Source: an uncultured Alphaproteobacteria bacterium
GTDB lineage: Bacteria; Pseudomonadota; Alphaproteobacteria; Rs-D84
Length of the DNA stretch: 64,000 nt
Direction: 5' to 3'
NCBI GenBank assembly: GCA_947053455.1
Contig: CAMRSV010000001.1
Span: forward strand, 36,937 to 100,936
The notes beneath the pieces were generated by a model, which was not told where the DNA came from, made no database searches, and saw only the letters and a program-made list of their open reading frames with translations. The number at the start of each line of letters is the position of its first letter. Positions within the stretch are counted from its first letter, which is position 1. This document shows, piece after piece, positions 1 to 64,000 of the stretch. The translations under genes were made by a program, and so were the position numbers.

Positions 1-925
1 ATAATAATTCCAGCGCGGGTGACGCACTATCTATACGTCCCGCCGCATTCAACCGCGGCCCCAGCACAAACCCTAGCGCATACACCGACGGATGCTTTAC
101 CATGGCTACATCCATCAGCACACACAACCCCAAATTGTTTCGCAGCCCCATTACCTTTAGCCCCGTCGAAACAAATGCACGGTTTAATCCAATAAGCGGC
201 ATTGTGTCGCAAACAGTTCCCAACGCCACCAAATCCAGATAATTTAACAGGTTTATTTTTTCAATGCGCGACATAATTTGGTCGTCACCGCGCGATTTTA
301 ATTCGCGGTTTACCGCAACCAGCGTTAAAAAGGCAACGCCGACACCAGCCAGATACTGCATACCGGACGCATCATCTGAACGCTTTGGATTTACAACCGC
401 ATCCGCCGCAGGCAACGATGCATCCGGTGAATGGTGATCGGTCACGACAACACGCATTCCACGCATACGTGCATGCGCGACATCATCAACCCCACTGATG
501 CCACAATCAACAGTTATCATCAGTTTCGCACCGCAATCTGCAATTTCATCAATTGCCGCAATGTTTAAACCGTATCCCTCGCCCTCGCGCGTGGGCAAAT
601 GCCATATTACATCGCACCCCAGCGAACGCAAATACTTCACAAATATTGCAGTTGATGTTATGCCATCGACATCATAATCGCCATATACTGCAATTTTATC
701 ATGATTTAAGACTGCATCTGCAATTATGCGCGCGGCGCTATCCATATCGCGCAAGATGCACGGATCTGGCATATATTCCTTTATACTGGGATTCAAAAAT
801 TTTTGAACGTCGCCCGCATCAGATATGCCGCGGCTGGCCAATATTCTTTCTATCAAATCGCCGGTTGATGAAAAACCACACTCTGAACTGATATCATTTT
901 CCGTAACCCATGCCCGGCCAAGCAT
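1..925 (-). CDS. recJ: single-stranded-DNA-specific exonuclease RecJ (N-terminal part; gene runs off window start)
   Basis: Manual minus-strand translation from ATG at 925 gives MLGRAWVTEN... with DHH motif VVVTDHHSP (rev-comp of 400-426) and the GPRLNAAGRID motif. No stop before position 1, so it is absent from the ORF track. Confidence 0.85.
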   Translation of the reverse strand, partial: MLGRAWVTENDISSECGFSSTGDLIERILASRGISDAGDVQKFLNPSIKEYMPDPCILRDMDSAARIIADAVLNHDKIAVYGDYDVDGITSTAIFVKYLRSLGCDVIWHLPTREGEGYGLNIAAIDEIADCGAKLMITVDCGISGVDDVAHARMRGMRVVVTDHHSPDASLPAADAVVNPKRSDDASGMQYLAGVGVAFLTLVAVNRELKSRGDDQIMSRIEKINLLNYLDLVALGTVCDTMPLIGLNRAFVSTGLKVMGLRNNLGLCVLMDVAMVKHPSVYALGFVLGPRLNAAGRIDSASPALELL

Positions 926-990
926 GGATTTATCCACTATTTTTTTCACGCTATACTCTTTTTTCTTATCAAGAGTATTATAATCAAAAT

Positions 991-2634
991 TTATTCAAAT
1001 AGCAACGGCAGTATGCTATCAAGAATTTTTCCCGTTGTCGGAACCGCATTCCACGCCGCCGTACGCCATCCCCACGATTCCTGCGTGGCATGCGGTTCGT
1101 CTAAAACGATTAAAATCACATACTGCGGGGCATCGGCGGGAAATATTCCGGCAAAGGCTGTAACATTGCGATTCGAATCAATTTTTCCATTTACCGCCTT
1201 TTCCGCGGTTGCGGTTTTTCCACCTATTTTTATTCCGGCAATGCGCGCCCTTCTGCCGCTGGTTTCTTCGGCAACACGAACCATTATCGGACGCAGTCCC
1301 GCCGATATTTCATCAGCTAAAACACGCTGCCCCTGAACCACGCCCACAGAACGCTTTTGCAAAGTTGGATATATGTATATTCCGCCATTTGTTACCGCAT
1401 TCACCCCCAACATTAAATGCATCGGGGTAACGGCATACCCTTGGCCGTATGCGACAGTCGCACGTTCAACCGGCCCCCATTTGCGTTGTGGAATGGTGTT
1501 CTCGGTTCGCCCGAACTCTAAATCCAGCGCACTATCCATATGCAGTCTTTCAAAAAACTCCTTTTGCGCGCCATCCGGCAGTTCCAGTGCAATCTGTGCA
1601 CTGCCGACATTACATGAATGCACCATAATCTCTTCGACATTAATGCTGGGACGCGGTGGCTTGAAACTGCGAATATCAGAAATATTTTTTGCAACGCGGC
1701 CGAATTTGTCATATATCGGGAACGGTTTGGCGACATAATACTCTTTGTCCTTTGAAATTCCATTTTCCAGCGCCAACGCTGTATTGAATATTTTAAATAT
1801 AGAACCCATTTCATACACGCTGCGCATGGGCTTGAACAAACGATTCGCCACTGGGTCTGCCCGCAAATTTTCTGGATCATAATCCGGTAGTGACACCATC
1901 GCAATCATTTCACCCGTGCGCGAATTCATAAGCATGCCCATTGCTGCCTTGGTCTGATATTTATCCATGGCAATAGACAACTGTTCATAGAAAACAGATT
2001 GAATTCGCGAATCGAGAGACAGACGCAGCGGCGATGTATTTTCACGCAAATATTTGTCGTATGTTTTTTCCACCCCATCCAGGCCGCGCCCATCGCTACC
2101 AACAAAACCAACAACATGCGAAAACAGGCGCCGCTTCGGATATCTGCGTGTTTGGCGTGCCTCAACCTCCAGTCCGGGAATTTTTGCAGCACGAATCATA
2201 TGTCGCACTTCGTCAGATGCCAATTTTTTCACATATGTATAACGATTATTTTTCCTAGCCGCGTTCACCAATTTCAATGCATCGTTTAAAGAATATTCAT
2301 ACGGCAACGCCCTGTGAATCATTTCGGCCACGGCATCAGAATCACGAACCAGACCCGGCACAATTCCGATATGCCCCGATTCGACATTCTTGGCCAAGAT
2401 GTCGCCATTTCTGTCGACAATGTCCGCGCGTTCGGGAACCCATTGGGCATCGGCGCGCGCCAAACGTGACCGTGTAGTGCCATGAAGTCCCAGATATAAT
2501 GTACGCACTGCAAATATGGCAAACGCAATAACGAACAACAAATATATAAACCGCAACCGGCCACGCCCAAACCTGTCGCCGCCGATAACGCCGAAAAAAC
2601 CATATCTGAATATATCGGTTCCTATTTCAAACAT
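991..2634 (-). CDS. ftsI: penicillin-binding protein transpeptidase (FtsI/PBP3-like)
   Basis: 547 aa with N-terminal TM and a GSIFK (SxxK) active-site motif. Lies directly downstream of an FtsL-like gene. Confidence 0.8.
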   Translation of the reverse strand: MFEIGTDIFRYGFFGVIGGDRFGRGRLRFIYLLFVIAFAIFAVRTLYLGLHGTTRSRLARADAQWVPERADIVDRNGDILAKNVESGHIGIVPGLVRDSDAVAEMIHRALPYEYSLNDALKLVNAARKNNRYTYVKKLASDEVRHMIRAAKIPGLEVEARQTRRYPKRRLFSHVVGFVGSDGRGLDGVEKTYDKYLRENTSPLRLSLDSRIQSVFYEQLSIAMDKYQTKAAMGMLMNSRTGEMIAMVSLPDYDPENLRADPVANRLFKPMRSVYEMGSIFKIFNTALALENGISKDKEYYVAKPFPIYDKFGRVAKNISDIRSFKPPRPSINVEEIMVHSCNVGSAQIALELPDGAQKEFFERLHMDSALDLEFGRTENTIPQRKWGPVERATVAYGQGYAVTPMHLMLGVNAVTNGGIYIYPTLQKRSVGVVQGQRVLADEISAGLRPIMVRVAEETSGRRARIAGIKIGGKTATAEKAVNGKIDSNRNVTAFAGIFPADAPQYVILIVLDEPHATQESWGWRTAAWNAVPTTGKILDSILPLLFE

Positions 2635-2933
2635 TATTGCTGTGCGCCCTCGCGGTTTGGCAAATCTTCTATTGCGACAGATTTATTGAAACTAATAACC
2701 TCTGATTTTGGGGCAATGCTTGTCACCAGATTACGCAAAATTTCCGGACGGACATAGGATGCAAAATTGGCTTGGGCGACGGCTATCTCCTGCTGGGTGC
2801 GGACAATTTGGGTATGAACCCTGTCGCGGGCGCTATTTTGTGTGCGATAACATACCTGCAAACCAATCGTCAGCAGTATTACAATCCCCAGCCCCCAAAC
2901 ACCAATTTGAAACATTTTCTCTTCTTCACGCAT
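2634..2933 (-). CDS. ftsL: FtsL-like cell division protein (single TM + coiled coil)
   Basis: 99 aa with one TM helix then a coiled-coil-like segment. Overlaps the ftsI start in the usual ftsL-ftsI arrangement. Confidence 0.55.
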   Translation of the reverse strand: MREEEKMFQIGVWGLGIVILLTIGLQVCYRTQNSARDRVHTQIVRTQQEIAVAQANFASYVRPEILRNLVTSIAPKSEVISFNKSVAIEDLPNREGAQQ

Positions 2934-2970
2934 ATTATCGGCACCTGATTTTTATCCTGATTGCAGTTTA

Positions 2971-3333
2971 TCACAAATTCTGTAAAAATCTAACCATTGA
3001 ATTCAAGCCATTCATGCGCCCCGCCCCAAGGGTTAAGCCCAACCCGGCAAACTCGCCTAATAAATCCATATTTTTTATTTCGGACGGGGTACGCCCATCA
3101 ACCATGGCGGTCAAAATTGCAACAATACCACGCACCAATGCCGAATCGGCTGTGCCGAAAAATTTATCATCCAAACGGCATATTTCAACATACGATGCAC
3201 ATCCTGAAATAACGTGGCATTGCGCCGCGGCCGGTGGTGGCGGCATATGCGCCCCAAAATCCATAACCAATTCAAGTTTTTGAACCGGGTCATCCACCGC
3301 AAGAAGTAAGTTTTTCATTTGCTGATATGTCAT
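2971..3333 (-). CDS. sufE: SufE-like cysteine desulfuration (sulfur acceptor) protein
   Basis: 120 aa with an ISGCAS Cys motif and the C-terminal LGLTLGAGRMNGLNSMVRFL, typical of the SufE/Fe-S metabolism associated domain. Confidence 0.7.
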   Translation of the reverse strand: MTYQQMKNLLLAVDDPVQKLELVMDFGAHMPPPPAAAQCHVISGCASYVEICRLDDKFFGTADSALVRGIVAILTAMVDGRTPSEIKNMDLLGEFAGLGLTLGAGRMNGLNSMVRFLQNL

Positions 3334-3336
3334 GGG

Positions 3337-3648
3337 TCACCATCCCTGCTCTGTCAAATCAAGTTCCAGTCGCGCACTTTCAGACATTCGCGACAAATCC
3401 CACGGCGGATCCCACACCAAATCAACCCGCACCGGCATTTGTGCGACTTCTGATGCGGCATCGCGAACTTGAGCCAGCAAATCCTCCATCATAGGACATG
3501 TCGGACTTGTGAACGTCATTGTAATTATAACTTCATCTTCATTTATGGCAATGTCATAAACCAATCCCAAATCCCATATGTTTACGGGTATCTCGGGATC
3601 ATATACGGTTTTCAGGGCGTTTATAATATCCTCTTTTGTGGGCAGCAT
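3337..3648 (-). CDS. sufT: SUF Fe-S assembly protein SufT (DUF59/MIP18 family)
   Basis: 103 aa with the DUF59 signature (YDPEIPVNIWDLGLVY ... TSPTCP). Adjacent to sufS and sufE. Confidence 0.8.
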   Translation of the reverse strand: MLPTKEDIINALKTVYDPEIPVNIWDLGLVYDIAINEDEVIITMTFTSPTCPMMEDLLAQVRDAASEVAQMPVRVDLVWDPPWDLSRMSESARLELDLTEQGW

Positions 3649-3649
3649 G

Positions 3650-4750
3650 TTATTTCACCATATTTTCTATTATATCCGCAGTCCGCTGCATGTCATCAAT
3701 TGTATTCCAAAATCCCGGCGATATGCGAATACTGCCCTCAACCCCCAAGGCACGGTGAATCCATGTTGCACACATGTTCCCAACACGCAAACATACCCCG
3801 TGTGCACCGGCCAACACCCCGAAATCCAAAACATGCATACCGTCAACAACAAAAGATATTAATGCCGCATCCGGCCGTGTCAGTATTTTCACACGCGGCA
3901 TTTTTGCCAGCCTGTCATACATATATTTGACAAGATTTGAATCAGCCGGATGGGATTTTATGTTATCAATTGCAAACGGCATCCCAACAATCTGGGTAAG
4001 CGGCAACGTCCCTGCCTCAAACTTTTCGGGCGGTGCGCTAAAAATAATCTCGTCATCCATAACACGCGAAACCATTCCGCCACCGAACTTGTCCGGCAAA
4101 TATTTTTCCGGATTTTTTATATACATAACGCCGATTCCTGTATCCGCACCAATTTTGTGACCGGAAAAACACATAAAGTCGCAATCCCACGCGCATACAT
4201 CAACTGATGCGTGCGCCGCATATTGCGCCGCATCAACAATTGTAATAACATTTGGATTTTTTTTGCGTGCCGCGCGTACTATTTCCGCAACATCTTGCGT
4301 AACCCCAATAACATTTGACATTGCGGTTATAACCATAATATCGGCACGCGGAATTCTTGACACATCAATATTATATTGCGAATCAAGTGACATAACAGTC
4401 AAATCCGCCACCCCTGCCAAATGCGCATCCATCCACGGCAGACGCGCCGAATGATGATCCAAATCGGATACCGCAACCACAGGATGCGGTACATCTTTCA
4501 ATATATTGCGCACCCGATTCAATCCATCGGTCGCACCGGATGTAAAAACAATCTGCTGTGGTTTTGCATTTATAAAGGCGCCCACCGCGGCACGGGCATT
4601 TGATACCATTTCATCCACCCACGCGGTACGGGAACAAACGCCACGGCCTGAATTGGCATATTTATTGCGTAAAAAATCAGATTCTGCATCAATTACCGAG
4701 TCCGGTTTAAGACTACTAGCGGCAGCGTCTAAGTATATGATTTTATTCAT
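3650..4750 (-). CDS. sufS: cysteine desulfurase (SufS/CsdA class V aminotransferase)
   Basis: PLP-lysine motif FSGHKIGADTGIGVMY. The likely start MNKIIYLDAAASS is at 4750; the track ORF extends to 4927. Confidence 0.85.
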   Translation of the reverse strand: MNKIIYLDAAASSLKPDSVIDAESDFLRNKYANSGRGVCSRTAWVDEMVSNARAAVGAFINAKPQQIVFTSGATDGLNRVRNILKDVPHPVVAVSDLDHHSARLPWMDAHLAGVADLTVMSLDSQYNIDVSRIPRADIMVITAMSNVIGVTQDVAEIVRAARKKNPNVITIVDAAQYAAHASVDVCAWDCDFMCFSGHKIGADTGIGVMYIKNPEKYLPDKFGGGMVSRVMDDEIIFSAPPEKFEAGTLPLTQIVGMPFAIDNIKSHPADSNLVKYMYDRLAKMPRVKILTRPDAALISFVVDGMHVLDFGVLAGAHGVCLRVGNMCATWIHRALGVEGSIRISPGFWNTIDDMQRTADIIENMVK

Positions 4751-4826
4751 TTTATGTTTTCTCTTGCATTTTATGACGATTATAATACACTCTCGACGAA
4801 TATCAACAACGTTTAAGGAGAAAAAG

Positions 4827-5147
4827 ATGGCTTTAGAACACGCAAATGACCAAAATTTTGCAGATTTAGTAAAAAATGGGATAACCTTGGTGGATTTCTG
4901 GGCATCTTGGTGCGGACCGTGTCGCATGTTCGGCCCGATTTTCGAATCGGTTTCAGCTCAAATGCCTGATGTTAATTTCGTAAAATTTGAAATTGACGAA
5001 GGTAACCGCCGCACGCCGGCCAAATACGGAATCCGCAGCATCCCCAGCATTCTGGCATTCCGCAACGGTGAACTGATTGAAGCGCGCACCGGCGTCATGG
5101 ATCCGGAAACATTAACCGCATGGATATATGAATTAAAAGGAGCCTAA
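4827..5147 (+). CDS. trxA: thioredoxin
   Basis: WCGPC active site. AAGGAG RBS at 4815-4820 precedes ATG 4827. Confidence 0.92.
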   Translation: MALEHANDQNFADLVKNGITLVDFWASWCGPCRMFGPIFESVSAQMPDVNFVKFEIDEGNRRTPAKYGIRSIPSILAFRNGELIEARTGVMDPETLTAWIYELKGA

Positions 5148-5150
5148 CAA

Positions 5151-5582
5151 ATGGCTGCACAAAATTATAAGACTATGGAATTACCGCCAAAGTATTCGCC
5201 TAAAAAATCGGAACCCTATATGTGTCCTATGCATTTGGCATATTTTTACCAGGTTCTAAATTCGCAGAAAGATGAACTGATGCAGGAACGCGCATCTGTT
5301 TTAAGCGATGTACGCATGGCAGAAAAAACAGAAACCGCGGGCGTTGGCGACGAAGTTGACAATGTCATGGTCGATCAGGAAATAAACATGAATCTGCGCA
5401 TGTCGGAAAGAAACAATAAGCTGTTGGCGAAAATAAACGCTGCGCTGGAAAGACTTGAAAACGGAACATATGGCTACAGCGTTGTTTCCGGCGAAGAAAT
5501 TGGCCTGCCCCGGTTAATGGCACGCCCATTGGCCACAATGACTGTCGAAGAACAAGAAGAATACGAAAGTCGTAAAAGTTAA
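5151..5582 (+). CDS. dksA: RNA polymerase-binding transcription factor DksA (Cys-less alphaproteobacterial type)
   Basis: C-terminus RNNKLLAKINAALERLENGTYGY..EEIGLPRLMARPLATMTVEEQEEYE matches DksA. It lacks the 4-Cys zinc finger. Confidence 0.85.
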   Translation: MAAQNYKTMELPPKYSPKKSEPYMCPMHLAYFYQVLNSQKDELMQERASVLSDVRMAEKTETAGVGDEVDNVMVDQEINMNLRMSERNNKLLAKINAALERLENGTYGYSVVSGEEIGLPRLMARPLATMTVEEQEEYESRKS

Positions 5583-5592
5583 TAAGCATTAT

Positions 5593-5626
5593 AAAAAACA
5601 AACCCGCCAAATGGCGGGTTTTTATT
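5593..5626 (+). terminator. rho-independent terminator after dksA
   Basis: Hairpin AACCCGCCAAATGGCGGGTT followed by TTTTT. Confidence 0.8.
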
Positions 5627-5669
5627 AATTTTCCTTTACCATAAATCAAGTTTATGTAAAAATATGCAT

Positions 5670-5915
5670 ATCACAGAGAATTTCTGTGATGGGGCGTCGA
5701 AACCCCTTATAGAGGGTCCGAATAAATTCGGACATTAATGGCACAAGGAAATAATTAATTATTTTCATAGTTGTGCCGCCTTCCAACCACAAAAGGTTGG
5801 AGGATGGCTGAATATATTGAATAGGCCTGCAATTCTCTATAATTGTTTCGAACCTCCAACCACTTGAACTTTTCCAGTGGTTTTTATTTATTAAAAGATT
5901 CAATGGAGTATAGAA
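5670..5915 (+). promoter_or_regulatory. conserved structured 5' leader, copy 1 (candidate riboswitch/attenuator) upstream of cysteine-rich secreted protein gene
   Basis: Perfect IR ATCACAGA-N5-TCTGTGAT (5670-5690). Box GGGGCGTCGAAACCCC (5691-5706). Hairpin CCTTCCAACC-ACAAAA-GGTTGGAGG (5777-5807). Then GAACCTCCAACCACT fused to terminator-like hairpin AACCACT..AGTGGTT+TTTTT (5850-5886), then RBS GGAG and ATG 5916. The same architecture recurs at three other loci. Confidence 0.7.
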
Positions 5916-6518
5916 ATGAGAAAATATCTTATAACTATTTTTGTTTTGTCTTTATCTTTGCCCGCCCGCGGCAACTTGGTAAGTGGCTCATATAAAGAAG
6001 GTGATTGGTGCTATAGTGATTGCACCTATCAAGGATGCCCGTCCGTCCGCAGATTTTCGTGCGGCGGATATTGCAACATGTATGAAATGCCCGATTGGCC
6101 AATCTGCAATAGTTATAACGAAGATGAATCCTGCGTAATTTGGAAAAGCAGCACAGAAATGTATTATTGCAGCCTAGGTGGGGAACATGCCTGCTACGAA
6201 ATTATTGGTTATGGCAGTAGCAAATATGAGACTTATAACACGACAAACCATAGTGTAAAATACTCTGAAATTCAGTTCGAACCAGATGACAACTATTATG
6301 ACAATTGCTCCATAGAAGACATTATCGAAGTTTCTTATGGATGCGCGGCCGGATATTATGTTTCAAGCGGATATGGTTCTAATATTTATTGTTCGACATG
6401 TCCCAACGGCGGTACAAGTTATATCGGAAATATTTCTCAATCTAATTGTTATTTACCCGCGGGAAATTTTAGCGATGCAACCGGCACCGGACAATATACA
6501 TCAAACTGCTACTGGTAA
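5916..6518 (+). CDS. secreted cysteine-rich protein, paralog 1 (EGF/ephrin-receptor-like Cys repeats)
   Basis: 200 aa with a signal peptide and about 20 Cys. The C-terminal ~60 aa (CAAGYY..C..CP.GG..C.LPAGNF..TGTGQY..C) is shared with the 37001..37618 protein. Confidence 0.75.
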   Translation: MRKYLITIFVLSLSLPARGNLVSGSYKEGDWCYSDCTYQGCPSVRRFSCGGYCNMYEMPDWPICNSYNEDESCVIWKSSTEMYYCSLGGEHACYEIIGYGSSKYETYNTTNHSVKYSEIQFEPDDNYYDNCSIEDIIEVSYGCAAGYYVSSGYGSNIYCSTCPNGGTSYIGNISQSNCYLPAGNFSDATGTGQYTSNCYW

Positions 6519-6543
6519 AAGACCGGATATAAAAACGCAAAAT

Positions 6544-6578
6544 AAAACGGGACAATAATACCGCCCCGTTTTATTGTA
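6544..6578. terminator. bidirectional terminator between cys-rich gene 1 and tatA
   Basis: Hairpin AACGGGAC..GCCCCGTT flanked by A-run and T-run. Confidence 0.6.
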
Positions 6579-6583
6579 ATAGA

Positions 6584-6886
6584 CTATTTGCTTTTTGATG
6601 GTTTCTTCACTGTCTTTTTTGAGGAAGACACCGTTTTTTTATTGTTCGCTTTGGGTAAAGTTTTGGTTACCGGCTTTTTCACCGCGGCTTTTGCTTTTGA
6701 TGCAGGCTTTTTCGCAGAATCCATCGCAGGCGCATGTTCACTCTTTTGTTTTGTAATTTCCTTTTTAAAAATATTCAATCCATCCGCCAGATTTTTCATC
6801 ATGCCGGGAATCTTGCCGGACCCGAACAAAACTATAACTAAAACCACTATGATCAGTATTTCAGCCCAACCAAATCTTCCAAACAT
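6584..6886 (-). CDS. tatA: twin-arginine translocase TatA/TatB-family protein
   Basis: N-terminus FGRFGWAEILIIVVLVIVLFGSGKIPG..L..GL..FKKE matches the TatA/E signature, followed by a Lys-rich tail. Confidence 0.8.
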   Translation of the reverse strand: MFGRFGWAEILIIVVLVIVLFGSGKIPGMMKNLADGLNIFKKEITKQKSEHAPAMDSAKKPASKAKAAVKKPVTKTLPKANNKKTVSSSKKTVKKPSKSK

Positions 6887-6901
6887 ATTTATCCCCTTTT
6901 A

Positions 6902-7678
6902 TTATTTTGCAACATAACAGTCCAAACCGTCGGATTTCGCATTTCTGCAAAAACCGTTGGCATCATTGGCATTTGAAAACGCAATACGCAGTCTGTATGT
7001 CGTCGTTCCATTCGGCAATTGCGCGGCTAAAATTATGAACTGCTTTCCTGTAAAAAGACTACTGTGGGCCCCCAGAATTTGCTTTTCAGCGCGTTCGGCC
7101 AATGCACGTGTGCTATATGAACCAAATTGAACATACCATGCACCCTTTGGCGCTGCCTGCGGTTTCGGCGCAGCTTTTTTGGCCGTCTGTTTTGCCGCCG
7201 GCTTTTTTACCGCAGCGGGCTGTTTTGATTGAACTTGCTTTGGCGCATCCGCCTTATCCGGGTTAAATGTGACGGGCTTTCTATCCTCTACCACGCGGAC
7301 GGGAACCCCCGGCGTATCTGTTGTGGTGACCACTGGCGCAGCCGGCGCCACAGGTGGCGTCACCGGTGCAGGCTGTACAACGGGTTTTGGTGCATCCGGT
7401 TTTTGTGGTTCCACAACGGGTTTTACATCCGGCATCCCACTCGCCCCATCAATCACAACGACGGGTGCATCCAAATCAACATCTATTGAAGAAGATGAAT
7501 CATTACCAATTGTACGAACAATAATATATGTCGCCAGTATGATAACTACTACCCCTAACCCCAGCAACAACCACGGCTTTTTCGGGCGCGGCGCGACAAA
7601 CGGTGTTGCATCTGGCAATGCATCCATGGACACATCATCGTCCAGGTCTAATAAATCCAAATTTTTATCGTCATTCAT
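6902..7678 (-). CDS. SPOR domain-containing protein (Pro-rich linker, TM anchor)
   Basis: C-terminal SPOR-like domain (WYVQFGSYSTRALAERAEKQI...YRLRIAFSNANDANGFC). The likely start MNDDKNL is at 7678; the ORF extends to 7735. Confidence 0.7.
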   Translation of the reverse strand: MNDDKNLDLLDLDDDVSMDALPDATPFVAPRPKKPWLLLGLGVVVIILATYIIVRTIGNDSSSSIDVDLDAPVVVIDGASGMPDVKPVVEPQKPDAPKPVVQPAPVTPPVAPAAPVVTTTDTPGVPVRVVEDRKPVTFNPDKADAPKQVQSKQPAAVKKPAAKQTAKKAAPKPQAAPKGAWYVQFGSYSTRALAERAEKQILGAHSSLFTGKQFIILAAQLPNGTTTYRLRIAFSNANDANGFCRNAKSDGLDCYVAK

Positions 7679-7790
7679 AATGATTCCCCCATTACTCTTT
7701 GACTGTATTATATCATAAAAATATTCCCATAACAAAGAATATCTGGCAAAAAACAGTCTGTTTTAGCGGAAAATTTTCTTAAAATGCGCA

Positions 7791-7934
7791 TTATTTCGGC
7801 ATTTGACCAAAGTTTGGCGGAACAATCAACTTGTGATTTTCGCTGACAATGGGTTCAACCTCGCAACTGGACATGCATGCCGACAGCGCCAAAGGTAACA
7901 CGGCAACACACAATAAAAACAATATTTTTTTCAT
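7791..7934 (-). CDS. small lipoprotein (47 aa), not in ORF track
   Basis: Manual translation gives MKKILFLLCVAVLPLALSACMSSCEVEPIVSENHKLIVPPNFGQMPK*. It has a signal peptide plus an LSAC lipobox. Confidence 0.4.
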   Translation of the reverse strand: MKKILFLLCVAVLPLALSACMSSCEVEPIVSENHKLIVPPNFGQMPK

Positions 7935-7959
7935 TTTTATCCTTCCTTTTATTCACTTA

Positions 7960-7992
7960 AATATATGCGGCGTGCATGATGCACGCCGCATT
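7960..7992 (-). terminator. terminator-like hairpin downstream of thrS
   Basis: TGCGGCGTGCATGATGCACGCCGCA is a perfect palindromic stem. The flanking T-tract is weak. Confidence 0.45.
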
Positions 7993-7995
7993 AAT

Positions 7996-9729
7996 TTAGC
8001 ACGGCATTTTCACTGCATCACGCATTTTATTTACAAATGCGTCCAGTGACATTGTTTCCTGCTTTTCTACCCCAAGGGTACGCAGTGTTACATTTTTATC
8101 GGCCTGCTCTTTCTCGCCTACGACGGCGATAATCGGGGTTTTGGCCATTGACAGTTCACGAATTTTATAGTTTACCTTTTCATCGCGTAAATCGGCGTGC
8201 GCATTAACACCGGCATCACGCAGCGCGGTTACAACTTCATTCGCATATTCTTTGAACTTTTCTGAAATGGGGGTTACCACCACCGGTTCCGGCGACAACC
8301 ACAGCGGCAAATTCCCACCCGTTGATTCCAGCAAAATACCCATAAATCGTTCAATGGAACCAAGCATTGCACGATGCAACATAATCGGACGATGTTTTTC
8401 CCCGTCTTCGCCGATATAGGACAAATCAAACCGTTCCGGCAGATTCATATCCAGCTGAACTGTCCCGCACTGCCACGTGCGTCCCATGGAATCCTTTAGA
8501 TAATTGTCAATTTTCGGGCCATAAAACGCTGCATCGCCTTCTGCAATCTCGTATTCAATGCCGTTCGCATCCAACGCATGACGCAACGCGCCCTCCGCCT
8601 TGTCCCAGATTTCGTCCGATCCAATACGGAATTCCGATTCTTTTCGCGTCGCCAATTTCATTGAAATTTTTTCAAATCCGAACTTGCTGTAAATATCCTT
8701 AATAAAGCGCAGGATTTTTACAACCTCGGTCTCAAGCTGTTCTTCTGTGCAAAAGATGTGTGCGTCGTCCTGGGTAAATTCGCGTACACGCATCAGGCCA
8801 GACAGGCCGCCGGCCGCCTCATATCTGTTAACCTTGCCAAATTCCGCCAAATACATCGGCAGGTCTTTATAAGACTTTATTCCCTGACCAAATACCAGCA
8901 TTCCACCCGGACATGACATCGGTTTTACACAGAAAGTCTTGCCATCCTGTGTTTTACCGGAATAATTATGTTCGCCATATTTTGCCCAGTGGCCACTGCG
9001 TTCCCACAGGCACCTATCCATAACCGCCGGGGTTGAAATTTCAAGGTAGCCCGCCCGTTCTTGACGTGCACGAACATATTCAATCAAGCGCCGATAAATT
9101 CTATATCCCTTGTCATGCCAGAATACCGCACCCGGCGCGTATTCCGGTTCAAAATGGAACAAGTCCATATCACGCCCAAGCTTTCGGTTGTCGCGCGCGG
9201 CGGCCTCTTCTTGCATTTTAAGGAACGCGTCCAATTCCTCGCGCGTTGCAAATGCATCGACATAAATGCGCTGCAACATTTTATTTTTTGCATCACCCTT
9301 CCAGTATGCGCCGGCAACCGAACGGATTTTAAACCCGTCGCGTGGCAAATCCTTGGAACTTTCCACATGCGGGCCACGGCACAAATCCGTAAAATCGCGG
9401 AACGAATAAATCGAGAGTTGTTCACCCGCCGCATCATATTCACGCAACCATTCGGTTTTATACGGCTGCGCGGCAAAAATTTCCATTGCTTCGTCGCGCG
9501 AAACAAATCGCTGTTCAAACCGGCCATTTGATTTTATCAACGCGCGCATTTCCTTTTCAATTTTTTCAAAATCTTCGTTGGTAAATCTGTGTTCGGTATC
9601 AAAATCGTAATAAAAACCGTTTTCAATCGCAGGACCGCCACCAAATTTTACATCCGGATATAAGTTCTGAACCGCCGCCGCCAAAACATGCGCCAACGAA
9701 TGTCTTATTGTTTCAAGTTCATATGACAT
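7996..9729 (-). CDS. thrS: threonine--tRNA ligase (lacks N-terminal TGS domain)
   Basis: 577 aa starting at the N2/editing-like region (SLAHVLAAAV..NGFYYDFD), followed by class II core motifs. AAGGA RBS precedes ATG 9729. Confidence 0.9.
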   Translation of the reverse strand: MSYELETIRHSLAHVLAAAVQNLYPDVKFGGGPAIENGFYYDFDTEHRFTNEDFEKIEKEMRALIKSNGRFEQRFVSRDEAMEIFAAQPYKTEWLREYDAAGEQLSIYSFRDFTDLCRGPHVESSKDLPRDGFKIRSVAGAYWKGDAKNKMLQRIYVDAFATREELDAFLKMQEEAAARDNRKLGRDMDLFHFEPEYAPGAVFWHDKGYRIYRRLIEYVRARQERAGYLEISTPAVMDRCLWERSGHWAKYGEHNYSGKTQDGKTFCVKPMSCPGGMLVFGQGIKSYKDLPMYLAEFGKVNRYEAAGGLSGLMRVREFTQDDAHIFCTEEQLETEVVKILRFIKDIYSKFGFEKISMKLATRKESEFRIGSDEIWDKAEGALRHALDANGIEYEIAEGDAAFYGPKIDNYLKDSMGRTWQCGTVQLDMNLPERFDLSYIGEDGEKHRPIMLHRAMLGSIERFMGILLESTGGNLPLWLSPEPVVVTPISEKFKEYANEVVTALRDAGVNAHADLRDEKVNYKIRELSMAKTPIIAVVGEKEQADKNVTLRTLGVEKQETMSLDAFVNKMRDAVKMPC

Positions 9730-9908
9730 GATAAAAATCCTTAATATTCTTTAGTTATTTATTGTTTAACTTAAATTATACATAGCGCGCGGAAAACCGC
9801 AAATAGAAATTACACCCCCAAAGGGGTTGTAGTTGTTGTAAAAGCAATAAACATAAGAACACAATCTTTCATGACAAATATTATGTCTTGAATATGGTAC
9901 AAAGTCAA

Positions 9909-9937
9909 TAAAAAACGCCCCGTTTGGGGCGTTTTTA
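9909..9937. terminator. bidirectional rho-independent terminator
   Basis: AAAAACGCCCCGTTTGGGGCGTTTTT. Confidence 0.8.
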
Positions 9938-10684
9938 TCAGAAATCAATTATGCATCCGAACAGTACCGCGAAAAAGAAACACACCGTGCCACCAATTAC
10001 AAACAGATGCCATATTGCATGCGAATATTTCATGCGACGCCACAAATAAAATATCACCCCCAGCGAGTATGACAGGCCGCCCGCCAATATAAACCACATG
10101 CCGAGCGCCGGTATATGACGCAACATTGCCGGCAATATAAACAGCATTGTCCATCCCATAACCAGATACAGCAACACCATCCATTTCGGCTGCTGCTTTG
10201 GATTTCTGATTTTCATGACGGCGCCAAATATTACAATCGCCCAAAGTATTCCAAACACAGTCCACCCAATCCCGCCACGCAGATTCACCAGGCAAAACGG
10301 AGTATATGTCCCGGCAATAAGCGCATATATTGCAACACTATCCCAAACTTCAAAAAAGCATTCAGATTTTTGTCCGATGGACGCATGACACATGGTCGAA
10401 CCAAAATATAATGTAAACATTGTGACACCGAAAATTGCGGTCGACACAATCGCCCACGCATCCCCCTTTAGCGCCGCAAACACCACCAGCAGTGTCAATG
10501 CCGCAATTGCGATTCCAATTCCGATTCCGTGCGTCAATATGTTTAACGCCTCTTCGGCGCGAGTGCTGGGGCGTTCCCAACGAAACAGCCCGGTTGCCCG
10601 CAGCGCCCGCAATATGCACGACGCATGAGTATCACGCTTTACGGCCTTTAATTTTGTCTTAACTTGTTTTTTTGTTTTTGTCAT
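9938..10684 (-). CDS. hemolysin III / PAQR family membrane protein
   Basis: 7-TM protein with a C-terminal HAIWHLFVIGG motif. The likely start MTKTKKQ is at 10684; the track ORF extends to 10855 and overlaps gltX. Confidence 0.75.
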   Translation of the reverse strand: MTKTKKQVKTKLKAVKRDTHASCILRALRATGLFRWERPSTRAEEALNILTHGIGIGIAIAALTLLVVFAALKGDAWAIVSTAIFGVTMFTLYFGSTMCHASIGQKSECFFEVWDSVAIYALIAGTYTPFCLVNLRGGIGWTVFGILWAIVIFGAVMKIRNPKQQPKWMVLLYLVMGWTMLFILPAMLRHIPALGMWFILAGGLSYSLGVIFYLWRRMKYSHAIWHLFVIGGTVCFFFAVLFGCIIDF

Positions 10685-12258
10685 TTTAATATATCCCCTA
10701 TTCTTTTTATTACGCGATTCTCCCCCAGAACATTTATTATTGAATACAAATCCGGCGTGTTCGTGCGTCCCGATAGCGCCACGCGCAGGCTCATTGCCAC
10801 ATCGCCGTTTTTGACGCCCAGTTTCTCGGCAATAGAAACAATTTTCGCCCACCATGCATCCTTGTCGTCAGACGCATTATACACCGCCAAAAATTCACGC
10901 AATGCGTCACGGTTATATTCAAATTCAGTATTTGGCACAAACAGTGCATCCCAGAAAAACGCAACGTTTTCCAGCGTCTGGCGCCAAGTGATAAAATCCT
11001 TGCGCACGCGCTTTGGATTATCACGCTCAATCGAGAGCACATCGGTCAAATAATCCCTGTCTGCGACCTGCATTTTGTGTTTATCATCACCGTATTCGTT
11101 TGCCCAATTGGTGATACGCGAAACCAATTCCGACACCGGCAGCGCACCAATAAATTCCTTAGCCCACCATTCCAATTTTTTCATATCAAACAACGCGCCC
11201 GACATCGGAATCTTTTTCGGCCGCATTTCATATTCCCAAATGGATTTGACGGTCCCCTTGTTTTTCGCCTCTTCATATCCAGATGCTGCGATATTGAACA
11301 AATATTCCAGAACTGATTCTGTCGGCCACCCGTCGCGCAGGAAATATTCCACATTCGCTTCTGGATCCTTGCGCTTGGAAAGTTTGCGTTGCTTACCGGT
11401 TTCCTCATCAATCTTGTCAATAGTTGATGTATGGATATACATTGGCGCCGGCCAATCCATCATGCGAAACAGTGCCACATGCAACGGCAATGACGGCAAC
11501 CATTCTTCGCCACGGATAACATGCGTTGTGCGCATAAAATGGTCGTCCACCAAGTGTGCAAAATGATATGTCGGCAATCCATCGTTTGATTTGATTAAAA
11601 CCAAATCCTCGTTATTTTCGGGAAAACCGACGGAACCACGGACTGCATCCTTGCAGAATATACGGCGCGACGGGTCACCCATAGAATACAGGCGAATTGT
11701 CGGCACTTCACCTGCATCCAGGTGCGCTACAATTTCGTCTTCGGTTAAATTTCTATCGCGTGCAAATTCCCCGTAAATGCCGGTTGGGAAACCCGCCGCC
11801 TTTTGATCCGCACGGATTTTTTCCATATCTTCCGATGTCAAGAAACACGGATATGCCAACCCCCGGCGCAATAAATCCGCCGCGACCGAATGATATATGT
11901 CTTTGCGCTGCGACTGATAATATGGGCCATAGACATCATCATTATTATATTTCAAACCGAATCGCGCCATTGACGCAACGATAATTTTTACCGCGTCTGC
12001 AACCTCGCGCTTGGTATCGGTATCTTCAATACGCAGCATGAACACCCCGCCCGACTGTTGCGCCAATTTGCAATCAATCAAGGCACCATACAATCCACCC
12101 AGATGCATATAGCCTGTGGGACTTGGCGCAAAGCGCGTGACAAGCGCACCATCCGGCAAATCGCGCGGGGGAAATTTCTCTTCCAACTGCGCCAATGTAT
12201 ATCTTGGCGCCGTCCCCAGAATACGCGTAATAAGTTGTTCTGATAAACTCTGTCTCAT
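10681..12258 (-). CDS. gltX: glutamate--tRNA ligase
   Basis: Class I HIGH-like motif (PTGYMHLGG) and KLSKRK (KMSKS); 525 aa. Confidence 0.88.
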   Translation of the reverse strand: MRQSLSEQLITRILGTAPRYTLAQLEEKFPPRDLPDGALVTRFAPSPTGYMHLGGLYGALIDCKLAQQSGGVFMLRIEDTDTKREVADAVKIIVASMARFGLKYNNDDVYGPYYQSQRKDIYHSVAADLLRRGLAYPCFLTSEDMEKIRADQKAAGFPTGIYGEFARDRNLTEDEIVAHLDAGEVPTIRLYSMGDPSRRIFCKDAVRGSVGFPENNEDLVLIKSNDGLPTYHFAHLVDDHFMRTTHVIRGEEWLPSLPLHVALFRMMDWPAPMYIHTSTIDKIDEETGKQRKLSKRKDPEANVEYFLRDGWPTESVLEYLFNIAASGYEEAKNKGTVKSIWEYEMRPKKIPMSGALFDMKKLEWWAKEFIGALPVSELVSRITNWANEYGDDKHKMQVADRDYLTDVLSIERDNPKRVRKDFITWRQTLENVAFFWDALFVPNTEFEYNRDALREFLAVYNASDDKDAWWAKIVSIAEKLGVKNGDVAMSLRVALSGRTNTPDLYSIINVLGENRVIKRIGDILK

Positions 12259-12305
12259 ATTTATTTAACCTTGTTTTCTTAATCAATGAATTTTATACTA
12301 AAAAT

Positions 12306-12932
12306 ATGGAAAAACAAGAAATAAGAACTTTTGGGCGCAGGCACGGAAAAAAACTGTCCCTGCGAAAAGAATATTTGATAGCGCACGTTTTGCCGCAAAT
12401 TGCACCTGTAACCGACGCAAAAATACTTGAAATTGGTTTCGGCGCAGGCGAACATGTACGCCAATTGTCGTCGGATAATCCAGACACTATCATCATCGGT
12501 GCAGAACCATTTATGAATGGGGTTGCCTCCCTGCTGTCGGCGATAACGGACGAAAAAACAAACTTGATTTCGCCACAGTATAAAAACATACGCATATTTG
12601 CGGACGATGTGCGCATAATGCTAAAAAAACCAAATTTTAAATTTAGCGAAATATGGGTTCTGCACCCTGACCCGTGGCCAAAGGCAAAACATGAAAAACG
12701 CCGCCTGTTAAATGCAGAGTTTTTGACACTACTGTCAGAACATTTGGAAAAAGACGGTAAAATAATAATAGGCACGGATCATTGGGAATATTACGAGTGG
12801 ATAACTGAACGCATCCCAGAAACCCCGCTGCGCATTCTTGCAACAAATCTTGAAACAATACAAACCCGGTACCAGTCTAAAAACATGGCCGGAACAGATG
12901 CGCCTAAATACCTAATCTTGCAAAACAGGTAA
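12306..12932 (+). CDS. trmB: tRNA (guanine46-N7)-methyltransferase
   Basis: 208 aa SAM-dependent methyltransferase fold (EIGFGAGEH) with TrmB-like length and motifs. Confidence 0.8.
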   Translation: MEKQEIRTFGRRHGKKLSLRKEYLIAHVLPQIAPVTDAKILEIGFGAGEHVRQLSSDNPDTIIIGAEPFMNGVASLLSAITDEKTNLISPQYKNIRIFADDVRIMLKKPNFKFSEIWVLHPDPWPKAKHEKRRLLNAEFLTLLSEHLEKDGKIIIGTDHWEYYEWITERIPETPLRILATNLETIQTRYQSKNMAGTDAPKYLILQNR

Positions 12933-13106
12933 CGCGTTTGAACTATAATGGCGTGGCGCTGATTTTTTGTATCTAACCGGATGTTTTGCGACGGGCGCCG
13001 TACACACATTACACGCAGGAATCACTTTCAAGTTCGATGCCACGGCGCCATCCGGCGCGACACCAGCAAAAGCAAATATAAGAAAAACACATACAACACG
13101 CATCAT
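12912..13106 (-). CDS. small putative secreted protein (64 aa)
   Basis: Signal-peptide-like N-terminus. Its start overlaps the stop of the upstream gene (ATGA at 13103-13106), suggesting translational coupling. Confidence 0.3.
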   Translation of the reverse strand: MMRVVCVFLIFAFAGVAPDGAVASNLKVIPACNVCTAPVAKHPVRYKKSAPRHYSSNALPVLQD

Positions 13107-13822
13107 TTTCTACCCGCGGCTATAAAAAATCCGATACGATTGCATAGTTCGGGTCGCATAGATTTTACCAGCCGCAAAACCTGCTGAACACGAAAATCAG
13201 ACATCGGTGCAAATAAAACGTCGCCTTCAAATTCATTGTCAAACGAATCCAACATCCCATAAACTCGCCCTACAAAATCCGATTTATCGCCCGCATCGTC
13301 TGCAAATGCAAATATTACAGACGATGCCTTTATAGACTTTAAATTTTCAAAAACTACCGGCCAATCGCACGGCGCTATGTCGCCCAAATCCATCCCTATT
13401 GACAATTCACGGTTAAAAAATAAATCTTCGCGTATTGCGTGAAATTCATCGACGAACCACCCCAGCATTGAAACCGGCATAAAAACCTGGGTTCCGGCGG
13501 CGCCACTGCGAAATGCCGAATTTATGCGTGCGGATAAATCCACCGCGGTATTTGTGCGTGTGGCCACACCGCTTTTTTCAACAACAAATCGTGCGATTAT
13601 ATCGGTATTTGTTTTTTCCAACCACGGCCACAGGGACGCGACCGCATCGGGCGCCGCAGATATTCGCCCCATATTGTTTGCCAGCACATATTCCGCCGCC
13701 ACGGCCAAATCGGCCCCTTTTACATATGACGGAACCCATGCAAAAACATGCCCATCAAAATCTTCAAAAAACATATTATGTTCAATCATTATGCTTTTTA
13801 CTTTATCATAAATATGATACAA
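13103..13822 (-). CDS. hypothetical protein (239 aa)
   Basis: Long ORF with coding-like composition. No family recognised by eye. Confidence 0.55.
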   Translation of the reverse strand: MYHIYDKVKSIMIEHNMFFEDFDGHVFAWVPSYVKGADLAVAAEYVLANNMGRISAAPDAVASLWPWLEKTNTDIIARFVVEKSGVATRTNTAVDLSARINSAFRSGAAGTQVFMPVSMLGWFVDEFHAIREDLFFNRELSIGMDLGDIAPCDWPVVFENLKSIKASSVIFAFADDAGDKSDFVGRVYGMLDSFDNEFEGDVLFAPMSDFRVQQVLRLVKSMRPELCNRIGFFIAAGRK

Positions 13823-13832
13823 TTAAAGACAA

Positions 13833-14741
13833 ATGAGAAATAGAATAGATAATATATTGCTGGGAATATTATGGGTTCTAGCGGTGACGCTTGGAACCAG
13901 TTTTTGGTTTAACACGCAATTCGGATTCAACATGTTTTCCGACGCCCACTGGCAATATCTGGCCTATCTTCAGGCATCGCAGTCACATGTCCGACCAATG
14001 TTTTATGTGTCACTGGCGGCGGCTATATTTATATTAATATTTGGCCTATATATATTAATGCGCCCGCGGCGCCGTAAAATAAGGCTCGGTCAAAAACCAA
14101 TCGTTGCAGACATGAATAAAAAGCCTGTCAACAACACGCAAACTGATGCATCAACAATAGATATTGTAGCGGCCGAGCCCACCCCAAAGCCCGCCACTGC
14201 ATCACCCGTAATTGATTCAAAACGGCCACCGCGACTAAATTTGCCACCCATAACAAATCGCGCGCCCCAACCGCATCAATCGCAACCGCTGGGCACAACA
14301 ATGTTGCAGCCAAACACAAGCCCGGACGCCAATGCGGCGGAAATAAGAAAAATCTTTGAAGACGCTGGCTACTTAATAAAAAAGAACCCACAAATCGGCA
14401 ACACGCGCCCCAGCCTGTTTGCAATCGGAACAAACGAGGTATTGTGGATTGGCGCATCAAATATTTCCACGACTGATATGCGCCGCGCCATAAACAAACT
14501 GTCGAATATATTTACCGACACACTGGATAACATAGAAATAAATATTAATGGATTTGTAATAAACGCAACCGACGCCGCAACATCAGAATTTCAAGACATA
14601 CTTATGTTTGCTGATGTGAACGCCCTGCGCGACTATATGGCGGGACATCACAATCCCCCGCTGCCACCGGACGACGAAGGTAACTTTGACGCATATTCAG
14701 CATACATCGGAACAGTAATAGATTATATAGGTAAAATGTAA
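13833..14741 (+). CDS. hypothetical membrane-anchored protein with Pro-rich linker (302 aa)
   Basis: N-terminal TM helices, a P/T/Q-rich linker, and a C-terminal globular domain. First gene of a 4-gene + strand operon. Confidence 0.55.
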   Translation: MRNRIDNILLGILWVLAVTLGTSFWFNTQFGFNMFSDAHWQYLAYLQASQSHVRPMFYVSLAAAIFILIFGLYILMRPRRRKIRLGQKPIVADMNKKPVNNTQTDASTIDIVAAEPTPKPATASPVIDSKRPPRLNLPPITNRAPQPHQSQPLGTTMLQPNTSPDANAAEIRKIFEDAGYLIKKNPQIGNTRPSLFAIGTNEVLWIGASNISTTDMRRAINKLSNIFTDTLDNIEININGFVINATDAATSEFQDILMFADVNALRDYMAGHHNPPLPPDDEGNFDAYSAYIGTVIDYIGKM

Positions 14742-14742
14742 A

Positions 14743-15249
14743 ATGCAAATAAACCAGTCCACGGCAGAAAAAAGAATGCGAGAGCTTGGTATGGACGACA
14801 TGCCGTTGATGCAGTTATCCGTAAAGCCGGCTCGCGTTGAGGAAAACTGGTTTGCAAAATATCGGGAAACTGTTCGGAAATTTATGATGTCACTTACCGA
14901 TTCGGTTGAAAGTCTGGCATTTATGAACTTGTCCCAGGATGAATTTATGTCCCTGATTATGGGACGGGCGGTACCAGAAAATTTGTCTGTGCGTATGCGT
15001 GTGCCATTATTTTTGGGCGGCCCCATTGAAATAGACAACATGTTTTTGTGCCGTACGTTCCCACATTCGCATAATCTAGACAGATTTATAATTGAACAAA
15101 ACGGAGCCGCAACACTATGGTTGCCGAACCCATCAAAAAAAATATATCTGCCGGCGCACACCACAGGCGGTGGCGATGGCGGTAACGCAACCGAAGACCG
15201 CCTAGCGCAAATTGCAGCACAAATCGCCGCAGGCCGCGGTATGGAATAA
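14743..15249 (+). CDS. hypothetical protein (168 aa)
   Basis: Start is 2 nt after the previous stop (operon). Contains an FPHSHNLD segment of unknown meaning. Confidence 0.5.
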   Translation: MQINQSTAEKRMRELGMDDMPLMQLSVKPARVEENWFAKYRETVRKFMMSLTDSVESLAFMNLSQDEFMSLIMGRAVPENLSVRMRVPLFLGGPIEIDNMFLCRTFPHSHNLDRFIIEQNGAATLWLPNPSKKIYLPAHTTGGGDGGNATEDRLAQIAAQIAAGRGME

Positions 15250-15258
15250 GGAATCAAA

Positions 15259-15693
15259 ATGACCAATGACGAATTCTTGTCATCTATAAAGTCACGTGGG
15301 GCATCGTTCGCACCTGGGGCGACACAACGCGATATAATATTGGCAACAAACGCGCTAATGGCAATGCAGGCCGCCAGACTGCCGCAATATATGTCAGAAA
15401 TATATACAAATGCCGGCGGAATAAATCTTGGGTCAGGATATATTTTCGGCCCAACCGAATGGAAAACTAACCGTAAAGTGCCCGTACCGTCAATCGTAAA
15501 CATAAATAATGAAATCGCAAAAATTCAGTCGATGCATGGAAAAACCGTATTTGGTCGTAATGATTTATTCTGGTTTGTATTTGACACGTTCGGCACGTGC
15601 TATATGCTGGATAACGTGGCATTGCGCGAATTACGCAAATACGACAATCCATACAAGGCTATGACCGATTGCCTGGTTGCGGGGAAATTTTAA
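15259..15693 (+). CDS. hypothetical protein (144 aa)
   Basis: Third operon member. No recognised family. Confidence 0.5.
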   Translation: MTNDEFLSSIKSRGASFAPGATQRDIILATNALMAMQAARLPQYMSEIYTNAGGINLGSGYIFGPTEWKTNRKVPVPSIVNINNEIAKIQSMHGKTVFGRNDLFWFVFDTFGTCYMLDNVALRELRKYDNPYKAMTDCLVAGKF

Positions 15694-15695
15694 AG

Positions 15696-15896
15696 ATGAA
15701 AAAAATATCGGTTTCATTGTCCGGGCATCAAACCAGCATTTCGCTGGAACCCGAATTCATAGATACATTGCATGAAATTGCAGGCGCCCAAAATCGACCA
15801 GTTGGCGCAATAATAAATGAAATTGATAAAACACGTGGGCGAACAAACCTGTCGTCCGCTGTGCGTGTATGGATTTTGAAAAACAAACATTCCTGA
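15696..15896 (+). CDS. ribbon-helix-helix (RHH_4-type) DNA-binding protein
   Basis: MKKISVSLSGHQTSISLEPEFIDTLHEIAGAQNRPVGAIINEID..NLSSAVRVWIL matches the conserved alphaproteobacterial RHH family pattern. Confidence 0.7.
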   Translation: MKKISVSLSGHQTSISLEPEFIDTLHEIAGAQNRPVGAIINEIDKTRGRTNLSSAVRVWILKNKHS

Positions 15897-15937
15897 CAAT
15901 AATCTATTTTAACACCAGCTAATGTGACATCTATTTT

Positions 15938-17941
15938 TTAATCAGATTTTGCGCGTGCCCCACAAATCGCACCAATACAGGAAACAATCAAAATAATTAT
16001 CATCCATGCATTTCTCCCAACCACCCGATATGGGGTCAAATGCGCCGTGCCGACATTTCCGTCAAGCACCCCTGGGGAACCGACCGGCAAATATGACACC
16101 ACCCGACCCGCCGCATCAACAAATGCACTTATTCCAGAATAATTCGCCCGAACAATCGGCGTGCCCGATTCAATCGCATAACGACGAACCATATCCAAAT
16201 GCTGATAAACGCCGGGCGTGTTGCCGAACCATGTATCATTTGTTATGTTTACAATCGCATCGGGCATCGCACCACGTGGTATCAGGGAATCAGAAAAAAT
16301 GATTTCATAACAAATTGCGGGCGCAAATGTAAATTCGCCACCATTGGTCTTGATAGAAATTATTTCTGGGCCTTTGCCGCGGTTTAAATCCGCGGGCGAC
16401 GGCATGATTCCGCCCAATGGTGAATATTCGCCGAACGGCACCAGGTGCGATTTGTTGTATATTTTTTGAACCATGCCATCCGCATCAGCCACAATCATTG
16501 AATTATAAAGTTTCGAATCCAAAAATGCAGTCGCCCCCAATACGACGGGACGTTTCAAGGCACGCGACATCGGCATGTCATTATCAACTACGACAAATGG
16601 GTATGTCGTTTCTGGAAAAATTATAATATCCGGATTCCCACCCGCGGCGGCCAAATCAATTAATTTCACAACGCCCCGCTCTGCACTGGCGATGCGTTCG
16701 GCACGAGATGCGCCATACGATATCTTCTCGGACTGGGCGCGTGCCGGTTGAACAATACGAATTGTTACTGATGATGGAACATTATCAAAGTTTGACTTTC
16801 GAATATTTTCATATCCAAAAATGGCGCCACCAATCAATGCAGCAACAAAAAAAATCGCGGAAATCATGCACATACGACATTTTCTATTACCTATAAAATC
16901 AACCGCCGCCGCAATCAGACCGACAATTATAAACGTAAGTCCCAATGCACCCCACAACGACATTGAATTTGCAATCACAGGATATGGCATTGCAATGTTT
17001 GCGACCGGATTCCATGGGAACCCTGTTAGCACCCATTCGCGCATCCACAACACCAATGTCCAAGAACCTGCGAAAACAAATGCCCGAGATGCAACCGACG
17101 CAAAATGCGCAGCCATAACAAATGGAATTGCAAACACAACCGCCCCGGCCAACCCCATGGCCAGCAACGCCGGAACGGTCCAGACTGCAAATTCTGCGGT
17201 CAATTCTGGAACAACATAAATTGAATTTAATGCCCACCAAAACATTGCAATGGCATATCCTGCGCCAAAAGGTGCCACCCGTAAAAACGAGAGCCATATT
17301 GTTTTGCGTGTTTTCCGCATCAATATCCAATACGCGAATCCAATCCCAACAATCGTTGCAGGCCATATATAAAATGGTGCAAAACCAAGTGCGGAAACAA
17401 CGCCGCAAAAAAACGGCGCAATTATATTTAACAGCCACTTTGCACGCCGCGACACCTTGCCGGACGCAGTAACAGTAACGTCATCCATATATGGATTTTT
17501 TAACCCTAATTTTTCCATTATTTTTATTTCGAATGATTCCATAATTTCTGCATCATCATCTTTGATATGATCATACCCCTGCAGGTGCAGCATCCCATGA
17601 ACCACCATGTGTGCAGTATGTTCGGCAACGGAAATTTTTGCGGCCGCCGCCTCGCGACGAACAGTATCAATAGATATATATATATCACCCATCAACACTG
17701 GGTCACCCAGTTCAAAAGACAAAACATTAGTCGGCCGGTCAATTCCGCGATAACTTTGATTCAATTCATGAATTTCTTTGTCATTTGTCAGAATAATCGA
17801 AACTTCAGAATCTTTGTATGCAGCGCCCACCGCCATGCAGGCGATTTTTTCAAAATCTATTTTATACTTTTTCCAACGATTATCGTTATAATTAACCCAA
17901 ACCTTCATTATTTGCCCCCAACGATTATGCGGTGTAATCAC
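15938..17941 (-). CDS. YbeY endoribonuclease (N-terminal ~150 aa, HGxLHLxGYDH) fused in-frame to apolipoprotein N-acyltransferase Lnt (C-terminal ~515 aa, CN-hydrolase)
   Basis: A single 667-aa ORF. The YbeY motif HGMLHLQGYDH is followed, without a stop, by MDDVTVTAS... (internal ATG at 17488), Lnt TM helices, and the catalytic CYEIIF region. Confidence 0.7.
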   Translation of the reverse strand: MITPHNRWGQIMKVWVNYNDNRWKKYKIDFEKIACMAVGAAYKDSEVSIILTNDKEIHELNQSYRGIDRPTNVLSFELGDPVLMGDIYISIDTVRREAAAAKISVAEHTAHMVVHGMLHLQGYDHIKDDDAEIMESFEIKIMEKLGLKNPYMDDVTVTASGKVSRRAKWLLNIIAPFFCGVVSALGFAPFYIWPATIVGIGFAYWILMRKTRKTIWLSFLRVAPFGAGYAIAMFWWALNSIYVVPELTAEFAVWTVPALLAMGLAGAVVFAIPFVMAAHFASVASRAFVFAGSWTLVLWMREWVLTGFPWNPVANIAMPYPVIANSMSLWGALGLTFIIVGLIAAAVDFIGNRKCRMCMISAIFFVAALIGGAIFGYENIRKSNFDNVPSSVTIRIVQPARAQSEKISYGASRAERIASAERGVVKLIDLAAAGGNPDIIIFPETTYPFVVVDNDMPMSRALKRPVVLGATAFLDSKLYNSMIVADADGMVQKIYNKSHLVPFGEYSPLGGIMPSPADLNRGKGPEIISIKTNGGEFTFAPAICYEIIFSDSLIPRGAMPDAIVNITNDTWFGNTPGVYQHLDMVRRYAIESGTPIVRANYSGISAFVDAAGRVVSYLPVGSPGVLDGNVGTAHLTPYRVVGRNAWMIIILIVSCIGAICGARAKSD

Positions 17942-19694
17942 CGTGCATAAAATTCACAACAGCCGCATTTTTAATTGTGTCGTCATTATGCAGTTTTTTC
18001 AATCCGGAATTAAACCCCAGCCGCTTGCCACGTGTTGTCATTTCTTTTGCGGCCTTGATGTACATTTGCAATTTTTCAATGTCGTTAACATCACCATTTT
18101 CGTAATTATAAACTGCGTTTTCAAAATTTTTAGCAGCCTTGCGATAATTCTCGCGTGCTTTGTCCGGCATTTTACGCGACATATATATGTCACCCATCGC
18201 ACGACGCGCACATCCGGCGGTATAGTAAGATTCTGCCTTGACATCACGGTCCATCAACAGGCTTTTGTTCGCGTTCATTCGACTATTACATTTTACAACA
18301 ACATTTACCGCGTTTTGAAAACATTCAATATCATTGTTTTGTTCGCCCAATTTATTATACGCATCGGCAAGTTCACTATATGCCCCCATATTATCCGCAT
18401 CTATATTAATCGCCTGTTGAAACAGCTCTATTGCCCCTTTGAAATCCATTGATACAATCTTGGCGTTTCCCTGATTAAGAAGTGACATGGATTCTTCAAT
18501 ATTTTTTGCGAGCAAGTTATCTTTTATCGCTGTATGTGCAACAATTCCGCGATTTTTTACCACATCAAGTATTTTTAGTCCGGCATCAAACCCGGATAAA
18601 AATTTTTCAACAGTACCGTTAACGCTGGGGCGCGTCATCACATATTTTACGGTTTGCTCCCCCAAAAGGAAATGCCCGTTTCTATAAATATTATTTATAT
18701 CAACACTGGAAAACGCATCACGACGCATTTTCAACAAATCATTCGCCGTTATAATGCCGGCGGCATACGCCGCACATACCCAACGACGCTTTAACGTACC
18801 GTCGCGCCACCTAGATGGAATTTTACCCGCAGTAAACGCATCTGCAACTTCCTGAACTGTTTTAGCACTATCTAAACGCGCGGCAATGTGCACCATATCG
18901 GATGGTCGCTGATACCCGGCCAGCAACATCGCAATCGCATGCCGGTCCGTAATATTTTTACGATTCTTTACCGCCCTCACCAATGCAGGCATTGTGTCAA
19001 ATTCAAGATGACGGCGCACCTGCTCATAATTTTCATCCTTGTCACGAACGATTGTATCGTTATCACTCGGCGTTTGCTGCAATTTGCCGTTATTGTCATA
19101 AGAATATATCCACGTTGTCCCCAGCCCATAAGTATACCTAGATTCGCCGGCATATTTACGCGGTGTCGCACGATATGTTTCTAACTCGGTCAGTCCGACC
19201 GCAATATCAACCCAATAGGCATCTAACGACAAAACTGCACTATCAATAATTTCTTTGTCGGTGTCAGTATCATTAACAATTTCAATTTTTGCGATATTTG
19301 AATCATCACGGGCATCATCCATTAATCTGTTAGCCCCAATAACAATTCCAGACAACATCATGTAGTACGTAAGGTAAGACAATATCCACGGATTCTTTTG
19401 CATAAAATCAGAAAATTTGTCATCTGCGCGCTGTGCCTTGATTTCCGGCGTAAAGAGAGATTTATACCCATGTTCCATTGCGCGCAGCAATACATTGTTA
19501 ACAATTGCAATATCAAACGTTTTTACCATATATGAAAACAGAGACAGCAGAAAGTATCCACCAACCTTTGCGGTTTGCCCCAGTTTTGATTCTGGATATG
19601 TCTGAAGCAATTGTCGACGGATGTTATCAATTTTTCCCGCCGCCCAATCCGGACCACGCCCGATTTTTTCTGCAACTGTTTTTTTATTTGCCAT
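17925..19694 (-). CDS. TPR repeat-containing protein (589 aa)
   Basis: C-terminal third shows TPR-like repeats (AIELFQQAINIDADNMGAYSELADAYNKLGE...). The N-terminal part has no recognised family. Confidence 0.6.
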   Translation of the reverse strand: MANKKTVAEKIGRGPDWAAGKIDNIRRQLLQTYPESKLGQTAKVGGYFLLSLFSYMVKTFDIAIVNNVLLRAMEHGYKSLFTPEIKAQRADDKFSDFMQKNPWILSYLTYYMMLSGIVIGANRLMDDARDDSNIAKIEIVNDTDTDKEIIDSAVLSLDAYWVDIAVGLTELETYRATPRKYAGESRYTYGLGTTWIYSYDNNGKLQQTPSDNDTIVRDKDENYEQVRRHLEFDTMPALVRAVKNRKNITDRHAIAMLLAGYQRPSDMVHIAARLDSAKTVQEVADAFTAGKIPSRWRDGTLKRRWVCAAYAAGIITANDLLKMRRDAFSSVDINNIYRNGHFLLGEQTVKYVMTRPSVNGTVEKFLSGFDAGLKILDVVKNRGIVAHTAIKDNLLAKNIEESMSLLNQGNAKIVSMDFKGAIELFQQAINIDADNMGAYSELADAYNKLGEQNNDIECFQNAVNVVVKCNSRMNANKSLLMDRDVKAESYYTAGCARRAMGDIYMSRKMPDKARENYRKAAKNFENAVYNYENGDVNDIEKLQMYIKAAKEMTTRGKRLGFNSGLKKLHNDDTIKNAAVVNFMHGDYTA

Positions 19695-20072
19695 GTTTTA
19701 CATCCCTGCCGTTTTTGCCCAAGCCGGCCTTTTTTGCAATTGTCGAACGCCGGGCGGCATATGCAGGTGCGACAAATGGATAATTATCCGGCAGCCCCCA
19801 TTTTGCACGATACTGATCCGGCGACATACCAAATTTTCGCCGAATATAGCGCCGCAACATTATATGCCACGTGCCATCTTCTAAACATTGAATCTTATCA
19901 GAACGCACACTGTCTGCAATCTGTTTTGGCGTGGCACTAGCGCCACGCAAACTATCGCGGGCGGCGCGAACCGCTTCGTCCATAGATAGGGATGGGTTTG
20001 CCGCAATTGCCGCCGCCGCCAGATTCGCCACAGCCAGCGCAAATTCAGAATTTTTATCAGTATTTACCAATT
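19684..20072 (-). CDS. mucR: MucR/Ros family transcriptional regulator
   Basis: C-terminus ..MLRRYIRRKFGMSPDQYRAKWGLPDNYPFVAPAYAARRSTIAKKAGLG matches the Ros/MucR domain. The start is uncertain: the track ORF extends to 20220 but its N-terminus looks non-coding. Confidence 0.65.
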
Positions 20073-20145
20073 GCCAACACCTTATTTTTTTAATAGAATT
20101 ATTATACCATAAATAAAAAGCAAATAAAACAAAGTAAAACAGATT

Positions 20146-21426
20146 ATGAAAACCGATAACAGACCACTTGCCGACCAAATGCGCCCAAACACAATTGACG
20201 ATATTGTGGGTCAACGTCAATTGCTTGGGGAAAACGGCCTGGTACGAAGAATGGTTGAAAATGGTAAATTATCAAACCTGATTTTATGGGGGCCGCCGGG
20301 ATGCGGCAAGACAACAATCGCACGCGCATTGGCAAATTCAGTTGATATGGATTTTGTACCGATGTCGGCAGTTTTTGCCGGAACGGCAGACATAAAAAAA
20401 ACGATGGAGGCCGCAAAACTGCGGCGCGACATCGGACGCAATACGTTGTTGTTCATAGACGAAATACATAGATTTAACAAAACACAGCAGGACACCCTTC
20501 TCCCCTATCTAGAGGATGGAACCGTAGTCTTTATGGGTGCGACAACCGAAAATCCCAGTTTTAATTTGAATAACGCGCTGCTTTCGCGCTGTCATGTTGG
20601 CGTATTACAACCACTAGATACAGAAGATTTGGCCACCCTAATGACACGTGCCGAAGATTTTATGAAACAAAAACTTCCACTGGACGCACCGGCAAGAATT
20701 CATATTGCCGAAATGGCCGATGGGGATGCAAGGTTCTTGCTAAACACAGTGGAATATTTAATCAATGCAAACTTTAAACGCACACTGTCGCCAGATGAAC
20801 TGGACAAAGCCGTGCAAAAGCGCGCGCCGATGTCCGACAAATCCGGTGACGAACACTATAACTTGATTTCCGCCGTACACAAATCACTGCGCGCATCGGA
20901 TACAGACGCGGCATTATATTGGACGGGTCGCATGATGACATCCGGCCAAGACCCAATGTATTTATTTCGGCGACTTACACGATTTGCAATGGAAGATGTT
21001 GGCCTGGCCGATCCGAACGCATTGCAAATTGCGATAAGCGCATGGCAGGCATATGAACGCATGGGTAGTCCAGAGGGCGATTTGGCCCTGACACAACTTG
21101 TAATATATCTGGGAACTGCCCCAAAAAGTACCGCAAATTACCGTGCACAAAAGGCAGCCTATGCCGCCGCCCGCGAGAATGGCAGTTTAATGCCGCCCAA
21201 AAATATTTTGAACGCACCAACAAAAATGATGAAGGAACTTGGCTACGGCTCTGGGTATGTTTATGAACCTGATACGGCGTCGGGTTTTTCAGGTCAAAAC
21301 TGTTTTCCAGAATCCATGAAGCGACAAAAATTTTATGTTCCGATTGAACGCGGATTTGAACGCGAAATAAAAAAGCGTGTTGAATACTGGGACGGGCTGC
21401 GTGAAAAACTAAATTCAAAAAAATAA
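20146..21426 (+). CDS. rarA: replication-associated recombination protein A (AAA+ ATPase)
   Basis: Walker A GPPGCGKTT plus conserved RarA/MgsA C-terminal domain; 426 aa. Confidence 0.9.
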   Translation: MKTDNRPLADQMRPNTIDDIVGQRQLLGENGLVRRMVENGKLSNLILWGPPGCGKTTIARALANSVDMDFVPMSAVFAGTADIKKTMEAAKLRRDIGRNTLLFIDEIHRFNKTQQDTLLPYLEDGTVVFMGATTENPSFNLNNALLSRCHVGVLQPLDTEDLATLMTRAEDFMKQKLPLDAPARIHIAEMADGDARFLLNTVEYLINANFKRTLSPDELDKAVQKRAPMSDKSGDEHYNLISAVHKSLRASDTDAALYWTGRMMTSGQDPMYLFRRLTRFAMEDVGLADPNALQIAISAWQAYERMGSPEGDLALTQLVIYLGTAPKSTANYRAQKAAYAAARENGSLMPPKNILNAPTKMMKELGYGSGYVYEPDTASGFSGQNCFPESMKRQKFYVPIERGFEREIKKRVEYWDGLREKLNSKK

Positions 21427-21430
21427 TAAC

Positions 21431-22399
21431 TTACAAAGTGCGCGCAAGTGCCACAGACAATTCATTTAACATGTTCTTTACATTTGAAAAATTGTCGGTA
21501 TTGGAACATGTGCACCCAACATTTGCGCGATTAATTAATCCGGTCAATGTACGCCCAGGCCCAAGTTCATATGCACGCGTAATATTATAACTTGGAAATT
21601 TTTCCATTATCTCTGCCCAACGAACACCGTGCGTCATTTGGTCCGCCAATGCATCTTTGATATCCATTGGATTTGACATCACATTTCCGGTTTGATTTGA
21701 AAACCAGTTTGTTTTCGGCGGAATAATTTCTATTTCTTCCAAATGTTTTCTTAATAATTTTTCCGCGCCACTCATCAATGCGCAATGTGCCGGCACAGAA
21801 ATATTCAGGCGTTTCGCCACACGCGCCCCGTTGTGACGCGCCGCCGCCAACACCGCATCAAGCGCTTCATTTTGACCGCTTATTATAAATTGGTCACGAG
21901 CATTGTGATTTGCGATTTCAACGTAACCGTGCCCGACAGAGGCAAGCAATACTTTCTCTAGCCTCCCCTGGTCCAATCCAACAATTGCGCCCATTCCACC
22001 GCCATCCTTGTTTGTCATTGACATATATGTTGAACGCGCAGCCAATACATTAATTGCATCTTTTATTTTCATACTATCTATGCAGTACAGCGCAGAGTAC
22101 TGACCCATTGAATGTCCTGACATGGCATATGCAATTTTATACAACGGCATTGCAAATTCCGTTTCTATTATTCTGGCAATCGCAATAGAATGTGCAAACG
22201 TCGCCAATGACGTGTTTGCCGCCGTTGATAATTTATGTGCAGGTCCGTTAAAGCACATTTCGGCAATATTACAACCGGTGATTGATTCAATTTCATCAAA
22301 TGTATAACGAACAACAGCAAATTCCTTAAAAATATCTTTTGCCATTCCAATATACTGGGCACCCTGTCCGGGAAAAACAAATATTATTTTTTCTTTCAT
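21431..22399 (-). CDS. fabD: malonyl CoA-ACP transacylase
   Basis: GHSMGQYSA active-site motif. Likely start MKEKIIFVFPGQGAQ. Confidence 0.88.
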   Translation of the reverse strand: MKEKIIFVFPGQGAQYIGMAKDIFKEFAVVRYTFDEIESITGCNIAEMCFNGPAHKLSTAANTSLATFAHSIAIARIIETEFAMPLYKIAYAMSGHSMGQYSALYCIDSMKIKDAINVLAARSTYMSMTNKDGGGMGAIVGLDQGRLEKVLLASVGHGYVEIANHNARDQFIISGQNEALDAVLAAARHNGARVAKRLNISVPAHCALMSGAEKLLRKHLEEIEIIPPKTNWFSNQTGNVMSNPMDIKDALADQMTHGVRWAEIMEKFPSYNITRAYELGPGRTLTGLINRANVGCTCSNTDNFSNVKNMLNELSVALARTL

Positions 22400-22483
22400 A
22401 ACACCAGTTATGGCACAAATGCAATATTTTGTCAATAAATATTATATAAAATTATCCCGCATATAATGGGTGCGGGATTTTCA

Positions 22484-23203
22484 TTAAAACAAAATATTGA
22501 CCTTAACACCCGCCTGCACATCATCACTTTCAAATTCATAATCTATGTGCCCAATGTACTGTGTGCGGCCATATTGGCGAACGACCTTCCCGCCCAACCA
22601 TTCTTGGTCATAGTCTGGATTGGTCGCCTTGCGCCATGTAAAGTTCGCGCCCAATCTCCAATCGGGGGCAATGCGGAAATATGCCTCTGGCATAAAATCT
22701 ATGTATGCCATACCGCGCTTATCATCAAATATCCAGTTTGACTTTATAGTAGCAGCCAAAGTCATACCCGTCCATTGACGGCCAAAACGCAGACCCGCAT
22801 AATATGTTGAATTGGCAAAATACGGTGTGCGCACATGCGAAGAACCACCGATTTTCACACCAATCATAACATCCGATATTATACGTTCCGAATTATCCAC
22901 CGCGGTCGCCATACGATACGTCGCCCCTAAATCAACAGCGGAAAATCCATTTTCGTCATCTTTAAAATCTTCTTGGTAATGAATATTGGCACCGATACTT
23001 AATCTATCGTTTAGGCCATATGACAAAACTTGGCCAAAGCGTAATATATGATTCCAATAAACCAGACTGGTTTGTGACAATATCGCGTTATCTTGCAGAA
23101 TATACAGCGGATCGGCCGTATCACGCGCCAACAAATCGTCAGCCCGCGCTGCGCCGCACATGCACATTGCTAATATTAAAACCGATAAAAATTTATACTT
23201 CAT
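22484..23203 (-). CDS. outer membrane beta-barrel protein (239 aa)
   Basis: Signal peptide, alternating amphipathic strands, and C-terminal ..VKVNILF. Confidence 0.6.
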   Translation of the reverse strand: MKYKFLSVLILAMCMCGAARADDLLARDTADPLYILQDNAILSQTSLVYWNHILRFGQVLSYGLNDRLSIGANIHYQEDFKDDENGFSAVDLGATYRMATAVDNSERIISDVMIGVKIGGSSHVRTPYFANSTYYAGLRFGRQWTGMTLAATIKSNWIFDDKRGMAYIDFMPEAYFRIAPDWRLGANFTWRKATNPDYDQEWLGGKVVRQYGRTQYIGHIDYEFESDDVQAGVKVNILF

Positions 23204-23283
23204 AATAACACACCCCGTTTGTTATATAAATACTGCACACACATGCGCGCCGATGCGGCGCGCATGTGCCGACACAATTGCGG

Positions 23284-24540
23284 TTAGAAATAAAATATAG
23301 CCTGCAAACCAACCGACGTTTCCGCATAATCCTTTAATTTTACAGAACCGATATCGGTCAGGCTGTTAAATCCGACGGCCGGTTCCATGAAATATAACGA
23401 TAGATGCTTGTCATTTGCGCTGTCGTAAAACGCCGTTTTCGCATACAAGTTCAATGCAAACCAATCGTTCGGCTGCCATCCGATTGCACCACGAACTGAT
23501 GCCTGGTTGTGCCAATCATAGTATCCGAACACACCTTCCAGATTAAGCGTCCAGTCTTCATCTAAAACCGTAAATACACCGGCACCACCTTCTGCATAAA
23601 ATATATTGTCATCTATATTTGTCTGGTACGCGATATAAGTCATAGCATAGTTGTTTTTATCTTTGTTTTCGACGGTGTTTCCATATGTATTGCCATCAAA
23701 ATTCACATACCAACCACGCGCCAGACCATATATGGTTGACGAACCAACTTTATAACCGCCCTTTAATTCCAGAATGAAATTATTCGCGATATCCTTTTGG
23801 TGCTGGAAATATCCAGAAACATTGGCAATCCATTTATCATTGTCGACAAAACGCCAACGCGCCCCTATTCCGTACAAGTTCAAATCGTTATTGTCATCCT
23901 TGTCGTTGGGAATTAATGGATCGTCCCACTTGAATTTGTATTCCGAAAAATCATAGCGTAACATCGCCATAAGTGCGATTGTATCCGTTATACCATAACT
24001 AAAATCTTCCTGAATAGAAAACTGATCCATGTTCCATTTTGCATTAAGTCCGTCAAGCAGCAACTTATTGCTAACCGCGTCCGGCACGGTCTGGTGTATA
24101 TTAAATTTGTAAGAATTTGTTAAATATGAAAAATCCGTAACAGAGCCAAACTTTCCTTGCAACGGTTGAAAGAACGGATGCGCCAGATAATATTTGCGTT
24201 TCATTTCACGCCGAACCGTTTCCGCGCGGGACGTGCGAACCGTCGTTTGTGTAGTGGTCATTGTTGATGATGTACGTGTGGCATCATAATCCTTGTACAA
24301 TGCACTGCGATTGCGTGGCGCGGTATAATATATGTTTTTACCATCACCGGCGTTATAGGTGCGATTCATTGTACGCGTTTCATATTTTTGATAATTTACG
24401 TTTTCACGCGTGCGTGTTGCCGGCATTCCGGTAAGATCCGCACTGGACGCAGCGCGAGTTCCACCATTAGGCGCCGCCAAAACAGGCGACATACCAAACA
24501 ACGCCACCGCCCAAACAAACAAAGACATCTGTTTTTTCAT
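23284..24540 (-). CDS. outer membrane beta-barrel protein (418 aa)
   Basis: Signal peptide MKKQMSLFVWAVALFGMSPVLA, aromatic-rich strands, and C-terminal ..LQAIFYF. Confidence 0.6.
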   Translation of the reverse strand: MKKQMSLFVWAVALFGMSPVLAAPNGGTRAASSADLTGMPATRTRENVNYQKYETRTMNRTYNAGDGKNIYYTAPRNRSALYKDYDATRTSSTMTTTQTTVRTSRAETVRREMKRKYYLAHPFFQPLQGKFGSVTDFSYLTNSYKFNIHQTVPDAVSNKLLLDGLNAKWNMDQFSIQEDFSYGITDTIALMAMLRYDFSEYKFKWDDPLIPNDKDDNNDLNLYGIGARWRFVDNDKWIANVSGYFQHQKDIANNFILELKGGYKVGSSTIYGLARGWYVNFDGNTYGNTVENKDKNNYAMTYIAYQTNIDDNIFYAEGGAGVFTVLDEDWTLNLEGVFGYYDWHNQASVRGAIGWQPNDWFALNLYAKTAFYDSANDKHLSLYFMEPAVGFNSLTDIGSVKLKDYAETSVGLQAIFYF

Positions 24541-24611
24541 GATATAAATTCTCCTTGAATATAAATATTATATCACAAATCGGAATTACAAAAAAGCATT
24601 AAAATATAAGA

Positions 24612-24640
24612 AAAAAGGCCGGCATTTGCCGGTCTTTTTA
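24612..24640. terminator. bidirectional terminator (CCGGCA-TTTGCCGG hairpin)
   Basis: AAAAAAGGCCGGCATTTGCCGGTCTTTTT. Confidence 0.75.
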
Positions 24641-26887
24641 CAATATATGTCGTTTATTGTTTGCATCGGGCGGACTGACAATTCCTTCCTGCTCCATACG
24701 TTCCATAAATCCTGCGGCCTTGTTATACCCTACCTGCAGTCTGCGCTGTATATATGAAATCGTCGGTTTTTTATCACGCAACACACATTCCTTTGCCTGT
24801 GTATAAAGGTCTGCGTCCTTTTCCGCCTTGCCGGGAACCGCCGGCGGCATTCCAGGTATTGCGGCGTCATCTGCATCATCAACAATTCCCGCGACATATT
24901 CCGGTTCGCCCTGCGCTTTCAAGAAATCTGCAATCTGGTTTATTTCCGTGTTTTCTATAAATGCGCCATGAATACGCACAGGTACACGGCCGGCCTCGCT
25001 AAACAACATGTCACCACACGCCAACAGATTTTCGGCACCCTTTTCACCCAATGTGGTCATAGAATCGATATTGCTTCGCGCCTGGAATGAGATGCGCGTC
25101 GGGAAATTCGCCTTGATAACGCCGGTAATTGTCGTCGCATCCGGACGCTGGGTCGCCATAACCAGATGAATTCCGGCCGCGCGCGCCTTCTGCGCCAAGC
25201 GCTGCACACAAAGTTCTACATCCTTGCGCGCAATTGTCATAAGGTCGGCAACCTCGTCTATGATGATAACCAAATACGGCATATCAGACATGTCGATTTC
25301 TTGAGTTTCGAATTCCAATTCGCCGGTTTCCGGATCTGTTCCAACCGCCACCTGGCGTGTCAAGACTTCACCCGCCGCCCTCTTTTTTGCAATCGCTTCG
25401 TTATATCCCTCAATATTCTGAACCCCCAGCATCTGCAGACGCTTATAGCGTTCCTCCATCTCGCGAACAGACCATTTAAGACCGTTTACCGCCTCGTTTG
25501 CATCCTTCATAACAGGCGTAATCAAATGCGGAATATCATCCCAAAGCGTAAAGTCAACCCCCTTTGGGTCAACAATCATAAGTTTGCATTTGTCCGGTGT
25601 AAAATGATACAAAATCGACATTATTATTGATTGAACAAACACCGACTTACCCGAGCCTGTACGCCCTGCAATCAGAACGTGCGGCATTTTGGCCAAATCA
25701 AAGTACATGGGATTGCCGCCTATATCCACCCCCAGCGCCAACGGAATCTTATATTTACTGTTAACGAACAACTGATTATCGACAAGCGACTGCATGCGAA
25801 CAGTCTGCCGGTTCAGGTTAACCATTTCGACACCAATAAGTTCGGTTCGCGGTATATGCGCAATACGGATATTTTCCGTTGCCATGGCACGCGTCATATC
25901 CTTGACTGTTTTACTAATGTCCACCATGCGTACCCCGCTTTCAGGCATAAATTCGTAAAGCGTTACAATCGGCCCTGGTCGTATTCCAACCACGCGTCCA
26001 CGAACACCGTATTCAGCAAAATGAACTTCCATTGCGGCGGCATTACGTTTTAATTCAGGTGTTACAATATTCTTTCCAAAATTAGAACGCTCCAAAAAGC
26101 GCGGATCTGGTAACTCATAATCATGCCCCTCTTCATTTGCACGCCCGCGACGTGATGCGCGACGCGCAGTGCTGCGCGCTTGACGACGCATGGTACGTTT
26201 AGGTGCGACAACCTCATCAGCATCTTCGTCCTCGTCTTCATCTGCTTCTTGTGCATCATACTCTTCATCAGACTCTTCATAATCACCGGTATTTGCCGGG
26301 GAAACCAAGTGAAATACGGACAAAACCCACCGGCCAGACCGATAAATCATTTTTACCGCAGACATTATATTGACCCATCTTATATTAAGCAGCATCGCCC
26401 CCAGCAATAAAAACACCGCAAGCGCAAGAAAGCCAACCACAATTCCCCATGCCCCCAGCAATCTTGATACGTCCGCCCCAGCAATTGCGCCGATAAGACC
26501 ACCATATGTTCCCATGGGGGCAATTATGCCAAATCCGGCAGCCCCAGAAAATGTTGCGATAAAGCCGCGCAACAAATCATATTCAGGCGCCAAACCCAGC
26601 CCCCCTCCAATCATAAGAATAAGGCCAGTGCGCATGATACATAGCAGCACAAACAAACTTGGGACAAAACCAATAAAATATCTTACGGCACCAACAATGT
26701 TTCCCATCAATGACTGCACCCCAAATGTACCGGCGGCTGCAAAACCATCAAGATACGGGTTATGAAAAAATAATGTTACAGTTGCCCAAATTCCCAGCGC
26801 CAGTATCACAACACCCAGCACCCTGGCAATTACACTTTTTAATGCCCCTGATACGCTGTCCGGTAAAAATTTCGATTTCCTTTCCAT
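24638..26887 (-). CDS. ftsK: DNA translocase FtsK
   Basis: N-terminal TM segments, Walker A GRTGSGKSV, and a C-terminal gamma winged-helix domain (..ISYIQRRLQVGYNKAAGFMERME..). Confidence 0.92.
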   Translation of the reverse strand: MERKSKFLPDSVSGALKSVIARVLGVVILALGIWATVTLFFHNPYLDGFAAAGTFGVQSLMGNIVGAVRYFIGFVPSLFVLLCIMRTGLILMIGGGLGLAPEYDLLRGFIATFSGAAGFGIIAPMGTYGGLIGAIAGADVSRLLGAWGIVVGFLALAVFLLLGAMLLNIRWVNIMSAVKMIYRSGRWVLSVFHLVSPANTGDYEESDEEYDAQEADEDEDEDADEVVAPKRTMRRQARSTARRASRRGRANEEGHDYELPDPRFLERSNFGKNIVTPELKRNAAAMEVHFAEYGVRGRVVGIRPGPIVTLYEFMPESGVRMVDISKTVKDMTRAMATENIRIAHIPRTELIGVEMVNLNRQTVRMQSLVDNQLFVNSKYKIPLALGVDIGGNPMYFDLAKMPHVLIAGRTGSGKSVFVQSIIMSILYHFTPDKCKLMIVDPKGVDFTLWDDIPHLITPVMKDANEAVNGLKWSVREMEERYKRLQMLGVQNIEGYNEAIAKKRAAGEVLTRQVAVGTDPETGELEFETQEIDMSDMPYLVIIIDEVADLMTIARKDVELCVQRLAQKARAAGIHLVMATQRPDATTITGVIKANFPTRISFQARSNIDSMTTLGEKGAENLLACGDMLFSEAGRVPVRIHGAFIENTEINQIADFLKAQGEPEYVAGIVDDADDAAIPGMPPAVPGKAEKDADLYTQAKECVLRDKKPTISYIQRRLQVGYNKAAGFMERMEQEGIVSPPDANNKRHIL

Positions 26888-26942
26888 CTTTTATCCCCCG
26901 ATATCCCAGGTATGTCCCATAAATGCCACGATTCGACAAATT

Positions 26943-27626
26943 CTAAATACGGGAACATATTGCCGATTTCGCAAAGTCTGCAAACACCATTCCGACAAAG
27001 GCGCCCAGCAAAATATCCGTGGGCCAATGCGCGCCCGCACACACCCTTGACGCCCCAACAACAATCGCCAGCGACCATGTAAGCCACTTATATTTTGGCG
27101 CCAACAATCCTATCATTACAAGCCCGGCAAAAGACACCGCCGTATGACCAGATGGCATTGAATTAAACGCCCATTCTGTCGATGGCGGATAGAATCCTGT
27201 CATATTTAAAGCCTCAAAAAATATCGGTCGCGCCCGGCCAATAAACGTTTTTAACAACTTTACCGCAACGCCGGTTCCAAAAACGGAGCAAAATATAAAA
27301 AACGCATAACTAGTCTTTGTTTTTTCTACAAAATCCAGAAAACGAGCCTTTATATTAAACCATTTTGTACGTTTTATAACCGAATCAGTTGTATTTACTG
27401 TTTTTTTTACATAAACTACAAAGGTTGCCACGCCGGCCAAAATAATCCAATTTTTCCAATCAAAAACAATATTTATTGCATTTGCCCACAACCCGTCAAA
27501 ATTACGCAAGAACAAAAATAGCGGCTTGTCATACCAAAAAATACCGGTCAATACTAATACCAGTGTTACAACTGACGCTATCAGTAACCATTTCCACTTT
27601 ATTTTATTTTCATTTGTTAAAAACAT
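26943..27626 (-). CDS. PAP2-family phosphatase (phosphatidic acid phosphatase type 2)
   Basis: Motifs KxxxGRARP, PSGH and SRVCAGAHWPTD. Confidence 0.8.
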   Translation of the reverse strand: MFLTNENKIKWKWLLIASVVTLVLVLTGIFWYDKPLFLFLRNFDGLWANAINIVFDWKNWIILAGVATFVVYVKKTVNTTDSVIKRTKWFNIKARFLDFVEKTKTSYAFFIFCSVFGTGVAVKLLKTFIGRARPIFFEALNMTGFYPPSTEWAFNSMPSGHTAVSFAGLVMIGLLAPKYKWLTWSLAIVVGASRVCAGAHWPTDILLGAFVGMVFADFAKSAICSRI

Positions 27627-27635
27627 TTCCCTGCC

Positions 27636-29144
27636 TCACTGCGCAATCAAATTGTTATAGACCTTTTTATCAGTCAATATTTTTGCAGCCACCGCAGCGG
27701 ATAACGCATCTTCGTCCGTACCGCTGGATATAACTGGACATCCGCGCCGTATCGTGTCGGCCGGAATATCTGTCTGCTTATTAAAATCCTGGGCGTTAAA
27801 ATCATTATTTATAACATTTAAAAAGAACGCATTCTGCTGCGACGCTGACCTGATATTCGACAGACATACAATTGGAAACACACCGCGTCCATCAATTTCG
27901 CGCCCGGAACCCGTTTTTATGGATCGATTTAACAATTCCAATGCGGCACCTGAATCCAAATCAATACGGGTTGCAATTCTTGCCGCGCCACGCGTAGGCG
28001 TACCAACCAGTACTCCGCGTGCATTTTCATAGAATGCGGCAACCACAGCTTCGGCTGTGCCGCGTGTTTGATCGGACATCAATACAACAACCGGTGCTTT
28101 TGTCACCGCATTGCCACCGGGCACAACCTCCACTTCTTCTAGGGCAGTCTGTGCAATACGCATAACCGGCGTTTGCCCAATAAATAGCCCTGCTAGTTTC
28201 GCCGCCGCACGTTCATCATTACCACCACTGCTGCGCATATCCAAAATTATACCGGCCGCGTCGCCGTACTTGCCAAGAGCTTCGCTTACAATTGAAACTG
28301 AATTATCAGTTATATTATGAATAACAATTTCTAAAATATCACCTGAATTGTTGCCCGAACGGTGAACAACATCGGCATCTGCAACAACGACGGTTGCACG
28401 GCGCAAAACCACATCACGGTTACCAGATGGCGACAACAGTTTGATTTTTGCGGTTCCAGAATTAAATCCGTCAAACGCCGCCGCCAAATCTGCGTCATCC
28501 ATATCAGATGTTGCGCGACCGTTTATCCCCACTATCAAATCACCCGCCGAAACACCGGCCGCATCTGCGGGCGAACCTTTAAATACGCCATTTACACGGA
28601 AATTTCCACGCGAATCACGCGCACCCGTTAACCCAACCGTGGTCAGCATTCGATTATCTTCCATAACTTGTGCCGCATGCGACGGTATATAGCGCCCATT
28701 TTCATCAATTCCACGGGTAAGTGTTTCAACAACTTTTTTATATAAATCTGTCGGGGTTGCACGACGCAATGCGTCGTCGCGCGCGCGCAACTGTAAAACA
28801 AGTGCCGTTGTTATTTCGCCAAATCCGTTCCAGTCACGAGCCGCCGGTCGCGGAAAATTTGCCACAATCGCATCGTCCCATACCAATACAACACGTTCAT
28901 CCGTTGCCGCGATGTGCGCATGCGGATTTAATTTTTCCAGGCTTTCAACCGCAACATTTATGTTACGCCCCCCCCAACGCACCCCATCCAATTTTTCATA
29001 TATATCGGCAAATGTCTTGGATGCGTCAATTACATTGATACCATTTTGCACGGGTTCATCTTCGAAAAACAGACTGTCTGCCGATGCAGCCACGGGCACC
29101 GCCATGGCCAGAAACATCAGCAAAATAATTTTATTCAAATTCAT
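27636..29144 (-). CDS. ctpA: C-terminal processing (S41) peptidase with PDZ domain
   Basis: Signal peptide MNLNKIILLMFLAMAVPVAASA and PDZ segment (GSPADAAGVSAGDLIVGING) within an S41-like body. Confidence 0.75.
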   Translation of the reverse strand: MNLNKIILLMFLAMAVPVAASADSLFFEDEPVQNGINVIDASKTFADIYEKLDGVRWGGRNINVAVESLEKLNPHAHIAATDERVVLVWDDAIVANFPRPAARDWNGFGEITTALVLQLRARDDALRRATPTDLYKKVVETLTRGIDENGRYIPSHAAQVMEDNRMLTTVGLTGARDSRGNFRVNGVFKGSPADAAGVSAGDLIVGINGRATSDMDDADLAAAFDGFNSGTAKIKLLSPSGNRDVVLRRATVVVADADVVHRSGNNSGDILEIVIHNITDNSVSIVSEALGKYGDAAGIILDMRSSGGNDERAAAKLAGLFIGQTPVMRIAQTALEEVEVVPGGNAVTKAPVVVLMSDQTRGTAEAVVAAFYENARGVLVGTPTRGAARIATRIDLDSGAALELLNRSIKTGSGREIDGRGVFPIVCLSNIRSASQQNAFFLNVINNDFNAQDFNKQTDIPADTIRRGCPVISSGTDEDALSAAVAAKILTDKKVYNNLIAQ

Positions 29145-29173
29145 CGTATCTGCTTCCTCCCCCGGGCTGAATC

Positions 29174-30037
29174 TCAATATTTTGTATCGCGCAGATTAAA
29201 GTGATACAAAACAACATTCGAGATATAAATACTGGTCAATGTTCCCATTATAATCGAGAATGTCATTGCGATTGCAAAATCTTTCAACATTACACCGCCA
29301 AAGAAATACAGTCCCACCATTGCCAATATGGTTGAAATGCTGGTCATCAATGTTCTATGTAACATTTCATTGACCGATAAATCAATTAAGTCATTCATCG
29401 GTATTTTATGGTATTTTTTGATATTCTCATCAATACGGTCATAATTTACAACCTTGTCGTTTATGGAATACCCTATTCCCATTAAGATAACTGCAATTGA
29501 GGTTTGATTGAATTCTAGACCCACCACGGAAAAAAATCCGAACATCAAAATGAAATCCAGTACCAGCGACACAAAAGAGCCAACCGCGTACCCACCACGA
29601 TAACGAATCCAGATATACACACTCATCAGAACGAATGAAACCAGTATCGCCAAAATTCCGCCACGCACCAATTCACCACCGATTTTTGGACCGACAATCT
29701 GAACCTGGGAATACTGAACGTTGTCGCCCAGAATATTCTTTATTTCTGCGACACGAACATTCTGCTCTGCATCTGTCGCCCCCTTGGGCAGACCAACGCG
29801 CACCAGTATAGAATTATCGCCCACCGTCTGTAATTCGGGACTAAACGGCGCCAGTACTGCACGCATTTTGTCGATTGTATATTCGGGCGTGGTTGGCGTT
29901 ACCTCCATTGATATGCCGCCCGCAAAATCAATGCCATAGTTTAATCCACGTGTCGCCAACGACACAATTGACAACGCAACCAGGATTCCGGAAATCCAAT
30001 ACGACAATTTGCGATATTTCATAAAATGCAGTTTCAT
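29174..30037 (-). CDS. secF: protein translocase subunit SecF
   Basis: Conserved SecF TM topology and sequence. Lies immediately downstream of secD. Confidence 0.9.
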   Translation of the reverse strand: MKLHFMKYRKLSYWISGILVALSIVSLATRGLNYGIDFAGGISMEVTPTTPEYTIDKMRAVLAPFSPELQTVGDNSILVRVGLPKGATDAEQNVRVAEIKNILGDNVQYSQVQIVGPKIGGELVRGGILAILVSFVLMSVYIWIRYRGGYAVGSFVSLVLDFILMFGFFSVVGLEFNQTSIAVILMGIGYSINDKVVNYDRIDENIKKYHKIPMNDLIDLSVNEMLHRTLMTSISTILAMVGLYFFGGVMLKDFAIAMTFSIIMGTLTSIYISNVVLYHFNLRDTKY

Positions 30038-30047
30038 GACATTTTCC

Positions 30048-31607
30048 TTATTTATTTCTTATATATCCAATTTTTTTGTTTTTACCATTCATGTACCAGT
30101 CAATCAAAACACGCGACAGCATCAAACACGTAAACAGCGTTGTTATAACACCAATCGACAGCGTCACTGCAAAACCGCGTATCGGACCTGCACCAAACTG
30201 GAACAAAATCAATGAACAAATCAAATTTGTCAGATTTCCGTCCATAACCGTCTTGATGGATCGATTGAACCCAAGATCAACCGCGCGCAGCGGCGACACG
30301 CCCGCGCGCACCTCATCACGGATACGTTCAAACGGCAGAATATTTGCATCCACCGCCATCCCCAGCGTTAACACGATACCCGCAATTCCCGGCAGGGTAA
30401 GTGTCGCGCCCAGCAGCGCGGATATACCGATAATCATCCCCAAATTTACCAACAATACGATATCCGCAATCAAGCCGAACGTACGATACGCAAATATCAT
30501 GAACAATATAACGAACAGCACACCCACCGCAGAACCAATTTTTCCGGTTGCGATTGTATCCGCCCCAAGCCCTGCGCCAACAGTGCGTTCCTCTATCACC
30601 TGAAGCGGCGCCGGCAATGCACCAGATCGCAGCAACACAGCCAAATCCTTTGCACTTTGCAATGTAAAGTTCCCAGAAATTTGTCCCTTGCCGCCGGGTA
30701 TCGGTTCACGTATGACCGGGGCAGACAAAACCTTGCCGTCAAGGACAATGGCAAAGCGTTCGTTTACATGTTCGGTCGTAAGTCTGGTGAACTTGCGCCC
30801 ACCGGCCGCATCAAACGCCATTGAAACAACCGGCATCTGATTATTGTCATACGCAGCCTGGGCATCTTTTAGTGATTCACCAGAAACCTCAACACGGGAA
30901 TAAACCGGTATAACAGATGCGCCCGAGTCCATATCCGGCAGGAACTCTGTCCCAGCAGGCGCACGACCCGATGCCAACTGTTCGGCCGTAACGTTTTCAT
31001 TAACCAGGTGGAATGTCATCTTGGCCGTCTGACCAATCAATTCCTTTATACGTTCAGGATTATCGACACCCGGCAATTGAACCAAAATGTATTTACCGCC
31101 CTGGCTCTGGATAGATGGTTCCTTGGTTCCCAACGCATCAATACGACGACGTACAATTTCAATACTGCGACTTAACGCATCGCTGACCATTTCTTGTTTT
31201 TGTTTTTCAGAATAAGACAATCTTATTGCTTTTCCATCCGAAGTAATATCAACGCCGCCCCCCAGAACCGATTTCAAGCGCCCCTTGGCGGCGGAAACCT
31301 GCTCCTCATCACGAACAACGAACGACACGGCACCGTCCGCATTACGCAAGTTTGAAAAACGTATCACCCCTTTGTCACGATCAATCAGGGTACTGCGCAC
31401 CTCTTCATATAATTGTGCCGATTTCTCATGAAACATTGTATCGGTATCAACCTCTAACAACAGCTGCGCACCGCCTTTTAAGTCCAACCCTAATGGTATT
31501 GGACGTATCCAGGACGGAAAATACGGCGCAAGCCGCGTCGACATTGTCGGCACCGCCAGCAATACGCCAAACACTGCAACAAAAATTATCGCAAGTTTCT
31601 TAAACAT
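30048..31607 (-). CDS. secD: protein translocase subunit SecD
   Basis: 519 aa in the SecD family with a periplasmic domain and C-terminal TM bundle. Confidence 0.9.
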   Translation of the reverse strand: MFKKLAIIFVAVFGVLLAVPTMSTRLAPYFPSWIRPIPLGLDLKGGAQLLLEVDTDTMFHEKSAQLYEEVRSTLIDRDKGVIRFSNLRNADGAVSFVVRDEEQVSAAKGRLKSVLGGGVDITSDGKAIRLSYSEKQKQEMVSDALSRSIEIVRRRIDALGTKEPSIQSQGGKYILVQLPGVDNPERIKELIGQTAKMTFHLVNENVTAEQLASGRAPAGTEFLPDMDSGASVIPVYSRVEVSGESLKDAQAAYDNNQMPVVSMAFDAAGGRKFTRLTTEHVNERFAIVLDGKVLSAPVIREPIPGGKGQISGNFTLQSAKDLAVLLRSGALPAPLQVIEERTVGAGLGADTIATGKIGSAVGVLFVILFMIFAYRTFGLIADIVLLVNLGMIIGISALLGATLTLPGIAGIVLTLGMAVDANILPFERIRDEVRAGVSPLRAVDLGFNRSIKTVMDGNLTNLICSLILFQFGAGPIRGFAVTLSIGVITTLFTCLMLSRVLIDWYMNGKNKKIGYIRNK

Positions 31608-31618
31608 ACCAAACCCTT

Positions 31619-31933
31619 TTATTTTTCAACGCTTGCAACGGCGTTCTTGTTAACCTCAACAACGACGCCTTTGGCGATTTCAACTTCGATTGTCTGTTCG
31701 TTTATTTTTTTTATCGTACCAAAAATGCCGGCGGCCATAACACGATTGCCGACCTGCATGGAATCAAGCATTTTTTGATATTCGGCCATACGCCGCTTGT
31801 TCGGGCGAACCATGAATATATAAATTATCGCAAATACGACCACGCAATACATCGCCATGTAAAGCCAATCGCCCTGCTGGGCTGCATTGGCGGCAACAAC
31901 CGCATTGTCGGCAACAACAGTTTCTACTGCCAT
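31619..31933 (-). CDS. yajC: preprotein translocase subunit YajC
   Basis: 104 aa with a single TM helix and the conserved YajC C-terminal region. Sits in the yajC-secD-secF order. Confidence 0.85.
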   Translation of the reverse strand: MAVETVVADNAVVAANAAQQGDWLYMAMYCVVVFAIIYIFMVRPNKRRMAEYQKMLDSMQVGNRVMAAGIFGTIKKINEQTIEVEIAKGVVVEVNKNAVASVEK

Positions 31934-32008
31934 AACTTCTCCTTACCTTATTATAAATGCAGAATAGTAAAAAAAGGTGGCGCTTGTAAAGGCAAAAAAC
32001 GCGCAAAA

Positions 32009-33808
32009 CTACACGCGTTCAAACCATGCATCCATGTCCGAAATGGGTATTATTTTATAAACCGGGCGCCCATGATTGCACTGGCCTGCGCGTTCGGTTC
32101 GTTCAATATCCCGCAACAAAGCGTCCATCTGCTCTATGCTTAATTTCTGGCCGGCACGCACGGAATGATGGCACGCATAATTAGCCATTTTTAAGTGCAG
32201 CCGTTCGCCCAGACCTGACGAATAACCGTTTGCACGCACCTCGTCCGCAATCGTGCGCAGTAAATCCGCCCAATTCAAATCCCAATCGGCCGGCTTTTCA
32301 AATATGGCAACGGCATCTTCACCAAACGCGTCCAGACGCAGCCCCGCATTCGCCATTTCATTTGCAACTGTCAAAACTGCATTCACCTCTTCAGCGCGCA
32401 ACGCGATGACAATCGGGGTCAGTAACGGCTGCGTCTTTATCGCATGGCGTCGTATCTTCTCGTACGTGATGCGTTCATGGGCGGCATGCTGGTCAACCAC
32501 GACAAGGCCGTCACCACGCGCCGCCAATATATATTTGTTGCCAACCTGGCCGACGACACGCCCCAATGGCAATTCTTCAAAAGAATTTTGCGGCACAGAT
32601 TCCCGCTTTAAATCGGCACACGCGTCTGTCCGTTGAATTTCATCAGATGCATTTGCAGCGTTTCGGCGCGTCACCACCGGCGATGCGCCGAACATGTTGC
32701 TCACGCGGGTCTGGACAGTATCGCAAACGCGCGATGCCGCACCGCGCGCATTAAAATAATTCGGCGAAACGAAAGTCATTGGGGTTGCCACCGCTGATGC
32801 CGGCGCTGCGGCGGGCGATGAATATGACTCATCAACCATTGTCTGCGCCAGCGCATCACGCAGACTTTTTATCATAAAAGACCGCACGTGTGCAGGTTCT
32901 AAAAAGTGCACCTCCGTCTTGGCGGGCGAAACATTCACGTCCACGTTCTGCGGCGCCAACGTCAAGTGCAACGCGCAAAGCGGAAATTCACGCGCATGCA
33001 TAACATCCATGTATGCAGCACGCAGCGCACCGACCAGCACCTTGTCCTTGACGGGTCGGCCATTAACAAACAAATACTGGTCTATAGATGACGCACGACG
33101 CAGCGTTGGCTCCGACACAAATCCGGTCAGACGCATTTTTGCAGTTGATATGCTCTCGCTGTCTATTTCCAGCATACGACCCGCCACGTCATCCCCCATA
33201 ACAGCCACAATTCGGTCACGCATATCCTGATTTTTTGGGAACCGCCATTTGTTGTTCAACGTAAATCCGACATCGGGTCGCGCCATCGCCAGACATTTTA
33301 CAACCTCCAACACAGACATCATTTCAGCCCGGTCGCCCCGCAAAAATTTCAACCGGGCGGGCGTTTTTGAAAACAGGTTTTGAACGCGCACACGGGTGCC
33401 ACTTTCCCAGTCGGATGGCCGCACATCGCCGGTATTGGCATCAAGGCACCACCCGTTATCCTCACCATGCCGACATGTATCTATTGTCATATCGGCAACA
33501 CTGGCGATTGACGGCAGCGCCTCGCCACGAAAACCCATAAAATTTATATTCAGCAAATCATCGTCCGGCAATTTTGACGTTGCGTGCCTGGTGACGCTTT
33601 TCTCCAAATCGTCACGTGACATTCCCGACCCATTGTCGATAATTGAAATCATTGTACGACCGCCGTCCACCACATCAACAACAATCTGATCTGCACCCGC
33701 GTCCAGGGCATTTTCAATCAATTCTTTTACAACGCTGGCTGGACGTTCAACCACCTCGCCGGCGGCAATTTGATTGATAAGATAATCCGGTAAAATACGT
33801 ACGGTCAT
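32009..33808 (-). CDS. mutL: DNA mismatch repair protein MutL
   Basis: N-terminal GHKL ATPase motifs (INQIAAGEVVERPASVVKELIENALDAGA). Confidence 0.92.
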   Translation of the reverse strand: MTVRILPDYLINQIAAGEVVERPASVVKELIENALDAGADQIVVDVVDGGRTMISIIDNGSGMSRDDLEKSVTRHATSKLPDDDLLNINFMGFRGEALPSIASVADMTIDTCRHGEDNGWCLDANTGDVRPSDWESGTRVRVQNLFSKTPARLKFLRGDRAEMMSVLEVVKCLAMARPDVGFTLNNKWRFPKNQDMRDRIVAVMGDDVAGRMLEIDSESISTAKMRLTGFVSEPTLRRASSIDQYLFVNGRPVKDKVLVGALRAAYMDVMHAREFPLCALHLTLAPQNVDVNVSPAKTEVHFLEPAHVRSFMIKSLRDALAQTMVDESYSSPAAAPASAVATPMTFVSPNYFNARGAASRVCDTVQTRVSNMFGASPVVTRRNAANASDEIQRTDACADLKRESVPQNSFEELPLGRVVGQVGNKYILAARGDGLVVVDQHAAHERITYEKIRRHAIKTQPLLTPIVIALRAEEVNAVLTVANEMANAGLRLDAFGEDAVAIFEKPADWDLNWADLLRTIADEVRANGYSSGLGERLHLKMANYACHHSVRAGQKLSIEQMDALLRDIERTERAGQCNHGRPVYKIIPISDMDAWFERV

Positions 33809-33824
33809 GAGCTATTAAATTCCA

Positions 33825-34295
33825 CTATTGTCTGAACGTTACATTCAGAATTTCATATTCTTTCTCGCCACCGGGCAATTTAACAATGCATGTGTCGCCG
33901 ACGCACTTTCCAATCATTGCACGCCCAACCGGCGATGTACATGAAATAACGGTACGACCATCGGATTCTATATCAGACAAAATCCGGCATTGCATTTGGT
34001 TGCCATCCTCGTCTTCGGCTGTAACAATGGCGCCAAACACGACCCGGTCGCCGGACAAAGATTCCACATCTATCACGGCGGCGTTTTCTATAACACCTTC
34101 GATAAATCCGATACGTTTGTCAATCTGGCGCTGTTTTTCCTTGGCGGCGCTATAATCGGCATTTTCAGACAAATCGCCCAATGAACGCGCCCACTGCACT
34201 GTTTTTAATATTTCTGGGCGCTGAACTTCCTTCAAATCACGTAATTCCTTGACAAGGGCGTCAAACCCGGCACGTGAAATCGGCTTCTTTTCCAT
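33825..34295 (-). CDS. greA: transcription elongation factor GreA
   Basis: Matches GreA across its N-terminal coiled-coil and C-terminal FKBP-like domain. Confidence 0.9.
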   Translation of the reverse strand: MEKKPISRAGFDALVKELRDLKEVQRPEILKTVQWARSLGDLSENADYSAAKEKQRQIDKRIGFIEGVIENAAVIDVESLSGDRVVFGAIVTAEDEDGNQMQCRILSDIESDGRTVISCTSPVGRAMIGKCVGDTCIVKLPGGEKEYEILNVTFRQ

Positions 34296-34407
34296 TTTTA
34301 TCAACCTTGTTTTTTATCAAAATTATATCCATTCATTTTAATTTTGCAATTGCCAAATTAACAGGCTATACTTTTCCTGATACACATATAATATATTGTA
34401 AGGCATC

Positions 34408-35469
34408 ATGTTCAAATTTAATATTTTAAATAGATTTCTAATGCGCCGTTTTTTTGGCGGTGTGGGGCTTGTCATGCTGGTTGTGTGTGGAATTATTGTC
34501 GCGGTCACATTTGTAGAACGACTGCCGTCAAATCCAACAATTGGTGCAGCGCTTATGGAATCATGGATACGCCTTTTGGAATATATGCCGTTATTTTTGC
34601 CGATGGCGGTGTTTATGGGAACCTTGCTGGCCTCGTACAATCTGACCAAATCAACTGAAAAGATAATAATTGCCAGTGCGGGTTTATCGCCATACCAATC
34701 AGCGCGGCCATTTTTACTGGGGGCGGCGTTAATCGGATTTTTTGCGACAATGGTGGTAAACCCCTACTCTGTTAATTTAAGCGAAAAAAATATAACCTCG
34801 CATAATTTGAAACTTATCGACGACGCCGTCTGGCTGCGCGAGGCGGGGGAAAACGGATTCATAACCATGCGGGCGGGAAAAATGCTGGCCGCATCAAAGG
34901 ATGAAATGACGTTTGCAAACGCAACTGTATATATCCAGAATTCACAGTTTCGCCCCGTCCAGCAGGTTCAGGCGAATAAAATAACCCTGACAGATGACGG
35001 ATTAAATGCAGCGCGTGCACGTGTATGGGACGCAAACGGCGCCTTGAAAACAGAAAAGTGGTCTATTAAAACCCGCCTGACGCCACGCACGGTTTTGGAC
35101 AGATATCTTCAGCCGGATCAGATTTCATTTTGGGATTTGCCTGCGTTTATAAAAAAGATGAGTGCAATCGGAATTCCTATGCGCGGCCATTTAGTTCAGT
35201 TTTGGACACTGCTGTTTTTGCCATTGACCATGATTGCGATGGCGACATTGGGGGTTGCGTTTTCACAAACACGCCAACGCAGAAATTACAGTTTCGGCGT
35301 AAAATTTAGTTCCGGTGTCATAACTTGCTTTGCGCTGTATTTTCTAACAAATTTGTTTAACGCGCTGGGGGCGACGGGCGCGCTGCCGCCAATGCTGTCA
35401 GTTGTTGCACCGCCACTGATTATAATCGCGGCGGCAGGAATGTTCATAGCCAGTTTTGACTCTATATAA
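34408..35469 (+). CDS. LPS export ABC permease LptF/LptG (YjgP/YjgQ family)
   Basis: 353 aa with 6-TM permease topology and a central periplasmic domain. Confidence 0.75.
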   Translation: MFKFNILNRFLMRRFFGGVGLVMLVVCGIIVAVTFVERLPSNPTIGAALMESWIRLLEYMPLFLPMAVFMGTLLASYNLTKSTEKIIIASAGLSPYQSARPFLLGAALIGFFATMVVNPYSVNLSEKNITSHNLKLIDDAVWLREAGENGFITMRAGKMLAASKDEMTFANATVYIQNSQFRPVQQVQANKITLTDDGLNAARARVWDANGALKTEKWSIKTRLTPRTVLDRYLQPDQISFWDLPAFIKKMSAIGIPMRGHLVQFWTLLFLPLTMIAMATLGVAFSQTRQRRNYSFGVKFSSGVITCFALYFLTNLFNALGATGALPPMLSVVAPPLIIIAAAGMFIASFDSI

Positions 35470-35616
35470 AAACCAAAGGAAAACCAACATGCCGTTGCGT
35501 AAAAAGAACACTTTACGGAATAACATAATAATATGGACACTGATTGCAGTGCTGGTTCTGCTGATGATAATATCATTCGCCCCACATGCGCAAATGACCG
35601 AAATTGTACTGTTTCC

Positions 35617-36486
35617 ATGAATTATATAGATATATTTTTAGAGGCATTAACCGCTGAAAAAGGACGCAGTGAAAACACAATATATAACTATTCGGCGGAT
35701 TTATACGCGGCCGACGCGGCGATTGCGGGAGGTTTAATATCAGCCAGCGCAAAAGACCTGCAAAATTACATATCGTCACTAAAAGCAAAACCGTCATCCA
35801 TTGCGCGCAAGGCTAGTTGTCTGCGGTCTTTCTATAAATTTCTGATGTTGGAAAAAATAATATCGAAAAACCCGGCAATGGCGCTGGAACTGCCGCGGCG
35901 GGCGCGTACATTGCCGAAACTTTTAAGCGTGGATGAAATAAACCTGCTAATATCATCGGCCGGCGATACGCGAAACGTTGTAAGACTGCGGGCAATGATT
36001 GAACTGACGTACGCATCGGGGCTGCGCGTATCTGAATTGTGCGAACTGCCCGTGCGGGCGATACTTGGGGACAAGCTGCTTATTCATGGCAAAGGCGCCA
36101 AGGAAAGAATCGTCCCGATGCATCCGGGCGCGGTGCACGCCCTGGAAAAGTGGATGGAGGTGCGCGGCCCAGACCAATCAAAATTCGTATTCCCAGGGAT
36201 TGGCAAGGAGGGTCACATAACACGCGACGGTTTTTTCAAAATAATAAAAAAATGCGCGGTACTGGCCGGCATATCACCAGACAGAGTAAGTCCGCACGTA
36301 CTGCGTCATTCGTTTGCATCACACCTGCTGGCGGGCGGGGCTAATCTGCGCGCGATACAAACCCTACTGGGGCACGAAGATATTTCAACAACCCAGATTT
36401 ACACCCATGTCATGCCGGAAAAACTGATTGATGCGGTGGCGATGCATCACCCGCTGGGGGACAAGACAAAGGTAACAGAGAAATGA
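35617..36486 (+). CDS. tyrosine site-specific recombinase XerC/XerD family
   Basis: C-terminus LRHSFASHLLAGGANLRAIQTLLGHEDISTTQIYTHV with catalytic R..H..R..Y. Start MNYIDIF at 35617. Confidence 0.88.
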   Translation: MNYIDIFLEALTAEKGRSENTIYNYSADLYAADAAIAGGLISASAKDLQNYISSLKAKPSSIARKASCLRSFYKFLMLEKIISKNPAMALELPRRARTLPKLLSVDEINLLISSAGDTRNVVRLRAMIELTYASGLRVSELCELPVRAILGDKLLIHGKGAKERIVPMHPGAVHALEKWMEVRGPDQSKFVFPGIGKEGHITRDGFFKIIKKCAVLAGISPDRVSPHVLRHSFASHLLAGGANLRAIQTLLGHEDISTTQIYTHVMPEKLIDAVAMHHPLGDKTKVTEK

Positions 36487-36986
36487 TAAAAAAATGCGAC
36501 CATTCCGGATGCACCAAGGCCGGAACATGTCGCGCGCCCAAAACGCGCGACCTTAAGGAATACTGGTTCTTTTGCCAAGAACATGCCGCAGAATACAACA
36601 AAAATTGGAACTATTACGCCAATATGACCCCCGGCGAGATTGAGGCGGAATGGGAACGCGAAACATTCGGGGCGCCGCTGAAAGATAAAAATAGCGCCAA
36701 TGCAGATGCGGCCGATTACGCAAAATTTATAAATGATTTTTTAACAGGCCGCGCATCATTTGATAACGCATCGACGCGACGCACACTGCCCGGCCCGGTT
36801 ATGACGGCGTTAAAAACATTGGATTTGCCAGTAACGGCGACATTACGCGAAGTTGGTGCACGTTACAGGGCACTTGCCAAGAAATACCATCCGGACACGG
36901 CGGCCGACAAAAAATCCGCGGCCGATAAATTTGCAAAAATCGCCGACGCATACGAAACATTAAAAAAGCATTTTGCTAAAAAATAA
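36483..36986 (+). CDS. J-domain (DnaJ-like) protein with N-terminal Cys cluster
   Basis: C-terminal J-domain signature (YRALAKKYHPD) and N-terminal C-x4-C..C..C motifs. Confidence 0.7.
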   Translation: MIKKCDHSGCTKAGTCRAPKTRDLKEYWFFCQEHAAEYNKNWNYYANMTPGEIEAEWERETFGAPLKDKNSANADAADYAKFINDFLTGRASFDNASTRRTLPGPVMTALKTLDLPVTATLREVGARYRALAKKYHPDTAADKKSAADKFAKIADAYETLKKHFAKK

Positions 36987-37000
36987 TCTGCGCCCAATTC

Positions 37001-37618
37001 CTAGTTATATGTGCATTGCGCCGACATATTATAAGTTCCGGTATTATCATTGTACGTTCCGGCCGGCAGTTTACATTGCGTGACAGACGTGCTGCCGGCC
37101 GCGCTGGTACCATACGTCGTCGTGCCCGCAGAATTTAATTCACCGGGACAACGCGTGCACTTAAGCGACGATGTCGTACCAACGCCGTAATAGCCCGCCG
37201 CACATCTATATTCATTCGTCGCCGTCTCATCACCAGTTTTTCCGCATCCGGAAACAACATTATATTTTCTTTCGCGACCAGTGCCGGACGGGCGCCATTC
37301 ATTTGTGGTGCGCATTAAGCATCCGCAACCTATAAGGTTCGGGGGGTTATCGCTATCAACAACCGCCGTGGCACCGTTAAACACCTCTCCACACATGGAT
37401 TCACAATCTTCAACATTTCCCGAATATCCATCATCATAATAGCAAAGATTTGACCCATAGTCATAACACTCGTCAACATCATTACATTCGCCGGGTGATA
37501 TGGGCTCACTCACACCACCAAAAGTATAAAGCATATCCACTCCTGGATCATCACTATATAAATAAGCATTTGCCGCAAGCGGAAACACTAGAAACAATGC
37601 GATAACAATGCTTTTCAT
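37001..37618 (-). CDS. secreted cysteine-rich protein, paralog 2
   Basis: Signal peptide present. The C-terminal domain is homologous to the 5916..6518 product (CAAGYYG..C.RCPGE...CKLPAGTYNDNTGTY..C). Confidence 0.75.
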   Translation of the reverse strand: MKSIVIALFLVFPLAANAYLYSDDPGVDMLYTFGGVSEPISPGECNDVDECYDYGSNLCYYDDGYSGNVEDCESMCGEVFNGATAVVDSDNPPNLIGCGCLMRTTNEWRPSGTGRERKYNVVSGCGKTGDETATNEYRCAAGYYGVGTTSSLKCTRCPGELNSAGTTTYGTSAAGSTSVTQCKLPAGTYNDNTGTYNMSAQCTYN

Positions 37619-37795
37619 TTAACCCCTCTTTTTATTACAAAAAAACCACTAAAAATCAGTGGTTGGAGGTTCGAAACAATTATCAGGAATTGTGGGCTTA
37701 TTTAGTTATATCGCCACCCTCCAACCCATGGTTGGGGGAAAGTTTTTTCCTGATAAGGGGTTTCGACACCCCGTCCGCGCAACACCCGCCGACAA
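37619..37795 (-). promoter_or_regulatory. conserved structured 5' leader, copy 2
   Basis: Read in gene orientation: GGGGTGTCGAAACCCC box, hairpin CCCCCAACC-ATG-GGTTGGAGG, then GAACCTCCAACCACT-GATTTTT-AGTGGTTTTTTT terminator-like hairpin, then RBS and ATG. Confidence 0.7.
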
Positions 37796-37864
37796 ATTCA
37801 TTATAAATAAAATAAGAAATAATGTAAAATAAAATATGATTATGCAATCCAAACTTGACGCTAT

Positions 37865-37891
37865 AAAAAAGCCGGCATATGCCGGCTTTTT
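37865..37891. terminator. bidirectional terminator (GCCGGCATATGCCGGC)
   Basis: AAAAAAGCCGGCATATGCCGGCTTTTT. Confidence 0.8.
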
Positions 37892-37893
37892 CC

Positions 37894-39474
37894 CTACTCT
37901 TTGCGTATAGGGTATTGCCCGTCAATCAAGTTTTGCCGCACAACATGGTGTTTCACCTTTTGCGTGCTGGTGGTTGGCAAATCATCGGTTGTCATTGCAA
38001 AATGCGTGACCCATTTATAACTTGCAACCTTTTTATTGGCATTGGCGACGGCTGCCGATAGTTTTTCTAGCGTCATGTCATCTTCAACACTAAACACACC
38101 ATAAGTAACTGTTTTTCCCTTTACCTTGTGTTCAAAAACAGCGACGTTTTTTACCCCCGGAATTTCGATGAACATTCCTTCTAATTCATCGGGATAAACA
38201 TTCTTGCCCGAATCCAGAACAATCACCTGCTTTTTACGACCCGCAAAGTGCAATTCGCCATTCTTGTCCATGGAAACCATATCGCCCGTGTTAAAGAACC
38301 CACGTTCATCAAACACTTCTTCGTTAACACCTGGGTTGTTAAGATAGCCACCAAACACCTGATGGCCACGCAACCACAGAACACCGACACCATCTTCATT
38401 CATGTCGCGAATTTCGCATTCGTTGTTTGTTGTGGGCGCCCCAAAGGCAAATGGCATACGCTTTTTATTATGCTTTGAAATGCAGATTGGACCGACGGTT
38501 TCGGTCAAACCATATCCCTGAATAAAGCGCATTCCCAGACGTTCATAGAAAATCTCAACCTCCGGCTTGGTGGCGGCACCACCTGCAATCAGCAACGACA
38601 CACGGCCGCCGAATATTGCGCGCACAGGATTCTGCACTTTCTTTACCAGAAAACCAAGACCGATTTTATTCAAGATTTTTCCATATTTTAGCACCAACCG
38701 CGCAATCCACCATTTATGCTGCGCCTTTAGCGTATCTATTATTCGGTTACGAATTACCTCAAACAAACGCGGAACCGCCGGAATTGCATGCGGCCGGTAT
38801 TTCTTGAAGTCTTCCATAATTTCCTTTGGATTGACCGTCGGCTGCAACAGAACGCCCGCACCATAATGCAGCGTCGCCAGAATTTCAACCGCGAACCCAA
38901 AGATATGATACATCGGCAAGAAACCGTACATAATTTCGCCGGCATGAAAATATTCACGCATGTCATCCAGCGAATTTGCACACTCAATCAAATTAAAGTG
39001 TGTCAGTGGTACAACCTTTGGCGTGCCGGTTGAACCGGATGTGAACGACAATGTCGCAACGTCCAGCGTTTCCAGCGCGGCTGGTTTTAAGGCCGGGTTT
39101 ATTTTGCCGTCTTTCTTATTAATGTCATAAAACTTGAATTTATTGGTCTTATAAAAGAAAGACTTTTCCGCACACACAATGTGACAATCCGTTGTGGATG
39201 TCATGTTATCGTATTCAAACGGTGTTAGATTAGTATCCAGCAGCAACACCGTGCCCCCCAGATACCATATTGCGAACAAAGTTATCGGAAATTCGGGAAT
39301 ATTGTGCGACAACAGCCCCACGATATTTCCGCGCTTAACACCCGCCGCGGCAAGTGATGCGGCACGTGCCTTTACCATATCTTGGAAAGCGGAAAATGTG
39401 ACATTTTCACGAACCAAGAAAATATTATCCGGCCATGTTGCAACCGCTTTTTCCAGCAATTGATACATATTCAT
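37894..39474 (-). CDS. AMP-dependent synthetase/ligase (long-chain-fatty-acid--CoA ligase-like)
   Basis: AMP-binding region (FTSGSTGTPK) and the overall ANL-superfamily layout. Confidence 0.8.
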   Translation of the reverse strand: MNMYQLLEKAVATWPDNIFLVRENVTFSAFQDMVKARAASLAAAGVKRGNIVGLLSHNIPEFPITLFAIWYLGGTVLLLDTNLTPFEYDNMTSTTDCHIVCAEKSFFYKTNKFKFYDINKKDGKINPALKPAALETLDVATLSFTSGSTGTPKVVPLTHFNLIECANSLDDMREYFHAGEIMYGFLPMYHIFGFAVEILATLHYGAGVLLQPTVNPKEIMEDFKKYRPHAIPAVPRLFEVIRNRIIDTLKAQHKWWIARLVLKYGKILNKIGLGFLVKKVQNPVRAIFGGRVSLLIAGGAATKPEVEIFYERLGMRFIQGYGLTETVGPICISKHNKKRMPFAFGAPTTNNECEIRDMNEDGVGVLWLRGHQVFGGYLNNPGVNEEVFDERGFFNTGDMVSMDKNGELHFAGRKKQVIVLDSGKNVYPDELEGMFIEIPGVKNVAVFEHKVKGKTVTYGVFSVEDDMTLEKLSAAVANANKKVASYKWVTHFAMTTDDLPTTSTQKVKHHVVRQNLIDGQYPIRKE

Positions 39475-39543
39475 CTTAAAAAATCCTTGTTGTTTTTATA
39501 TTGGACAGTGTGTATTATAATCCCAATAAAAAGGATTGCAATC

Positions 39544-40314
39544 ATGAAAATTTTGACATTAAATATAAATTCAATTCGTGCGCATGCCGAAAGTTTTATC
39601 GATGTACTTAAATCCGGCGTATACGACACAATCCTGGTTCAAGAATTAAAGGTGGAAAATGCGGCATTTCCACACAACCTGTTTGACGATTATGGATATA
39701 ACATCAAGGTGTTCGGGCAAAAAAGTTGGAACGGCGTTGCGGTATTTTCAAAATTTTCAATCGAAGACGTGACACGCGGGCTACCAAACTATGCGGACAC
39801 AAACGCTAGATTTATTGAATGCGTAATAGATGGGCGCGTACGCGTAATATGCGTATACATGCCAAACGGCGATACGGTTCAGTCACCGAAATTTCCATAC
39901 AAACTGGAATGGATGCGCGCGTTCACCGATTACATTTCACAATATACCGCGTCACCGGAACCGGTCGTTATCGCGGGTGACTTTAATGTCGCAATCGAAG
40001 ACCGGGATGTATGGAAACCCGCAAATTATGTCGGCATAGCCATCGCCGCACCCGAGGCGCGCGAAATAATGCGCGGGTGGCTGAACGCCGGCTGGATTGA
40101 CGCATGGCGCACCTTGCATCCAGATACGATTGATTATACATGGTACGGATATCGCGGTGGCGACACAGTTGGCAAGAAAATGGGGTTGCGTCTGGATTAT
40201 TTCCTGTGTAATCCGGCCGCAATGGCGCATATCACATCATGCGAAATAGATATGTCTCCGCGCATGGCGCAAAAGCCCACAGACCACACCGGCCTTGCAT
40301 TAGAAATGGACTAA
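39544..40314 (+). CDS. xth: exodeoxyribonuclease III (EEP family AP endonuclease)
   Basis: MKILTLNINSIRAH start and C-terminal DH..L motifs typical of Xth. Start at 39544. Confidence 0.85.
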   Translation: MKILTLNINSIRAHAESFIDVLKSGVYDTILVQELKVENAAFPHNLFDDYGYNIKVFGQKSWNGVAVFSKFSIEDVTRGLPNYADTNARFIECVIDGRVRVICVYMPNGDTVQSPKFPYKLEWMRAFTDYISQYTASPEPVVIAGDFNVAIEDRDVWKPANYVGIAIAAPEAREIMRGWLNAGWIDAWRTLHPDTIDYTWYGYRGGDTVGKKMGLRLDYFLCNPAAMAHITSCEIDMSPRMAQKPTDHTGLALEMD

Positions 40315-40375
40315 AAACACGCGCCGCACAAAAACAGATTGCGACGTGAAATATTTTCTCATATAATAAAAAATG

Positions 40376-40567
40376 ATATGGGGTGTTCCCATATCGGGGT
40401 GTCAGAGCCTATGTCACGGCGTCCTTTGTTGGACGATAAATCTCCTGCCGGTCGGCAGGAGGGTTGATGTTATATATTGAAGACATCACACAATTTCCGT
40501 GAAATTGCTCTGAACCTCCTGCCACTCTAATAGAGTGGTTTTATTTTGATACGAGGGGTGAGTAAAA
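40376..40567 (+). promoter_or_regulatory. conserved structured 5' leader, copy 4 (compensatory-variant copy)
   Basis: GGGGTGTCAGAGCC box. The hairpin is CTCCTGCC-GGTC-GGCAGGAG instead of CCAACC/GGTTGG. The downstream segment GAACCTCCTGCCACT-CTAATAG-AGTGGTTTT carries the matching change. Confidence 0.7.
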
Positions 40568-41767
40568 ATGAAATTCAAAAAAATATCATATGCACTTGTT
40601 GCAATTATATGTACCATTGACGCATATGGCAAGGATATGCCTTCAAATATAAAAGAAGCATGGGGCAGCCCTACACTAATTTCTGAATCTTGGAGTCGCG
40701 GCAAAGGCCACGACAGCAGCACAAACATGCCAGACCAGACATTCTGGATGAGTAAAAAGGTTCGCGCCGATAACGCAAACGACGAAGCGATTGTAATTGT
40801 ATACATGGCGCGCCAAGTTGTAGAACACGGTGGATACTTTTGCGCGACGCAACTGCGTTCACGAAACAGCGGAAAATCCGGATGCCCGAACATTTGGACC
40901 CAATATCAAAATCCAACCGGCGATTTTGAACGCACATGCTTTTGGTTATGCGAACCGGGATACACCGGCGAAAATTGTGTCAGTGGTAAGGCAAAATCCG
41001 CAGACGCATGCAAATACACAAATTTATCCGCGGCCACACTATTAAAAGATATAGGGTTTCAACAAATGGGTGGCTATGACACCGCAACGGTGGAAAGCGC
41101 CATACATGATGCCGGCGCACGATTTTTTTATAGCAATACAACTCGCAAATCCGACGAATCTGATGTCATCCTTTTGGCAAAAGAATATCTTGAAAACGGC
41201 CACGGAATTGTTGCATCACCCGCAACATTTTCCGCGCACGGTGGCATGTGGAATGCAGAGAATTATTCCGATGAATGGCTGGATTGCAAATATGGCGATT
41301 CTAATTTAACCGTGACCGCTAATGGCGGCGGGTACACAACAAAAAAACTGTGCATGCCGGGATTTGACGGCGAAGATTGCACAACGACATATTGCAAAAC
41401 ATGCGACGATACGCTTGCCAAATACAATGATAAAACAGGTTCCTGCAGTGACTGTATTGAAAACCATATCCGCAACAAAGAAGGCAAATGCGAAAAGTGC
41501 CCGGCCGGAACAACTGCGGTACAGGATAAAAAAATCTGCCTAGAGTGCAAGAAAACCGAATATGTAAAGGATGGCGAATGTGTGCCACGTGATGTAATTG
41601 AAAAAAGCGTGCTTTATAACTGCTATCCGAATGAAAACGCAAATGATTTCAAGGCATGTGTATCAAGTACATGTACAAATGACGCAAAGGTAAAATGTGT
41701 AACCGCGCAAAAACAAATTGGCACCAAAAAATGCACCGGCGGTAAATGGGGTACATGCACAAAATAA
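40568..41767 (+). CDS. secreted cysteine-rich protein with EGF-like repeats (399 aa)
   Basis: Signal peptide present. Canonical EGF-like motifs CFWLCEPGYTGENC and CMPGFDGEDC, followed by a long C-x2-C-rich tail. Confidence 0.7.
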   Translation: MKFKKISYALVAIICTIDAYGKDMPSNIKEAWGSPTLISESWSRGKGHDSSTNMPDQTFWMSKKVRADNANDEAIVIVYMARQVVEHGGYFCATQLRSRNSGKSGCPNIWTQYQNPTGDFERTCFWLCEPGYTGENCVSGKAKSADACKYTNLSAATLLKDIGFQQMGGYDTATVESAIHDAGARFFYSNTTRKSDESDVILLAKEYLENGHGIVASPATFSAHGGMWNAENYSDEWLDCKYGDSNLTVTANGGGYTTKKLCMPGFDGEDCTTTYCKTCDDTLAKYNDKTGSCSDCIENHIRNKEGKCEKCPAGTTAVQDKKICLECKKTEYVKDGECVPRDVIEKSVLYNCYPNENANDFKACVSSTCTNDAKVKCVTAQKQIGTKKCTGGKWGTCTK

Positions 41768-41774
41768 TGGCAAA

Positions 41775-44279
41775 TTAATCCGCAATACGTGCTAAATCGT
41801 CGTATGCGCGGTATTTTGCATCCGTCGTCGCGCGGTATTCATATGGCGCGGTGCCTGCTGAATACATGTTAAAAAGTGCCGCCACCTTATCCACTGCTGC
41901 ACGCATCATCTGCGCGGTTGTCACCGCATCATATTTAATGGCACGCGCATCATTTGCGCGCAGTTGCAAAAATGTCATGACGGGTGTTGCCGGTGCGGTG
42001 ACATCCGAAAATCCGCCCGATTGCAGTATATACGCCTCAAGCGGTAATTGCGGCATGTTTCCGTCCATCAATTGTTTTGCCGACGGTGCGGCTCCTGTTT
42101 TTATATCCAGTACGCCCGCCGACCACACCAAATCGGCACGCGCACGAACGCGCCTGCCGGCAATATCGACCGCGCCGTCAATTTCTGAAAACGCGCCCGG
42201 CAATGCGTTCAACTCATTTGAAATAACCGGGGCAATTTCCAAAAAGCGTCGGTGCCAGAAATGAAACAGCACATTGTCCGCGCCCAATATTTCGACCGCG
42301 CGCCTATCCATGTCCGCGACAAGCGCCGCGGGCGCAAAATTACGTGCATCACTCACCGCATAATGAACCAAATTTCCAAACATGCGCGCATCAACCCCCA
42401 TCCAGTAATCGTCAATCGGCCGCAGCCGCAGGATATGACGCACGTAAAACGCATACGGATTATGTATCAATAATTCCAGTTCAGTTACAAAAACATCCGA
42501 CCAGTCCGCCGGTGGGCACGGCGCTGAATAATCCAACGGGCATGGCGACACATTATCGCGCGTGCGCACTGCGCCCAATATATCTGATGCAATGGCATCA
42601 TTGATATCCGCACCACGCACCACGCACCGCGACAAAAATCTGGATTCGGTCGTGGTGGCGCCACCGGCCGTTCTGCTACGCGTCCAGTACACATCCGCCC
42701 CACATGACAGGTTCATAAAGTCCAGTGACATTAATGACACTTTTCTATCAGCGGGCGGTAACCCTATCTTTTCCGCAAGCGCACGCGGCAACCATGAATT
42801 TTCATATCCACGCGCCGGAAACATACCGTCGTTAAGCCCGGTCAAAATCACGACATCGGCGGTTTGCATTCTAGATTCAATTGTACCCAAAACAGTTATG
42901 GCAGCGCAATCTGGCATTATGCCACGCACCGACACAGTAGACAGCGCGTCGCTTACAAATGCGCGCGCATCTGCCACAGAAAGTTTCAAGCCCACGCGTC
43001 CCACACAATCAGACAAATTTTTTATTGCCATAAAAACAGCCATCGATGACGCATCATCCAATAAAAACTGCGGCGCAAATTCATATAACTTTTCATCGAC
43101 CGTGCGGGCAATTATTTCAAACAAATCACCACCGCATGCAGCGTATAATTTTTCAAACGCGCCGTCATCCTTTTCAATCCACGCATCAAACATGTTAAGT
43201 ATCGCACGCCCCGCCGCCGTCATTGCGCCCGGCACGCCGCCAGAAAAATCGGCCGACAGTCCACGCGCCGCAAACGCGGTTGCAATACGCTGATTTGCGG
43301 CGGCATCGGGGGTTATTATTAAAACACTTTTGCCCGCATCCGCCGCACGTGATGCAATCTCTGCAACGGCAAGGGCTTCTTCTGACTCACGCGCGCATTC
43401 AATCAAACGACAATTTGAAAGTCCATATTGCCCACAATCGGTGCCGTCATTTCCAAATGCCACATTCATAAAGTCAATTGCAGACGGGCCAACATCAATC
43501 TGGATGACATCTGACGGCGACACGCCAACGCGTCGTAAAAACTTATATTCGCAATGATATGGATTTGTCGGCAGTTCAAAATCAGACGTGCGCCCGGAAA
43601 TTTTCCCCGGCAATATAATGCGGCCATTGGGCGCACTTGCCACGGCCGCCATCAAATCGGCCGTTGCAGGGACACTGGCGGTGGACGCGCACACAACAAC
43701 CAGTTCATATTCACCGATATAATCTATCCATGCACGTATCGTGCGATTACGCACAGCAGTTGTTGTTGGCCGCCCCCCGCGATACGCCGGCATTGCCGTT
43801 GACAATATGTTTAAAATTGCTGCTTTATGCTGAAAATGTGCGGCATATTTTTCATCAACCAATGTCGCCCAATCTATGGATGAAATATCAATCCCTTCAT
43901 TTTCCAGATATGACGACATACGCACCAAATCACGTGCAATCGGCAAAGCCGTAGACAGGTTTCCAATATCTGCATCCGCCGCAAGAAGCCCAGACAGAGC
44001 CGCAACCTGCTCTGTATCGGAAACGGCGTCGGATGCGTCAAAATCATCATCGGGGTCAAATTCATCTGCGCCCTCGCCTAGCGCCACAAGACGCGGCAGC
44101 ATGCATGCACCGCCGGCGCGTGCCACAATTGCCCGTTCCACGGTACGCACGGCGCGACGGCTGGGTAAAAATATCAAAACATGGGATAAATCAACCCCCG
44201 ATGCGTCCAGCACTCCGATTAATGCATCCGTCATTCGCGCCGGATTTGTCACACAAAAAATGTTTTTATTTGATACCAA
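41775..44279 (-). CDS. addB: double-strand break repair protein AddB (alphaproteobacterial type)
   Basis: 834 aa with a C-terminal PD-(D/E)xK nuclease motif (LDIKTG) and an inactivated helicase-like N-terminal region. Confidence 0.7.
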   Translation of the reverse strand: MVSNKNIFCVTNPARMTDALIGVLDASGVDLSHVLIFLPSRRAVRTVERAIVARAGGACMLPRLVALGEGADEFDPDDDFDASDAVSDTEQVAALSGLLAADADIGNLSTALPIARDLVRMSSYLENEGIDISSIDWATLVDEKYAAHFQHKAAILNILSTAMPAYRGGRPTTTAVRNRTIRAWIDYIGEYELVVVCASTASVPATADLMAAVASAPNGRIILPGKISGRTSDFELPTNPYHCEYKFLRRVGVSPSDVIQIDVGPSAIDFMNVAFGNDGTDCGQYGLSNCRLIECARESEEALAVAEIASRAADAGKSVLIITPDAAANQRIATAFAARGLSADFSGGVPGAMTAAGRAILNMFDAWIEKDDGAFEKLYAACGGDLFEIIARTVDEKLYEFAPQFLLDDASSMAVFMAIKNLSDCVGRVGLKLSVADARAFVSDALSTVSVRGIMPDCAAITVLGTIESRMQTADVVILTGLNDGMFPARGYENSWLPRALAEKIGLPPADRKVSLMSLDFMNLSCGADVYWTRSRTAGGATTTESRFLSRCVVRGADINDAIASDILGAVRTRDNVSPCPLDYSAPCPPADWSDVFVTELELLIHNPYAFYVRHILRLRPIDDYWMGVDARMFGNLVHYAVSDARNFAPAALVADMDRRAVEILGADNVLFHFWHRRFLEIAPVISNELNALPGAFSEIDGAVDIAGRRVRARADLVWSAGVLDIKTGAAPSAKQLMDGNMPQLPLEAYILQSGGFSDVTAPATPVMTFLQLRANDARAIKYDAVTTAQMMRAAVDKVAALFNMYSAGTAPYEYRATTDAKYRAYDDLARIAD

Positions 44280-44820
44280 TCACAGCCCTTAATTTATCAA
44301 GACCCGTTTTCTTTTCCGCAGATGTTTCCAAAATTTCAGCCACCATTGCACCGTGCGAATCATGAGATAATTTTAGTTGCTCGGCCTCTCGCACTTTTTT
44401 ATCTTTCTTTGTATACACGATTTGATACGGCACGGCATGCGCATCGCAAAAATCCATCAGTTCCAAATCCGCATTACGCGGCCCGATGCGTGAATCAATT
44501 AAAATAAACAAACGTCTCAATTGGCGCCGCGATAACAGATATTCCTCTAGCCGCTCCAGCCAGCGCAACGCATCTGTTTTAGATACACGCGCATATCCAT
44601 AACCCGGCAAATCAACAATCATTACGCGGTCATCTACATTGAATAAATTTAGCGACTGCGTGCGCCCCGGCGTGTTTGATGTACGCGCCACCGGCGCACC
44701 AAGCACCGCATTTATTAACGAGGATTTGCCCACATTACTGCGCCCAACAAAGGCGTATTCTGAAAACAGTGTATTCGGTAAATCTGCCACCCGTTCAAAA
44801 CTGCCAACAAATTTTATCAT
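44266..44820 (-). CDS. engB: ribosome biogenesis GTP-binding protein YihA/EngB
   Basis: G1 motif GRSNVGKSSLIN and DLPGYG. Confidence 0.88.
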   Translation of the reverse strand: MIKFVGSFERVADLPNTLFSEYAFVGRSNVGKSSLINAVLGAPVARTSNTPGRTQSLNLFNVDDRVMIVDLPGYGYARVSKTDALRWLERLEEYLLSRRQLRRLFILIDSRIGPRNADLELMDFCDAHAVPYQIVYTKKDKKVREAEQLKLSHDSHGAMVAEILETSAEKKTGLDKLRAVIGIK

Positions 44821-45614
44821 TCGTCCCCCTTTTCCAACAGGCGCTTGTAAGCTTCTTTCTTTGAAATTCCGGTTCGCGCGGCCAAGTCTGCCGCCGCCGA
44901 TTTTGTGGATGCGTTTGACACGACATCATTCACGATTTCTGATATCTGTGCGTCCGTCATAACGCGATCGGGGGCCGGCGCGACAACAATCACGATTTCA
45001 CCACGCGGCGGCGTTATGTTCACCAAATCCGCCGGATATCCGATTATGCATTCCTCGTGCAACTTGGTTATTTCACGAACTATTGCAATCTGGCGTTCCG
45101 GCATAACGCGAGCCATGGCGGCAACAGTCGCCATGATGCGGTTCGGACTTTCATAGTAAATTATGGTGTGGCGTATTTTATTGTCGGCGGATAATTTCTT
45201 TTCATCAAAAAATCCGCAAAATGTGAATCTGTCGGTTGGAAATCCCGACAACACCAACGCAGAAATCGCCGCCGTGGGTCCTGGTACGACAAACACCGGC
45301 AACCCGGCTGCACGCGCAGCTCGCACCAGACGAAAGCCCGGGTCACTGATGCCGGGCATGCCGGCATCGGACACGGCTGCCACCGCCGCGCCAGACGCAA
45401 TCTTTTCAATAATTTCAGGAACCGCGTCACGTTCATTATGCTCGTGACAGGAAACACGTGGTGTCTTTATATCAAAATGCGTGGCCAGCTTGCCAAAAAC
45501 CCGCGTATCTTCGGCCGCGATTAAATCCGCGCCACGCAATACGTCAATCGCACGCGGCGACATATCGGATAAGTTTCCAATTGGTGTTCCGACAATATAA
45601 AGCCCTGTTTGCAT
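44817..45614 (-). CDS. rsmI: 16S rRNA (cytidine1402-2'-O)-methyltransferase RsmI
   Basis: LYIVGTPIGNLSDMSPRA..AEDTR signature. Start MQTGLYIV at 45614. Confidence 0.88.
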   Translation of the reverse strand: MQTGLYIVGTPIGNLSDMSPRAIDVLRGADLIAAEDTRVFGKLATHFDIKTPRVSCHEHNERDAVPEIIEKIASGAAVAAVSDAGMPGISDPGFRLVRAARAAGLPVFVVPGPTAAISALVLSGFPTDRFTFCGFFDEKKLSADNKIRHTIIYYESPNRIMATVAAMARVMPERQIAIVREITKLHEECIIGYPADLVNITPPRGEIVIVVAPAPDRVMTDAQISEIVNDVVSNASTKSAAADLAARTGISKKEAYKRLLEKGDE

Positions 45615-45635
45615 TCGTAATCCTTTTGTAGTAAA

Positions 45636-47261
45636 ATGATACAAAATAAAATGGATTTTGCAATGTATATGAACAGATTTTTGATTTTTGGTGCTTTTGG
45701 GGCGATACTGGCGGGGTGTGCACAAAATTCGCAAAAACGTGACTGGTTTTCCGAATACGGTGAAATTCCGACCGGCACACCGGTTCAGATGCAATACGGC
45801 ACAACGCCCACATCTGCGGTAGATGTTGATACCCCACGACGCATGGCGGTAATGCTGCCATTATCAGGCGACGCGGCCACTGCGGGCAACGCGATACAAT
45901 CGGCAATAGAAATCGCCGTACTACAGAACGCGCCAAAAAACCTGTCTGTTTCGTTTTATGACACGGCGATTGATGCACCACGACAAATCGCGACCGCATT
46001 GGCGACAAATCCCGAAATAATTATCGGGCCGCTGTTCGCGCGCGATGCCAACATGGTTCGCACACAAAAGGGAATGGAAACCCCAGTTTTATCCTTTACA
46101 TCAGACGCGACCGCGGTGGGTGGCGGCGTTATGACAATGGCACTTATGCCCACCAATAGTGTCGAGGCAATTATCAACGAAATGGCTGCGGATCGCGTTG
46201 ATAATTTCATAATAATTTCCCCAGACAATGAATCAGGGCGACTAATGGCGGGTGTCGCGACACAGGCTGCAAAATTACAACAGATTAAGATAAGTGGCAT
46301 ATTCTACTATACGGAAAATGATACGGAATCTATAAAAAATGCGACGATTGATGCAACCATGAATAAGGCACGAACCGCCGCCAACACCCGTGCACGCGAA
46401 ATACTGTCGGACATACTGACAACGGAACGGCTAACAGCGATTGAAAAATCCGATTTGACTATGCAATTGGAAAAAATATCAAAGACCGACACAATCGGCA
46501 ATCTGCCCTATAATGCGGTTCTGTTTTTGGGGTCGGGCGACGACACAAAAAGTCTGGCATCCTTTATGCGCTATTACGGGTTGGGCGCGCGCGACGCACG
46601 TTTCTATGGAACGGCCGTATGGGATGGTGCGGACATAATGTACGACCTTACTATGTCTGGGGCTAAATTTGCGACATTACCGGTGGCAGATGCAGAATTT
46701 TCATTACTTTATGAACAGGTAACGGGCGCGCAACCGTCCAGACTTGCCACATTTGGGTTTGATGCCGCACGCATGGCAATAGGCATGATAAATTCCGAAA
46801 AATCCAATGCGGCATACCTGCTGGATCCGAGTGGATACATTGGCACAGATGGGCTGTTGCGACTGCGCCCCAATGGTGAAAATGAACGCGCATTGCGCAT
46901 AGTGCAATTAAACGGAACGGCCACACCACGTGAAATAAAACCAGCACCGCAAAATTTCATGAGCCCGATTTATAACATTGAACAGCGTCATATCTCGGCC
47001 GCGGACGCAATGGAATTGGAAACACCGGGGATTAACCCTATGGACTATATCAAAATACCAGACCGTTTGCGTGACAGATATAATGAGGAAACATACGGAA
47101 TGCATTTGACAGTTACACCGATTGAGGCCAACACAATTGACAATGTTGTAACCATACTGCCCGAAGACGACAGCGACGTAATTGTCACGCCGGATTTTCA
47201 ACCCGTAAATTTGGAATCGGTAAACCGAAAATATATAGAAGATGTTGAAATAACCGAATAA
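45636..47261 (+). CDS. LpoA-like periplasmic lipoprotein (penicillin-binding protein activator-like, PBP1 fold)
   Basis: Lipoprotein signal (ILAGC), a type-1 periplasmic-binding-like body, and divergent rsmI synteny as with E. coli yraL/yraM. Confidence 0.55.
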   Translation: MIQNKMDFAMYMNRFLIFGAFGAILAGCAQNSQKRDWFSEYGEIPTGTPVQMQYGTTPTSAVDVDTPRRMAVMLPLSGDAATAGNAIQSAIEIAVLQNAPKNLSVSFYDTAIDAPRQIATALATNPEIIIGPLFARDANMVRTQKGMETPVLSFTSDATAVGGGVMTMALMPTNSVEAIINEMAADRVDNFIIISPDNESGRLMAGVATQAAKLQQIKISGIFYYTENDTESIKNATIDATMNKARTAANTRAREILSDILTTERLTAIEKSDLTMQLEKISKTDTIGNLPYNAVLFLGSGDDTKSLASFMRYYGLGARDARFYGTAVWDGADIMYDLTMSGAKFATLPVADAEFSLLYEQVTGAQPSRLATFGFDAARMAIGMINSEKSNAAYLLDPSGYIGTDGLLRLRPNGENERALRIVQLNGTATPREIKPAPQNFMSPIYNIEQRHISAADAMELETPGINPMDYIKIPDRLRDRYNEETYGMHLTVTPIEANTIDNVVTILPEDDSDVIVTPDFQPVNLESVNRKYIEDVEITE

Positions 47262-47287
47262 AAAACCGGCATATGCCGGTTTTTTTA
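47261..47287. terminator. bidirectional terminator (ACCGGCATATGCCGGT)
   Basis: AAAAAACCGGCATATGCCGGTTTTTTT. Confidence 0.8.
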
Positions 47288-47307
47288 TTGTTTTTATCAG
47301 TCTTACA

Positions 47308-47889
47308 TTAGCGAATTTTGCCGCCATAGCATTTTTCCAAAAAAGCCTTATTTGCACGTTCCTGCTCTTTTGTAAATTCATCTGCCAAGCGTAATAATTC
47401 ATATCGCGACGACACCACATCTACAACTTCATATAGCCAATGTTCCTTCTGTGCGTCTAAATCATAATCTGTTCGCTCGTTTTGCTTGTCCAGCAGTACA
47501 CGCATTTTTATACGATCCTGTTTTTCCAATTCGGCAACAACAGAATCCAACCATTCCTGCGCAGGCGAAATCGCCGGCTGAAAATAATTATAGATATTCG
47601 CGCGGTAATTGCGGCGTTCAACACAGCGCCAGCCGCCCTGTACGCGCGATTTTATCTTTGATTTTTTGACCTTGCACTCTTTTACGTCTGTTTTAAAATC
47701 TTTCTTTTGCAAAAGCGGTATTTCATTTGGTCGTGGCGTTGCATGCACCTTCTTTACCGCAGCCACGTTACGCGATACTGCTTTCGGATTTTTTGAATTC
47801 AAAACAGAGCCATGCACATCAAAGAAAAAATGCGTCGGCTTAAATTTATATTTATTTTTCATTATATTTTCTTTTTTTAACACTTTCAT
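47308..47889 (-). CDS. hypothetical basic protein (193 aa)
   Basis: ORF with Lys-rich N-terminus; no recognised family. Confidence 0.45.
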   Translation of the reverse strand: MKVLKKENIMKNKYKFKPTHFFFDVHGSVLNSKNPKAVSRNVAAVKKVHATPRPNEIPLLQKKDFKTDVKECKVKKSKIKSRVQGGWRCVERRNYRANIYNYFQPAISPAQEWLDSVVAELEKQDRIKMRVLLDKQNERTDYDLDAQKEHWLYEVVDVVSSRYELLRLADEFTKEQERANKAFLEKCYGGKIR

Positions 47890-47962
47890 AAAATCTCCTT
47901 ATGGGGTTGCAATAATATACAAAAGAACAAAAACATTCAACAAAAAAATTTTTGGTCAAAAA

Positions 47963-49261
47963 TTATTTTCCAAGACACAACTGGGAAAAAGTAGCATCCA
48001 TAACCTCGGCCGCGGTGATTGTCCCCAAAATCTTGCCAATGGCGTCGGATGCACGGCGCGTGTGTTCGGCAAAAATATCATAATCGTCCCGGGGTGACAA
48101 TACGGCTGATTTCAATTCATCAGCCGCCATCTCCAGCAGGCCACGCGTACGCACATTTATGGCAAGCGCACCATCTGCCCCATCCAACATTTCATGCATC
48201 CGATCCGCTATCGCGCATAATAAATCATCAATTCCCGCACCAGTTTTAGCGGAAACGTAAACGGCGCCTGGAATATTGTTTTCCGAAATTAAATCCGATT
48301 TATTAATAACCAGCATTTCATTCGTACCAACGCACACATCAACATTTTCATCATAAACACGCAATACCAAATCCGCGTTTTCAATCTCGTCATGCGTTTT
48401 TTCAATCCCTATTTTCTCAATCGCATCCGACGCGTCATCACGCAGACCGGCCGTATCCGAAATATTTACCATGAATCCGTCAATATCAATTGTGGCACCA
48501 ACAACGTCGCGCGTGGTCCCAGGCGTGTCCGACACAATTGCGCGATTTGCACCGACAATGCGATTAAATATTGATGATTTTCCCACATTTGGCCGCCCCG
48601 CAAGCGTTATATTAAAACCGCCGCGCACCGCACGAACCGCCGCATAGCGCGACAATGCCGTATTTATTTCATCACACAGCGCGGATGCGGCGACGCGAAT
48701 TTTTTCACCAATATTTGCCGGTAATTCATCGTCCGCATAGTCAGTCATCGCGGCCGCGTATGCCGAAATTTCAATCATACGGGCACGCCATGCATCATAA
48801 ATTTTTGCGTCCCCACCCATCATTGAACGCAGTGCGGATTTTCGTTGCGCATCAGTTTTGGCATCCAACAATGCCGCCAAACCGTCAACATCCGTCAAAT
48901 CCATTTTATCATTGTAAAACGCGCGACGGGAAAATTCACCTGGCACGGCCATACGGGAGCCGCGTGCGCGTAAATCATCAAATATCTTTTCAATTACGGC
49001 CGCCGCACCGTGACAATGAATTTCAATTACATCTTCGCCGGTAAATGAATTTGGTGCCGAAAAATAAAGCATCAACACCTGGTCTATTACATCACCATGC
49101 ACATCGCGCAAATTTGCAAGATATGCGTGGCGTGCCCCTATTGATGCACGGCCGGTCATAGATAAAAACGCATCACGCAAATTGTCACCCGACACGCGGA
49201 TAACTGCAACCCCGGATTTACCATGGCCGCTGCTTAATGCAAAAATGGTGTCCGCATTCAT
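47963..49261 (-). CDS. mnmE: tRNA modification GTPase MnmE
   Basis: N-terminus MNADTIFALSSGHGKSGVAVIRVSG, a G-domain, and the C-terminal C(I/L)GK motif. Confidence 0.92.
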   Translation of the reverse strand: MNADTIFALSSGHGKSGVAVIRVSGDNLRDAFLSMTGRASIGARHAYLANLRDVHGDVIDQVLMLYFSAPNSFTGEDVIEIHCHGAAAVIEKIFDDLRARGSRMAVPGEFSRRAFYNDKMDLTDVDGLAALLDAKTDAQRKSALRSMMGGDAKIYDAWRARMIEISAYAAAMTDYADDELPANIGEKIRVAASALCDEINTALSRYAAVRAVRGGFNITLAGRPNVGKSSIFNRIVGANRAIVSDTPGTTRDVVGATIDIDGFMVNISDTAGLRDDASDAIEKIGIEKTHDEIENADLVLRVYDENVDVCVGTNEMLVINKSDLISENNIPGAVYVSAKTGAGIDDLLCAIADRMHEMLDGADGALAINVRTRGLLEMAADELKSAVLSPRDDYDIFAEHTRRASDAIGKILGTITAAEVMDATFSQLCLGK

Positions 49262-49824
49262 TTTGATATTTCCTTTAGCGCGCGCGGCACCAGTGCCGCA
49301 ACATCCATCCCCGGATTTTCCGATACCAATTTTTGCGCCATATCAACAACATCTATGCGCCGGTACCCCAACGCCTCTAACGCAGATAGCAAATCCGGCA
49401 ACGCGCCGCCGGGCGCCTCCATTACATCAAATGACGCGCCACCAACCTTGGACTTTAATTCCAAAATTATTTTTTCTGCGACCTTTTTCCCGACACCGGG
49501 CGCCGTCGCAATTGTTTTTGCGTCACCAGTTGCAATCGCAGACATTAACGTTTCGACCTTTATCGTAGATAGAATTGCCATTGCAACTTTGGGGCCGACC
49601 CCAGAAACGCCGGTCAACTGATTAAACAAATTCTGTGCACCAAGCGATGAAAAGCCGAACAAACGAATGGAATCTTCACGAACGACGGTTTCAATCCACA
49701 ATGTCACGGCCGCCCCCGGCGTCAGATATTCAGGGGTAAAAACCTTGTACCCCACAGGTCCCGCCATAACAATTGCGTAACCATCACCTAAAAAATCAAC
49801 AATGCCTTGCAATTTGCCAATCAT
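49258..49824 (-). CDS. ruvA: Holliday junction branch migration protein RuvA
   Basis: MIGKLQG... start, two HhH motifs, 188 aa. Confidence 0.9.
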   Translation of the reverse strand: MIGKLQGIVDFLGDGYAIVMAGPVGYKVFTPEYLTPGAAVTLWIETVVREDSIRLFGFSSLGAQNLFNQLTGVSGVGPKVAMAILSTIKVETLMSAIATGDAKTIATAPGVGKKVAEKIILELKSKVGGASFDVMEAPGGALPDLLSALEALGYRRIDVVDMAQKLVSENPGMDVAALVPRALKEISK

Positions 49825-49874
49825 TTGCTATCCTTTTGGGGTAATTGTAAACTAATAAAATTAAAAGGTCAAAT

Positions 49875-50591
49875 ATGAGTGGACACAGCAAATGGCACAA
49901 TATACAGCATAAAAAGGGTGCCGTGGACGCCGCCCGCAGCGGTTTGTTCACAAAACTGGCACGTGAAATAACGATGGCTGCAAAACTGGGCGACAAGAAC
50001 CCGGACAATAATCCGAGATTGCGTCTGGCAATTTTACAGGCACGTAAAAATTCCATGCCCAACGATAATATCAAACGCGCAATTGACAAGGCATCGGGTT
50101 CAAACACCGAAAACTATGTCGCCGTCCGATACGAAGGATATGGTCCTAACGCCGTCCCAGTTATTGTTGAGGCGTTGACCGACAACCCGCGCCGCACCGT
50201 ACCTGAAATTCGAAACATATTTGCCAAGAATGGTGGAAATATGGGCGAAGAAGGAAGTGTTGTTTTCATGTTTACACGTGCAGGACAAATCATGTACCCA
50301 GCGTCTATCGGCAAGACCGAAGATGAAATGATGGAAATTGTCATGGATGCGGGCGCAGACAATCTGGAATCATCACCGGAAGGATTTATTATCACAACCA
50401 AACCTGATGATTTTATTACCGTGCAAAAGACACTGTCAGACAAGTTGGGCGAACCGGAAAACGCGGAACTGACCTGGTTGGCAAACATGCCGGTTGATTT
50501 GGATGACGAAGCATACGCCAAGGTTGAAAAACTGGTTGATAGCCTGGACGACAATGACGACGTTCAAAAAGTGTTTACAGCGGCGGCATAA
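49875..50591 (+). CDS. yebC: YebC/PmpR family DNA-binding transcriptional regulator
   Basis: MSGHSKWHNIQHKKG start; 238 aa. Confidence 0.92.
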   Translation: MSGHSKWHNIQHKKGAVDAARSGLFTKLAREITMAAKLGDKNPDNNPRLRLAILQARKNSMPNDNIKRAIDKASGSNTENYVAVRYEGYGPNAVPVIVEALTDNPRRTVPEIRNIFAKNGGNMGEEGSVVFMFTRAGQIMYPASIGKTEDEMMEIVMDAGADNLESSPEGFIITTKPDDFITVQKTLSDKLGEPENAELTWLANMPVDLDDEAYAKVEKLVDSLDDNDDVQKVFTAAA

Positions 50592-50608
50592 AACCGTCTA
50601 TGTACAAG

Positions 50609-50633
50609 AAAACGGGGCATTGCCCCGTTTTTA
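50609..50633. terminator. bidirectional terminator
   Basis: AAAACGGGGCATTGCCCCGTTTTT. Confidence 0.8.
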
Positions 50634-51527
50634 CTTTAATTCAAACAAATGCATTATTATATCACCACCTTCATATGTTGCCTCGTCTGCCAAGCCGGTA
50701 ACATTGGTGTTATTAGTATTTGTATTCCATTGACCCACGGGGGCATATGATGTCGTCGCGGACACATATTTTTCATGTGCTGTGTCGATAAAAAATTGAA
50801 CAATATTATTCCCCAAAATCCCAGCATAACCCACCGGTTGATCAAACACTGCCATATACGCATATGACACGGATGCGGATCGCCCATCCAATGCATCAAT
50901 TAGATTTGGTTTGTCTGAAATCCCAGGCCCCTTGTAACGTGCAACAAACAGGTATGTTCCCGGTCCTATGGTTCCACCCATACACATTTCATCAACCGAA
51001 AAATCATCTATGTTTGAACTGTTTATATTCTGATTTATTTTCGCACAGGATTTTACCCGACGCCATACGCTTATGTCTGATTTCGGAATAAATTTTTCAA
51101 CCGCGGACAATGTCATAAATTTATTTACATTGCCAAGCCCATCTGGCTGTGCATTGGCATTGCGACTAAAATTAACTTCCGGACAACCTATTGCGCCATA
51201 TGTGCATACCGCGCGATGAAGCCCACCCGTACAGTAATGACCCATGCCGCAATTGACACATTCACTGTTATTCATCAAGTACTGGCCAGGCTCGCACCAC
51301 TTGCCCACCCAATAATCTTTCGCCCCCACCCGCAGGCGCAGCGCCCCGGTCGGCGCAGCGGATGAATACATTGCACCATACCATTTCTCGTCTGCAATAG
51401 AAACCGCCAACGCAGGCGAAGTATTTCGCGTGGAATTAAGTGGCACTGACCGGTCGCCAAAATGCAACATGCGCGCATAACATGCGGCATTAAAAAATAA
51501 TGTAAAAAATAAAACTATATATCTCAT
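50631..51527 (-). CDS. secreted cysteine-rich protein, paralog 3 (298 aa)
   Basis: Signal peptide present. The N-terminal half carries C..G.Y....C..C..G.YC.GG repeats related to the other paralogs, and the C-terminal half is Cys-poor. Confidence 0.65.
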   Translation of the reverse strand: MRYIVLFFTLFFNAACYARMLHFGDRSVPLNSTRNTSPALAVSIADEKWYGAMYSSAAPTGALRLRVGAKDYWVGKWCEPGQYLMNNSECVNCGMGHYCTGGLHRAVCTYGAIGCPEVNFSRNANAQPDGLGNVNKFMTLSAVEKFIPKSDISVWRRVKSCAKINQNINSSNIDDFSVDEMCMGGTIGPGTYLFVARYKGPGISDKPNLIDALDGRSASVSYAYMAVFDQPVGYAGILGNNIVQFFIDTAHEKYVSATTSYAPVGQWNTNTNNTNVTGLADEATYEGGDIIMHLFELK

Positions 51528-51713
51528 CTACCGTTACGACGTAATAAATGCCGTCATATAAATCAGACGGCTGGAGGTTAGAAACTATAAAACGGTATAG
51601 TGTCGTTTATTCAGTATATTCACGAGCCCTCCAACCGAATGTTGGAGTTTTTTTCGTCCACACGGACGCCGTTTTAAAGGTTTCTACACCCCACAGCATT
51701 TATCTTATGCTGC
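51528..51713 (-). promoter_or_regulatory. conserved structured 5' leader, copy 3 (diverged)
   Basis: Gene orientation: hairpin CAGCAT..ATGCTG, box GGGGTGTAGAAACC, hairpin CTCCAAC-ATTC-GGTTGGAGG, then CTAACCTCCAGCC fused to hairpin GCCGTCTGATTTATATGACGGC with an A/T tail, then ATG. Confidence 0.6.
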
Positions 51714-51773
51714 GAAGGAATTATAACATAAAATATTCTTTATATGCCACAGATAATTTCTTATAATAATCAC

Positions 51774-52253
51774 ATGACCAGAATACTTGGGATTGATCCC
51801 GGACTTTTGCATACGGGTTGGGCTGTGATAGAAAGTAAAGGTTCAACACGTAAATATGTCGCAAGTGGCGTTATTTTGCCGCCGGCGAAACTCCCGTTTG
51901 CACAAAGACTGGCCATAATTTTTCGCGGTGTGGATGAATTATGCGAACAATTTCAACCAGACTGTTGCAGCATAGAAGTCATATTCGTTAACGTAAACCC
52001 CAAGACAACATTGATTCTGGGTCAGGCACGCAGTGCGGCAATCGTCGCGGTTGCAAACCGAGATATACCGGTTTATGAGTATGAGCCAAATAAAATAAAA
52101 AAGGCGCTTACCGGTGCGGGACATGCGGACAAATCACAGATTGATAAAATGGTGCGAATATTGATGCCGGCAGCACACCCAAAAACACCAGACGAAGCTG
52201 ATGCAATCGCAATCGCATTGGCGCACAGCAATATGAATAAATTCGTTTTATAA
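51774..52253 (+). CDS. ruvC: crossover junction endodeoxyribonuclease RuvC
   Basis: MTRILGIDPGL start (catalytic Asp), 160 aa of RuvC-like sequence. Start at 51774. Confidence 0.9.
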   Translation: MTRILGIDPGLLHTGWAVIESKGSTRKYVASGVILPPAKLPFAQRLAIIFRGVDELCEQFQPDCCSIEVIFVNVNPKTTLILGQARSAAIVAVANRDIPVYEYEPNKIKKALTGAGHADKSQIDKMVRILMPAAHPKTPDEADAIAIALAHSNMNKFVL

Positions 52254-52303
52254 CAATTCCTTATTTTGTGTTATAATGACAAAAACAACAAAAGGGGAAA
52301 ATC

Positions 52304-52582
52304 ATGAAAAAAGAATTTATTGAAGCAGAATCAGAAAAACTACGCCAGCGCCAGCGGATACTGTTTCGCACATTTGGTGTGAATGTAATTTTGGGCGTTA
52401 TTGCATGGGCGCTGACTATGGTGCCGGGAATACTTTATTTCGGCGTATGGATGACAGGATTTTCAGCAATGCTGATGTATTATTCCGCAATAAGCGCGAT
52501 TGCCCTGTGGCAGATATTGAACGTTGCGTTCTTCTTTGCACCGGCCATCGCCACATGGTGGGAAAGAAAAATGATGAAATAA
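52304..52582 (+). CDS. small 2-TM membrane protein (92 aa)
   Basis: Two hydrophobic helices. Followed by a strong terminator. Confidence 0.45.
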   Translation: MKKEFIEAESEKLRQRQRILFRTFGVNVILGVIAWALTMVPGILYFGVWMTGFSAMLMYYSAISAIALWQILNVAFFFAPAIATWWERKMMK

Positions 52583-52583
52583 T

Positions 52584-52612
52584 AAAAAACGGCGGGTCAC
52601 CCGCCGTCTTTT
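52584..52612. terminator. bidirectional terminator
   Basis: AAAAAACGGCGGGTCACCCGCCGTCTTTT. Confidence 0.8.
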
Positions 52613-52630
52613 ATTAAACGCACATCGCGC

Positions 52631-53539
52631 CTATTGCATTGAATTTAGATATGCGATTGCATCCATGGCTGCCTCGCACCCGGTACCGACCGCGGTTGCA
52701 ATTTGCATCTTTATCCCCGAATGCACATCGCCCGCCACAAACAGACCCGCCGGCATTTCACCCGGCATCAGACGCCCCATGTTGTCGCGCGCTACATCTT
52801 CGCTTAAATAATCCGTATTCGCCTCATGCCCGATTGCAACAAACAGACCGTCAACAATTATTTCCTTGTCATCAGTTGTTGTCACAACAAGCCTGTCATC
52901 ATCGCGCTTTGCAATTTTTTTCAAATCCGTGTTGAACAGGCATTCAATATTTTCACGTTCCGCAACGCGGTTGCGTAATACGGCCTCGGCTCTGGTAAAG
53001 GCACCCTTGCGGTAAATAATTTTCACCGACCGCGCCTGATCCGCCAGATAAAGCGCATCGTTTAGCGCGCTGTTTCCGCCCCCCAGTACGATGACATCTT
53101 TGTTCATATAAAAGAACCCATCGCATGTAGCGCAGTATGATACACCCTTGCCCATAAGTTCGCGCGCACCTTCAATTTCCAGTCTGCGCGGTGACGCACC
53201 GGTTGCGATAATCACTGTGCGTCCGACATAGCGGTTGCCATCATCGCCCAGTACATTAAACCCGGACGCAGCATCGCCCGAAATGGATTTAGCGCCGACA
53301 AATTTTATTTCCGCACCAAATGATTCGGCCTGTCGCTTCATAAATTCCGCCAAATCCGTACCTGACCCCAAAAATCCCGGATAATTTTCCAATTTGGCGA
53401 TACCGGCCATCTGGCCCCCCAGTCTGTCACCACCCAGAACCAGCGTCTTTTTCCCGGCGCGCCCCGCATACAAAGCCGCCGTCAATCCCGCAGGACCTGA
53501 ACCCAAAATGATAACATCATGCATAACAATGTCGTTCAT
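52631..53539 (-). CDS. trxB: thioredoxin-disulfide reductase
   Basis: FAD motif ILGSGPAGLTAALYAGRAG, redox-active CATC (SYCATCDGFF), and NADPH GGGNSA motif. Start MNDIVMHDV at 53539. Confidence 0.9.
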   Translation of the reverse strand: MNDIVMHDVIILGSGPAGLTAALYAGRAGKKTLVLGGDRLGGQMAGIAKLENYPGFLGSGTDLAEFMKRQAESFGAEIKFVGAKSISGDAASGFNVLGDDGNRYVGRTVIIATGASPRRLEIEGARELMGKGVSYCATCDGFFYMNKDVIVLGGGNSALNDALYLADQARSVKIIYRKGAFTRAEAVLRNRVAERENIECLFNTDLKKIAKRDDDRLVVTTTDDKEIIVDGLFVAIGHEANTDYLSEDVARDNMGRLMPGEMPAGLFVAGDVHSGIKMQIATAVGTGCEAAMDAIAYLNSMQ

Positions 53540-53683
53540 GTTATTCTTCCTTTTATTATATTTCACGGCACACCATACCATAATGGATAACGACGCGCAA
53601 ATTAAAATATAGGCGTTATGAAAATATTGATTTTCCAATATAAATGAACTATATTTTATTGGAAATCAAAGGATTGCAATATC

Positions 53684-54961
53684 ATGCTGGATATAAAATT
53701 TATTCGTGAAAACCCGGAAATAGTCAAAAATGCCTGCCGGGTTAAGGGGTTTGACGATAATGTCGACGAAATATTGGCGTTGGACGCGCGGGTGCGCGAA
53801 CTTAAAACCGCAACCCAGACAATGACCGCCGAAAAAAACCGAATAACGCGTGAAATACCCATGGCATCGGACAAGGCGCCGCTGATTGCACGATCCAAAG
53901 AAATAGGCAATGAAATTGCCGCAGATATGGCGGAGTTGGCCGAAAAAGAGGATGCGCTTAATGATTTAATGCACCGCGTGCCACAAATCCCCAGCCAAAG
54001 CGCCCCAATCGGTCCCGACGACACATCAAATGTAGAGGTAAAGCGCGTCGGCACGCCACGCAAATTTGATTTTACACCCCGCGCCCAGTGGGATTTGTTG
54101 GACATGAACAATTGGTGGATGCCGGAAAAAATTGGCCAAATTTGCGGTACGCGCACATATGCACTAAAGGGCGAGGCCGCCGAACTGCAACTGGCGATTG
54201 AAACATATGTTATTCAAAAACTGATTCAAAAGGGATTTGTATTCGTTGAGTGTCCGTCAATTACAAAACCCCAGACAATATTCAACGCCGGCCACTTTAT
54301 GGGGGCAAACCCGGCGGTTATGGAAAACGATGTATTTATGCTGGCGGGAACTGACCGGTGTCTGGCCGGAACGGCTGAAATTATTCTAAATTCACTGCAC
54401 GGGGGCGAAGTTTTGAATGAATCCGATTTGCCGATAAAGTATGCCGGGTTTTCACCATGCTTTCGTAAAGAGGCGGGCGCGGCCGGCCGTGATACACGCG
54501 GACTTGCCCGCTTTCACCAGTTTAACAAGGTTGAACAATACATTTACTGTACCCCGGCGCAATCGGACGAAATGCATGAACATATTCTGCAAAATCTGTG
54601 CGAAGTCATGGAAGATTTGGAATTGCCATACCGCGTGATTGCAAATTCGACAGGCGACATGGGATTTAACAAAGTAAAGATGAATGATGTTGAGGCATGG
54701 GTGCCGTCGGAAAACGGCTACAAAGAACTTGGCAGCTGTTCATCAATCGGCACATTCCAGGCACGCCGCACAAACACACGATACCGTGCAAACGACGGTT
54801 CAATGCAATTTTGCGCGACACTGAACAACACAGGAATTGCCGTACCACGCGCATTGGTACCGGTATTGGAAAATCATCAAAATCCGGATGGCAGTGTTAA
54901 CATACCGAAAAAGTTGCAACCACTTATGGGCGGACGCACAAAAATCGGTGGCAAGCATTAA
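53684..54961 (+). CDS. serS: serine--tRNA ligase
   Basis: N-terminal coiled-coil arm (MLDIKFIRENPE..) and class II motifs; 425 aa. Confidence 0.92.
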   Translation: MLDIKFIRENPEIVKNACRVKGFDDNVDEILALDARVRELKTATQTMTAEKNRITREIPMASDKAPLIARSKEIGNEIAADMAELAEKEDALNDLMHRVPQIPSQSAPIGPDDTSNVEVKRVGTPRKFDFTPRAQWDLLDMNNWWMPEKIGQICGTRTYALKGEAAELQLAIETYVIQKLIQKGFVFVECPSITKPQTIFNAGHFMGANPAVMENDVFMLAGTDRCLAGTAEIILNSLHGGEVLNESDLPIKYAGFSPCFRKEAGAAGRDTRGLARFHQFNKVEQYIYCTPAQSDEMHEHILQNLCEVMEDLELPYRVIANSTGDMGFNKVKMNDVEAWVPSENGYKELGSCSSIGTFQARRTNTRYRANDGSMQFCATLNNTGIAVPRALVPVLENHQNPDGSVNIPKKLQPLMGGRTKIGGKH

Positions 54962-54987
54962 AAAACGGGGCGACGCCCCGTTTTTAT
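54961..54987. terminator. bidirectional terminator
   Basis: AAAAACGGGGCGACGCCCCGTTTTT. Confidence 0.8.
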
Positions 54988-55538
54988 TATCGCTGAAAAG
55001 AATACATCAATCTTTTCAATGGCCGCATCAACGGATTAGACTGCTGAATATCAACCATGGACTGTAACTGCCGTGACTGGGTGATAATGTCATGTGCAAA
55101 CTTAAATGATTGCATACGAAAAGTATCGCTGCTGGATGTGCGGTCATATTCCCAGTTCTGAACAGATTTACAAAAATTATAATACGCCTGACACAAGTCA
55201 TCGTTTTCATACATTGCCGCATCGGACGCATTAATAACAAAATCCATCGGGCTTTGAACAATATAATATGCCATTGTGGTTTCTTTTGCATTTTTTTCTT
55301 CCGTCCATTTGTCGACGCGCGAACGCCACATACCCAAAGTATACGCACGCGAAAAATAAATTTCCGGATTTTGCGCAACCCCGTTTATATATACCAACGC
55401 ACGACCTGCCAAATAACGCGATTTAATCGGCATCTTGCCCCAGCGCCGGGACAACGATTCCCTGGCCAAAATTTTGAAACAGGCAAAACCAGATTTTATC
55501 GCATTATAAACCTGAATATCTGACACTTTTTTTTGCAT
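54987..55538 (-). CDS. hypothetical protein
   Basis: ORF on the minus strand; no recognised family. Likely start MQKKVSD. Confidence 0.4.
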   Translation of the reverse strand: MQKKVSDIQVYNAIKSGFACFKILARESLSRRWGKMPIKSRYLAGRALVYINGVAQNPEIYFSRAYTLGMWRSRVDKWTEEKNAKETTMAYYIVQSPMDFVINASDAAMYENDDLCQAYYNFCKSVQNWEYDRTSSSDTFRMQSFKFAHDIITQSRQLQSMVDIQQSNPLMRPLKRLMYSFQR

Positions 55539-55749
55539 AACTAAACGCCCTCTGTTATCTCTTACAGTATAAGACAAAAAACACAAAATGTCAACATATT
55601 AAATTCAAATTTAATCCAGGGCATGCGAACGAAGTCTTTCCAAATATTTTATTATTTCGACAAAAAAATCAATTTTTATATACATAACTTGTTGAAAATT
55701 TGGATTTATTGTATAAACTTAAAAAAATTAAAATCTTAAAGGCACAAAA

Positions 55750-57582
55750 ATGAAAATTCGTAATATTGCAATTATCGCGCACGTTGACCACGGAAAAACA
55801 ACATTGGTTGATAACATGCTAAAACAAGCTGGAACATTCCGTGAAAACGAACGTGTTGAGGAACGCGTCATGGACAGTGGTGATATCGAACGCGAACGCG
55901 GAATCACCATTTCGGCAAAACCGACATCAATCCAGTGGGGCGAATATAAAATAAACATCGTTGACACCCCGGGGCACGCCGATTTTGGTGGCGAAGTGGA
56001 ACGTATTTTATCAATGGTTGATGGCGTCGTTTTGCTGGTCGATAGCGCCGAAGGCCCCCTGCCCCAGACAAAGTTTGTATTAAGCAAGGCATTGAAACTG
56101 GGCTTGCGGCCAATTGTGTGCATTAACAAGGTAGATAGAAGCGACGCCCGTCCGGACGAAGTTCTGACCGAAACATTTGATTTGTTTGATAAATTGGGTG
56201 CGACGGATTCGCAACTTGATTTCCCATATCTGTATTCCGTCGGACGCGACGGTTGGGCCGTTCGTGATTTAAATGACGAACACAAAGACCTGACACCGCT
56301 GTTCCAATTGATTGTAGACCATGTGCCGGCACCAGACTGCAACGGTGACAGATGCCAAATTGACGCACCGTTCCGCATGTTGGCCACAACGTTAGAGGCA
56401 GATCCCTATGTTGGCCGAATTCTGACTGGAAAAATTGAATCTGGGACGGTAAAGGTCGGACAATCGGTCAAAGCAATAAATATGAAGGGCGAATTTATCG
56501 AAAACGCCAAAATAACAAAAATTATTGAACATCGCGGCGTTGAAAAAATCTCGAGAGAGAGTGCCTCGGCCGGCGATATTGTCGTGCTTGCCGGATTTTC
56601 CAAGGCAACTGTGGCGGATACCCTGTGCGACACGTCTGTTACCGAACCGATTCCCGCCATGCCGATTGACCCGCCGACACTAACCATGACATTCTTTGTT
56701 AATACATCACCTTTGGCGGGGAAATCCGGAAAGAAGCTGACGTCACGAATGATTGGCGAAAGACTTTTCAAAGAGGCAGAAACAAATATCGCCCTGCGTG
56801 TAACACAGAGTGCAAACAACGAAGCATTCGAGGTATCCGGGCGCGGTGAACTGCAACTGGGTATTTTGATTGAAACCATGCGCCGCGAAGGATTTGAACT
56901 GTCCGTGTCACGTCCGCGCGTTGTTATGATTGAAGGGCCAAACGGCGAACAACTGGAACCGATTGAAGATGTCGTAATTGACGTTGACGATGAATTCTCG
57001 GGTGTGGTCATAGAAAAAATGACCAAACGCAAGGCAACAATTACCGAAATGAAATCGTCCGGCGCCGGCAAAACACGCATAGTTTTTTCCGCACCATCAC
57101 GCGGTTTAATTGGCTACCTGTCGGAATTTAGAACGGATACACGTGGCACAGGTATCATGAACCGCGTATTTTCCGAATACAGTGAATACCGCGGTCCGAT
57201 AATGCAATACCGACCGGGCGTGCTGGTATCTATGGAAAACGGTTCGGCCGCAACGTATGCATTATTCAATCTGCAGCCGCGCGGGACCTTGTTCATCGGC
57301 CCACAAACAGAAGTTTATTCCGGCATGATAATCGGCGAACACAGCAAGGAAAACGATTTGGAGGTAAACCCCATAAAGGGCAAGGAACTGACCAACATGC
57401 GTTCCGTTACGGCCGATGAAAAACTGTTTCTGGCACCGCCACGGCGCATATCGCTGGAAGAAGCGCTGTCATATATCCAGGACGATGAATTGGTTGAAAT
57501 AACACCGGCGACTATACGCCTGCGAAAAAAGGAACTGGATAGTAACATGCGCAAAAAGATGCACAAAAACACGGGGGCATAA
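55750..57582 (+). CDS. typA: translational GTPase TypA/BipA
   Basis: MKIRNIAIIAHVDHGKTTLVD G1 motif and EF-G-like domain order; 610 aa. Confidence 0.93.
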   Translation: MKIRNIAIIAHVDHGKTTLVDNMLKQAGTFRENERVEERVMDSGDIERERGITISAKPTSIQWGEYKINIVDTPGHADFGGEVERILSMVDGVVLLVDSAEGPLPQTKFVLSKALKLGLRPIVCINKVDRSDARPDEVLTETFDLFDKLGATDSQLDFPYLYSVGRDGWAVRDLNDEHKDLTPLFQLIVDHVPAPDCNGDRCQIDAPFRMLATTLEADPYVGRILTGKIESGTVKVGQSVKAINMKGEFIENAKITKIIEHRGVEKISRESASAGDIVVLAGFSKATVADTLCDTSVTEPIPAMPIDPPTLTMTFFVNTSPLAGKSGKKLTSRMIGERLFKEAETNIALRVTQSANNEAFEVSGRGELQLGILIETMRREGFELSVSRPRVVMIEGPNGEQLEPIEDVVIDVDDEFSGVVIEKMTKRKATITEMKSSGAGKTRIVFSAPSRGLIGYLSEFRTDTRGTGIMNRVFSEYSEYRGPIMQYRPGVLVSMENGSAATYALFNLQPRGTLFIGPQTEVYSGMIIGEHSKENDLEVNPIKGKELTNMRSVTADEKLFLAPPRRISLEEALSYIQDDELVEITPATIRLRKKELDSNMRKKMHKNTGA

Positions 57583-57597
57583 ACCCCGTGTTTTTTT
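57570..57597 (+). terminator. rho-independent terminator after typA
   Basis: CACGGGGGCATAAACCCCGTGTTTTTTT. Confidence 0.8.
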
Positions 57598-57670
57598 ATT
57601 CATAACATCGGCTAAATCCAGCATATATTCATTTGTTGAAAATGCGATTAAAAACATATATTATTCATAT

Positions 57671-58513
57671 ATGAAGATAAAAAGACTTTTCCTATTTGCC
57701 GGTTACGACCCAAAGGGTATAATTGACGAAGCACTGCTGTACTACGTTCGCGCATTATCTAAATTGGGCGACGTGGTTCTTTTTATGGACAGTGACTGCA
57801 GCGCAGCGCAACTAAAAAAACTGGCACCGTACGTTATATGGGCAGGTGCCACGCGACACGGCGAATACGACTTTGGCTCGTACAAGCGTGCATATGAATA
57901 CGCGGTGGATAAAAAAATTTTAAATAAATATGATTTCGTATACTTGGTAAACGATTCTGTATACGGACCGATGCGCCCGCTTAAACCAATAATCACCGGA
58001 TTAGAGGCACGAAAGCTGGACGCATTCGGCATGATTAAGAATCCGAACCATAATGCGCCGCATATCGGGTCATGGTTTATCGGCATGCGACCACGAGTAT
58101 TTTTGTCACCTATGTTTGATAAATTTATGCGCAGTATAACACGCCAACCAGACAAGGGCACGGTCGCCACTTTATACGAGCATGGATTTACCGCAATGAT
58201 AGAACGCGCCGGATTTTCATGGGGATGTAAAAAGACCATATTTAATCGCGGCGTATACAATCGGGTAAAGGCGCAATTTAAATCCAATGTGCCGTTCATA
58301 AAAAAATTATCATTTACGCGACATAACGGCTCACTTGGTCGACAAATAAATTATGTTCTGAAACATGCGGATGCACCCGCACGCATCGCAACGCTTGCGT
58401 CGGCACGGCGCACAATGGGCACGGAATATATCGACTGGTTGCTCCATGGCAGTAAAATGACGATGATTGTGCGTTTCCTGAAATATATGTGGAAAAAATA
58501 CAAGAACGGATAA
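57671..58513 (+). CDS. putative polysaccharide biosynthesis glycosyltransferase (RgpF/rhamnan-synthesis-F-like)
   Basis: 280 aa with weak by-eye resemblance to the RgpF family. First gene of the glycan locus. Confidence 0.35.
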   Translation: MKIKRLFLFAGYDPKGIIDEALLYYVRALSKLGDVVLFMDSDCSAAQLKKLAPYVIWAGATRHGEYDFGSYKRAYEYAVDKKILNKYDFVYLVNDSVYGPMRPLKPIITGLEARKLDAFGMIKNPNHNAPHIGSWFIGMRPRVFLSPMFDKFMRSITRQPDKGTVATLYEHGFTAMIERAGFSWGCKKTIFNRGVYNRVKAQFKSNVPFIKKLSFTRHNGSLGRQINYVLKHADAPARIATLASARRTMGTEYIDWLLHGSKMTMIVRFLKYMWKKYKNG

Positions 58514-58516
58514 AAA

Positions 58517-59350
58517 ATGCAAAAACAAAAGCGCATTGCCGCAATAACCATGGCTCGAAATGACGACTTCTTTCTGGGGCGATGGATTAAATATTATGGA
58601 AATGAAATAGGACGTGAAAACCTGTACGTTTATCTGGACGGACTAGACCAATCTGCACCACGCGATGCGCGTGATGTAAACATAACAAAACTGCCCCATG
58701 TGGAAGAAGCCGTACAACGTGGTGACAAACGCAGAATACTGCTGCTATCGGATTTGGCTAAAAAACTTTTTAATAATGGATACGACATTGTCATAGGATG
58801 CGACTGCGACGAATTTTTGATTGTAGATCCGGCGAAAAACAAAACTCTTGCCGAATATTTATCCGGGATACGAAATGTAACATCGGTATCGGGCCTTGGG
58901 TTAGATGTGGGCATGGATTTAAATACCGAATCCGCATTAGATATGCGCGCCCCATTTCTAACACAGCGTAGATATGCCCTGTTGTCGACGCGCTATACAA
59001 AACCCGTCGTAATGTTCCGCCCGGCAACCTGGGGCAGCGGGTTTCACAGTGTAAAGGGTAAAAATTTTCACATTGATAAAAATCTGTATCTGTTGCACTT
59101 TGGCGGCGTTGACTATAACATGATAAAAAATAAAATCGGCGACCGAAACCCATCATGGGAAAAACACCTAAAAAAACGCGCACGAACAATTGAAACAATC
59201 ACAAAAGTGCATCGCCGAAATGCATCACTTAAAATCGCGCGTACGCTGCAAACCTTACTGCGCCCTGTATACGACTGGAACAAGCCTGCGATGCTGGGGC
59301 TAAAAATGGTCACAACAATACCAGAACGCTTCAAGAAAATCGGTATATAA
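58517..59350 (+). CDS. putative GT-A fold glycosyltransferase (DXD-type motif CDCDEF)
   Basis: 277 aa with an acidic DxD-like motif after a beta-strand (IVIGCDCDEFL). Co-oriented and adjacent to the previous gene. Confidence 0.4.
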   Translation: MQKQKRIAAITMARNDDFFLGRWIKYYGNEIGRENLYVYLDGLDQSAPRDARDVNITKLPHVEEAVQRGDKRRILLLSDLAKKLFNNGYDIVIGCDCDEFLIVDPAKNKTLAEYLSGIRNVTSVSGLGLDVGMDLNTESALDMRAPFLTQRRYALLSTRYTKPVVMFRPATWGSGFHSVKGKNFHIDKNLYLLHFGGVDYNMIKNKIGDRNPSWEKHLKKRARTIETITKVHRRNASLKIARTLQTLLRPVYDWNKPAMLGLKMVTTIPERFKKIGI

Positions 59351-59376
59351 AAATGGGGTGCATCCCCCATTTTTTA
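59350..59376. terminator. bidirectional terminator
   Basis: AAAATGGGGTGCATCCCCCATTTTTT. Confidence 0.8.
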
Positions 59377-60378
59377 TTTCCGGTCAATCAATTTCAAAAT
59401 GCGCCGCCGATATTTTCGTGCGCGCATTGTTTGCACAAAATCCAGCGCACCGTCACGATACATTTTATCAAAATATATCCGTGCCGCATCCATGCCACCT
59501 GGAAACCCGCGTGCAGCGCGCATAACAATTATGAAAAATGGCCATAAAAATTCACGTGACCATGTCCTTAATTGTTTTGTATTGGAATGTTTTTTTGCAT
59601 ACAAGTATGATGCCGCCGTCGCACGTGATATATTTTCAAAAACGTTACGTGATGTTGCGGCATTTAATGCCGACGACATATTCGGCACATAATAGTACAG
59701 TGGCGTCCGCAAAATAACCGCATGTGGCCGACGCAGCAAAATCTCGGTCCACCAGAGAAAATCTTCAGCAATTTTTATGGACGTGTCAAATTTCATTCCA
59801 GAAATAAATTTGCGGCGCATTAAATGCATCCATGGATAGCAATGCCGAATGCGAAACAATCCAAACGAATGGTTTCGTTCCGTTGAATACCCCAGCAAAT
59901 TATCCGTCACGACACCCGTCACGCACGCCGGATTATAAACATGCGCCAAGGATTTTGGCACAAAATCCGCCGTATCAAGACCCGAACGCAACAGACGACG
60001 CATCCCCATTTGTGCACGCGCGTCAAAGCGAAAAGAAACAGTGTCGGCATTATTCTTATCCGCCAGGCATGTTGTTATTTCAAACAATTGCGGATGTATA
60101 AAATCATCGCTGTCTATAAATATCACATATTGCCCACGGGCAAGCTTTATACCGTCATTTCGCGCCGCAGATACACCCCCATTTTCTTTGTGGATTACAC
60201 GTATACGCTTGTCACGACGCGCATATTCATCCAGTATTTTTCCACTGTTGTCCGGACTGCCGTCGTCGACACATATCGCCTCCCAGTCCGTTAATGTCTG
60301 ACTCATCACACTGTCTAGACATCTGCGCACATATCTTTCAACTTTATATACTGGTATTATTACACTTACTTTGGGCAT
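59374..60378 (-). CDS. family 2 glycosyltransferase (GT2), tandem copy 1
   Basis: N-terminus VSVIIPVYKVERYVRRCLDSV..DWEAICVDDGSPDNSG..DSDD is the classic GT2 fold. Confidence 0.88.
   Translation of the reverse strand: MPKVSVIIPVYKVERYVRRCLDSVMSQTLTDWEAICVDDGSPDNSGKILDEYARRDKRIRVIHKENGGVSAARNDGIKLARGQYVIFIDSDDFIHPQLFEITTCLADKNNADTVSFRFDARAQMGMRRLLRSGLDTADFVPKSLAHVYNPACVTGVVTDNLLGYSTERNHSFGLFRIRHCYPWMHLMRRKFISGMKFDTSIKIAEDFLWWTEILLRRPHAVILRTPLYYYVPNMSSALNAATSRNVFENISRATAASYLYAKKHSNTKQLRTWSREFLWPFFIIVMRAARGFPGGMDAARIYFDKMYRDGALDFVQTMRARKYRRRILKLIDRK
60124..60378. repeat. 255-bp block 100% identical to 60922..61176 (5' ends of adjacent GT2 genes)
   Basis: Direct comparison: CACATATTGCCCACGGGCAAG...CTTACTTTGGGCAT is identical at both sites. 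Confidence 0.85.
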
Positions 60379-60381
60379 AGC

Positions 60382-61188
60382 TTATCCCCTAAAAAATTTT
60401 CCAACATACGGCAATTTCTGCAGTTTACGCATACGCCACAACCATATCAATCCGTGTTCACGCGCAAACGTGCGTCGAAACTTTTTACTGGCCTTGTAAT
60501 CCAGTTTCATTTTTTTTCTTTTTTCCACATCACGCGAATTCAACAACGACAAATCGTTGAACATATAGTGATATAGCACATCGGGCACAACCACCAAAAG
60601 GCGCATACGCGTCAAAATCCGCAGCAGGAAATCCATATCCTCCATTGTCATCATGCCAACCGGAAAAGAAATTCCGCAATCGGATAAAAACTTACGCGAG
60701 AAAACATACCGCCACACATACCCATCCGACAATGCATTTGTTCGTTTAAAAATTCCAAATGTAGTACGCACAACGCGCATACGGTTGTACAACAATCCTT
60801 TTGTATATTTAACATTTGTGACAAATCCGCTTACCGCGGCATCCGCACCGGTACTAACCAGTGCATCAATCATTTTCTCATAATAATCTGGGTCGATAAA
60901 ATCATCACTGTCCATGAAATGCACATATTGCCCACGGGCAAGCTTTATACCGTCATTTCGCGCCGCAGATACACCCCCATTTTCTTTGTGGATTACACGT
61001 ATACGCTTGTCACGACGCGCATATTCATCCAGTATTTTTCCACTGTTGTCCGGACTGCCGTCGTCGACACATATCGCCTCCCAGTCCGTTAATGTCTGAC
61101 TCATCACACTGTCTAGACATCTGCGCACATATCTTTCAACTTTATATACTGGTATTATTACACTTACTTTGGGCATTTTTACTGTCAT
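60382..61188 (-). CDS. family 2 glycosyltransferase (GT2), tandem copy 2
   Basis: The first ~85 aa are identical to copy 1 (MPKVSVIIPVYKVERYV...ARGQYV), and the C-terminal domain is distinct. An alternative start MPKVS lies at 61176. Confidence 0.85.
   Translation of the reverse strand: MTVKMPKVSVIIPVYKVERYVRRCLDSVMSQTLTDWEAICVDDGSPDNSGKILDEYARRDKRIRVIHKENGGVSAARNDGIKLARGQYVHFMDSDDFIDPDYYEKMIDALVSTGADAAVSGFVTNVKYTKGLLYNRMRVVRTTFGIFKRTNALSDGYVWRYVFSRKFLSDCGISFPVGMMTMEDMDFLLRILTRMRLLVVVPDVLYHYMFNDLSLLNSRDVEKRKKMKLDYKASKKFRRTFAREHGLIWLWRMRKLQKLPYVGKFFRG
60922..61176. repeat. 255-bp block identical to 60124..60378
   Basis: See paired repeat. Confidence 0.85.
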
Positions 61189-61190
61189 GG

Positions 61191-62216
61191 TTATTTATTT
61201 CGGGGTCGAATAAAATCATATATTTTTGCACGAACTTTGGCAGCCCACTTGAACGGCGGATTGTCCAACGCGCCAATTTTATTCATTTCTACAAAGCATT
61301 CACGCGCCGCATTCAAATCATGCGCATTGTCTATGTATTTTATCTTGCTGAACGCCTTTTTTATAAAAAACCATTTAAAATTGTCGGTCCAGCACCGTGT
61401 CTGATATTCATTGGCACTTTTATGATACAACATGTACGCGTCATTGATTCCGATGCACAATCCCTGCAGTATATGCAATGCCTTGGCCGACAAAACAATT
61501 CCACCAAAATTCGGGCGATAAAAAACCAAGGGCATGCGCGTAATTGTAGTTCGCGGCTGCTTAAGCAAAAGTGCCGACCACCACGGAACATCCTCAAACA
61601 AAATACCTTTTATAAACGCGATATCTTGAATCATTTCGCGCCGATACAGGTTTTTCCAAACCTGGCAATGCTTTACCAGCCATTTTCTTTTCAAATTAAA
61701 GGGGTTGTGCGTACGTTCGGTCGCATATTTAAATATATCGTCCGTTACACGTGTTTTTATTTTTGCCGCATCATACCGGCGCCGTATACTTTTCGGTACG
61801 ACATTATCTGTGTCCAAACCCAATTTATGCCGTATCATCATTTTCGGCCGATACGAACGGTCGTACGTAAACGCCACCATATCTGAATTGTCGCGGCGCG
61901 CCAGGGTATATGTCACCTCCATCGCCTGGGGATGCAAAAAGTCATCACTGTCCAGATACATGACATAATCGCCGCGTGCATGCTTCATTCCAGTATTTCG
62001 CGCAACGGACAGTCCCATATTTTCCTGCGTAAAGACCTTGAAGCGTTTATCGCGCGCGGCATATTCTGCCAAAATCTTGCCACTATTGTCTGGGCTGCCG
62101 TCGTCGACGCATATCGCCTCCCAGTCGGTAAATGTCTGCGCAATCACACTGTCTAGGCATGCCCGCAGATATTTTTCAACCTTAAAAACAGGTATAATTA
62201 TTGAAATTGCTGGCAT
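61191..62216 (-). CDS. family 2 glycosyltransferase (GT2), tandem copy 3 (diverged)
   Basis: MPAISIIIPVFKVEKYLRACLDSV..DWEAICVDDGSPDNSG..DSDD. The 5' DNA is partly similar to copies 1 and 2. Confidence 0.85.
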   Translation of the reverse strand: MPAISIIIPVFKVEKYLRACLDSVIAQTFTDWEAICVDDGSPDNSGKILAEYAARDKRFKVFTQENMGLSVARNTGMKHARGDYVMYLDSDDFLHPQAMEVTYTLARRDNSDMVAFTYDRSYRPKMMIRHKLGLDTDNVVPKSIRRRYDAAKIKTRVTDDIFKYATERTHNPFNLKRKWLVKHCQVWKNLYRREMIQDIAFIKGILFEDVPWWSALLLKQPRTTITRMPLVFYRPNFGGIVLSAKALHILQGLCIGINDAYMLYHKSANEYQTRCWTDNFKWFFIKKAFSKIKYIDNAHDLNAARECFVEMNKIGALDNPPFKWAAKVRAKIYDFIRPRNK

Positions 62217-62228
62217 GCCCGCCCCTTT

Positions 62229-63134
62229 TTATTTATTCATCTTGTTTATCATGACATCAGCAACACTGCCCGGAATCTGGCGCTTTGCCCACGGGCTTTT
62301 GTACGCCGTTTTCTGGAAAAACGCACCTGATGTGTATTTATCGAACAATTCCTGACTAAATGGTTCATTTGCAATTGACCACCACAGGGCATGCGTCGGA
62401 TCTTGATCTACATGCGGCATCTTTTCAAAATACTTGGCGGCCAATGGGTCGTTTTGAACCAGCGCCTTAAACATCAATTGATGCATGAAGTAATCAAATT
62501 CGCGTGGCTCGTTCAACCAGAAATTATGAATCACTGCACGCCATGCCTCTAATAGATATGCCCCCTTGCGGCCACGTATAAAACAGTTCTGAATAAAACT
62601 GTACGGGCTGCCAACATTTTCACCGGCCATAAATACAAAGAAATCTTGGTCTACGATATATTGCGGTATGGGCGATGTCACAAACCCCGTCGAATCCAGC
62701 CAGAATCCCCCGTGATTATGCAACAGTTCAACCCGGCAAATATCCAAGAAATGCGCGACCGCGATTTTGCCCTCATGAAACTTGTCCATAATTACGCCAG
62801 GCAAGTCTATGTAATTGAACAAAGTCTTTTCATCAAGCAACAATACTTTTTGTGTCAGGTTCTTTTCCGCACTGCGCATGCATGCCTTGACCAAATCGGG
62901 CATCGGGTTGTACCCCCAGAAAACGAACACGTTTTCATTTGCGTCGTTTTTTACCGCTGGCTTTTCTGCGACAGTACCCGGCGCCGGAACGTAACGCGCC
63001 AGATAGCGCGGTATCGCAACGGTTGCAACGGCACACCGATGGGCGCGGCGCTTATCACGCGGCCACCACAGCGGGTTTAATACGTGCGCGCGCAACGCAA
63101 TGTCCGTCAATGCTAATGTTCTGCTTAATTTCAT
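62229..63134 (-). CDS. putative polysaccharide-synthesis glycosyltransferase (Caps_synth/GT32-like)
   Basis: 301 aa. The layout resembles capsular polysaccharide synthesis proteins, assigned by eye only. Confidence 0.4.
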   Translation of the reverse strand: MKLSRTLALTDIALRAHVLNPLWWPRDKRRAHRCAVATVAIPRYLARYVPAPGTVAEKPAVKNDANENVFVFWGYNPMPDLVKACMRSAEKNLTQKVLLLDEKTLFNYIDLPGVIMDKFHEGKIAVAHFLDICRVELLHNHGGFWLDSTGFVTSPIPQYIVDQDFFVFMAGENVGSPYSFIQNCFIRGRKGAYLLEAWRAVIHNFWLNEPREFDYFMHQLMFKALVQNDPLAAKYFEKMPHVDQDPTHALWWSIANEPFSQELFDKYTSGAFFQKTAYKSPWAKRQIPGSVADVMINKMNK

Positions 63135-63214
63135 AAGGCACCCCTTTTAGTTATAAATTACAATAATATAAATGTTTTTACCATTCGTCTAAATCATGTA
63201 GCATTGTTTCCTCC

Positions 63215-64000
63215 TTATTCTTCTGTGACTGACATTTCATCCGCATCATCTTCGGCGGGGCCGGTTGTCATCTCTTCGGCAATACCCGACGCACGTGCCA
63301 TGATTTTTTCTAGCAATTCTTTCTGAACATCTTCGCGGTCACGCAGCCATTGGCGTGCATTTGCCTCGCCCTGCCCCATGCGCTCACTATTATATGAATA
63401 AAAGCTACCCGCCTTTTCAATCAGGTCGTATTTCACACCCATATCCAGAATTTCACTAACGCGACTTATACCTTCGCCGTACATGATTTTGAAATCAACC
63501 GTCCGGAATGGCGGTGCGACTTTGTTTTTAACAACCTTAACACGTGTTTCGTTACCAACAATGTTTTCCTTGTCCTTTATTTGACCGGTGCGGCGAATAT
63601 CCAGACGTACCGACGCATAGAACTTTAACGCATTACCACCAGATGTCGTTTCCGGGTTTCCAAACATAACACCGATTTTCATACGTATTTGGTTGATAAA
63701 GATAAGAAGAGTGTTACTGCGCGAAACAGAACCAGCAAGTTTTTTCAAACTCTGACTCATCAATCGCGCTGTGGTACCGACAAATGAATCGCCGATATTT
63801 CCCTCTAATTCCGCACGCGGAACCAGCGCCGCCACACTGTCAATTACAACAACATCAACCGCACCAGATTTTACCAACGTATCTGTGATTTCCAATGCCT
63901 GTTCACCGGAATCGGGCTGCGATATAATCAGATTTGATACATCAACACCCAGTTTTTTCGCGTAACTTGGATCCAGTGCATTTTCCGCATCAATATACGC
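63215..64000 (-). CDS. recA: recombinase RecA (C-terminal part; gene continues beyond window end)
   Basis: The track ORF from an internal Met matches RecA core and C-terminus (..[32 protein letters not shown]..). The reading frame stays open to 64000. Confidence 0.9.

Follow-up and report, generated by a model that had tools for sequence, protein, structure and literature searches.

The window analysed here, a stretch of 64,000 nt on contig CAMRSV010000001.1, belongs to an uncultured Alphaproteobacteria bacterium of the order Rs-D84. Four genes in this window, 5916+, 37618-, 40568+ and 51527-, are each preceded by a structured leader in the orientation of the gene, at the places given by the original prediction (Table 1). 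A covariance-model search of the whole window with filters switched off detected these four copies and no others on the sense strand, with scores from 46.7 bits (67.9 bits in a second search) to 118 bits. The box GGGGYGTMRARRCC, with at most one mismatch allowed, matched four times in the window, always at a leader; 0.31 matches were expected and no shuffle gave four. The motif AACCTCCWRCC occurred 11 times compared to 1.63 expected matches. Eight of the 11 were located inside leaders: all four copies contributed their segment C, three the reverse complement of B3, and one its B5. On folding, all four leaders were more stable than their own shuffles (z = -4.3 to -8.7). As had been anticipated, none of the 4227 families of Rfam 15 matched the 64-kb window at the gathering threshold. 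The four repeats are genuine copies of a structured leader RNA that has no earlier catalogue entry, and they most likely represent a new RNA family.

Hairpin B (arms B5 and B3), a segment C repeating the 5' arm of B, and a hairpin with a T-tract that starts inside C were found in every copy, as predicted. The region originally described as an AT-rich spacer consists of a pair of hairpins: P5, whose 14-nt loop is conserved, and P6. The box was present in all four copies, but its description was incomplete, as it forms one strand of a long-range helix. Two sequence variants were real but had been attributed with the labels 'copy 3' and 'copy 4' swapped: the joint change of three segments (CTCCTGCC / GGCAGGAG / CCTCCTGCC) belongs to the 40568+ copy and the different terminator GCCGTC..GACGGC to the 51527- copy. 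A 5' hairpin, P0, was present in all window copies and differed in sequence between them. Loci with the additional hairpin seen in copy 1 showed a spacing of 102-142 nt, compared to about 60 nt otherwise. The gene upstream of copy 1 has its own terminator at 5600-5630.

Table 1. Parts of the four leaders and the genes behind them, in window coordinates.
Feature	Position	Strand	Sequence, evidence or remark
Copy 1, -10-like element	5657..5663	+	TAAAAAT; putative own promoter of the leader; agrees with the -10 position seen across the family (hexamer end 24-28 nt ahead of the box)
Copy 1, P0 (5' hairpin)	5670..5690	+	AUCACAGA/UCUGUGAU; MFE fold
Copy 1, box plus CCC	5691..5706	+	GGGGCGUCGAAAC; pattern match, complement, covariation; includes P1a (GGGG/CCCC), Y5 (C5695) and UCGAAAC, the 5' strand of S2/P1
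Copy 1, P2 5' strand	5707..5715	+	UUAUAGAGG; partner 5834-5842; MFE fold and family cognate/non-cognate duplex test
Copy 1, P3 hairpin	5716..5733	+	MFE fold; covarying pairs at alignment columns 33:67, 36:56 and 37:54
Copy 1, additional hairpin	5740..5778	+	Insertion specific to this locus and the orthologous L020, with L084 and L098 as further carriers
Copy 1, B5	5780..5788	+	CUUCCAACC; 5' arm of hairpin B, putative anti-anti-terminator; MFE fold, covariation
Copy 1, B3	5795..5803	+	GGUUGGAGG; putative switching strand, partner B5 or C; covariation
Copy 1, P5 hairpin	5806..5827	+	Conserved loop GAAUAUAUUGAAUA; MFE fold; stem covaries GC/UA/CG/AU
Copy 1, R94	5829	+	G; partner Y5 (C5695); covariation
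Copy 1, P6 hairpin	5830..5845	+	CAAUU/AAUUG; loop is the P2 3' strand; compensatory UA to AU changes
Copy 1, S2/P1 3' strand	5845..5851	+	GUUUCGA; complementarity, covariation
Copy 1, segment C	5853..5861	+	CCUCCAACC; partner of B3 as putative anti-terminator; alternatively CUCC with the box GGGG, while AACC opens the terminator
Copy 1, intrinsic terminator	5858..5885	+	AACCACU...AGUGGUU plus U-tract; MFE fold
Copy 1, regulated gene	5916..6518	+	200-aa Cys-rich protein, signal-peptide-like N-terminus; SD GGAG at 5905-5908
Copy 2, whole unit	37619..37805	-	-10 TATAAT (37800-37805) through last base before ATG; 92 bits
Copy 2, box	37760..37772	-	GGGGUGUCGAAAC; pattern match
Copy 2, B5	37730..37738	-	CCCCCAACC; fold
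Copy 2, B3	37718..37726	-	GGUUGGAGG; motif match
Copy 2, segment C	37661..37669	-	CCUCCAACC; motif match
Copy 2, terminator	37641..37664	-	AACCACU GAUUUUU AGUGGUU plus U-tract; fold
Copy 2, regulated gene	37001..37618	-	205-aa Cys-rich protein, signal-peptide-like N-terminus
Copy 3, whole unit	40362..40567	+	-10 TATAAT (40362-40367) through last base before ATG; 84.7 bits
Copy 3, box	40396..40408	+	GGGGUGUCAGAGC; compensating GCUCUGA at 40507-40513
Copy 3, B5 variant	40442..40449	+	CUCCUGCC
Copy 3, B3 variant	40454..40462	+	GGCAGGAGG
Copy 3, segment C variant	40515..40523	+	CCUCCUGCC
Copy 3, terminator	40522..40542	+	CCACUCU AAU AGAGUGG plus U-tract; fold
Copy 3, regulated gene	40568..41767	+	399-aa protein, signal-peptide-like N-terminus, Cys-rich C-terminus; weak TNFR/ELAPOR-like match
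Copy 4, whole unit	51528..51725	-	-10 TATAAT (51720-51725) through last base before ATG; 117.9 bits
Copy 4, box	51680..51692	-	GGGGUGUAGAAAC; compensating GUUUCUA at 51579-51585
Copy 4, B5	51641..51647	-	CUCCAAC; fold
Copy 4, B3	51628..51636	-	GGUUGGAGG
Copy 4, segment C	51569..51577	-	CCUCCAGCC; G.U with B3
Copy 4, terminator	51543..51571	-	GCCGUC...GACGGC; good stem, weak U-tract AUUUAUU
Copy 4, regulated gene	50631..51527	-	298-aa protein, signal-peptide-like N-terminus

After a search with the copy 1 protein had returned only the protein itself among 5.8 billion clusters, related loci were identified using a DNA pattern. Pattern scan and covariance model together yielded 111 more copies, located in MAGs of alphaproteobacteria from gut and rumen (Candidatus Enterousia, order Rs-D84), and the covariance model gave 115 matches with E < 1e-3 in about 0.8 Mb searched. 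The family tests rest on these 115 members, with 126 pattern hits, 110 copies or 103 copies used in individual tests. Leader loci were syntenic in relatives with about 70% nucleotide identity, which favours a resident regulatory element over a mobile one. One locus, L102, held three tandem leaders, two of them without a downstream open reading frame.

In 103 of 110 copies, a -10 box preceded the conserved box at a fixed distance of 24-28 nt, which would place hairpin B within the transcript. A hairpin followed by a U-tract, the signature of an intrinsic terminator, began at the AACC of segment C in 103 of 110 copies, so that C overlaps the terminator stem as originally proposed. Among the window copies, the U-tract was clear in copies 1-3 and weak in copy 4. 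The start codon followed on the same strand, mostly 44-57 nt past C. Genes behind the leaders encoded secreted or surface proteins and small XRE regulators. Pfam families among 99 downstream proteins were XRE HTH, which followed about a quarter of the copies, Flg_new repeats, TNFR/ephrin-like Cys-rich domains, ABC exporter, trypsin and OMP; most of the 99, as well as the copy 1 protein, had no Pfam family. The downstream proteins were mutually unrelated, and no single metabolite, ion or pathway theme, as would be typical of a riboswitch, emerged among the 99. Its position before many secreted-protein and small-regulator genes suggests that the leader probably switches much of the surface and secreted protein set of these small-genome gut bacteria on and off when a signal is perceived.

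Five helices covaried among the 115 members, and covariation over related genomes extended to the helices of both folds described below. The repeats are thus explained by RNA structure and not by a DNA protein-binding site, in agreement with the original prediction. The box, GGGGYGUNNNAAC, pairs with GUUNNNA just 5' of C; the exact 7-nt complement was present in 116 of 126 pattern hits and was kept across dozens of different 7-mers. This helix, S2, was 99.5% paired, with six of its seven pairs covarying. The 3' arm of hairpin B could pair, as predicted, with its own 5' arm (B5:B3, 96.4% of cells paired) or with C (B3:C, 99.7% paired, compensatory changes at four positions). B5, B3 and C covaried as a trio with the variants UUGG/CCAA, CAGG/CCUG and CUGG/CCAG, and GGAGA/UCUCC in L102. 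G.U pairs and mismatches were tolerated in B5, while B3:C stayed perfect. A second variable long-range helix, P2, showed a family-wide mean duplex energy of -11.2 kcal/mol for cognate strands versus -5.8 kcal/mol for non-cognate strands (p = 5e-47). P6 was 95.5% paired (UA 84, AU 26) and P1a 87.8%, with compensatory changes. Y5 and R94 formed a lone covarying pair (UA 59, CG 45, AU 5), which was Watson-Crick in 95.7% of cases versus 66% in shuffles. B3:C, P6, P1a and Y5:R94, the helices of fold B, were absent from the model that built the alignment. Because the sequences share descent, shuffle controls overstate significance; slid-partner controls and multiple pair types are the stronger evidence for covariation. 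An extension of P1 by GGGG:CUCC as the sole partner of the box was rejected, as column 1 of the box varies and the partner C is invariant, leaving 21 of 91 unpaired. The variation in column 1 was compensated by the local P1a partner instead. The GGGG of the box probably pairs both with CUCC of C and within P1a, in different folds.

We consider it probable that each leader forms the 5' part, about 170-250 nt, of an mRNA whose transcription starts at the leader's own promoter of the sigma-70 type, and that it attenuates transcription in cis as a bistable element, an RNA switching between a terminator fold and a pseudoknotted anti-terminator fold. In fold A (OFF), B5 would hold B3 (GGUUGGAGG) in hairpin B. 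The box would pair with GUUNNNA and its GGGG with CUCC of C to form helix P1, prolonged by P2, and P1 and P2 would close a junction containing P3, B and P5. The free AACC of C would nucleate the intrinsic terminator, and the transcript would end about 30 nt before the ribosome-binding site. In fold B (ON), the 9 bp of B3:C would take away the first four bases of the terminator stem and close a three-way junction with P5 and P6. The box would then form the small hairpin P1a, its loop docking on the GUUNNNA junction strand as an H-type pseudoknot and Y5 pairing with R94, which would leave both B5 and the 5' strand of P2 unpaired. Read-through would be permitted by an effector that stabilises fold B, presumably depending on conditions. 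Candidate effectors would be a small molecule or protein recognising the pseudoknotted core or the invariant P5 loop, or alternatively a factor capturing the freed B5 and A-rich strand. The make-up of each state is a model, in which P2 and P6 may or may not be strictly exclusive.

The B3:C helix used the terminator-opening AACC in 103 of 110 copies, making anti-terminator and terminator mutually exclusive. The switching logic of the original prediction held, while its anatomy lacked P2, P5, P6, the partner of the box and the pseudoknotted multi-helix domain. Fold A was the nested MFE structure in 103 of 103 copies tested. At the decision point, nested fold B costs about +10 kcal/mol, versus about -10.3 kcal/mol for the pseudoknot helix, which a nested-fold calculation cannot count, suggesting that the two folds are roughly balanced. 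Since the OFF fold wins the nested thermodynamics in every copy, the ON state would need the pseudoknot, kinetics or a factor. More tentatively, a new class of riboswitch might have the pseudoknotted fold (P1a, S2, P6, P5, B3:C and Y5:R94) as its aptamer, or a dedicated regulator that binds RNA might dock on this fold. The fold would then respond to a single global signal, such as a second messenger or a molecule from the host or a partner, with tens of copies per roughly 0.9-Mb genome turning on most secreted and surface proteins and a set of XRE regulators in Rs-D84. This is a possibility that we regard as open to considerable doubt.

The same features could be read in other ways. The product may be a small RNA, either the terminated leader of approximately 180 nt or a processed 3' domain from B3 to C of approximately 75-85 nt, acting in trans or on its own read-through mRNA. 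Such an RNA would be a relative of sRNA-Xcc1 and the C4/IsrK prophage RNAs, with the 5' half as an in-cis decoy that masks the pairing surfaces, like a1/b1 of phage P1. sRNA-Xcc1 is a small RNA of Xanthomonas integron cassettes and is also annotated in Xylella, APSE phages and E. coli. It was mapped by RACE as an 88-nt RNA with its 5' end at the closing helix (PMC2996969), occurs upstream of symE in integron cassettes (bioRxiv 10.1101/2025.06.18.660453) and forms tandem arrays adjoining C4 and IsrK in Xylella (PMC12189769). Consistent with this reading are repeated full-length matches from B3 to C with the same junction layout to RF02221, weak matches of P0 and P1a to c4-a1b1 (9-21 bits), the gene-less tandem copies at L102, and RCC or RCU after the closing helix in 92 of 103 copies, resembling a tRNA acceptor end. 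Furthermore, every leader has its own promoter and terminator, with the terminated fold as default. However, every score was under the Rfam threshold, and a C4-like antisense aimed at the ribosome-binding site of its own gene was rejected: the P6/P5 regions showed no cognate-specific complementarity to their own translation-initiation region (-6.8 kcal/mol cognate versus -6.6 kcal/mol non-cognate, p = 0.25; p = 0.44), and the P2 5' strands were no more like their own initiation region than those of others. The start codon lies at a tight distance on the same strand and C overlaps the terminator; a cis attenuator requires both features, a free small RNA neither. We therefore regard a small-RNA product as rather unlikely, although it is compatible with cis attenuation and the two do not exclude each other. 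Less likely still is a constitutive structured 5' UTR without sensing, providing a fixed low read-through or mRNA protection or processing, with the alternative pairings as folding intermediates. It would agree with the missing ligand theme downstream and the OFF fold as MFE in every copy, and a fixed attenuator might suit a reduced genome that has few regulators (genome size, PMC12306168). However, B3:C, P6, P1a and Y5:R94 are absent from the most stable fold and are nevertheless kept by compensatory changes, and B3:C stays perfect while B5 does not. Selection that keeps a second fold competitive is hard to explain without switching.

A function at the DNA level appears very improbable. The P5-loop TTGAAT (-35) and the P6 TATAGT (-10) could serve as an internal promoter, or the palindrome AATATATT could be an operator for the small XRE repressors encoded behind some copies; XRE HTH genes lie behind about a quarter of the copies, and TTGAAT and TATAGT-like hexamers occur in many copies. 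However, the hexamers were spaced 16-26 nt apart, with 16-18 nt in only 34% of copies, compared to 17 +/- 1 bp for a promoter. The -10 is destroyed by CAAU/AUUG variants, and the leader already has a suitably positioned promoter upstream. Covariation, which a DNA site would not need, is seen in the stems on either side of the conserved loop and in five other helices. That the copies are merely dispersed repeats, parts of a mobile element or 5' ends duplicated together with their genes, with no function of their own, can practically be dismissed. The multiple copies in one genome and the tandem copies in L102 would fit, but the proteins encoded downstream show no relationship to one another, the variable helices have kept their complementarity while diverging from copy to copy, neither terminal repeats nor a transposase were found, orientation and spacing to genes are fixed, and positions are syntenic across species. 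A leader peptide starting in P5 (GUG AAU AUA UUG...) was also rejected, since about half of the copies have GCG in place of GUG and some have 2-nt indels in the loop.

Cis attenuation by a switching leader is thus the reading that we favour. The order Rs-D84, to which Candidatus Enterousia and its relatives belong, consists of uncultured bacteria of the gut; their genomes measure about 0.75-1.0 Mb and encode very few regulators or transporters that can be recognised (PMC12306168). One RNA element before many secreted, surface and regulator genes would be one of their main regulatory circuits; extrapolating four copies per 64 kb to the genome would give, as a guess only, tens of copies. The leader would offer a direct way to learn which cues these bacteria perceive, be it in the gut or on a partner cell. 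It represents an orphan switch candidate with both folds backed by covariation, including a pseudoknot and an isolated tertiary pair. The covariance model is a simple marker for the putatively regulated secretome in MAGs.

Transcription-terminating riboswitches and attenuators use terminator/anti-terminator expression platforms. The leaders share with them a structured domain with covariation and a pseudoknot, a strand common to the anti-terminator helix and the intrinsic terminator, and a position directly upstream of the putatively regulated open reading frame. In contrast, the anti-terminator helix of the leaders itself closes the conserved domain, the competing strands lie 5' rather than 3', and the gene context indicates no ligand. 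Riboswitches occur once or a few times before the genes of a pathway, whereas the leaders occur several times per 64 kb before secreted proteins. The c-di-GMP-I (GEMM) riboswitch is a multi-copy leader before secreted, surface and regulatory genes. This gene-class pattern is shared as a functional analogy only; the architecture is unrelated and no Rfam match was obtained even at permissive thresholds. In the immunity region of P1-like prophages (P1 immI), the C4 antisense RNA is encoded in the order a1b1 - c4 - a2b2. Similar to C4/a1b1/IsrK (RF01695, RF03163, RF01394), the leaders would combine in one transcript B5, the P2 5' strand and the box loop as an upstream copy, then B3, the P6 loop and the junction strand as an antisense segment, and finally C as a downstream copy. 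However, an equivalent of a2/b2 at the ribosome-binding site is absent, and the downstream copy overlaps the terminator instead. P0 plus P1a matched c4-a1b1 with 9.4 and 21.2 bits compared to a threshold of 46.7 bits, and the Rfam scans gave no C4 or IsrK match on the leader element.

When three window copies and eight related loci were compared with Rfam at permissive thresholds, only sub-threshold matches to sRNA-Xcc1 and c4-a1b1 and terminator noise were returned; copies 1 and 2 gave terminator look-alikes only. A literature search found no paper tying Rs-D84 to a riboswitch, and the conserved 9-11-mers were not found in the relevant literature. The main text and the first 200 supplementary files of a catalogue of structured RNAs from the human microbiome with 3161 candidates (PMC8040213) contained no match. 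Two pattern scans of viral contigs for sRNA-Xcc1 loci gave only chance matches in GC-rich coding DNA, and blastn of the Rfam sRNA-Xcc1 consensus against plasmids gave no match. The leader domain is still not wholly unrelated to known RNAs and resembles sRNA-Xcc1 below threshold. The 3' domain scored 33.2 bits against RF02221 in copy 4 and 35.1, 37 and 40 bits in the related loci L007, L037 and L083, compared to a gathering score of 53. It aligned full-length from B3 to C over model positions 1-87. Both RNAs consist of a 9-bp G-rich closing helix (B3:C in the leaders), a 3-nt link, a first hairpin with a large A/U-rich loop (P5), an adjoining 5-6-bp hairpin (P6), a return strand of 6-7 nt and then CACC(C)UUUU; the three helices of this three-way junction are independently supported by covariation. 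Both are located directly upstream of a gene in the same orientation, reportedly symE or an ORF6N protein in the case of sRNA-Xcc1, and both form tandem arrays (bioRxiv 10.1101/2025.06.18.660453; bioRxiv 10.1101/2020.03.17.996009; PMC12189769). In contrast to sRNA-Xcc1, the leaders add a 5' domain of 70-140 nt (P0, box, P2 strand, P3 and B5), which complements the 3' domain in three of its parts, and a separate terminator overlapping the closing helix. The leaders have their -10 box ahead of P0, with about 100 nt separating it from the closing helix, so that the 5' end of a short form would need processing. Altogether, the comparison suggests a connection, open to testing, with sRNA-Xcc1, an RNA that has been annotated widely but is poorly understood. 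If the pseudoknotted fold is an aptamer or docking site, the widespread sRNA-Xcc1 RNAs found in integrons, prophages and genomic islands would represent this sensor domain as well, controlling the downstream gene in cis and not working as small RNAs in trans.

The four leader elements lay in the window where the original prediction had placed them, each oriented with the gene that follows (copies 1 to 4, before the genes 5916+, 37618-, 40568+ and 51527-). Its description of them was accurate, except that it had exchanged the labels 'copy 3' and 'copy 4' with respect to the genes it listed. The box GGGGYGTMRARRCC matched four times in 64 kb, at the leader sites only, against 0.31 expected. AACCTCCWRCC and near-matches occurred 11 times in the window versus 1.63 expected, eight of them inside leaders. 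Relative to dinucleotide shuffles, leader folding reached z values of -4.3 to -8.7 in all four copies, and a covariance model run with filters off recovered exactly these four. Own terminators close the genes upstream of copies 1 and 2, so the leaders are separate transcription units. The rest of the window was ordinary dense housekeeping DNA (ThrRS, SecDF, RecA, FtsK, RuvC, TypA, Suf genes and glycosyltransferases). As expected beforehand, no Rfam 15 family reached threshold; the scan of positions 1-64000 detected neither tRNA nor rRNA nor any other known RNA.

A search of 5.8 billion protein clusters gave a 99%-identical cluster as the sole relative of the copy-1 protein (window 5916-6518), and relatives were therefore sought by DNA. 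A degenerate pattern consisting of B3 (the 3' arm of hairpin B), an ATATA block and C (the downstream segment repeating the 5' arm, B5) matched at least 119 stretches of a genome collection, numbered here with the prefix L. Almost all of the matches listed came from alphaproteobacterial MAGs of gut or rumen origin, under the labels Candidatus Enterousia, 'Rickettsiales bacterium' or 'uncultured Alphaproteobacteria'. Enterousia is a member of the uncultured order Rs-D84, with genomes of ~0.75-1.0 Mb (PMC12306168). The covariance model, built from 91 pattern-matched stretches, found 115 copies at E < 1e-3 in ~0.8 Mb, including some missed by the pattern. The two pattern matches outside the clade that were checked, L028 and L100, had no covariance-model match. 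Several leader loci were syntenic with the window at 69-78% nucleotide identity. At L020, a leader with the extra hairpin of copy 1 follows a stretch syntenic to that just upstream of copy 1. Leaders were also present in records titled Bacteroides fragilis (L013, 110 bits) and Muribaculaceae (L030, 82 bits). Two window regions, of 2.2 kb and 0.8 kb, aligned with L013 at 68-73% identity, and the L013 and L030 contigs were most likely mis-binned in their MAGs.

Features of the leader family, with anatomy numbered from 5' to 3'
Feature	Location	Strand	Remarks
1. -10 box	ends 24-28 nt (mode 27) before box		TATAAT-type; 103/110 copies
2. P0			hairpin
3. Box			GGGG-YG-UNNNAAC, then CCN
4. P2 5' strand			
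5. P3			hairpin; missing from a short subclass
6. A-rich link	between P3 and hairpin B		
7. Hairpin B			B5 (CUCCAACC), loop, B3 (GGUUGGAGG)
8. P5			covarying stem; nearly invariant loop GAAUAUAUUGAAUAA
9. R94			single purine
10. P6			CUAU...AUAG or CAAU...AUUG; loop = P2 3' strand
11. GUUNNNA, A, C			C = CCUCCAACC
12. Terminator			stem begins with AACC of C; 103/110 copies
13. Ribosome-binding site and start codon	mostly 44-57 nt after C		
P1a	positions 1-4 with 13-16		fold B
Pseudoknot helix	loop bases 7-12 with junction strand 111-116		fold B
Copy-1 extra hairpin	window 5740-5778		between P3 and B5
U-tract/A-tract pairing	window 5881-5899		also e.g. L012, L089, L094 downstream of C
Three tandem leaders	L102:2362-2998	-	spaced ~220-280 nt; each with own -10-like box and terminator
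Short leader subclass	L003, L007, L018, L024, L026, L029, L031, L033 and others		without P3; P0 loop type GGGUGAUNNCC
P0 and box hairpin, weak Rfam c4-a1b1 match	L083:5564-5617		21.2 bits, threshold 46.7
P0 and box hairpin, weak Rfam c4-a1b1 match	window 51673-51726	-	9.4 bits, threshold 46.7

The leader promoter often carried TTGCAA at -35. An extra hairpin of 40-80 nt was located between P3 and B5 in copy 1, L020, L084 and L098, with a box-to-B3 spacing of 102-142 nt versus ~60 usually. The link between P3 and B5 thus tolerates large insertions, consistent with a single-stranded or peripheral position in the functional fold. Downstream of the terminator U-tract there was often a short loop and then an A-tract able to pair with the U-tract, e.g. 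UUUUUUCAUUCGCAAUGAAAAAA. This hairpin ends 3-8 nt before the Shine-Dalgarno sequence (31/83 copies by strict MFE) and may shape the initiation region of the read-through mRNA.

Fold A, the terminator form, was the minimum-free-energy structure in 4/4 window copies and in 103/103 family members tested. The GUUNNNA segment had an exact 7-nt complement in the box in 116 of 126 unselected pattern matches, with dozens of different 7-mers. In the model-based alignment this helix was 99.5% paired, with covariation at six of seven pairs, and hairpin B was 96.4% paired. The GGGG of the box is able to extend the box:GUUNNNA helix onto CUCC of C. P2 prolongs it inward with a sequence that differs in almost every copy, and cognate P2 strands paired at -11.2 kcal/mol compared with -5.8 kcal/mol for non-cognate strands (p = 5e-47). 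The terminator forms in this fold.

Fold B, the pseudoknotted anti-terminator form, relies on helices absent from both fold A and the model behind the alignment, so the pairing counts for these helices were not fitted. B3:C was 99.7% paired, four of its positions showing compensatory changes; P6 was 95.5% paired (UA 84, AU 26), and P1a, which joins GGGG to the following CCCN, 87.8%. Where the first box base was not G, the match usually came from its local P1a partner and not from segment C, whose C at that position is invariant. A mutual-information scan detected one isolated long-range pair, between the box pyrimidine Y5 and the purine R94 between P5 and P6 (UA 59, CG 45, AU 5). It was Watson-Crick in 95.7%, whereas shuffles gave 66% and no slid partner exceeded 75%. 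The pair was kept in 4/4 window copies. The fold B helices fit one consistent pseudoknot using each base once. P6 would stack on the pseudoknot helix with Y5:R94 at their meeting point, and P5 and the closing helix B3:C would complete a tight junction.

As originally proposed, the predicted partners of B3, B5 and C, exclude each other and the predicted terminator overlaps C; the anticipated covariation in related-genome copies was present for helices of both folds in the model-based alignment. Fold B is certainly incompatible with hairpin B and the terminator, and probably also with P2 and the GGGG:CUCC extension. On sequence evidence, both folds are under selection. B5 accepts G.U pairs and mismatches and B3:C stays perfect, a laxity expected if B5 must be displaceable. 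The middle tandem leader of L102 was a triple-compensated variant (B5 UCUCCAGC, B3 GGUUGGAGA, C UCUCCAACC). A nested calculation, which cannot count the pseudoknot helix, placed fold B ~10 kcal/mol above fold A when C has just been made. The pseudoknot helix is worth about -10.3 kcal/mol in stacking, so the folds would be roughly balanced, in a rough estimate ignoring loop penalties.

The reading with the best support is a transcription attenuator that acts in cis and in which two folds compete. The terminator, its overlap with C and the fixed relation of the leader to the start codon can be read directly from the sequences, and the upstream leader promoter would place hairpin B inside the transcript. 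Fold B would be the read-through state, and an effector would shift the balance between the folds by recognising the pseudoknotted core or the invariant P5 loop, or alternatively by capturing the released B5 and A-rich strand. A metabolite and a protein are both candidate effectors. Any binding pocket would be lined by the junction strand, which varies in step with the box, and invariance is confined to a 14-nt hairpin loop; this slightly favours a macromolecular partner or a tertiary contact.

The main rival, in which a short RNA, either terminated or processed, would be the functional product, is possible and compatible with cis attenuation. At L102, an ORF follows only the last of the three tandem leaders, and the domain from B3 to C matched sRNA-Xcc1 full-length with the same helices and links at permissive thresholds (33-40 bits, threshold 53). 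A test of the C4-like prediction that the P6 or P5 loop is complementary specifically to the initiation region of its own gene found no such complementarity. The 3 nt after B3:C were ACC, GCC, ACU or GCU in 92 of 103 copies, and this purine-C after a closing helix resembles a tRNA acceptor end. The phage P1 C4 RNA precursor is an RNase P substrate. Given both points, a processing cut on the 5' side of B3 is conceivable. Other readings were rejected: an internal promoter by spacing, a leader peptide by its non-conserved start codon and frame, and a mobile repeat or duplicated gene 5' end by unrelated downstream proteins, covarying variable helices and syntenic positions.

Under the attenuator reading, the downstream genes would be the regulated ones. 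The four window genes were of the secreted Cys-rich class, as first described, with no or marginal Pfam matches. A signal-peptide-like N-terminus was present in 53 of 83 unique downstream proteins, and 25 were small (<=110 aa) without one. Pfam domains included XRE-type HTH, Listeria-Bacteroides repeat (Flg_new) and TNFR/ephrin-like Cys-rich modules; further products were two ABC exporters, a trypsin-like protease and an outer-membrane beta-barrel, and the majority had no Pfam match. No metabolic pathway was enriched among the downstream genes, and gene context therefore names no ligand. Short P3-less leaders preceded small proteins in 18/20 cases (XRE-type helix-turn-helix, 60-100 aa). Leaders of a further variant, with box CGAGAUUAGAACUCUCG, stand before a distinct family of small proteins (60-65 aa). 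The genes under leader control appear to be evolving very rapidly; the leader itself is conserved across the order.

No description of the leader family was found in the literature searched. That it is a real, previously uncurated structured RNA with a documented two-state architecture is well supported. It is present in multiple copies in an almost unstudied, reduced-genome gut lineage. The Rfam family c4-a1b1 comprises upstream target-like sites of the P1 C4 antisense RNA, and its likeness to the leader may simply be that of two neighbouring hairpins of similar size. The nearest relative was sRNA-Xcc1, which has the three-way-junction domain in common with the leader at a score below membership. 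It was mapped in Xanthomonas as an RNA of 88 nt (PMC2996969). Integron cassettes are reported to carry it upstream of symE (bioRxiv 10.1101/2025.06.18.660453), and APSE phages upstream of an ORF6N gene (bioRxiv 10.1101/2020.03.17.996009). In Xylella it occurs in tandem arrays, also beside C4 and IsrK (PMC12189769), and the tandem leaders of L102 recall these arrays. Compared with the Rfam model and published descriptions of sRNA-Xcc1, the leader has three additions: a competitor domain on the 5' side, a partner for the pseudoknot and an overlapping terminator. Functionally it falls among the terminator/anti-terminator leaders, which are a known kind; in sequence and structure it forms a new family.

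Follow-up and report, generated by a model that had tools for sequence, protein, structure and literature searches.

c-di-GMP riboswitches exemplify riboswitch or attenuator regulons in which surface and secreted proteins are controlled, while the chlamydial proteins OmcA and OmcB form a cysteine-rich envelope complex. Among extracellular modules, the ladders of the Ephrin_rec_like (PF07699, formerly GCC2_GCC3), TNFR, NCD3G and furin-like type are short and share a C..G.Y plus C..CP.G spacing, and sRNA-Xcc1 (RF02221) is an RNA that sits upstream of symE in mobile integron cassettes of Xanthomonas (bioRxiv 10.1101/2025.06.18.660453). Four genes of an uncultured gut bacterium, p1 to p4, are read here, with a probability of roughly 0.6, as belonging to three exported Cys-rich families under one attenuator leader, whose products may be envelope or secreted partner-interaction proteins and may form a co-switched regulon.

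Source and organization of the genes

The window, i.e. the whole stretch of 64,000 nucleotides that was analysed, belongs to the reduced genome of an uncultured gut alphaproteobacterium, a relative of Candidatus Enterousia (order Rs-D84). The Rs-D84/Enterousia group is widespread in animal and human guts, has genomes of less than 1 Mb, is thought to live off other cells, and has been described as likely to be an obligate symbiont or parasite (PMC12306168). All four ORFs listed in an earlier, sequence-only reading of this DNA are present, namely p1 (5916..6518, + strand; 200 aa), p2 (37001..37618, - strand; 205 aa), p3 (50631..51527, - strand; 298 aa) and p4 (40568..41767, + strand; 399 aa). 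Each of them is a single-gene unit, in which a promoter is followed by a structured leader of about 170 nt, an intrinsic terminator, a Shine-Dalgarno site and the ORF. The possibility that these genes are artefact ORFs was rejected, as they have conserved homologues and dN/dS values of 0.1-0.2.

Export signals and cysteine content

Signal peptides and many cysteines had been attributed to all four proteins, which stands in full for p1, p2 and p4, while p3 has a Sec-like N-terminus like the others and is only moderately Cys-rich (3.0%). As read from the sequences, each N-terminus has an n-region with K/R, a hydrophobic stretch of 11-15 residues and small residues at -3/-1, with predicted cleavage sites among the four of ...LPARG|N, ...ANA|Y, ...CYA|R and ...AYG|K. 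These n-, h- and c-regions, together with the small residues at -3/-1 and the absence of a lipobox, predict a type I signal peptide for each of the four. The same type of N-terminus is carried by homologues in the alignments of the p1/p2 and p4 families, and the signal-peptide-like N-termini have pLDDT values below 50 in the AlphaFold models of p4 and p2. Two other readings were rejected, that of lipoproteins for want of a lipobox and that of Tat substrates for want of a twin-arginine motif. The proteins p1-p4 are thus predicted to be exported by the Sec pathway and may be secreted; in diderm cells, a Sec signal alone takes a protein only as far as the periplasm.

The cysteine counts are 15/200 in p1, 13/205 in p2, 9/298 in p3 (8 after the signal peptide) and 25/399 in p4. 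The share is very high in p1, p2 and p4 (6.3-7.5%), which are the top Cys-rich credible genes within the 64-kb window, as compared with 1.5% in background ORFs across the loci. The four are probably disulfide-rich proteins, in which cysteines would be joined in disulfide bonds, and the number of cysteines is odd in mature p1 (15) and mature p2 (13). As Rs-D84 is reported to be without a respiratory chain (PMC12306168), disulfide formation in such numbers is hard to explain, and the cysteines of these proteins could bind metal instead.

Three protein families

As had been proposed, p1 and p2 share a C-terminal module (CAAGYY...CxxCP...C.LPAG...TGT...C), with 39-40% identity over 67-69 aa in BLASTP and tblastn. 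The module comprises about 65 aa, occurs in one copy per protein, and was located at 6336..6515 (+ strand) in p1 by BLASTP/tblastn against p2 and by family alignments, and at 37007..37210 (- strand) in p2 by the pairwise match and alignments. Word-indexed homology searches returned 15 homologues for p2 and a 99%-identical copy as the sole match for p1, while the family profile matches p1 with E-values of 2e-34 and 1.6e-28 in two profile searches. An exhaustive profile search gave 1371 cluster representatives at 50% identity, of which the best 150 are mostly of about 200 aa (range 119-338 aa). The members bearing a name among these best 150, whose phylogenetic distribution had been suggested as a check, are all hypothetical proteins from MAGs of uncultured Alphaproteobacteria, and none is eukaryotic. 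In the AlphaFold model of p2, residues 100-205 have a pLDDT mostly above 85 (one 10-residue block, 75), while that of the N-terminal half is low.

The protein p3 is a separate, lineage-specific protein. It had been described as containing related repeats, which is not borne out, as the motif C..G.Y..C..C..G.YC.GG is present once (CEPGQYLMNNSECVNCGMGHYCTGG...C; aa 78-108; 51204..51296, - strand). This region shows a sub-threshold match to TNFR_ELAPOR1_6th (E 0.005, 17.1 bits versus a cut-off of 33.2). The sole relative of p3 that was found, L089, shares the N-terminal aa 15-74 (39% identity) and does not conserve the Cys motif, and a search for p3 relatives in JGI metagenomes found none.

The p4 family contains at least 26 relatives, which share 26-100% identity and are without any Pfam domain. 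In a 26-sequence alignment, C124, C128, C137 and C262 are invariant. The first three lie in the EGF-like half-motif CFWLCEPGYTGENC (aa 124-137; 40937..40978, + strand), while C262 opens a second half-motif, CMPGFDGEDC (41351-41380, + strand). The C-terminal Cys-ladder region (aa ~276-340; 41393..41587, + strand) bears a weak TNFR/NCD3G/ephrin-receptor-like resemblance, and aa 286-318 match TNFR_ELAPOR1_6th below threshold (E 5.7e-4, 20.2 bits, cut-off 33.2). Across the family, sub-threshold matches were obtained for NCD3G (8 of 26), Ephrin_rec_like (4 of 26, best E 0.0069) and Furin-like_2 (1 of 26), while EGF_Teneurin matches six of the 26 members with an E-value of 0.14 or weaker; the recurrent matches fall mainly in the C-terminal Cys-rich part. 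The AlphaFold model of p4 has a pLDDT of 85.5 and a pTM of 0.72, and a whole-chain Foldseek comparison with the PDB gave no neighbour, the top matches being mGluR chains with a probability of at most 0.14. A syntenic ortholog of p4, likewise behind a leader, is present in L003.

The four proteins had been taken for one family, an idea that was rejected because hhalign shows no relation among the three groups: homology was seen only between p1 and p2, and the other pairs of groups gave probabilities of 1.1% (p1/p2 family versus p4 family), 0.2% and 0.9% (p3 versus either family, below 1%). Judging from these profile comparisons, p1-p4 belong to three unrelated, uncharacterised families, i.e. 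p1 plus p2, p3, and p4.

Comparison with EGF and ephrin-receptor-like modules

The sequence-only reading saw textbook EGF motifs in p4. The two conserved C-x-PG-[YF]-x-G-x-x-C hairpin-like motifs do resemble the C5-C6 part of an EGF-like domain; however, CFWLCEPGYTGENC contains C-x3-C instead of CxC and is therefore not part of a textbook six-Cys EGF. The upstream C1-C3 set is missing, p4 having C124-x3-C128-x8-C137 and a lone C262-x8-C271, and no EGF structure lies above noise among its fold neighbours in the whole-chain search. EGF_PEAR1L is the sole EGF model matching p4 (E 5.2, 7.6 bits, cut-off 37.5), and no Pfam EGF model matches p1-p3.

Searches of p1-p4 against Pfam and NCBIfam, with the EGF, Ephrin_rec_like and TNFR models included, returned nothing at the cut-off, and Ephrin_rec_like (PF07699) does not match any of the four themselves. 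It gives weak matches in 3 of 100 p1/p2 relatives (best E 2.5e-5), and the p1/p2 family profile found only a nanobody (E 1.2) among all PDB chain sequences, Eph receptors included. The label of eukaryote-like, EGF/ephrin-receptor-like proteins is not supported by these results. Domain searches, which had been named as a possible refutation, reveal essentially no relation for p1-p3, and only the C-terminal Cys-rich stretch of p4 weakly escapes this outcome. No similar solved structure was found for the AlphaFold models in whole-chain fold searches. Such searches are poor at detecting small disulfide modules, so distant relatedness to TNFR or ephrin-receptor modules is possible. The ladders of this type are resembled in cysteine spacing, in the weak profile matches of some relatives and in the non-significant Foldseek tops of p4 (mGluR), which contain such a domain, while p1-p4 differ in having no above-cut-off match and no PDB sequence or fold match. 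The p1/p2 module is moreover present once, at the C-terminus of proteins of about 200 aa, rather than in tandem arrays, and its named relatives come from uncultured Alphaproteobacteria. Cysteine spacing alone does not make proteins EGF or ephrin-receptor-like, a tempting misreading that is corrected here.

The leader element

The window contains exactly four copies of the leader, and each of the four genes has one directly upstream; the sequence-only reading had likewise placed all four genes under one leader element. The p1 leader (5660..5890, + strand) was detected by nhmmer in two pieces (5660-5721 and 5782-5890), contains an insertion of about 45 nt that is absent from the other three copies, and is composed of a 5' hairpin, a GGGG box, a long-range helix, the GGTTGGAGG/CCTCCAACC switch helix and a terminator. 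A -10 box is located at the 5' end of the p3 leader (51543..51727, - strand; nhmmer 129 bits), and a terminator at the 3' end. Promoter and terminator matches were found for the leader units, those of p2 (promoter, leader and intrinsic terminator at 37636..37828, - strand) being TTTACA-17-TATAAT (37828-37800) and 37664-37644 plus a T-run, and those of p4 (40339..40548, + strand) TTGCGA-17-TATAAT (40339-40367) and 40521-40539 plus a T-run.

Among MAGs of the Enterousia/Rs-D84 group from gut and rumen, at least 118 stretches of the leader were found. Two folds show strong covariation, with 87.6% and 93.0% of cells paired as compared with 33-53% when the partner is slid. One fold has changes on both sides at 33 of its 45 pairs and the other at 20 of its 31, and the covariation score was reached by none of 500 shuffles. 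Pairing in the long-range helix amounts to 99%, and about half of the sequences carry two-sided changes at three of its pairs. RNAalifold independently finds the 5' hairpin, a GRGG/CCYC hairpin and the switch helix. The p2 leader has an MFE of -60.5 kcal/mol (z-score -4.49) with the terminator included in the MFE fold. Columns 239-242 (AACC) are common to the terminator stem and the GGUUGGAGG/CCUCCAACC helix, which are thus mutually exclusive. From this pattern, the leader is predicted to be a transcription attenuator or riboswitch-like element with a covarying structure and mutually exclusive terminator and antiterminator.

In the terminator fold, the computed ground state of the p2 leader, the 5' box would pair with a distant 3' segment and the CUCCAAC segment would capture GGUUGGAGG, whereby CCUCCAACC would be left free to build the terminator stem. 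In the readthrough fold, GGUUGGAGG would pair with CCUCCAACC to give a three-way junction, which would remove the AACC needed by the terminator, and transcription would go on. The balance between the two folds would be set by a signal, be it a small ligand, protein or RNA, and the switch would jointly turn on a regulon composed for the most part of exported and often Cys-rich proteins, with small XRE regulators added.

Genes downstream of the leader

The proteins p1-p4 look like a co-regulated set because each gene lies behind the same leader, and the earlier proposal of a co-regulated regulon gains weight from the association between leader and exported Cys-rich proteins, which is conserved across genomes and suggests that the set would be controlled together. 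The 108 well-called downstream genes include 42 with a signal peptide and a Cys-rich product, 25 with a signal peptide only and 34 small genes without a signal peptide, as scored by a crude heuristic that flags 41% of background ORFs too. The combination of signal peptide and Cys-richness stands at 61% downstream of the leader versus 8.4% in the background (odds ratio 17, p = 5e-24). Twenty-five of the 34 small genes sit in one 27-member cluster, the other two members of which scored with a signal peptide. Six of seven tested members of this cluster match XRE-type HTH models (HTH_3/19/31), two of them above the curated cut-off. The non-secreted genes preceded by the leader comprise XRE regulators, together with the genes of an ABC-type protein and of a DUF805 protein.

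The c-di-GMP-type riboswitch regulons are resembled in that a single conserved, structured 5' leader, with terminator and antiterminator as alternatives, stands before many unlinked genes, which are enriched for exported proteins and regulators. The leader differs from them in matching no Rfam riboswitch and in its occurrence, which in the samples covered is limited to gut Alphaproteobacteria of the Rs-D84 type. The putative RNA switch is conserved, undescribed and not in Rfam, and it appears to be wired to exported Cys-rich families.

Evolution and putative role

The dN/dS of p2 versus the sister genome is 0.20, the highest of 17 genes, and that of p4 is 0.106, as compared with a median of about 0.05 across the 17 syntenic genes. 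Positional counterparts are 32-36% identical (32% for that of p1 in L024), while neighbouring genes are 72-73% identical. These values indicate genes that are under constraint yet fast-evolving. A putative host-interaction role of p1-p4 is plausible in a lineage that has been characterised as obligately symbiotic or parasitic (PMC12306168), and the proteins may be envelope or secreted binding proteins that serve in contacts with partner cells or the host and diversify quickly. With its large, fast-evolving, exported Cys-rich families without annotated domains, the locus is a concrete candidate toolkit for partner contact. More tentatively, the leader might represent a new class of signal-sensing switch (ligand riboswitch or protein-dependent antiterminator) that governs a genome-wide 'partner-contact' secretome in gut Rs-D84 bacteria, which would depend obligately on a partner, and p1/p2 and p4 might be new disulfide-rich folds for attachment to, or recognition of, partner or host.

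Alternative explanations

The proteins might instead be structural, i.e. Cys-rich periplasmic or outer-membrane proteins cross-linked by disulfides like chlamydial OmcA/OmcB rather than binding or effector proteins, which would suit the union of export signal and high Cys content in a partner-dependent bacterium with a reduced genome (PMC12306168), the odd Cys numbers of mature p1 and p2, which would permit intermolecular bonds, and control by one switch, as in a developmental or envelope-remodelling programme. This is unlikely, as neither homology nor fold likeness to Omc proteins was seen, p1-p4 have no lipobox, and p1/p2-type proteins show far greater diversity (1371 clusters) with quick divergence and replacement at conserved genomic slots; such diversity and turnover fit exposed recognition proteins better than structural ones. 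That p1-p4 are one eukaryote-like EGF/ephrin-receptor-like effector family, acquired from or imitating host proteins and aimed at an animal host, is highly doubtful. The module-like spacing (C..G.Y..C..CP.G in p1/p2/p3, C.PGY.G..C in p4), the recurrence of sub-threshold matches (TNFR_ELAPOR1_6th on p3/p4, Ephrin_rec_like in p1/p2 relatives, and the NCD3G, Ephrin_rec_like, EGF_Teneurin and Furin-like_2 matches of the p4 family) and the Cys-rich domain held by the mGluR chains speak for it, but no model reaches its curated cut-off on p1-p4, the three groups are not homologous, and p4 has no six-Cys EGF pattern. Moreover, the p1/p2 profile finds nothing in PDB sequences, not even Eph receptors, the named p1/p2 relatives stem from Alphaproteobacteria MAGs, and the best 150 include no long multi-repeat proteins.

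The element upstream of the genes might likewise be misjudged, as it could be an independent small RNA gene, distantly related to sRNA-Xcc1, or the remnant of a mobile cassette, with no co-regulation implied. It owns a promoter and a terminator, the dksA-tatA slot holds different leader-gene units in either orientation across genomes, and the sRNA-Xcc1 model matches the three-way-junction core of six leaders (32.4-39.7 bits). The likeness extends over the readthrough-fold core, with an outer G-rich/C-rich helix around two hairpins followed by ACC and a U-tract, and sRNA-Xcc1, in its mobile cassettes, also lies upstream of a gene. However, none of these scores reaches the gathering score of 53, the p1 leader is unmatched, and taxon and downstream genes are different. 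The leader also has an extra 5' half of about 90 nt, made up of the P0 hairpin, the GRGG box, whose long-range helix is pseudoknot-like, and an anti-antiterminator segment. Nearly every well-called element lies at most ~70 nt upstream, on the same strand, of an ORF that has a Shine-Dalgarno site, and the p4 unit is syntenic rather than mobile. Moreover, covariation is seen for both of two mutually exclusive helices, one of which overlaps the terminator stem; this is the signature of a switch and not of a plain sRNA. A stand-alone RNA or a cassette remnant is thus quite improbable, and the attenuator leader of the preferred reading is retained.

Further occurrence of the leader

In Rfam, no family was matched by the leader at the gathering score in the window scan, and the sub-threshold sRNA-Xcc1 was the only match at permissive E-values for the leaders; a string search of the literature for the leader core gave nothing relevant. 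The leader offers a handle, as a sequence search alone suffices to list its regulon, metatranscriptomes can show whether it is on or off, and its trigger is open to biochemical search. In IMG/VR, it was found on 3 contigs only, which carry the same kinds of downstream genes.

Exported-type proteins encoded in the window

Four genes of the window, all present as open reading frames as the sequence-only reading had described them, encode Cys-rich proteins with export signals from three lineage-specific families, namely p1 (5916-6518, + strand; 15 Cys in 200 aa), p2 (37001-37618, - strand; 13 Cys in 205 aa), p3 (50631-51527, - strand; 9 Cys in 298 aa) and p4 (40568-41767, + strand; 25 Cys in 399 aa). 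All are monocistronic, with convergent housekeeping neighbours facing each gene. Against a background of 1.5% Cys in the crude gene set of related loci, p1, p2 and p4 rank highest in Cys among the credible genes of the window, while p3 is only moderately enriched. The N-termini, each basic at the start, with 11-15 hydrophobic residues before small ones at -3/-1 but no lipobox or twin-arginine motif on reading the sequence, read as Sec signal peptides, as previously proposed, which fits the low-confidence N-termini in the AlphaFold models and the same N-terminus type in homologues. Proteins of the p1-p4 type would reach the envelope or the exterior, where disulfide bonds would stabilise them, and the Cys-rich exported set may be used where the bacterium touches partner cells or its host. 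The cysteine numbers in mature p1 (15) and p2 (13) are odd, and the reported lack of a respiratory chain in Rs-D84 (PMC12306168) does not readily account for the oxidation of many exported cysteines; the residues might instead bind metals or link one molecule to another.

A C-terminal module is indeed common to p1 and p2 (40% identity over 67 aa), with the consensus YRCAAGYYG...C.RCP...GTSAAGST.IT.CY.P.G...D.TG......CYY in the family alignments. As p3 and p4 have no detectable relation to the p1/p2 family or to each other (hhalign probabilities of 1.1%, 0.2% and 0.9% between the three groups), the genes represent three protein families, not the single family of four paralogues suggested before. 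A word-indexed search with p1 returns p1 alone and with p2 15 relatives; an exhaustive profile search of 50% identity clusters yields 1371 representatives at E <=1e-3, 662 of them at <=1e-10. The best 150 of the 1371 are mostly of about 200 aa (range 119-338 aa), the match spanning most of the protein length in the majority, and named family members are 'hypothetical protein' entries from Alphaproteobacteria MAGs. In Pfam scans, weak Ephrin_rec_like matches occur in three of 100 family members (best E 2.5e-5), TNFR_ELAPOR1_6th matches in two and an EGF_laminin match in one; none of p1-p4 matches Ephrin_rec_like or EGF_laminin, and the family profile has no match among PDB sequences.

The p4 family comprises 26 relatives with identities of 26-100% and no Pfam domain precomputed for any of them; along with invariant cysteines, its alignment has two conserved motifs of the form C.PG[YF].G..C. 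These had been taken for textbook EGF motifs; however, the first is spaced C-x3-C-x8-C instead of the C-x-C of EGF, and all Pfam matches are sub-threshold, with 20.2 bits for p4 against TNFR_ELAPOR1_6th (cut-off 33.2) and, across the family, NCD3G in 8/26, EGF_Teneurin in 6/26, Ephrin_rec_like in 4/26 and Furin-like_2 in 1/26. In its C-terminal part (aa ~276-340), p4 may contain a remote member of the TNFR/NCD3G type of cysteine-ladder modules; for most of the chain, no relative in fold is known. The supposed repeats of p3 reduce to one Cys motif (aa 78-108), which gives a weak TNFR_ELAPOR1_6th match (E 0.005) and is not kept in the sole relative found, a leader-associated gene of the comparison locus L089 with the N-terminal 60 residues in common; close relatives of p3 are absent from JGI metagenomes. 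No test reaching significance thus backs an EGF/ephrin-receptor identity of p1-p4; such a likeness is weakly possible in just one place, the C-terminal part of p4.

The common leader

The finding is most informative on the leader, a covariation-supported attenuator with exactly four copies in the window, one upstream of each gene as noted earlier: 5660-5890 (+) for p1, 37636-37806 (-) for p2, 51543-51727 (-) for p3 and 40361-40548 (+) for p4. Each of the four units comprises, in order, a sigma-70-like promoter (for example, TTTACA-17-TATAAT at 37828-37800, - strand, for p2 and TTGCGA-17-TATAAT at 40339-40367, + strand, for p4), about 170 nt of structured RNA and an intrinsic terminator, after which come the Shine-Dalgarno site and start codon. 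Two ORFs antisense over leaders, 5652-5903 (-; 83 aa) and 51548-51766 (+; 72 aa), are almost certainly not genes.

Pairings were counted over 100 aligned, diverse copies of the leader. In the terminator fold (fold A), a 5' hairpin is accompanied by two long-range helices, one of which, UCGAAAC/GUUUCGA, is 99% paired, with both bases exchanged at three of its pairs in roughly half of the copies. The other elements of this fold are an optional hairpin, the CUCCAAC/GUUGGAG hairpin, another hairpin whose loop is conserved (GAAUAUAUUGAAUAA in the consensus), and the terminator. The readthrough fold (fold B) is formed by GGUUGGAGG pairing with CCUCCAACC (99% paired, with UA->CG and UA->AU exchanges), a helix that encloses two hairpins. 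GGUUGGAGG is contested by both folds, and fold B also takes up the AACC opening the terminator stem, a classical anti-antiterminator/antiterminator/terminator arrangement. When the partners are slid by 1-3 columns, pairing falls from 88-93% to 33-53% across the two folds, and RNAalifold independently finds the 5' hairpin, a GRGG/CCYC hairpin (25 GC->AU exchanges) and the fold-B helix. The GRGG/CCYC hairpin and the long-range helix have the geometry of an H-type pseudoknot. Since the minimum-energy fold of the p2 leader is fold A with the terminator (-60.5 kcal/mol, z-score -4.49), the default state is probably 'off'. Some signal would flip the leader into fold B.

No Rfam family reaches its gathering score on the window or its leaders; the sRNA-Xcc1 model scores 32-40 bits on the fold-B core of six leaders (gathering score 53), which is resemblance, not membership. 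This RNA, with two mutually exclusive folds and a pseudoknot-like 5' box, is not in Rfam and merits separate treatment. The value of the finding lies in the protein families and the RNA switch, none of them described before, that it reveals in a gut lineage about which little is understood.

The leader regulon

The 1.03 Mb of fetched loci contain 146 leader-profile matches, and the regulon consists mostly of exported-type proteins. Among 108 confidently called downstream genes, 42 encode Cys-rich proteins with a signal peptide, 25 proteins with a signal peptide only, 34 small proteins without one and 7 other proteins. For genes of >=100 aa, signal peptide and Cys richness coincide in 61% of leader genes versus 8.4% of the background (odds ratio 17, p = 5e-24), a contrast that alone is trustworthy because the signal-peptide heuristic is liberal; Cys content is 4.05% versus 1.51%. 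The p1/p2 family accounts for 12 leader genes. The leader is also present at the p4 ortholog in L003, but the remoter relatives of p4 in L004 and L005 lack it. One 27-member cluster accounts for 25 of the 34 small proteins, its other two members being scored with a signal peptide, and six of seven tested members match XRE-type HTH models (HTH_3/19/31), two above the curated cut-off. Such proteins (~70-100 aa) lie behind the leader in L004 (17473-17887), L006, L009, L031, L034, L044 and others, and may regulate the switch or belong to its circuit.

A divergent leader-like copy at L003 17987-18058 (-), 5' of a DUF805 gene (17411-17944, -), has the switch helix GGTTGGGG...CACCCCGACC with a compensatory change; this copy escaped the nhmmer profile, so the count probably underestimates the regulon. 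Leader-downstream secreted proteins in L028, L030, L108 and L107 share a motif like ...NWY.DG....TTTC..G......P.K.GY.F.GW, which by eye resembles a Listeria/Bacteroides-type repeat.

Evolution and distribution

Compared with a sister genome (dS 0.33-0.86), p2 is fast-evolving, its dN (0.164) and dN/dS (0.20) being the highest of 17 syntenic genes (median dN/dS ~0.05; p4 0.106); p2 and p4 are nevertheless constrained and hence real genes. In more distant genomes, the p1 slot after dksA holds a family member 32% identical (DksA 73%), and the positional counterpart of p2 shares 36% identity over the C-terminal half (adjoining gene 72%). The dksA-tatA slot (window 5583-6583) holds a different leader-gene unit in opposite orientation in other genomes, and p3 is absent between yebC and ruvC in L003 (slot equivalent to window 50592-51743). 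Across L117, L027, L024 and L003, these slots contain different leader-gene units, in either orientation, or are empty. As slot contents differ between related genomes, the units turn over at fixed genomic positions, which suggests cassette-like gain, loss or replacement. Elsewhere in the window, a single 667-aa ORF (15938-17941, -) combines a YbeY endoribonuclease with an apolipoprotein N-acyltransferase (LNT_N, CN_hydrolase); it is also one gene in the near-identical contig L001, and represents either an uncommon fusion or in-frame readthrough across two genes.

A leader-pattern scan finds at least 118 leader stretches in species-representative genomes, nearly all of them MAGs from gut, rumen, faeces or termites that bear the labels Candidatus Enterousia, 'uncultured Rickettsiales' or Alphaproteobacteria, several being syntenic with window genes at ~70% DNA identity. 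In the order Rs-D84, which includes Enterousia, genomes measure 0.75-1.0 Mb; the lineage is reported to have neither a TCA cycle nor a respiratory chain, and has been proposed to live as an obligate symbiont or parasite (PMC12306168).

Three IMG/VR contigs classed as viral also carry the leader (L134 12108-12172, L135 8523-8587 and L136 856-920), preceding MAG-like genes, which encode a signal-peptide protein of 316 aa and an ABC-type protein of 595 aa; host DNA that was misclassified, or DNA flanking a prophage, is the probable source of these contigs.

Follow-up and report, generated by a model that had tools for sequence, protein, structure and literature searches.

YbeY and the apolipoprotein N-acyltransferase Lnt are encoded by separate genes in almost all bacteria. 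YbeY, a zinc-dependent endoribonuclease that matures the 3′ end of 16S rRNA and contributes to the quality control of ribosomes, is among the most widely conserved bacterial proteins, and its mode and place of action in the cell are debated; Lnt provides lipoproteins with their third acyl chain. In most Alphaproteobacteria, ybeY is followed by corC of about 0.9 kb and then by lnt, so that the three genes are ordinarily separate neighbours, as the initial annotation of the DNA studied here also stated. The proteobacterial ybeZ(phoH)-ybeY-ybeX(corC)-lnt operon, known from E. coli, contains the same two enzymes in the same order and with the same catalytic residues as the locus reported here, but it encodes separate polypeptides with corC in between (bioRxiv 10.1101/2023.03.20.533420), whereas here both enzymes lie in one ORF, and corC and phoH are absent at the locus.

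Each of the two enzymes has been described as part of another natural fusion. YbeY is likewise N-terminal in the two-enzyme YbeY-Era proteins of Clostridia, some Selenomonadales, and Thermoleophilum album, which have been used as “Rosetta stone” evidence of a functional partnership (PMC10582724). The partner in that case is Era, a soluble ribosome-assembly GTPase and known physical partner of YbeY, while the partner reported here is an integral membrane lipoprotein-maturation enzyme with no known ribosome link. Mycobacterial Ppm1 (Rv2051c / BCG_2070c), a natural two-domain protein as well, joins a polyprenol-monophosphomannose synthase to Lnt, which is functional in this protein and carries the E-K-C triad (PMC3850990); its extra domain is C-terminal and serves envelope glycolipid synthesis, whereas that of YbeY-Lnt is N-terminal, cytoplasmic, and an RNase. 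A literature search found no paper on a YbeY-Lnt fusion, which combines two known enzymes in a new architecture. Because the fused proteins are named only “apolipoprotein N-acyltransferase” in databases, these genomes seem to lack YbeY when gene content and completeness are surveyed.

The window, that is, the whole 64-kb stretch of alphaproteobacterial DNA that was analysed, contains a single stop-free ORF of 667 aa on the reverse strand (15938 to 17941), in which direct reading of the sequence finds first YbeY and then Lnt, each of them complete (Table 1). The initial annotation had described this ORF as running from the YbeY motif into a full Lnt without a stop, and both the ORF and the profile searches bear it out; its product length of 667 aa, on the other hand, should rather be 656 aa. 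The maximal ORF reaches GTG 17941, which overlaps the 3′ end of the TPR-repeat gene upstream (stop codon at 17925-17927), and all homologues start at the position equivalent to ATG 17908. At this ATG the predicted duplex with the anti-Shine-Dalgarno sequence amounts to −8.4 kcal/mol, compared with −6.2 kcal/mol as the median over all 21 genes called at the locus. ATG 17908 is therefore probably the true start of ybeY::lnt.

Table 1 Features of the ybeY::lnt locus, in window coordinates.
Feature	Position	Strand	Details
Lnt TM helix 8 and cytoplasmic C-terminus	15941..16015	-	aa 632-656; AF2 helix 632-655
Lnt periplasmic CN-hydrolase (nitrilase-like) domain	16016..16792	-	aa 373-631; PF00795, TIGR00546
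Lnt membrane domain, predicted TM helices 1-7	16793..17449	-	aa 154-372; PF20154 LNT_N, AF2
Linker MDDVTVTASGKVS	17450..17488	-	aa 141-153; begins with in-frame ATG 17486-17488
YbeY endoribonuclease domain	17489..17908	-	aa 1-140, C-terminal KNPY invariant; profiles, alignment, AF2, dN/dS
ybeY::lnt fusion CDS	15938..17908	-	656 aa; TAA at 15938-15940; same protein on independent assemblies
GGGGG Shine-Dalgarno-like run	17915..17919	-	7-11 nt upstream of ATG 17908
TPR-repeat protein gene	17925..19694	-	589 aa; upstream of fusion; stop 16 nt before ATG 17908
mucR/ros-family regulator gene	19684..20070	-	PF05443 E 3e-25; 11-nt overlap with TPR gene
Predicted tryptic peptide spanning the YbeY-Lnt junction, NPYMDDVTVTASGK

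[quoted passage not shown] The domain aligns with 1XM5 and 1XAX as far as both natural C-termini, and its AF2 model (pLDDT about 85) compares with 1XM5 at a target-normalised TM of 0.82-0.84 and an rmsd of 2.4-2.5 Å. The metal-binding motif HGMLHLQGYDH, pointed out in the initial annotation, is present at 17567-17599, where the triad H104/H108/H114 (H3xH5xH) is encoded. In a mafft alignment including 21 fused proteins, residues R54, D75, H104, H108, and H114 correspond to R59, D85, H114, H118, and H124 of E. coli YbeY and are unchanged in all 21. YbeY is also the most conserved segment of the fused protein, with a mean pairwise identity of 73% compared with 56-63% for the main domains of Lnt, namely the part with TM helices 1-7 and the CN-hydrolase domain, and the most constrained part relative to the nearest species, with a dN/dS of 0.055 compared with 0.13-0.15 for Lnt.

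For the remainder of the protein, Pfam, TIGR00546, and AF2 agree with the earlier description of a full Lnt with eight TM helices and a CN-hydrolase domain. LNT_N (PF20154) matches aa 180-341 and CN_hydrolase (PF00795) aa 431-634, both above their gathering scores, and the NCBIfam lnt equivalog TIGR00546 scores 228.9 bits against a curated cutoff of 132.9. The AF2 model has the predicted Lnt topology, with seven helices within aa 154-372 (154-175, 182-197, 204-230, 234-267, 272-294, 316-340, and 345-372), a periplasmic domain, and an eighth helix at 632-655, and the whole fold compares with E. coli Lnt at a target-normalised TM of 0.73-0.78. The catalytic triad E433 (16610-16612), K486 (16451-16453), and C533 (16310-16312) corresponds to E267, K335, and C387 of E. 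coli Lnt and is unchanged in 21 of 21 sequences; E494, Y534, and E535 (E. coli E343, Y388, and E389) are likewise invariant, and the CN-hydrolase domain has a dN/dS of 0.13. E. coli W237, reported as essential, is not matched, the residue being I396 here and I, M, or A across the clade. As functional mycobacterial Lnts keep just five of the seven “essential” residues (PMC3850990), W237 is not universal, and this difference was not taken as excluding membership in Lnt.

A clade of uncultured Alphaproteobacteria from gut and rumen shares the fusion, which is therefore real. The initial annotation had offered two explanations for it, a lost ybeY stop codon or a sequencing error, of which the loss of the stop is supported and the error is refuted. 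Apart from the rarity of the architecture, found in about 13 of 1.84 billion representatives at 50% identity, nothing favours a sequencing or assembly artefact in which a stop was lost or a frameshift arose between two truly separate genes, and its probability is negligible. The exact 656-aa protein occurs on at least four independent contigs, which stem from different samples and were built with different assemblers (among them ENA ERZ13632114 and Logan SRR13573577), and one 90% cluster holds eight full-length 656-aa variants on about 22 contigs. Among the matches listed, 120 of 120 homologues are fused (PF02130 + PF20154 + PF00795), at 56-99% identity and 641-680 aa in length, and the orthologous loci, whose comparison had been proposed as a check, are uninterrupted, with both domains in one ORF in each of seven GTDB species genomes (L001-L007). 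The 13 representatives with both domains comprise eight full-length proteins and five fragments. In a tree built on the Lnt domain, the fused core clade is supported by an NJ bootstrap of 99%, and a wider superclade with more fused members by 89-99%. One fused protein, P0136, looks as if it arose independently. Strong purifying selection on either side of the junction further argues against an artefact.

We consider it probable that this genuine, conserved gene fusion yields one 656-aa inner-membrane protein of about 73 kDa, most likely made from ATG 17908, in which both enzymes are active, and we infer that it functions as a single polypeptide. The protein would comprise a complete YbeY of 140 residues and a linker, about 13 residues long and disordered, that leads into TM helix 1 of a complete Lnt; the AF2 model as a whole consists of two folded modules joined by a disordered linker (pLDDT below 50 at residues 142-152), and a basic stretch, RRAK, follows the linker ATG directly before TM1. 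In E. coli, Lnt crosses the membrane with eight TM helices, and its N- and C-termini are both cytoplasmic (PMC5500888). With the N-terminus of Lnt on the cytoplasmic side, the fusion is topologically sound and YbeY should be tethered to the membrane; going by the established structure, it would sit on the cytoplasmic face with ribosomes still within reach. Both enzymes would stay active, with YbeY membrane-anchored in a 1:1 ratio to Lnt.

It is, by comparison, improbable that the genes alone are fused and that two proteins of about 16 and 57 kDa arise, through initiation at ATG 17488 (Met141) or proteolysis within the linker, leaving YbeY soluble. The in-frame ATG at 17486-17488 (MDDVTV) does fall exactly on the domain boundary in this genome, the linker combines its low pLDDT with relaxed constraint (mean pairwise identity 0.28; dN/dS 0.44 over 15 codons) and, as modelled, could be open to cleavage, and some other genes of the locus have a weak Shine-Dalgarno too. 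However, among 109 homologues, in which the linker and the beginning of TM1 together put 22-61 aa between NPY and the TM1 motif GFAPF, a Met follows NPY in two, and 85 have no Met in the linker at all; the nearest sister species (82% identity) has Ala in place of the junction Met. The anti-Shine-Dalgarno duplex at ATG 17488 is −3.4 kcal/mol, against −8.4 kcal/mol at ATG 17908, and the G-run lies more than 15 nt upstream. Judged from the aligned sequences, ATG 17488 is not a conserved start; the codon that the initial annotation saw as able to initiate Lnt separately is there, while separate initiation from it looks doubtful. Internal initiation would moreover give free Lnt but never free YbeY, since the YbeY part has no stop codon after it, and the reading frame is preserved despite many indels in the linkers of the clade, a continuity that would be needless if the parts were made independently. 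Far less probable again is that the YbeY part is a relic without catalytic function, or has been repurposed to regulate Lnt from the cytoplasm, with a free YbeY elsewhere serving the ribosomes. In its favour, the sister of the core fused clade in the Lnt tree is a mixed clade, containing fused L006 and P0125 alongside free lnt genes, of which the two that were inspected lack an upstream ybeY, and the search for a second ybeY was confined to the 64-kb window. Against it stand the invariance of the three metal-binding histidines, R54, and D75 and the strongest conservation and lowest dN/dS within the protein, and the near relatives P0145 and P0146, which appeared to be “YbeY-only”, proved to be truncated or frameshifted fusion fragments that end within the linker and not free YbeY. 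The free lnt genes of the mixed clade do indicate that separation of ybeY and lnt is viable.

Homologues of corC and phoH were not found by tblastn in the whole 64-kb window, consistent with the earlier remark that corC is missing here, and no second ybeY or lnt lies within it. The fusion may have originated from an ancestral alphaproteobacterial ybeY-corC-lnt cluster that lost corC, which would have brought the ybeY stop beside the lnt start, followed by in-frame loss of that stop. In a separate gut lineage (L008 and L009), corC is lost and the ybeY stop lies one to three codons before the lnt ATG in the same frame. These two loci and L014, all gut alphaproteobacterial with the order phoH-ybeY-lnt and corC deleted, resemble the fusion in that ybeY adjoins lnt, but they retain the ybeY stop, still have phoH upstream, and belong to a different Lnt clade. 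They group with the corC-keeping L047 and L056 (94% bootstrap, Lnt tree), apart from the fused clade, and were rejected as its direct ancestors; since they are not its sisters, they make the stepwise route an analogy and not an observed ancestry. The in-frame ybeY stops of L008 and L009 are an ordinary TAA and TAG, each before an lnt ATG, and a recoded stop or alternative genetic code was discarded for the fusion, whose junction in the window is without any stop. The likeness of “FLKKxKIRENG” in the linker to “FFKKKEGE” in CorC prompted the idea that the long linker of most homologues is a remnant of the N-terminal part of CorC. Among 8,334 ORF segments of 80 loci, however, an HMM of the linker matched fused proteins only and no CorC, which does not support this idea. 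The linker of most homologues is rich in Cys and contains C-x5-CCPG.

A clade-wide fusion under strong purifying selection suggests that YbeY can work at most about 13 residues from the membrane surface, and if the fused copy is the sole YbeY, then the enzyme must function while held at the membrane. The fusion is in this respect a natural case that bears on whether small-subunit maturation can take place at the membrane. It might also be read as a “Rosetta stone”, indicating that YbeY normally works on the cytoplasmic side of the inner membrane, where it would associate physically or functionally with Lnt, and perhaps with CorC as well, although we regard this extension as unlikely. If it were true, late 30S maturation or ribosome quality control would be coupled in space to the biogenesis of the envelope and of lipoproteins, a coupling turned covalent in this clade, and the persistent clustering of ybeY with genes for membrane proteins, which in Proteobacteria are corC and lnt, would be accounted for.

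An Rfam search of the 64-kb window gave no match, and a promoter and terminator scan gave signals at background level only. Synteny around the fused gene is kept in L001-L005. The TPR-repeat gene, which may be co-transcribed with the fusion given the 16-nt spacing, is present in L001, L002, and L005 and absent in L003 and L004, and the mucR/ros-family gene is kept upstream of the fusion in L001-L003 and L005.

A single minus-strand ORF of 667 aa, read directly from the sequence, runs from a GTG to a TAA stop and encodes both the YbeY endoribonuclease and the apolipoprotein N-acyltransferase Lnt. Pfam hits on this ORF place YbeY at residues 39–145 (E 5e-34), LNT_N at 180–341, and CN_hydrolase at 431–634, and both NCBIfam equivalog models score above their curated cutoffs (TIGR00043 for YbeY, 128 bits vs. 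45; TIGR00546 for Lnt, 229 bits vs. 133), confirming that the initial annotation was right to read the locus as an in-frame ybeY-lnt fusion. The 667-aa ORF described there does exist, but its length needs correction, because the GTG falls within the 3′ end of the upstream gene (stop codon at 17925–17927), a Shine–Dalgarno-like GGGGG run precedes a downstream ATG (anti-SD duplex of −8.4 kcal/mol, compared with a median of −6.2 kcal/mol for 21 called genes of the locus), and that ATG is the start position in all aligned homologues. The predicted product is thus 656 aa long, and residues are numbered accordingly below.

Features of the ybeY::lnt locus in the window
Feature	Coordinates	Strand	Remark
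mucR/ros regulator and 589-aa TPR genes	17925–20070	−	mucR overlaps the TPR start by 11 nt
ybeY::lnt ORF	17941–15938	−	GTG to TAA, 667 aa
GGGGG run	17915–17919		precedes the favoured start
Favoured start codon	17908	−	ATG, 656-aa product
Junction ATG	17486–17488	−	in frame, Met141
Convergent block	13833–15896	+	302-, 168-, and 144-aa genes with no Pfam family above threshold, then small RHH_4
RHH_4 ORF	15669–15896	+	as listed from TTG, overlapping the 144-aa gene at its end

At least four contigs, obtained from independent samples with independent assemblers (among them ENA ERZ13632114 and Logan SRR13573577), encode exactly this 656-aa sequence. In its cluster at 90% identity, full-length 656-aa variants number eight and are spread over about 22 contigs. 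In a search of 5.8 billion proteins, PF02130, PF20154, and PF00795 were present together in 120 of the 120 matches listed (identity from 99% down to 56%, 641–680 aa, coverage 95–98%). An exhaustive HMMER scan over 1.84 billion 50%-identity representatives yielded, among the best 150 matches, 13 with both domains, of which 8 are full-length and 5 are fragments; the rest were Lnt-only, mostly about 500 aa, save two truncated YbeY-only proteins. Comparison with orthologous loci, proposed earlier as a check, recovered both domains in one ORF at seven loci from GTDB species genomes (L001–L007); these genomes comprise ‘Alphaproteobacteria bacterium’ MAGs from rumen, caecum, and gut, together with one ‘Candidatus Enterousia sp.’ and one ‘Rickettsiales bacterium’. 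A sequencing error at the junction, which the initial annotation had offered as an alternative, is excluded by the same protein on independent contigs, the variants within its cluster, and the conserved architecture of homologues: the fusion is real and not an artefact.

Two complete, constrained catalytic modules joined by a short flexible linker make up this ORF. Aligning 21 fused proteins together with E. coli YbeY and Lnt shows the YbeY domain to be complete, and R54, D75, H104, H108, and H114 (E. coli R59, D85, H114, H118, and H124) are invariant in the fused proteins. The domain ends in an invariant KNPY (residues 137–140), the position at which free YbeY proteins end (E. coli C-terminus …EDPYIAEKE), and the YbeY module of the AlphaFold2 (AF2) model matches E. 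coli YbeY with a TM-score of 0.82–0.84 in Foldseek. Mean pairwise identity is highest in YbeY (73%), compared with 63% in the CN-hydrolase domain, 56% in the Lnt transmembrane (TM) domain, and 28% in the linker. Nei–Gojobori dN/dS relative to the nearest other species’ gene (P0002, locus L087, 82% aa identity) is 0.055 for YbeY, 0.13 for the CN-hydrolase domain, 0.15 for the Lnt TM domain, and 0.44 for the linker (15 aligned codons), values that are approximate at a dS of 0.7–1.1, close to saturation. Segment identity and dN/dS therefore indicate that the YbeY part is not a decaying remnant.

The Lnt part is likewise complete, with seven predicted helices in residues 154–372, a nitrilase-like, predicted periplasmic domain at 373–631, and an eighth helix at 632–655. 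None of the same 21 proteins departs from the catalytic triad E433/K486/C533 (E. coli E267/K335/C387) or from E494, Y534, and E535. Among the key residues of E. coli Lnt, the one departure is W237, replaced by I, M, or A in fused proteins; in mycobacterial Lnts that are functional, some of the seven ‘essential’ residues are missing as well (PMC3850990). The AF2 model matches E. coli Lnt with a target TM-score of 0.73–0.78, and no solved chain spanning both YbeY and Lnt was found among the Foldseek matches.

The linker of about 13 residues (MDDVTVTASGKVS) is followed by a basic RRAK and then TM1. Residues 142–152 have pLDDT <50, while the flanking modules are confidently modelled (mean pLDDT 80), and the reading frame is preserved across many linker indels among homologues. 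The initial annotation suggested that Lnt might start separately at an internal ATG, and an in-frame ATG is indeed present at the YbeY/linker boundary. However, methionine directly follows NPY in only 2 of 109 full-length fused homologues (Ala in 73, Glu in 20), 85 of the 109 have a linker without any Met, Ala occupies this position in the nearest species, and the SD-like match of the junction ATG is weak (−3.4 kcal/mol) and poorly spaced, making its use as a start unlikely. Internal initiation could in any case yield free Lnt only; because the YbeY part has no stop codon, free YbeY would be impossible except by proteolysis. Proteolytic cleavage within the disordered linker may split the fusion.

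In most fused homologues (P0005–P0120) the linker is longer, with a median of 47 aa between NPY and the GFAPF motif, and long linkers carry a conserved motif, C-x5-(C)CPG, which is absent from the window at 17450–17488. In a second alignment, C153 of the linker never varies, and conservation reaches at least 90% at each of C147, P154, and G155; a short amphipathic helix follows the Cys motif (…TISFLKKIKIRENGFWQY…). Some homologues (P0064, P0067, and P0094) have 9–11 linker Cys in CxC repeats with a metallothionein-like look; in the window protein and its near relatives the linker is short, with 0–1 Cys. The Cys part of the long linker is unstructured in AF2 (pLDDT <50), and its sequence may mark a candidate metal site beside a zinc enzyme.

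Neither corC, whose absence had been remarked on earlier, nor phoH was found within the 64-kb window, nor was a second ybeY or lnt; no Rfam family reached gathering score in the 64 kb, including tRNA, rRNA, and riboswitches. The conserved neighbourhood of the fused clade comprises rarA upstream on the opposite strand, the same-strand order mucR, TPR gene (variably present), and ybeY::lnt, and downstream a convergent RHH_4 gene and three genes without a Pfam family above threshold. The TPR gene, ending 16 nt before the fusion gene, is found in L001, L002, and L005 and is absent from L003 and L004, which have mucR or rarA immediately before the fusion; synteny of the convergent block is kept in L001–L005 (34–68% identity). 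In the ‘Candidatus Enterousia sp.’ MAG, an extra ORF of ~97 aa directly after the fused gene (L005:8014–8304) gives a hit to the Lnt TM region (HMM positions 124–200, E 2.7e-33), and could stem from partial tandem duplication or from misassembly.

Unlike the classical E. coli ybeZ-ybeY-ybeX-lnt operon, the fusion locus lacks corC and phoH; nearly all other Alphaproteobacteria retrieved have corC/tlyC of about 0.85–1.1 kb between ybeY and lnt, with phoH upstream. Three loci of a gut lineage (L008, L009, and L014) retain phoH-ybeY and have lost corC, and in L008 (6262–6471) and L009 (6406–6735) the lnt ATG lies 1–3 codons past the ybeY stop (TAA or TAG) in the same frame, such that one point mutation would fuse the two genes. 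By analogy, this separate lineage illustrates how such a fusion can arise; its ancestry to the fused clade is ruled out by a bootstrapped neighbour-joining (NJ) tree of the Lnt domain, where the three loci cluster with corC-retaining L047 and L056 (94%), apart from the fused clade.

In this tree the core fused clade, including the window, has 99% support, and its sister (99%) is a mixed group of fused L006 and P0125 with five Lnt-only relatives (P0134, P0135, P0138, P0140, and P0143). Also fused, L007, P0127, and P0131 join at 89–95%, yet fused P0136 clusters with ordinary Alphaproteobacteria. The simplest reading of this tree, on which a single-protein NJ analysis cannot decide, would be one old fusion, later fission in one sublineage, and at least one independent fusion. 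No ybeY was found upstream of lnt on the two contigs examined, those of P0134 and P0138; on both (L083:5195–7080 and L085:2623–5793), genes for type II CRISPR-Cas9 and Cas1 lie close to lnt, and the product encoded directly upstream of lnt in L083 is a secreted Cys-rich protein of 174 aa rather than YbeY.

The eight TM helices of E. coli Lnt leave both its termini in the cytoplasm (PMC5500888), so the YbeY part would stay cytoplasmic, tethered beside TM1. Both activities probably persist, with YbeY and Lnt made at a 1:1 ratio and YbeY working at the membrane surface on the rRNA of the small subunit. One possibility is that the fusion is neutral to selection and was tolerated as a consequence of losing corC in small genomes. 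Another is a genuine functional connection between YbeY and the envelope, although a ‘Rosetta stone’ reading appears improbable. Its significance lies in the unexpected, conserved, predicted membrane anchoring of a universal ribosome-maturation RNase, for which an experimental test is feasible.

The fusion does not represent a new type of system; its novelty is the domain architecture of two well-known enzymes. The only natural YbeY fusion described in the literature searched is YbeY-Era of Clostridia and a few other groups, read as evidence of partnership (PMC10582724), and the known Lnt fusion, mycobacterial Ppm1, differs in joining Lnt to a C-terminal Ppm synthase (PMC3850990). No account of a YbeY-Lnt protein emerged from full-text literature searches, and the architecture appears undescribed, although the sequences are already in databases, where public records label the fused proteins just ‘apolipoprotein N-acyltransferase’.
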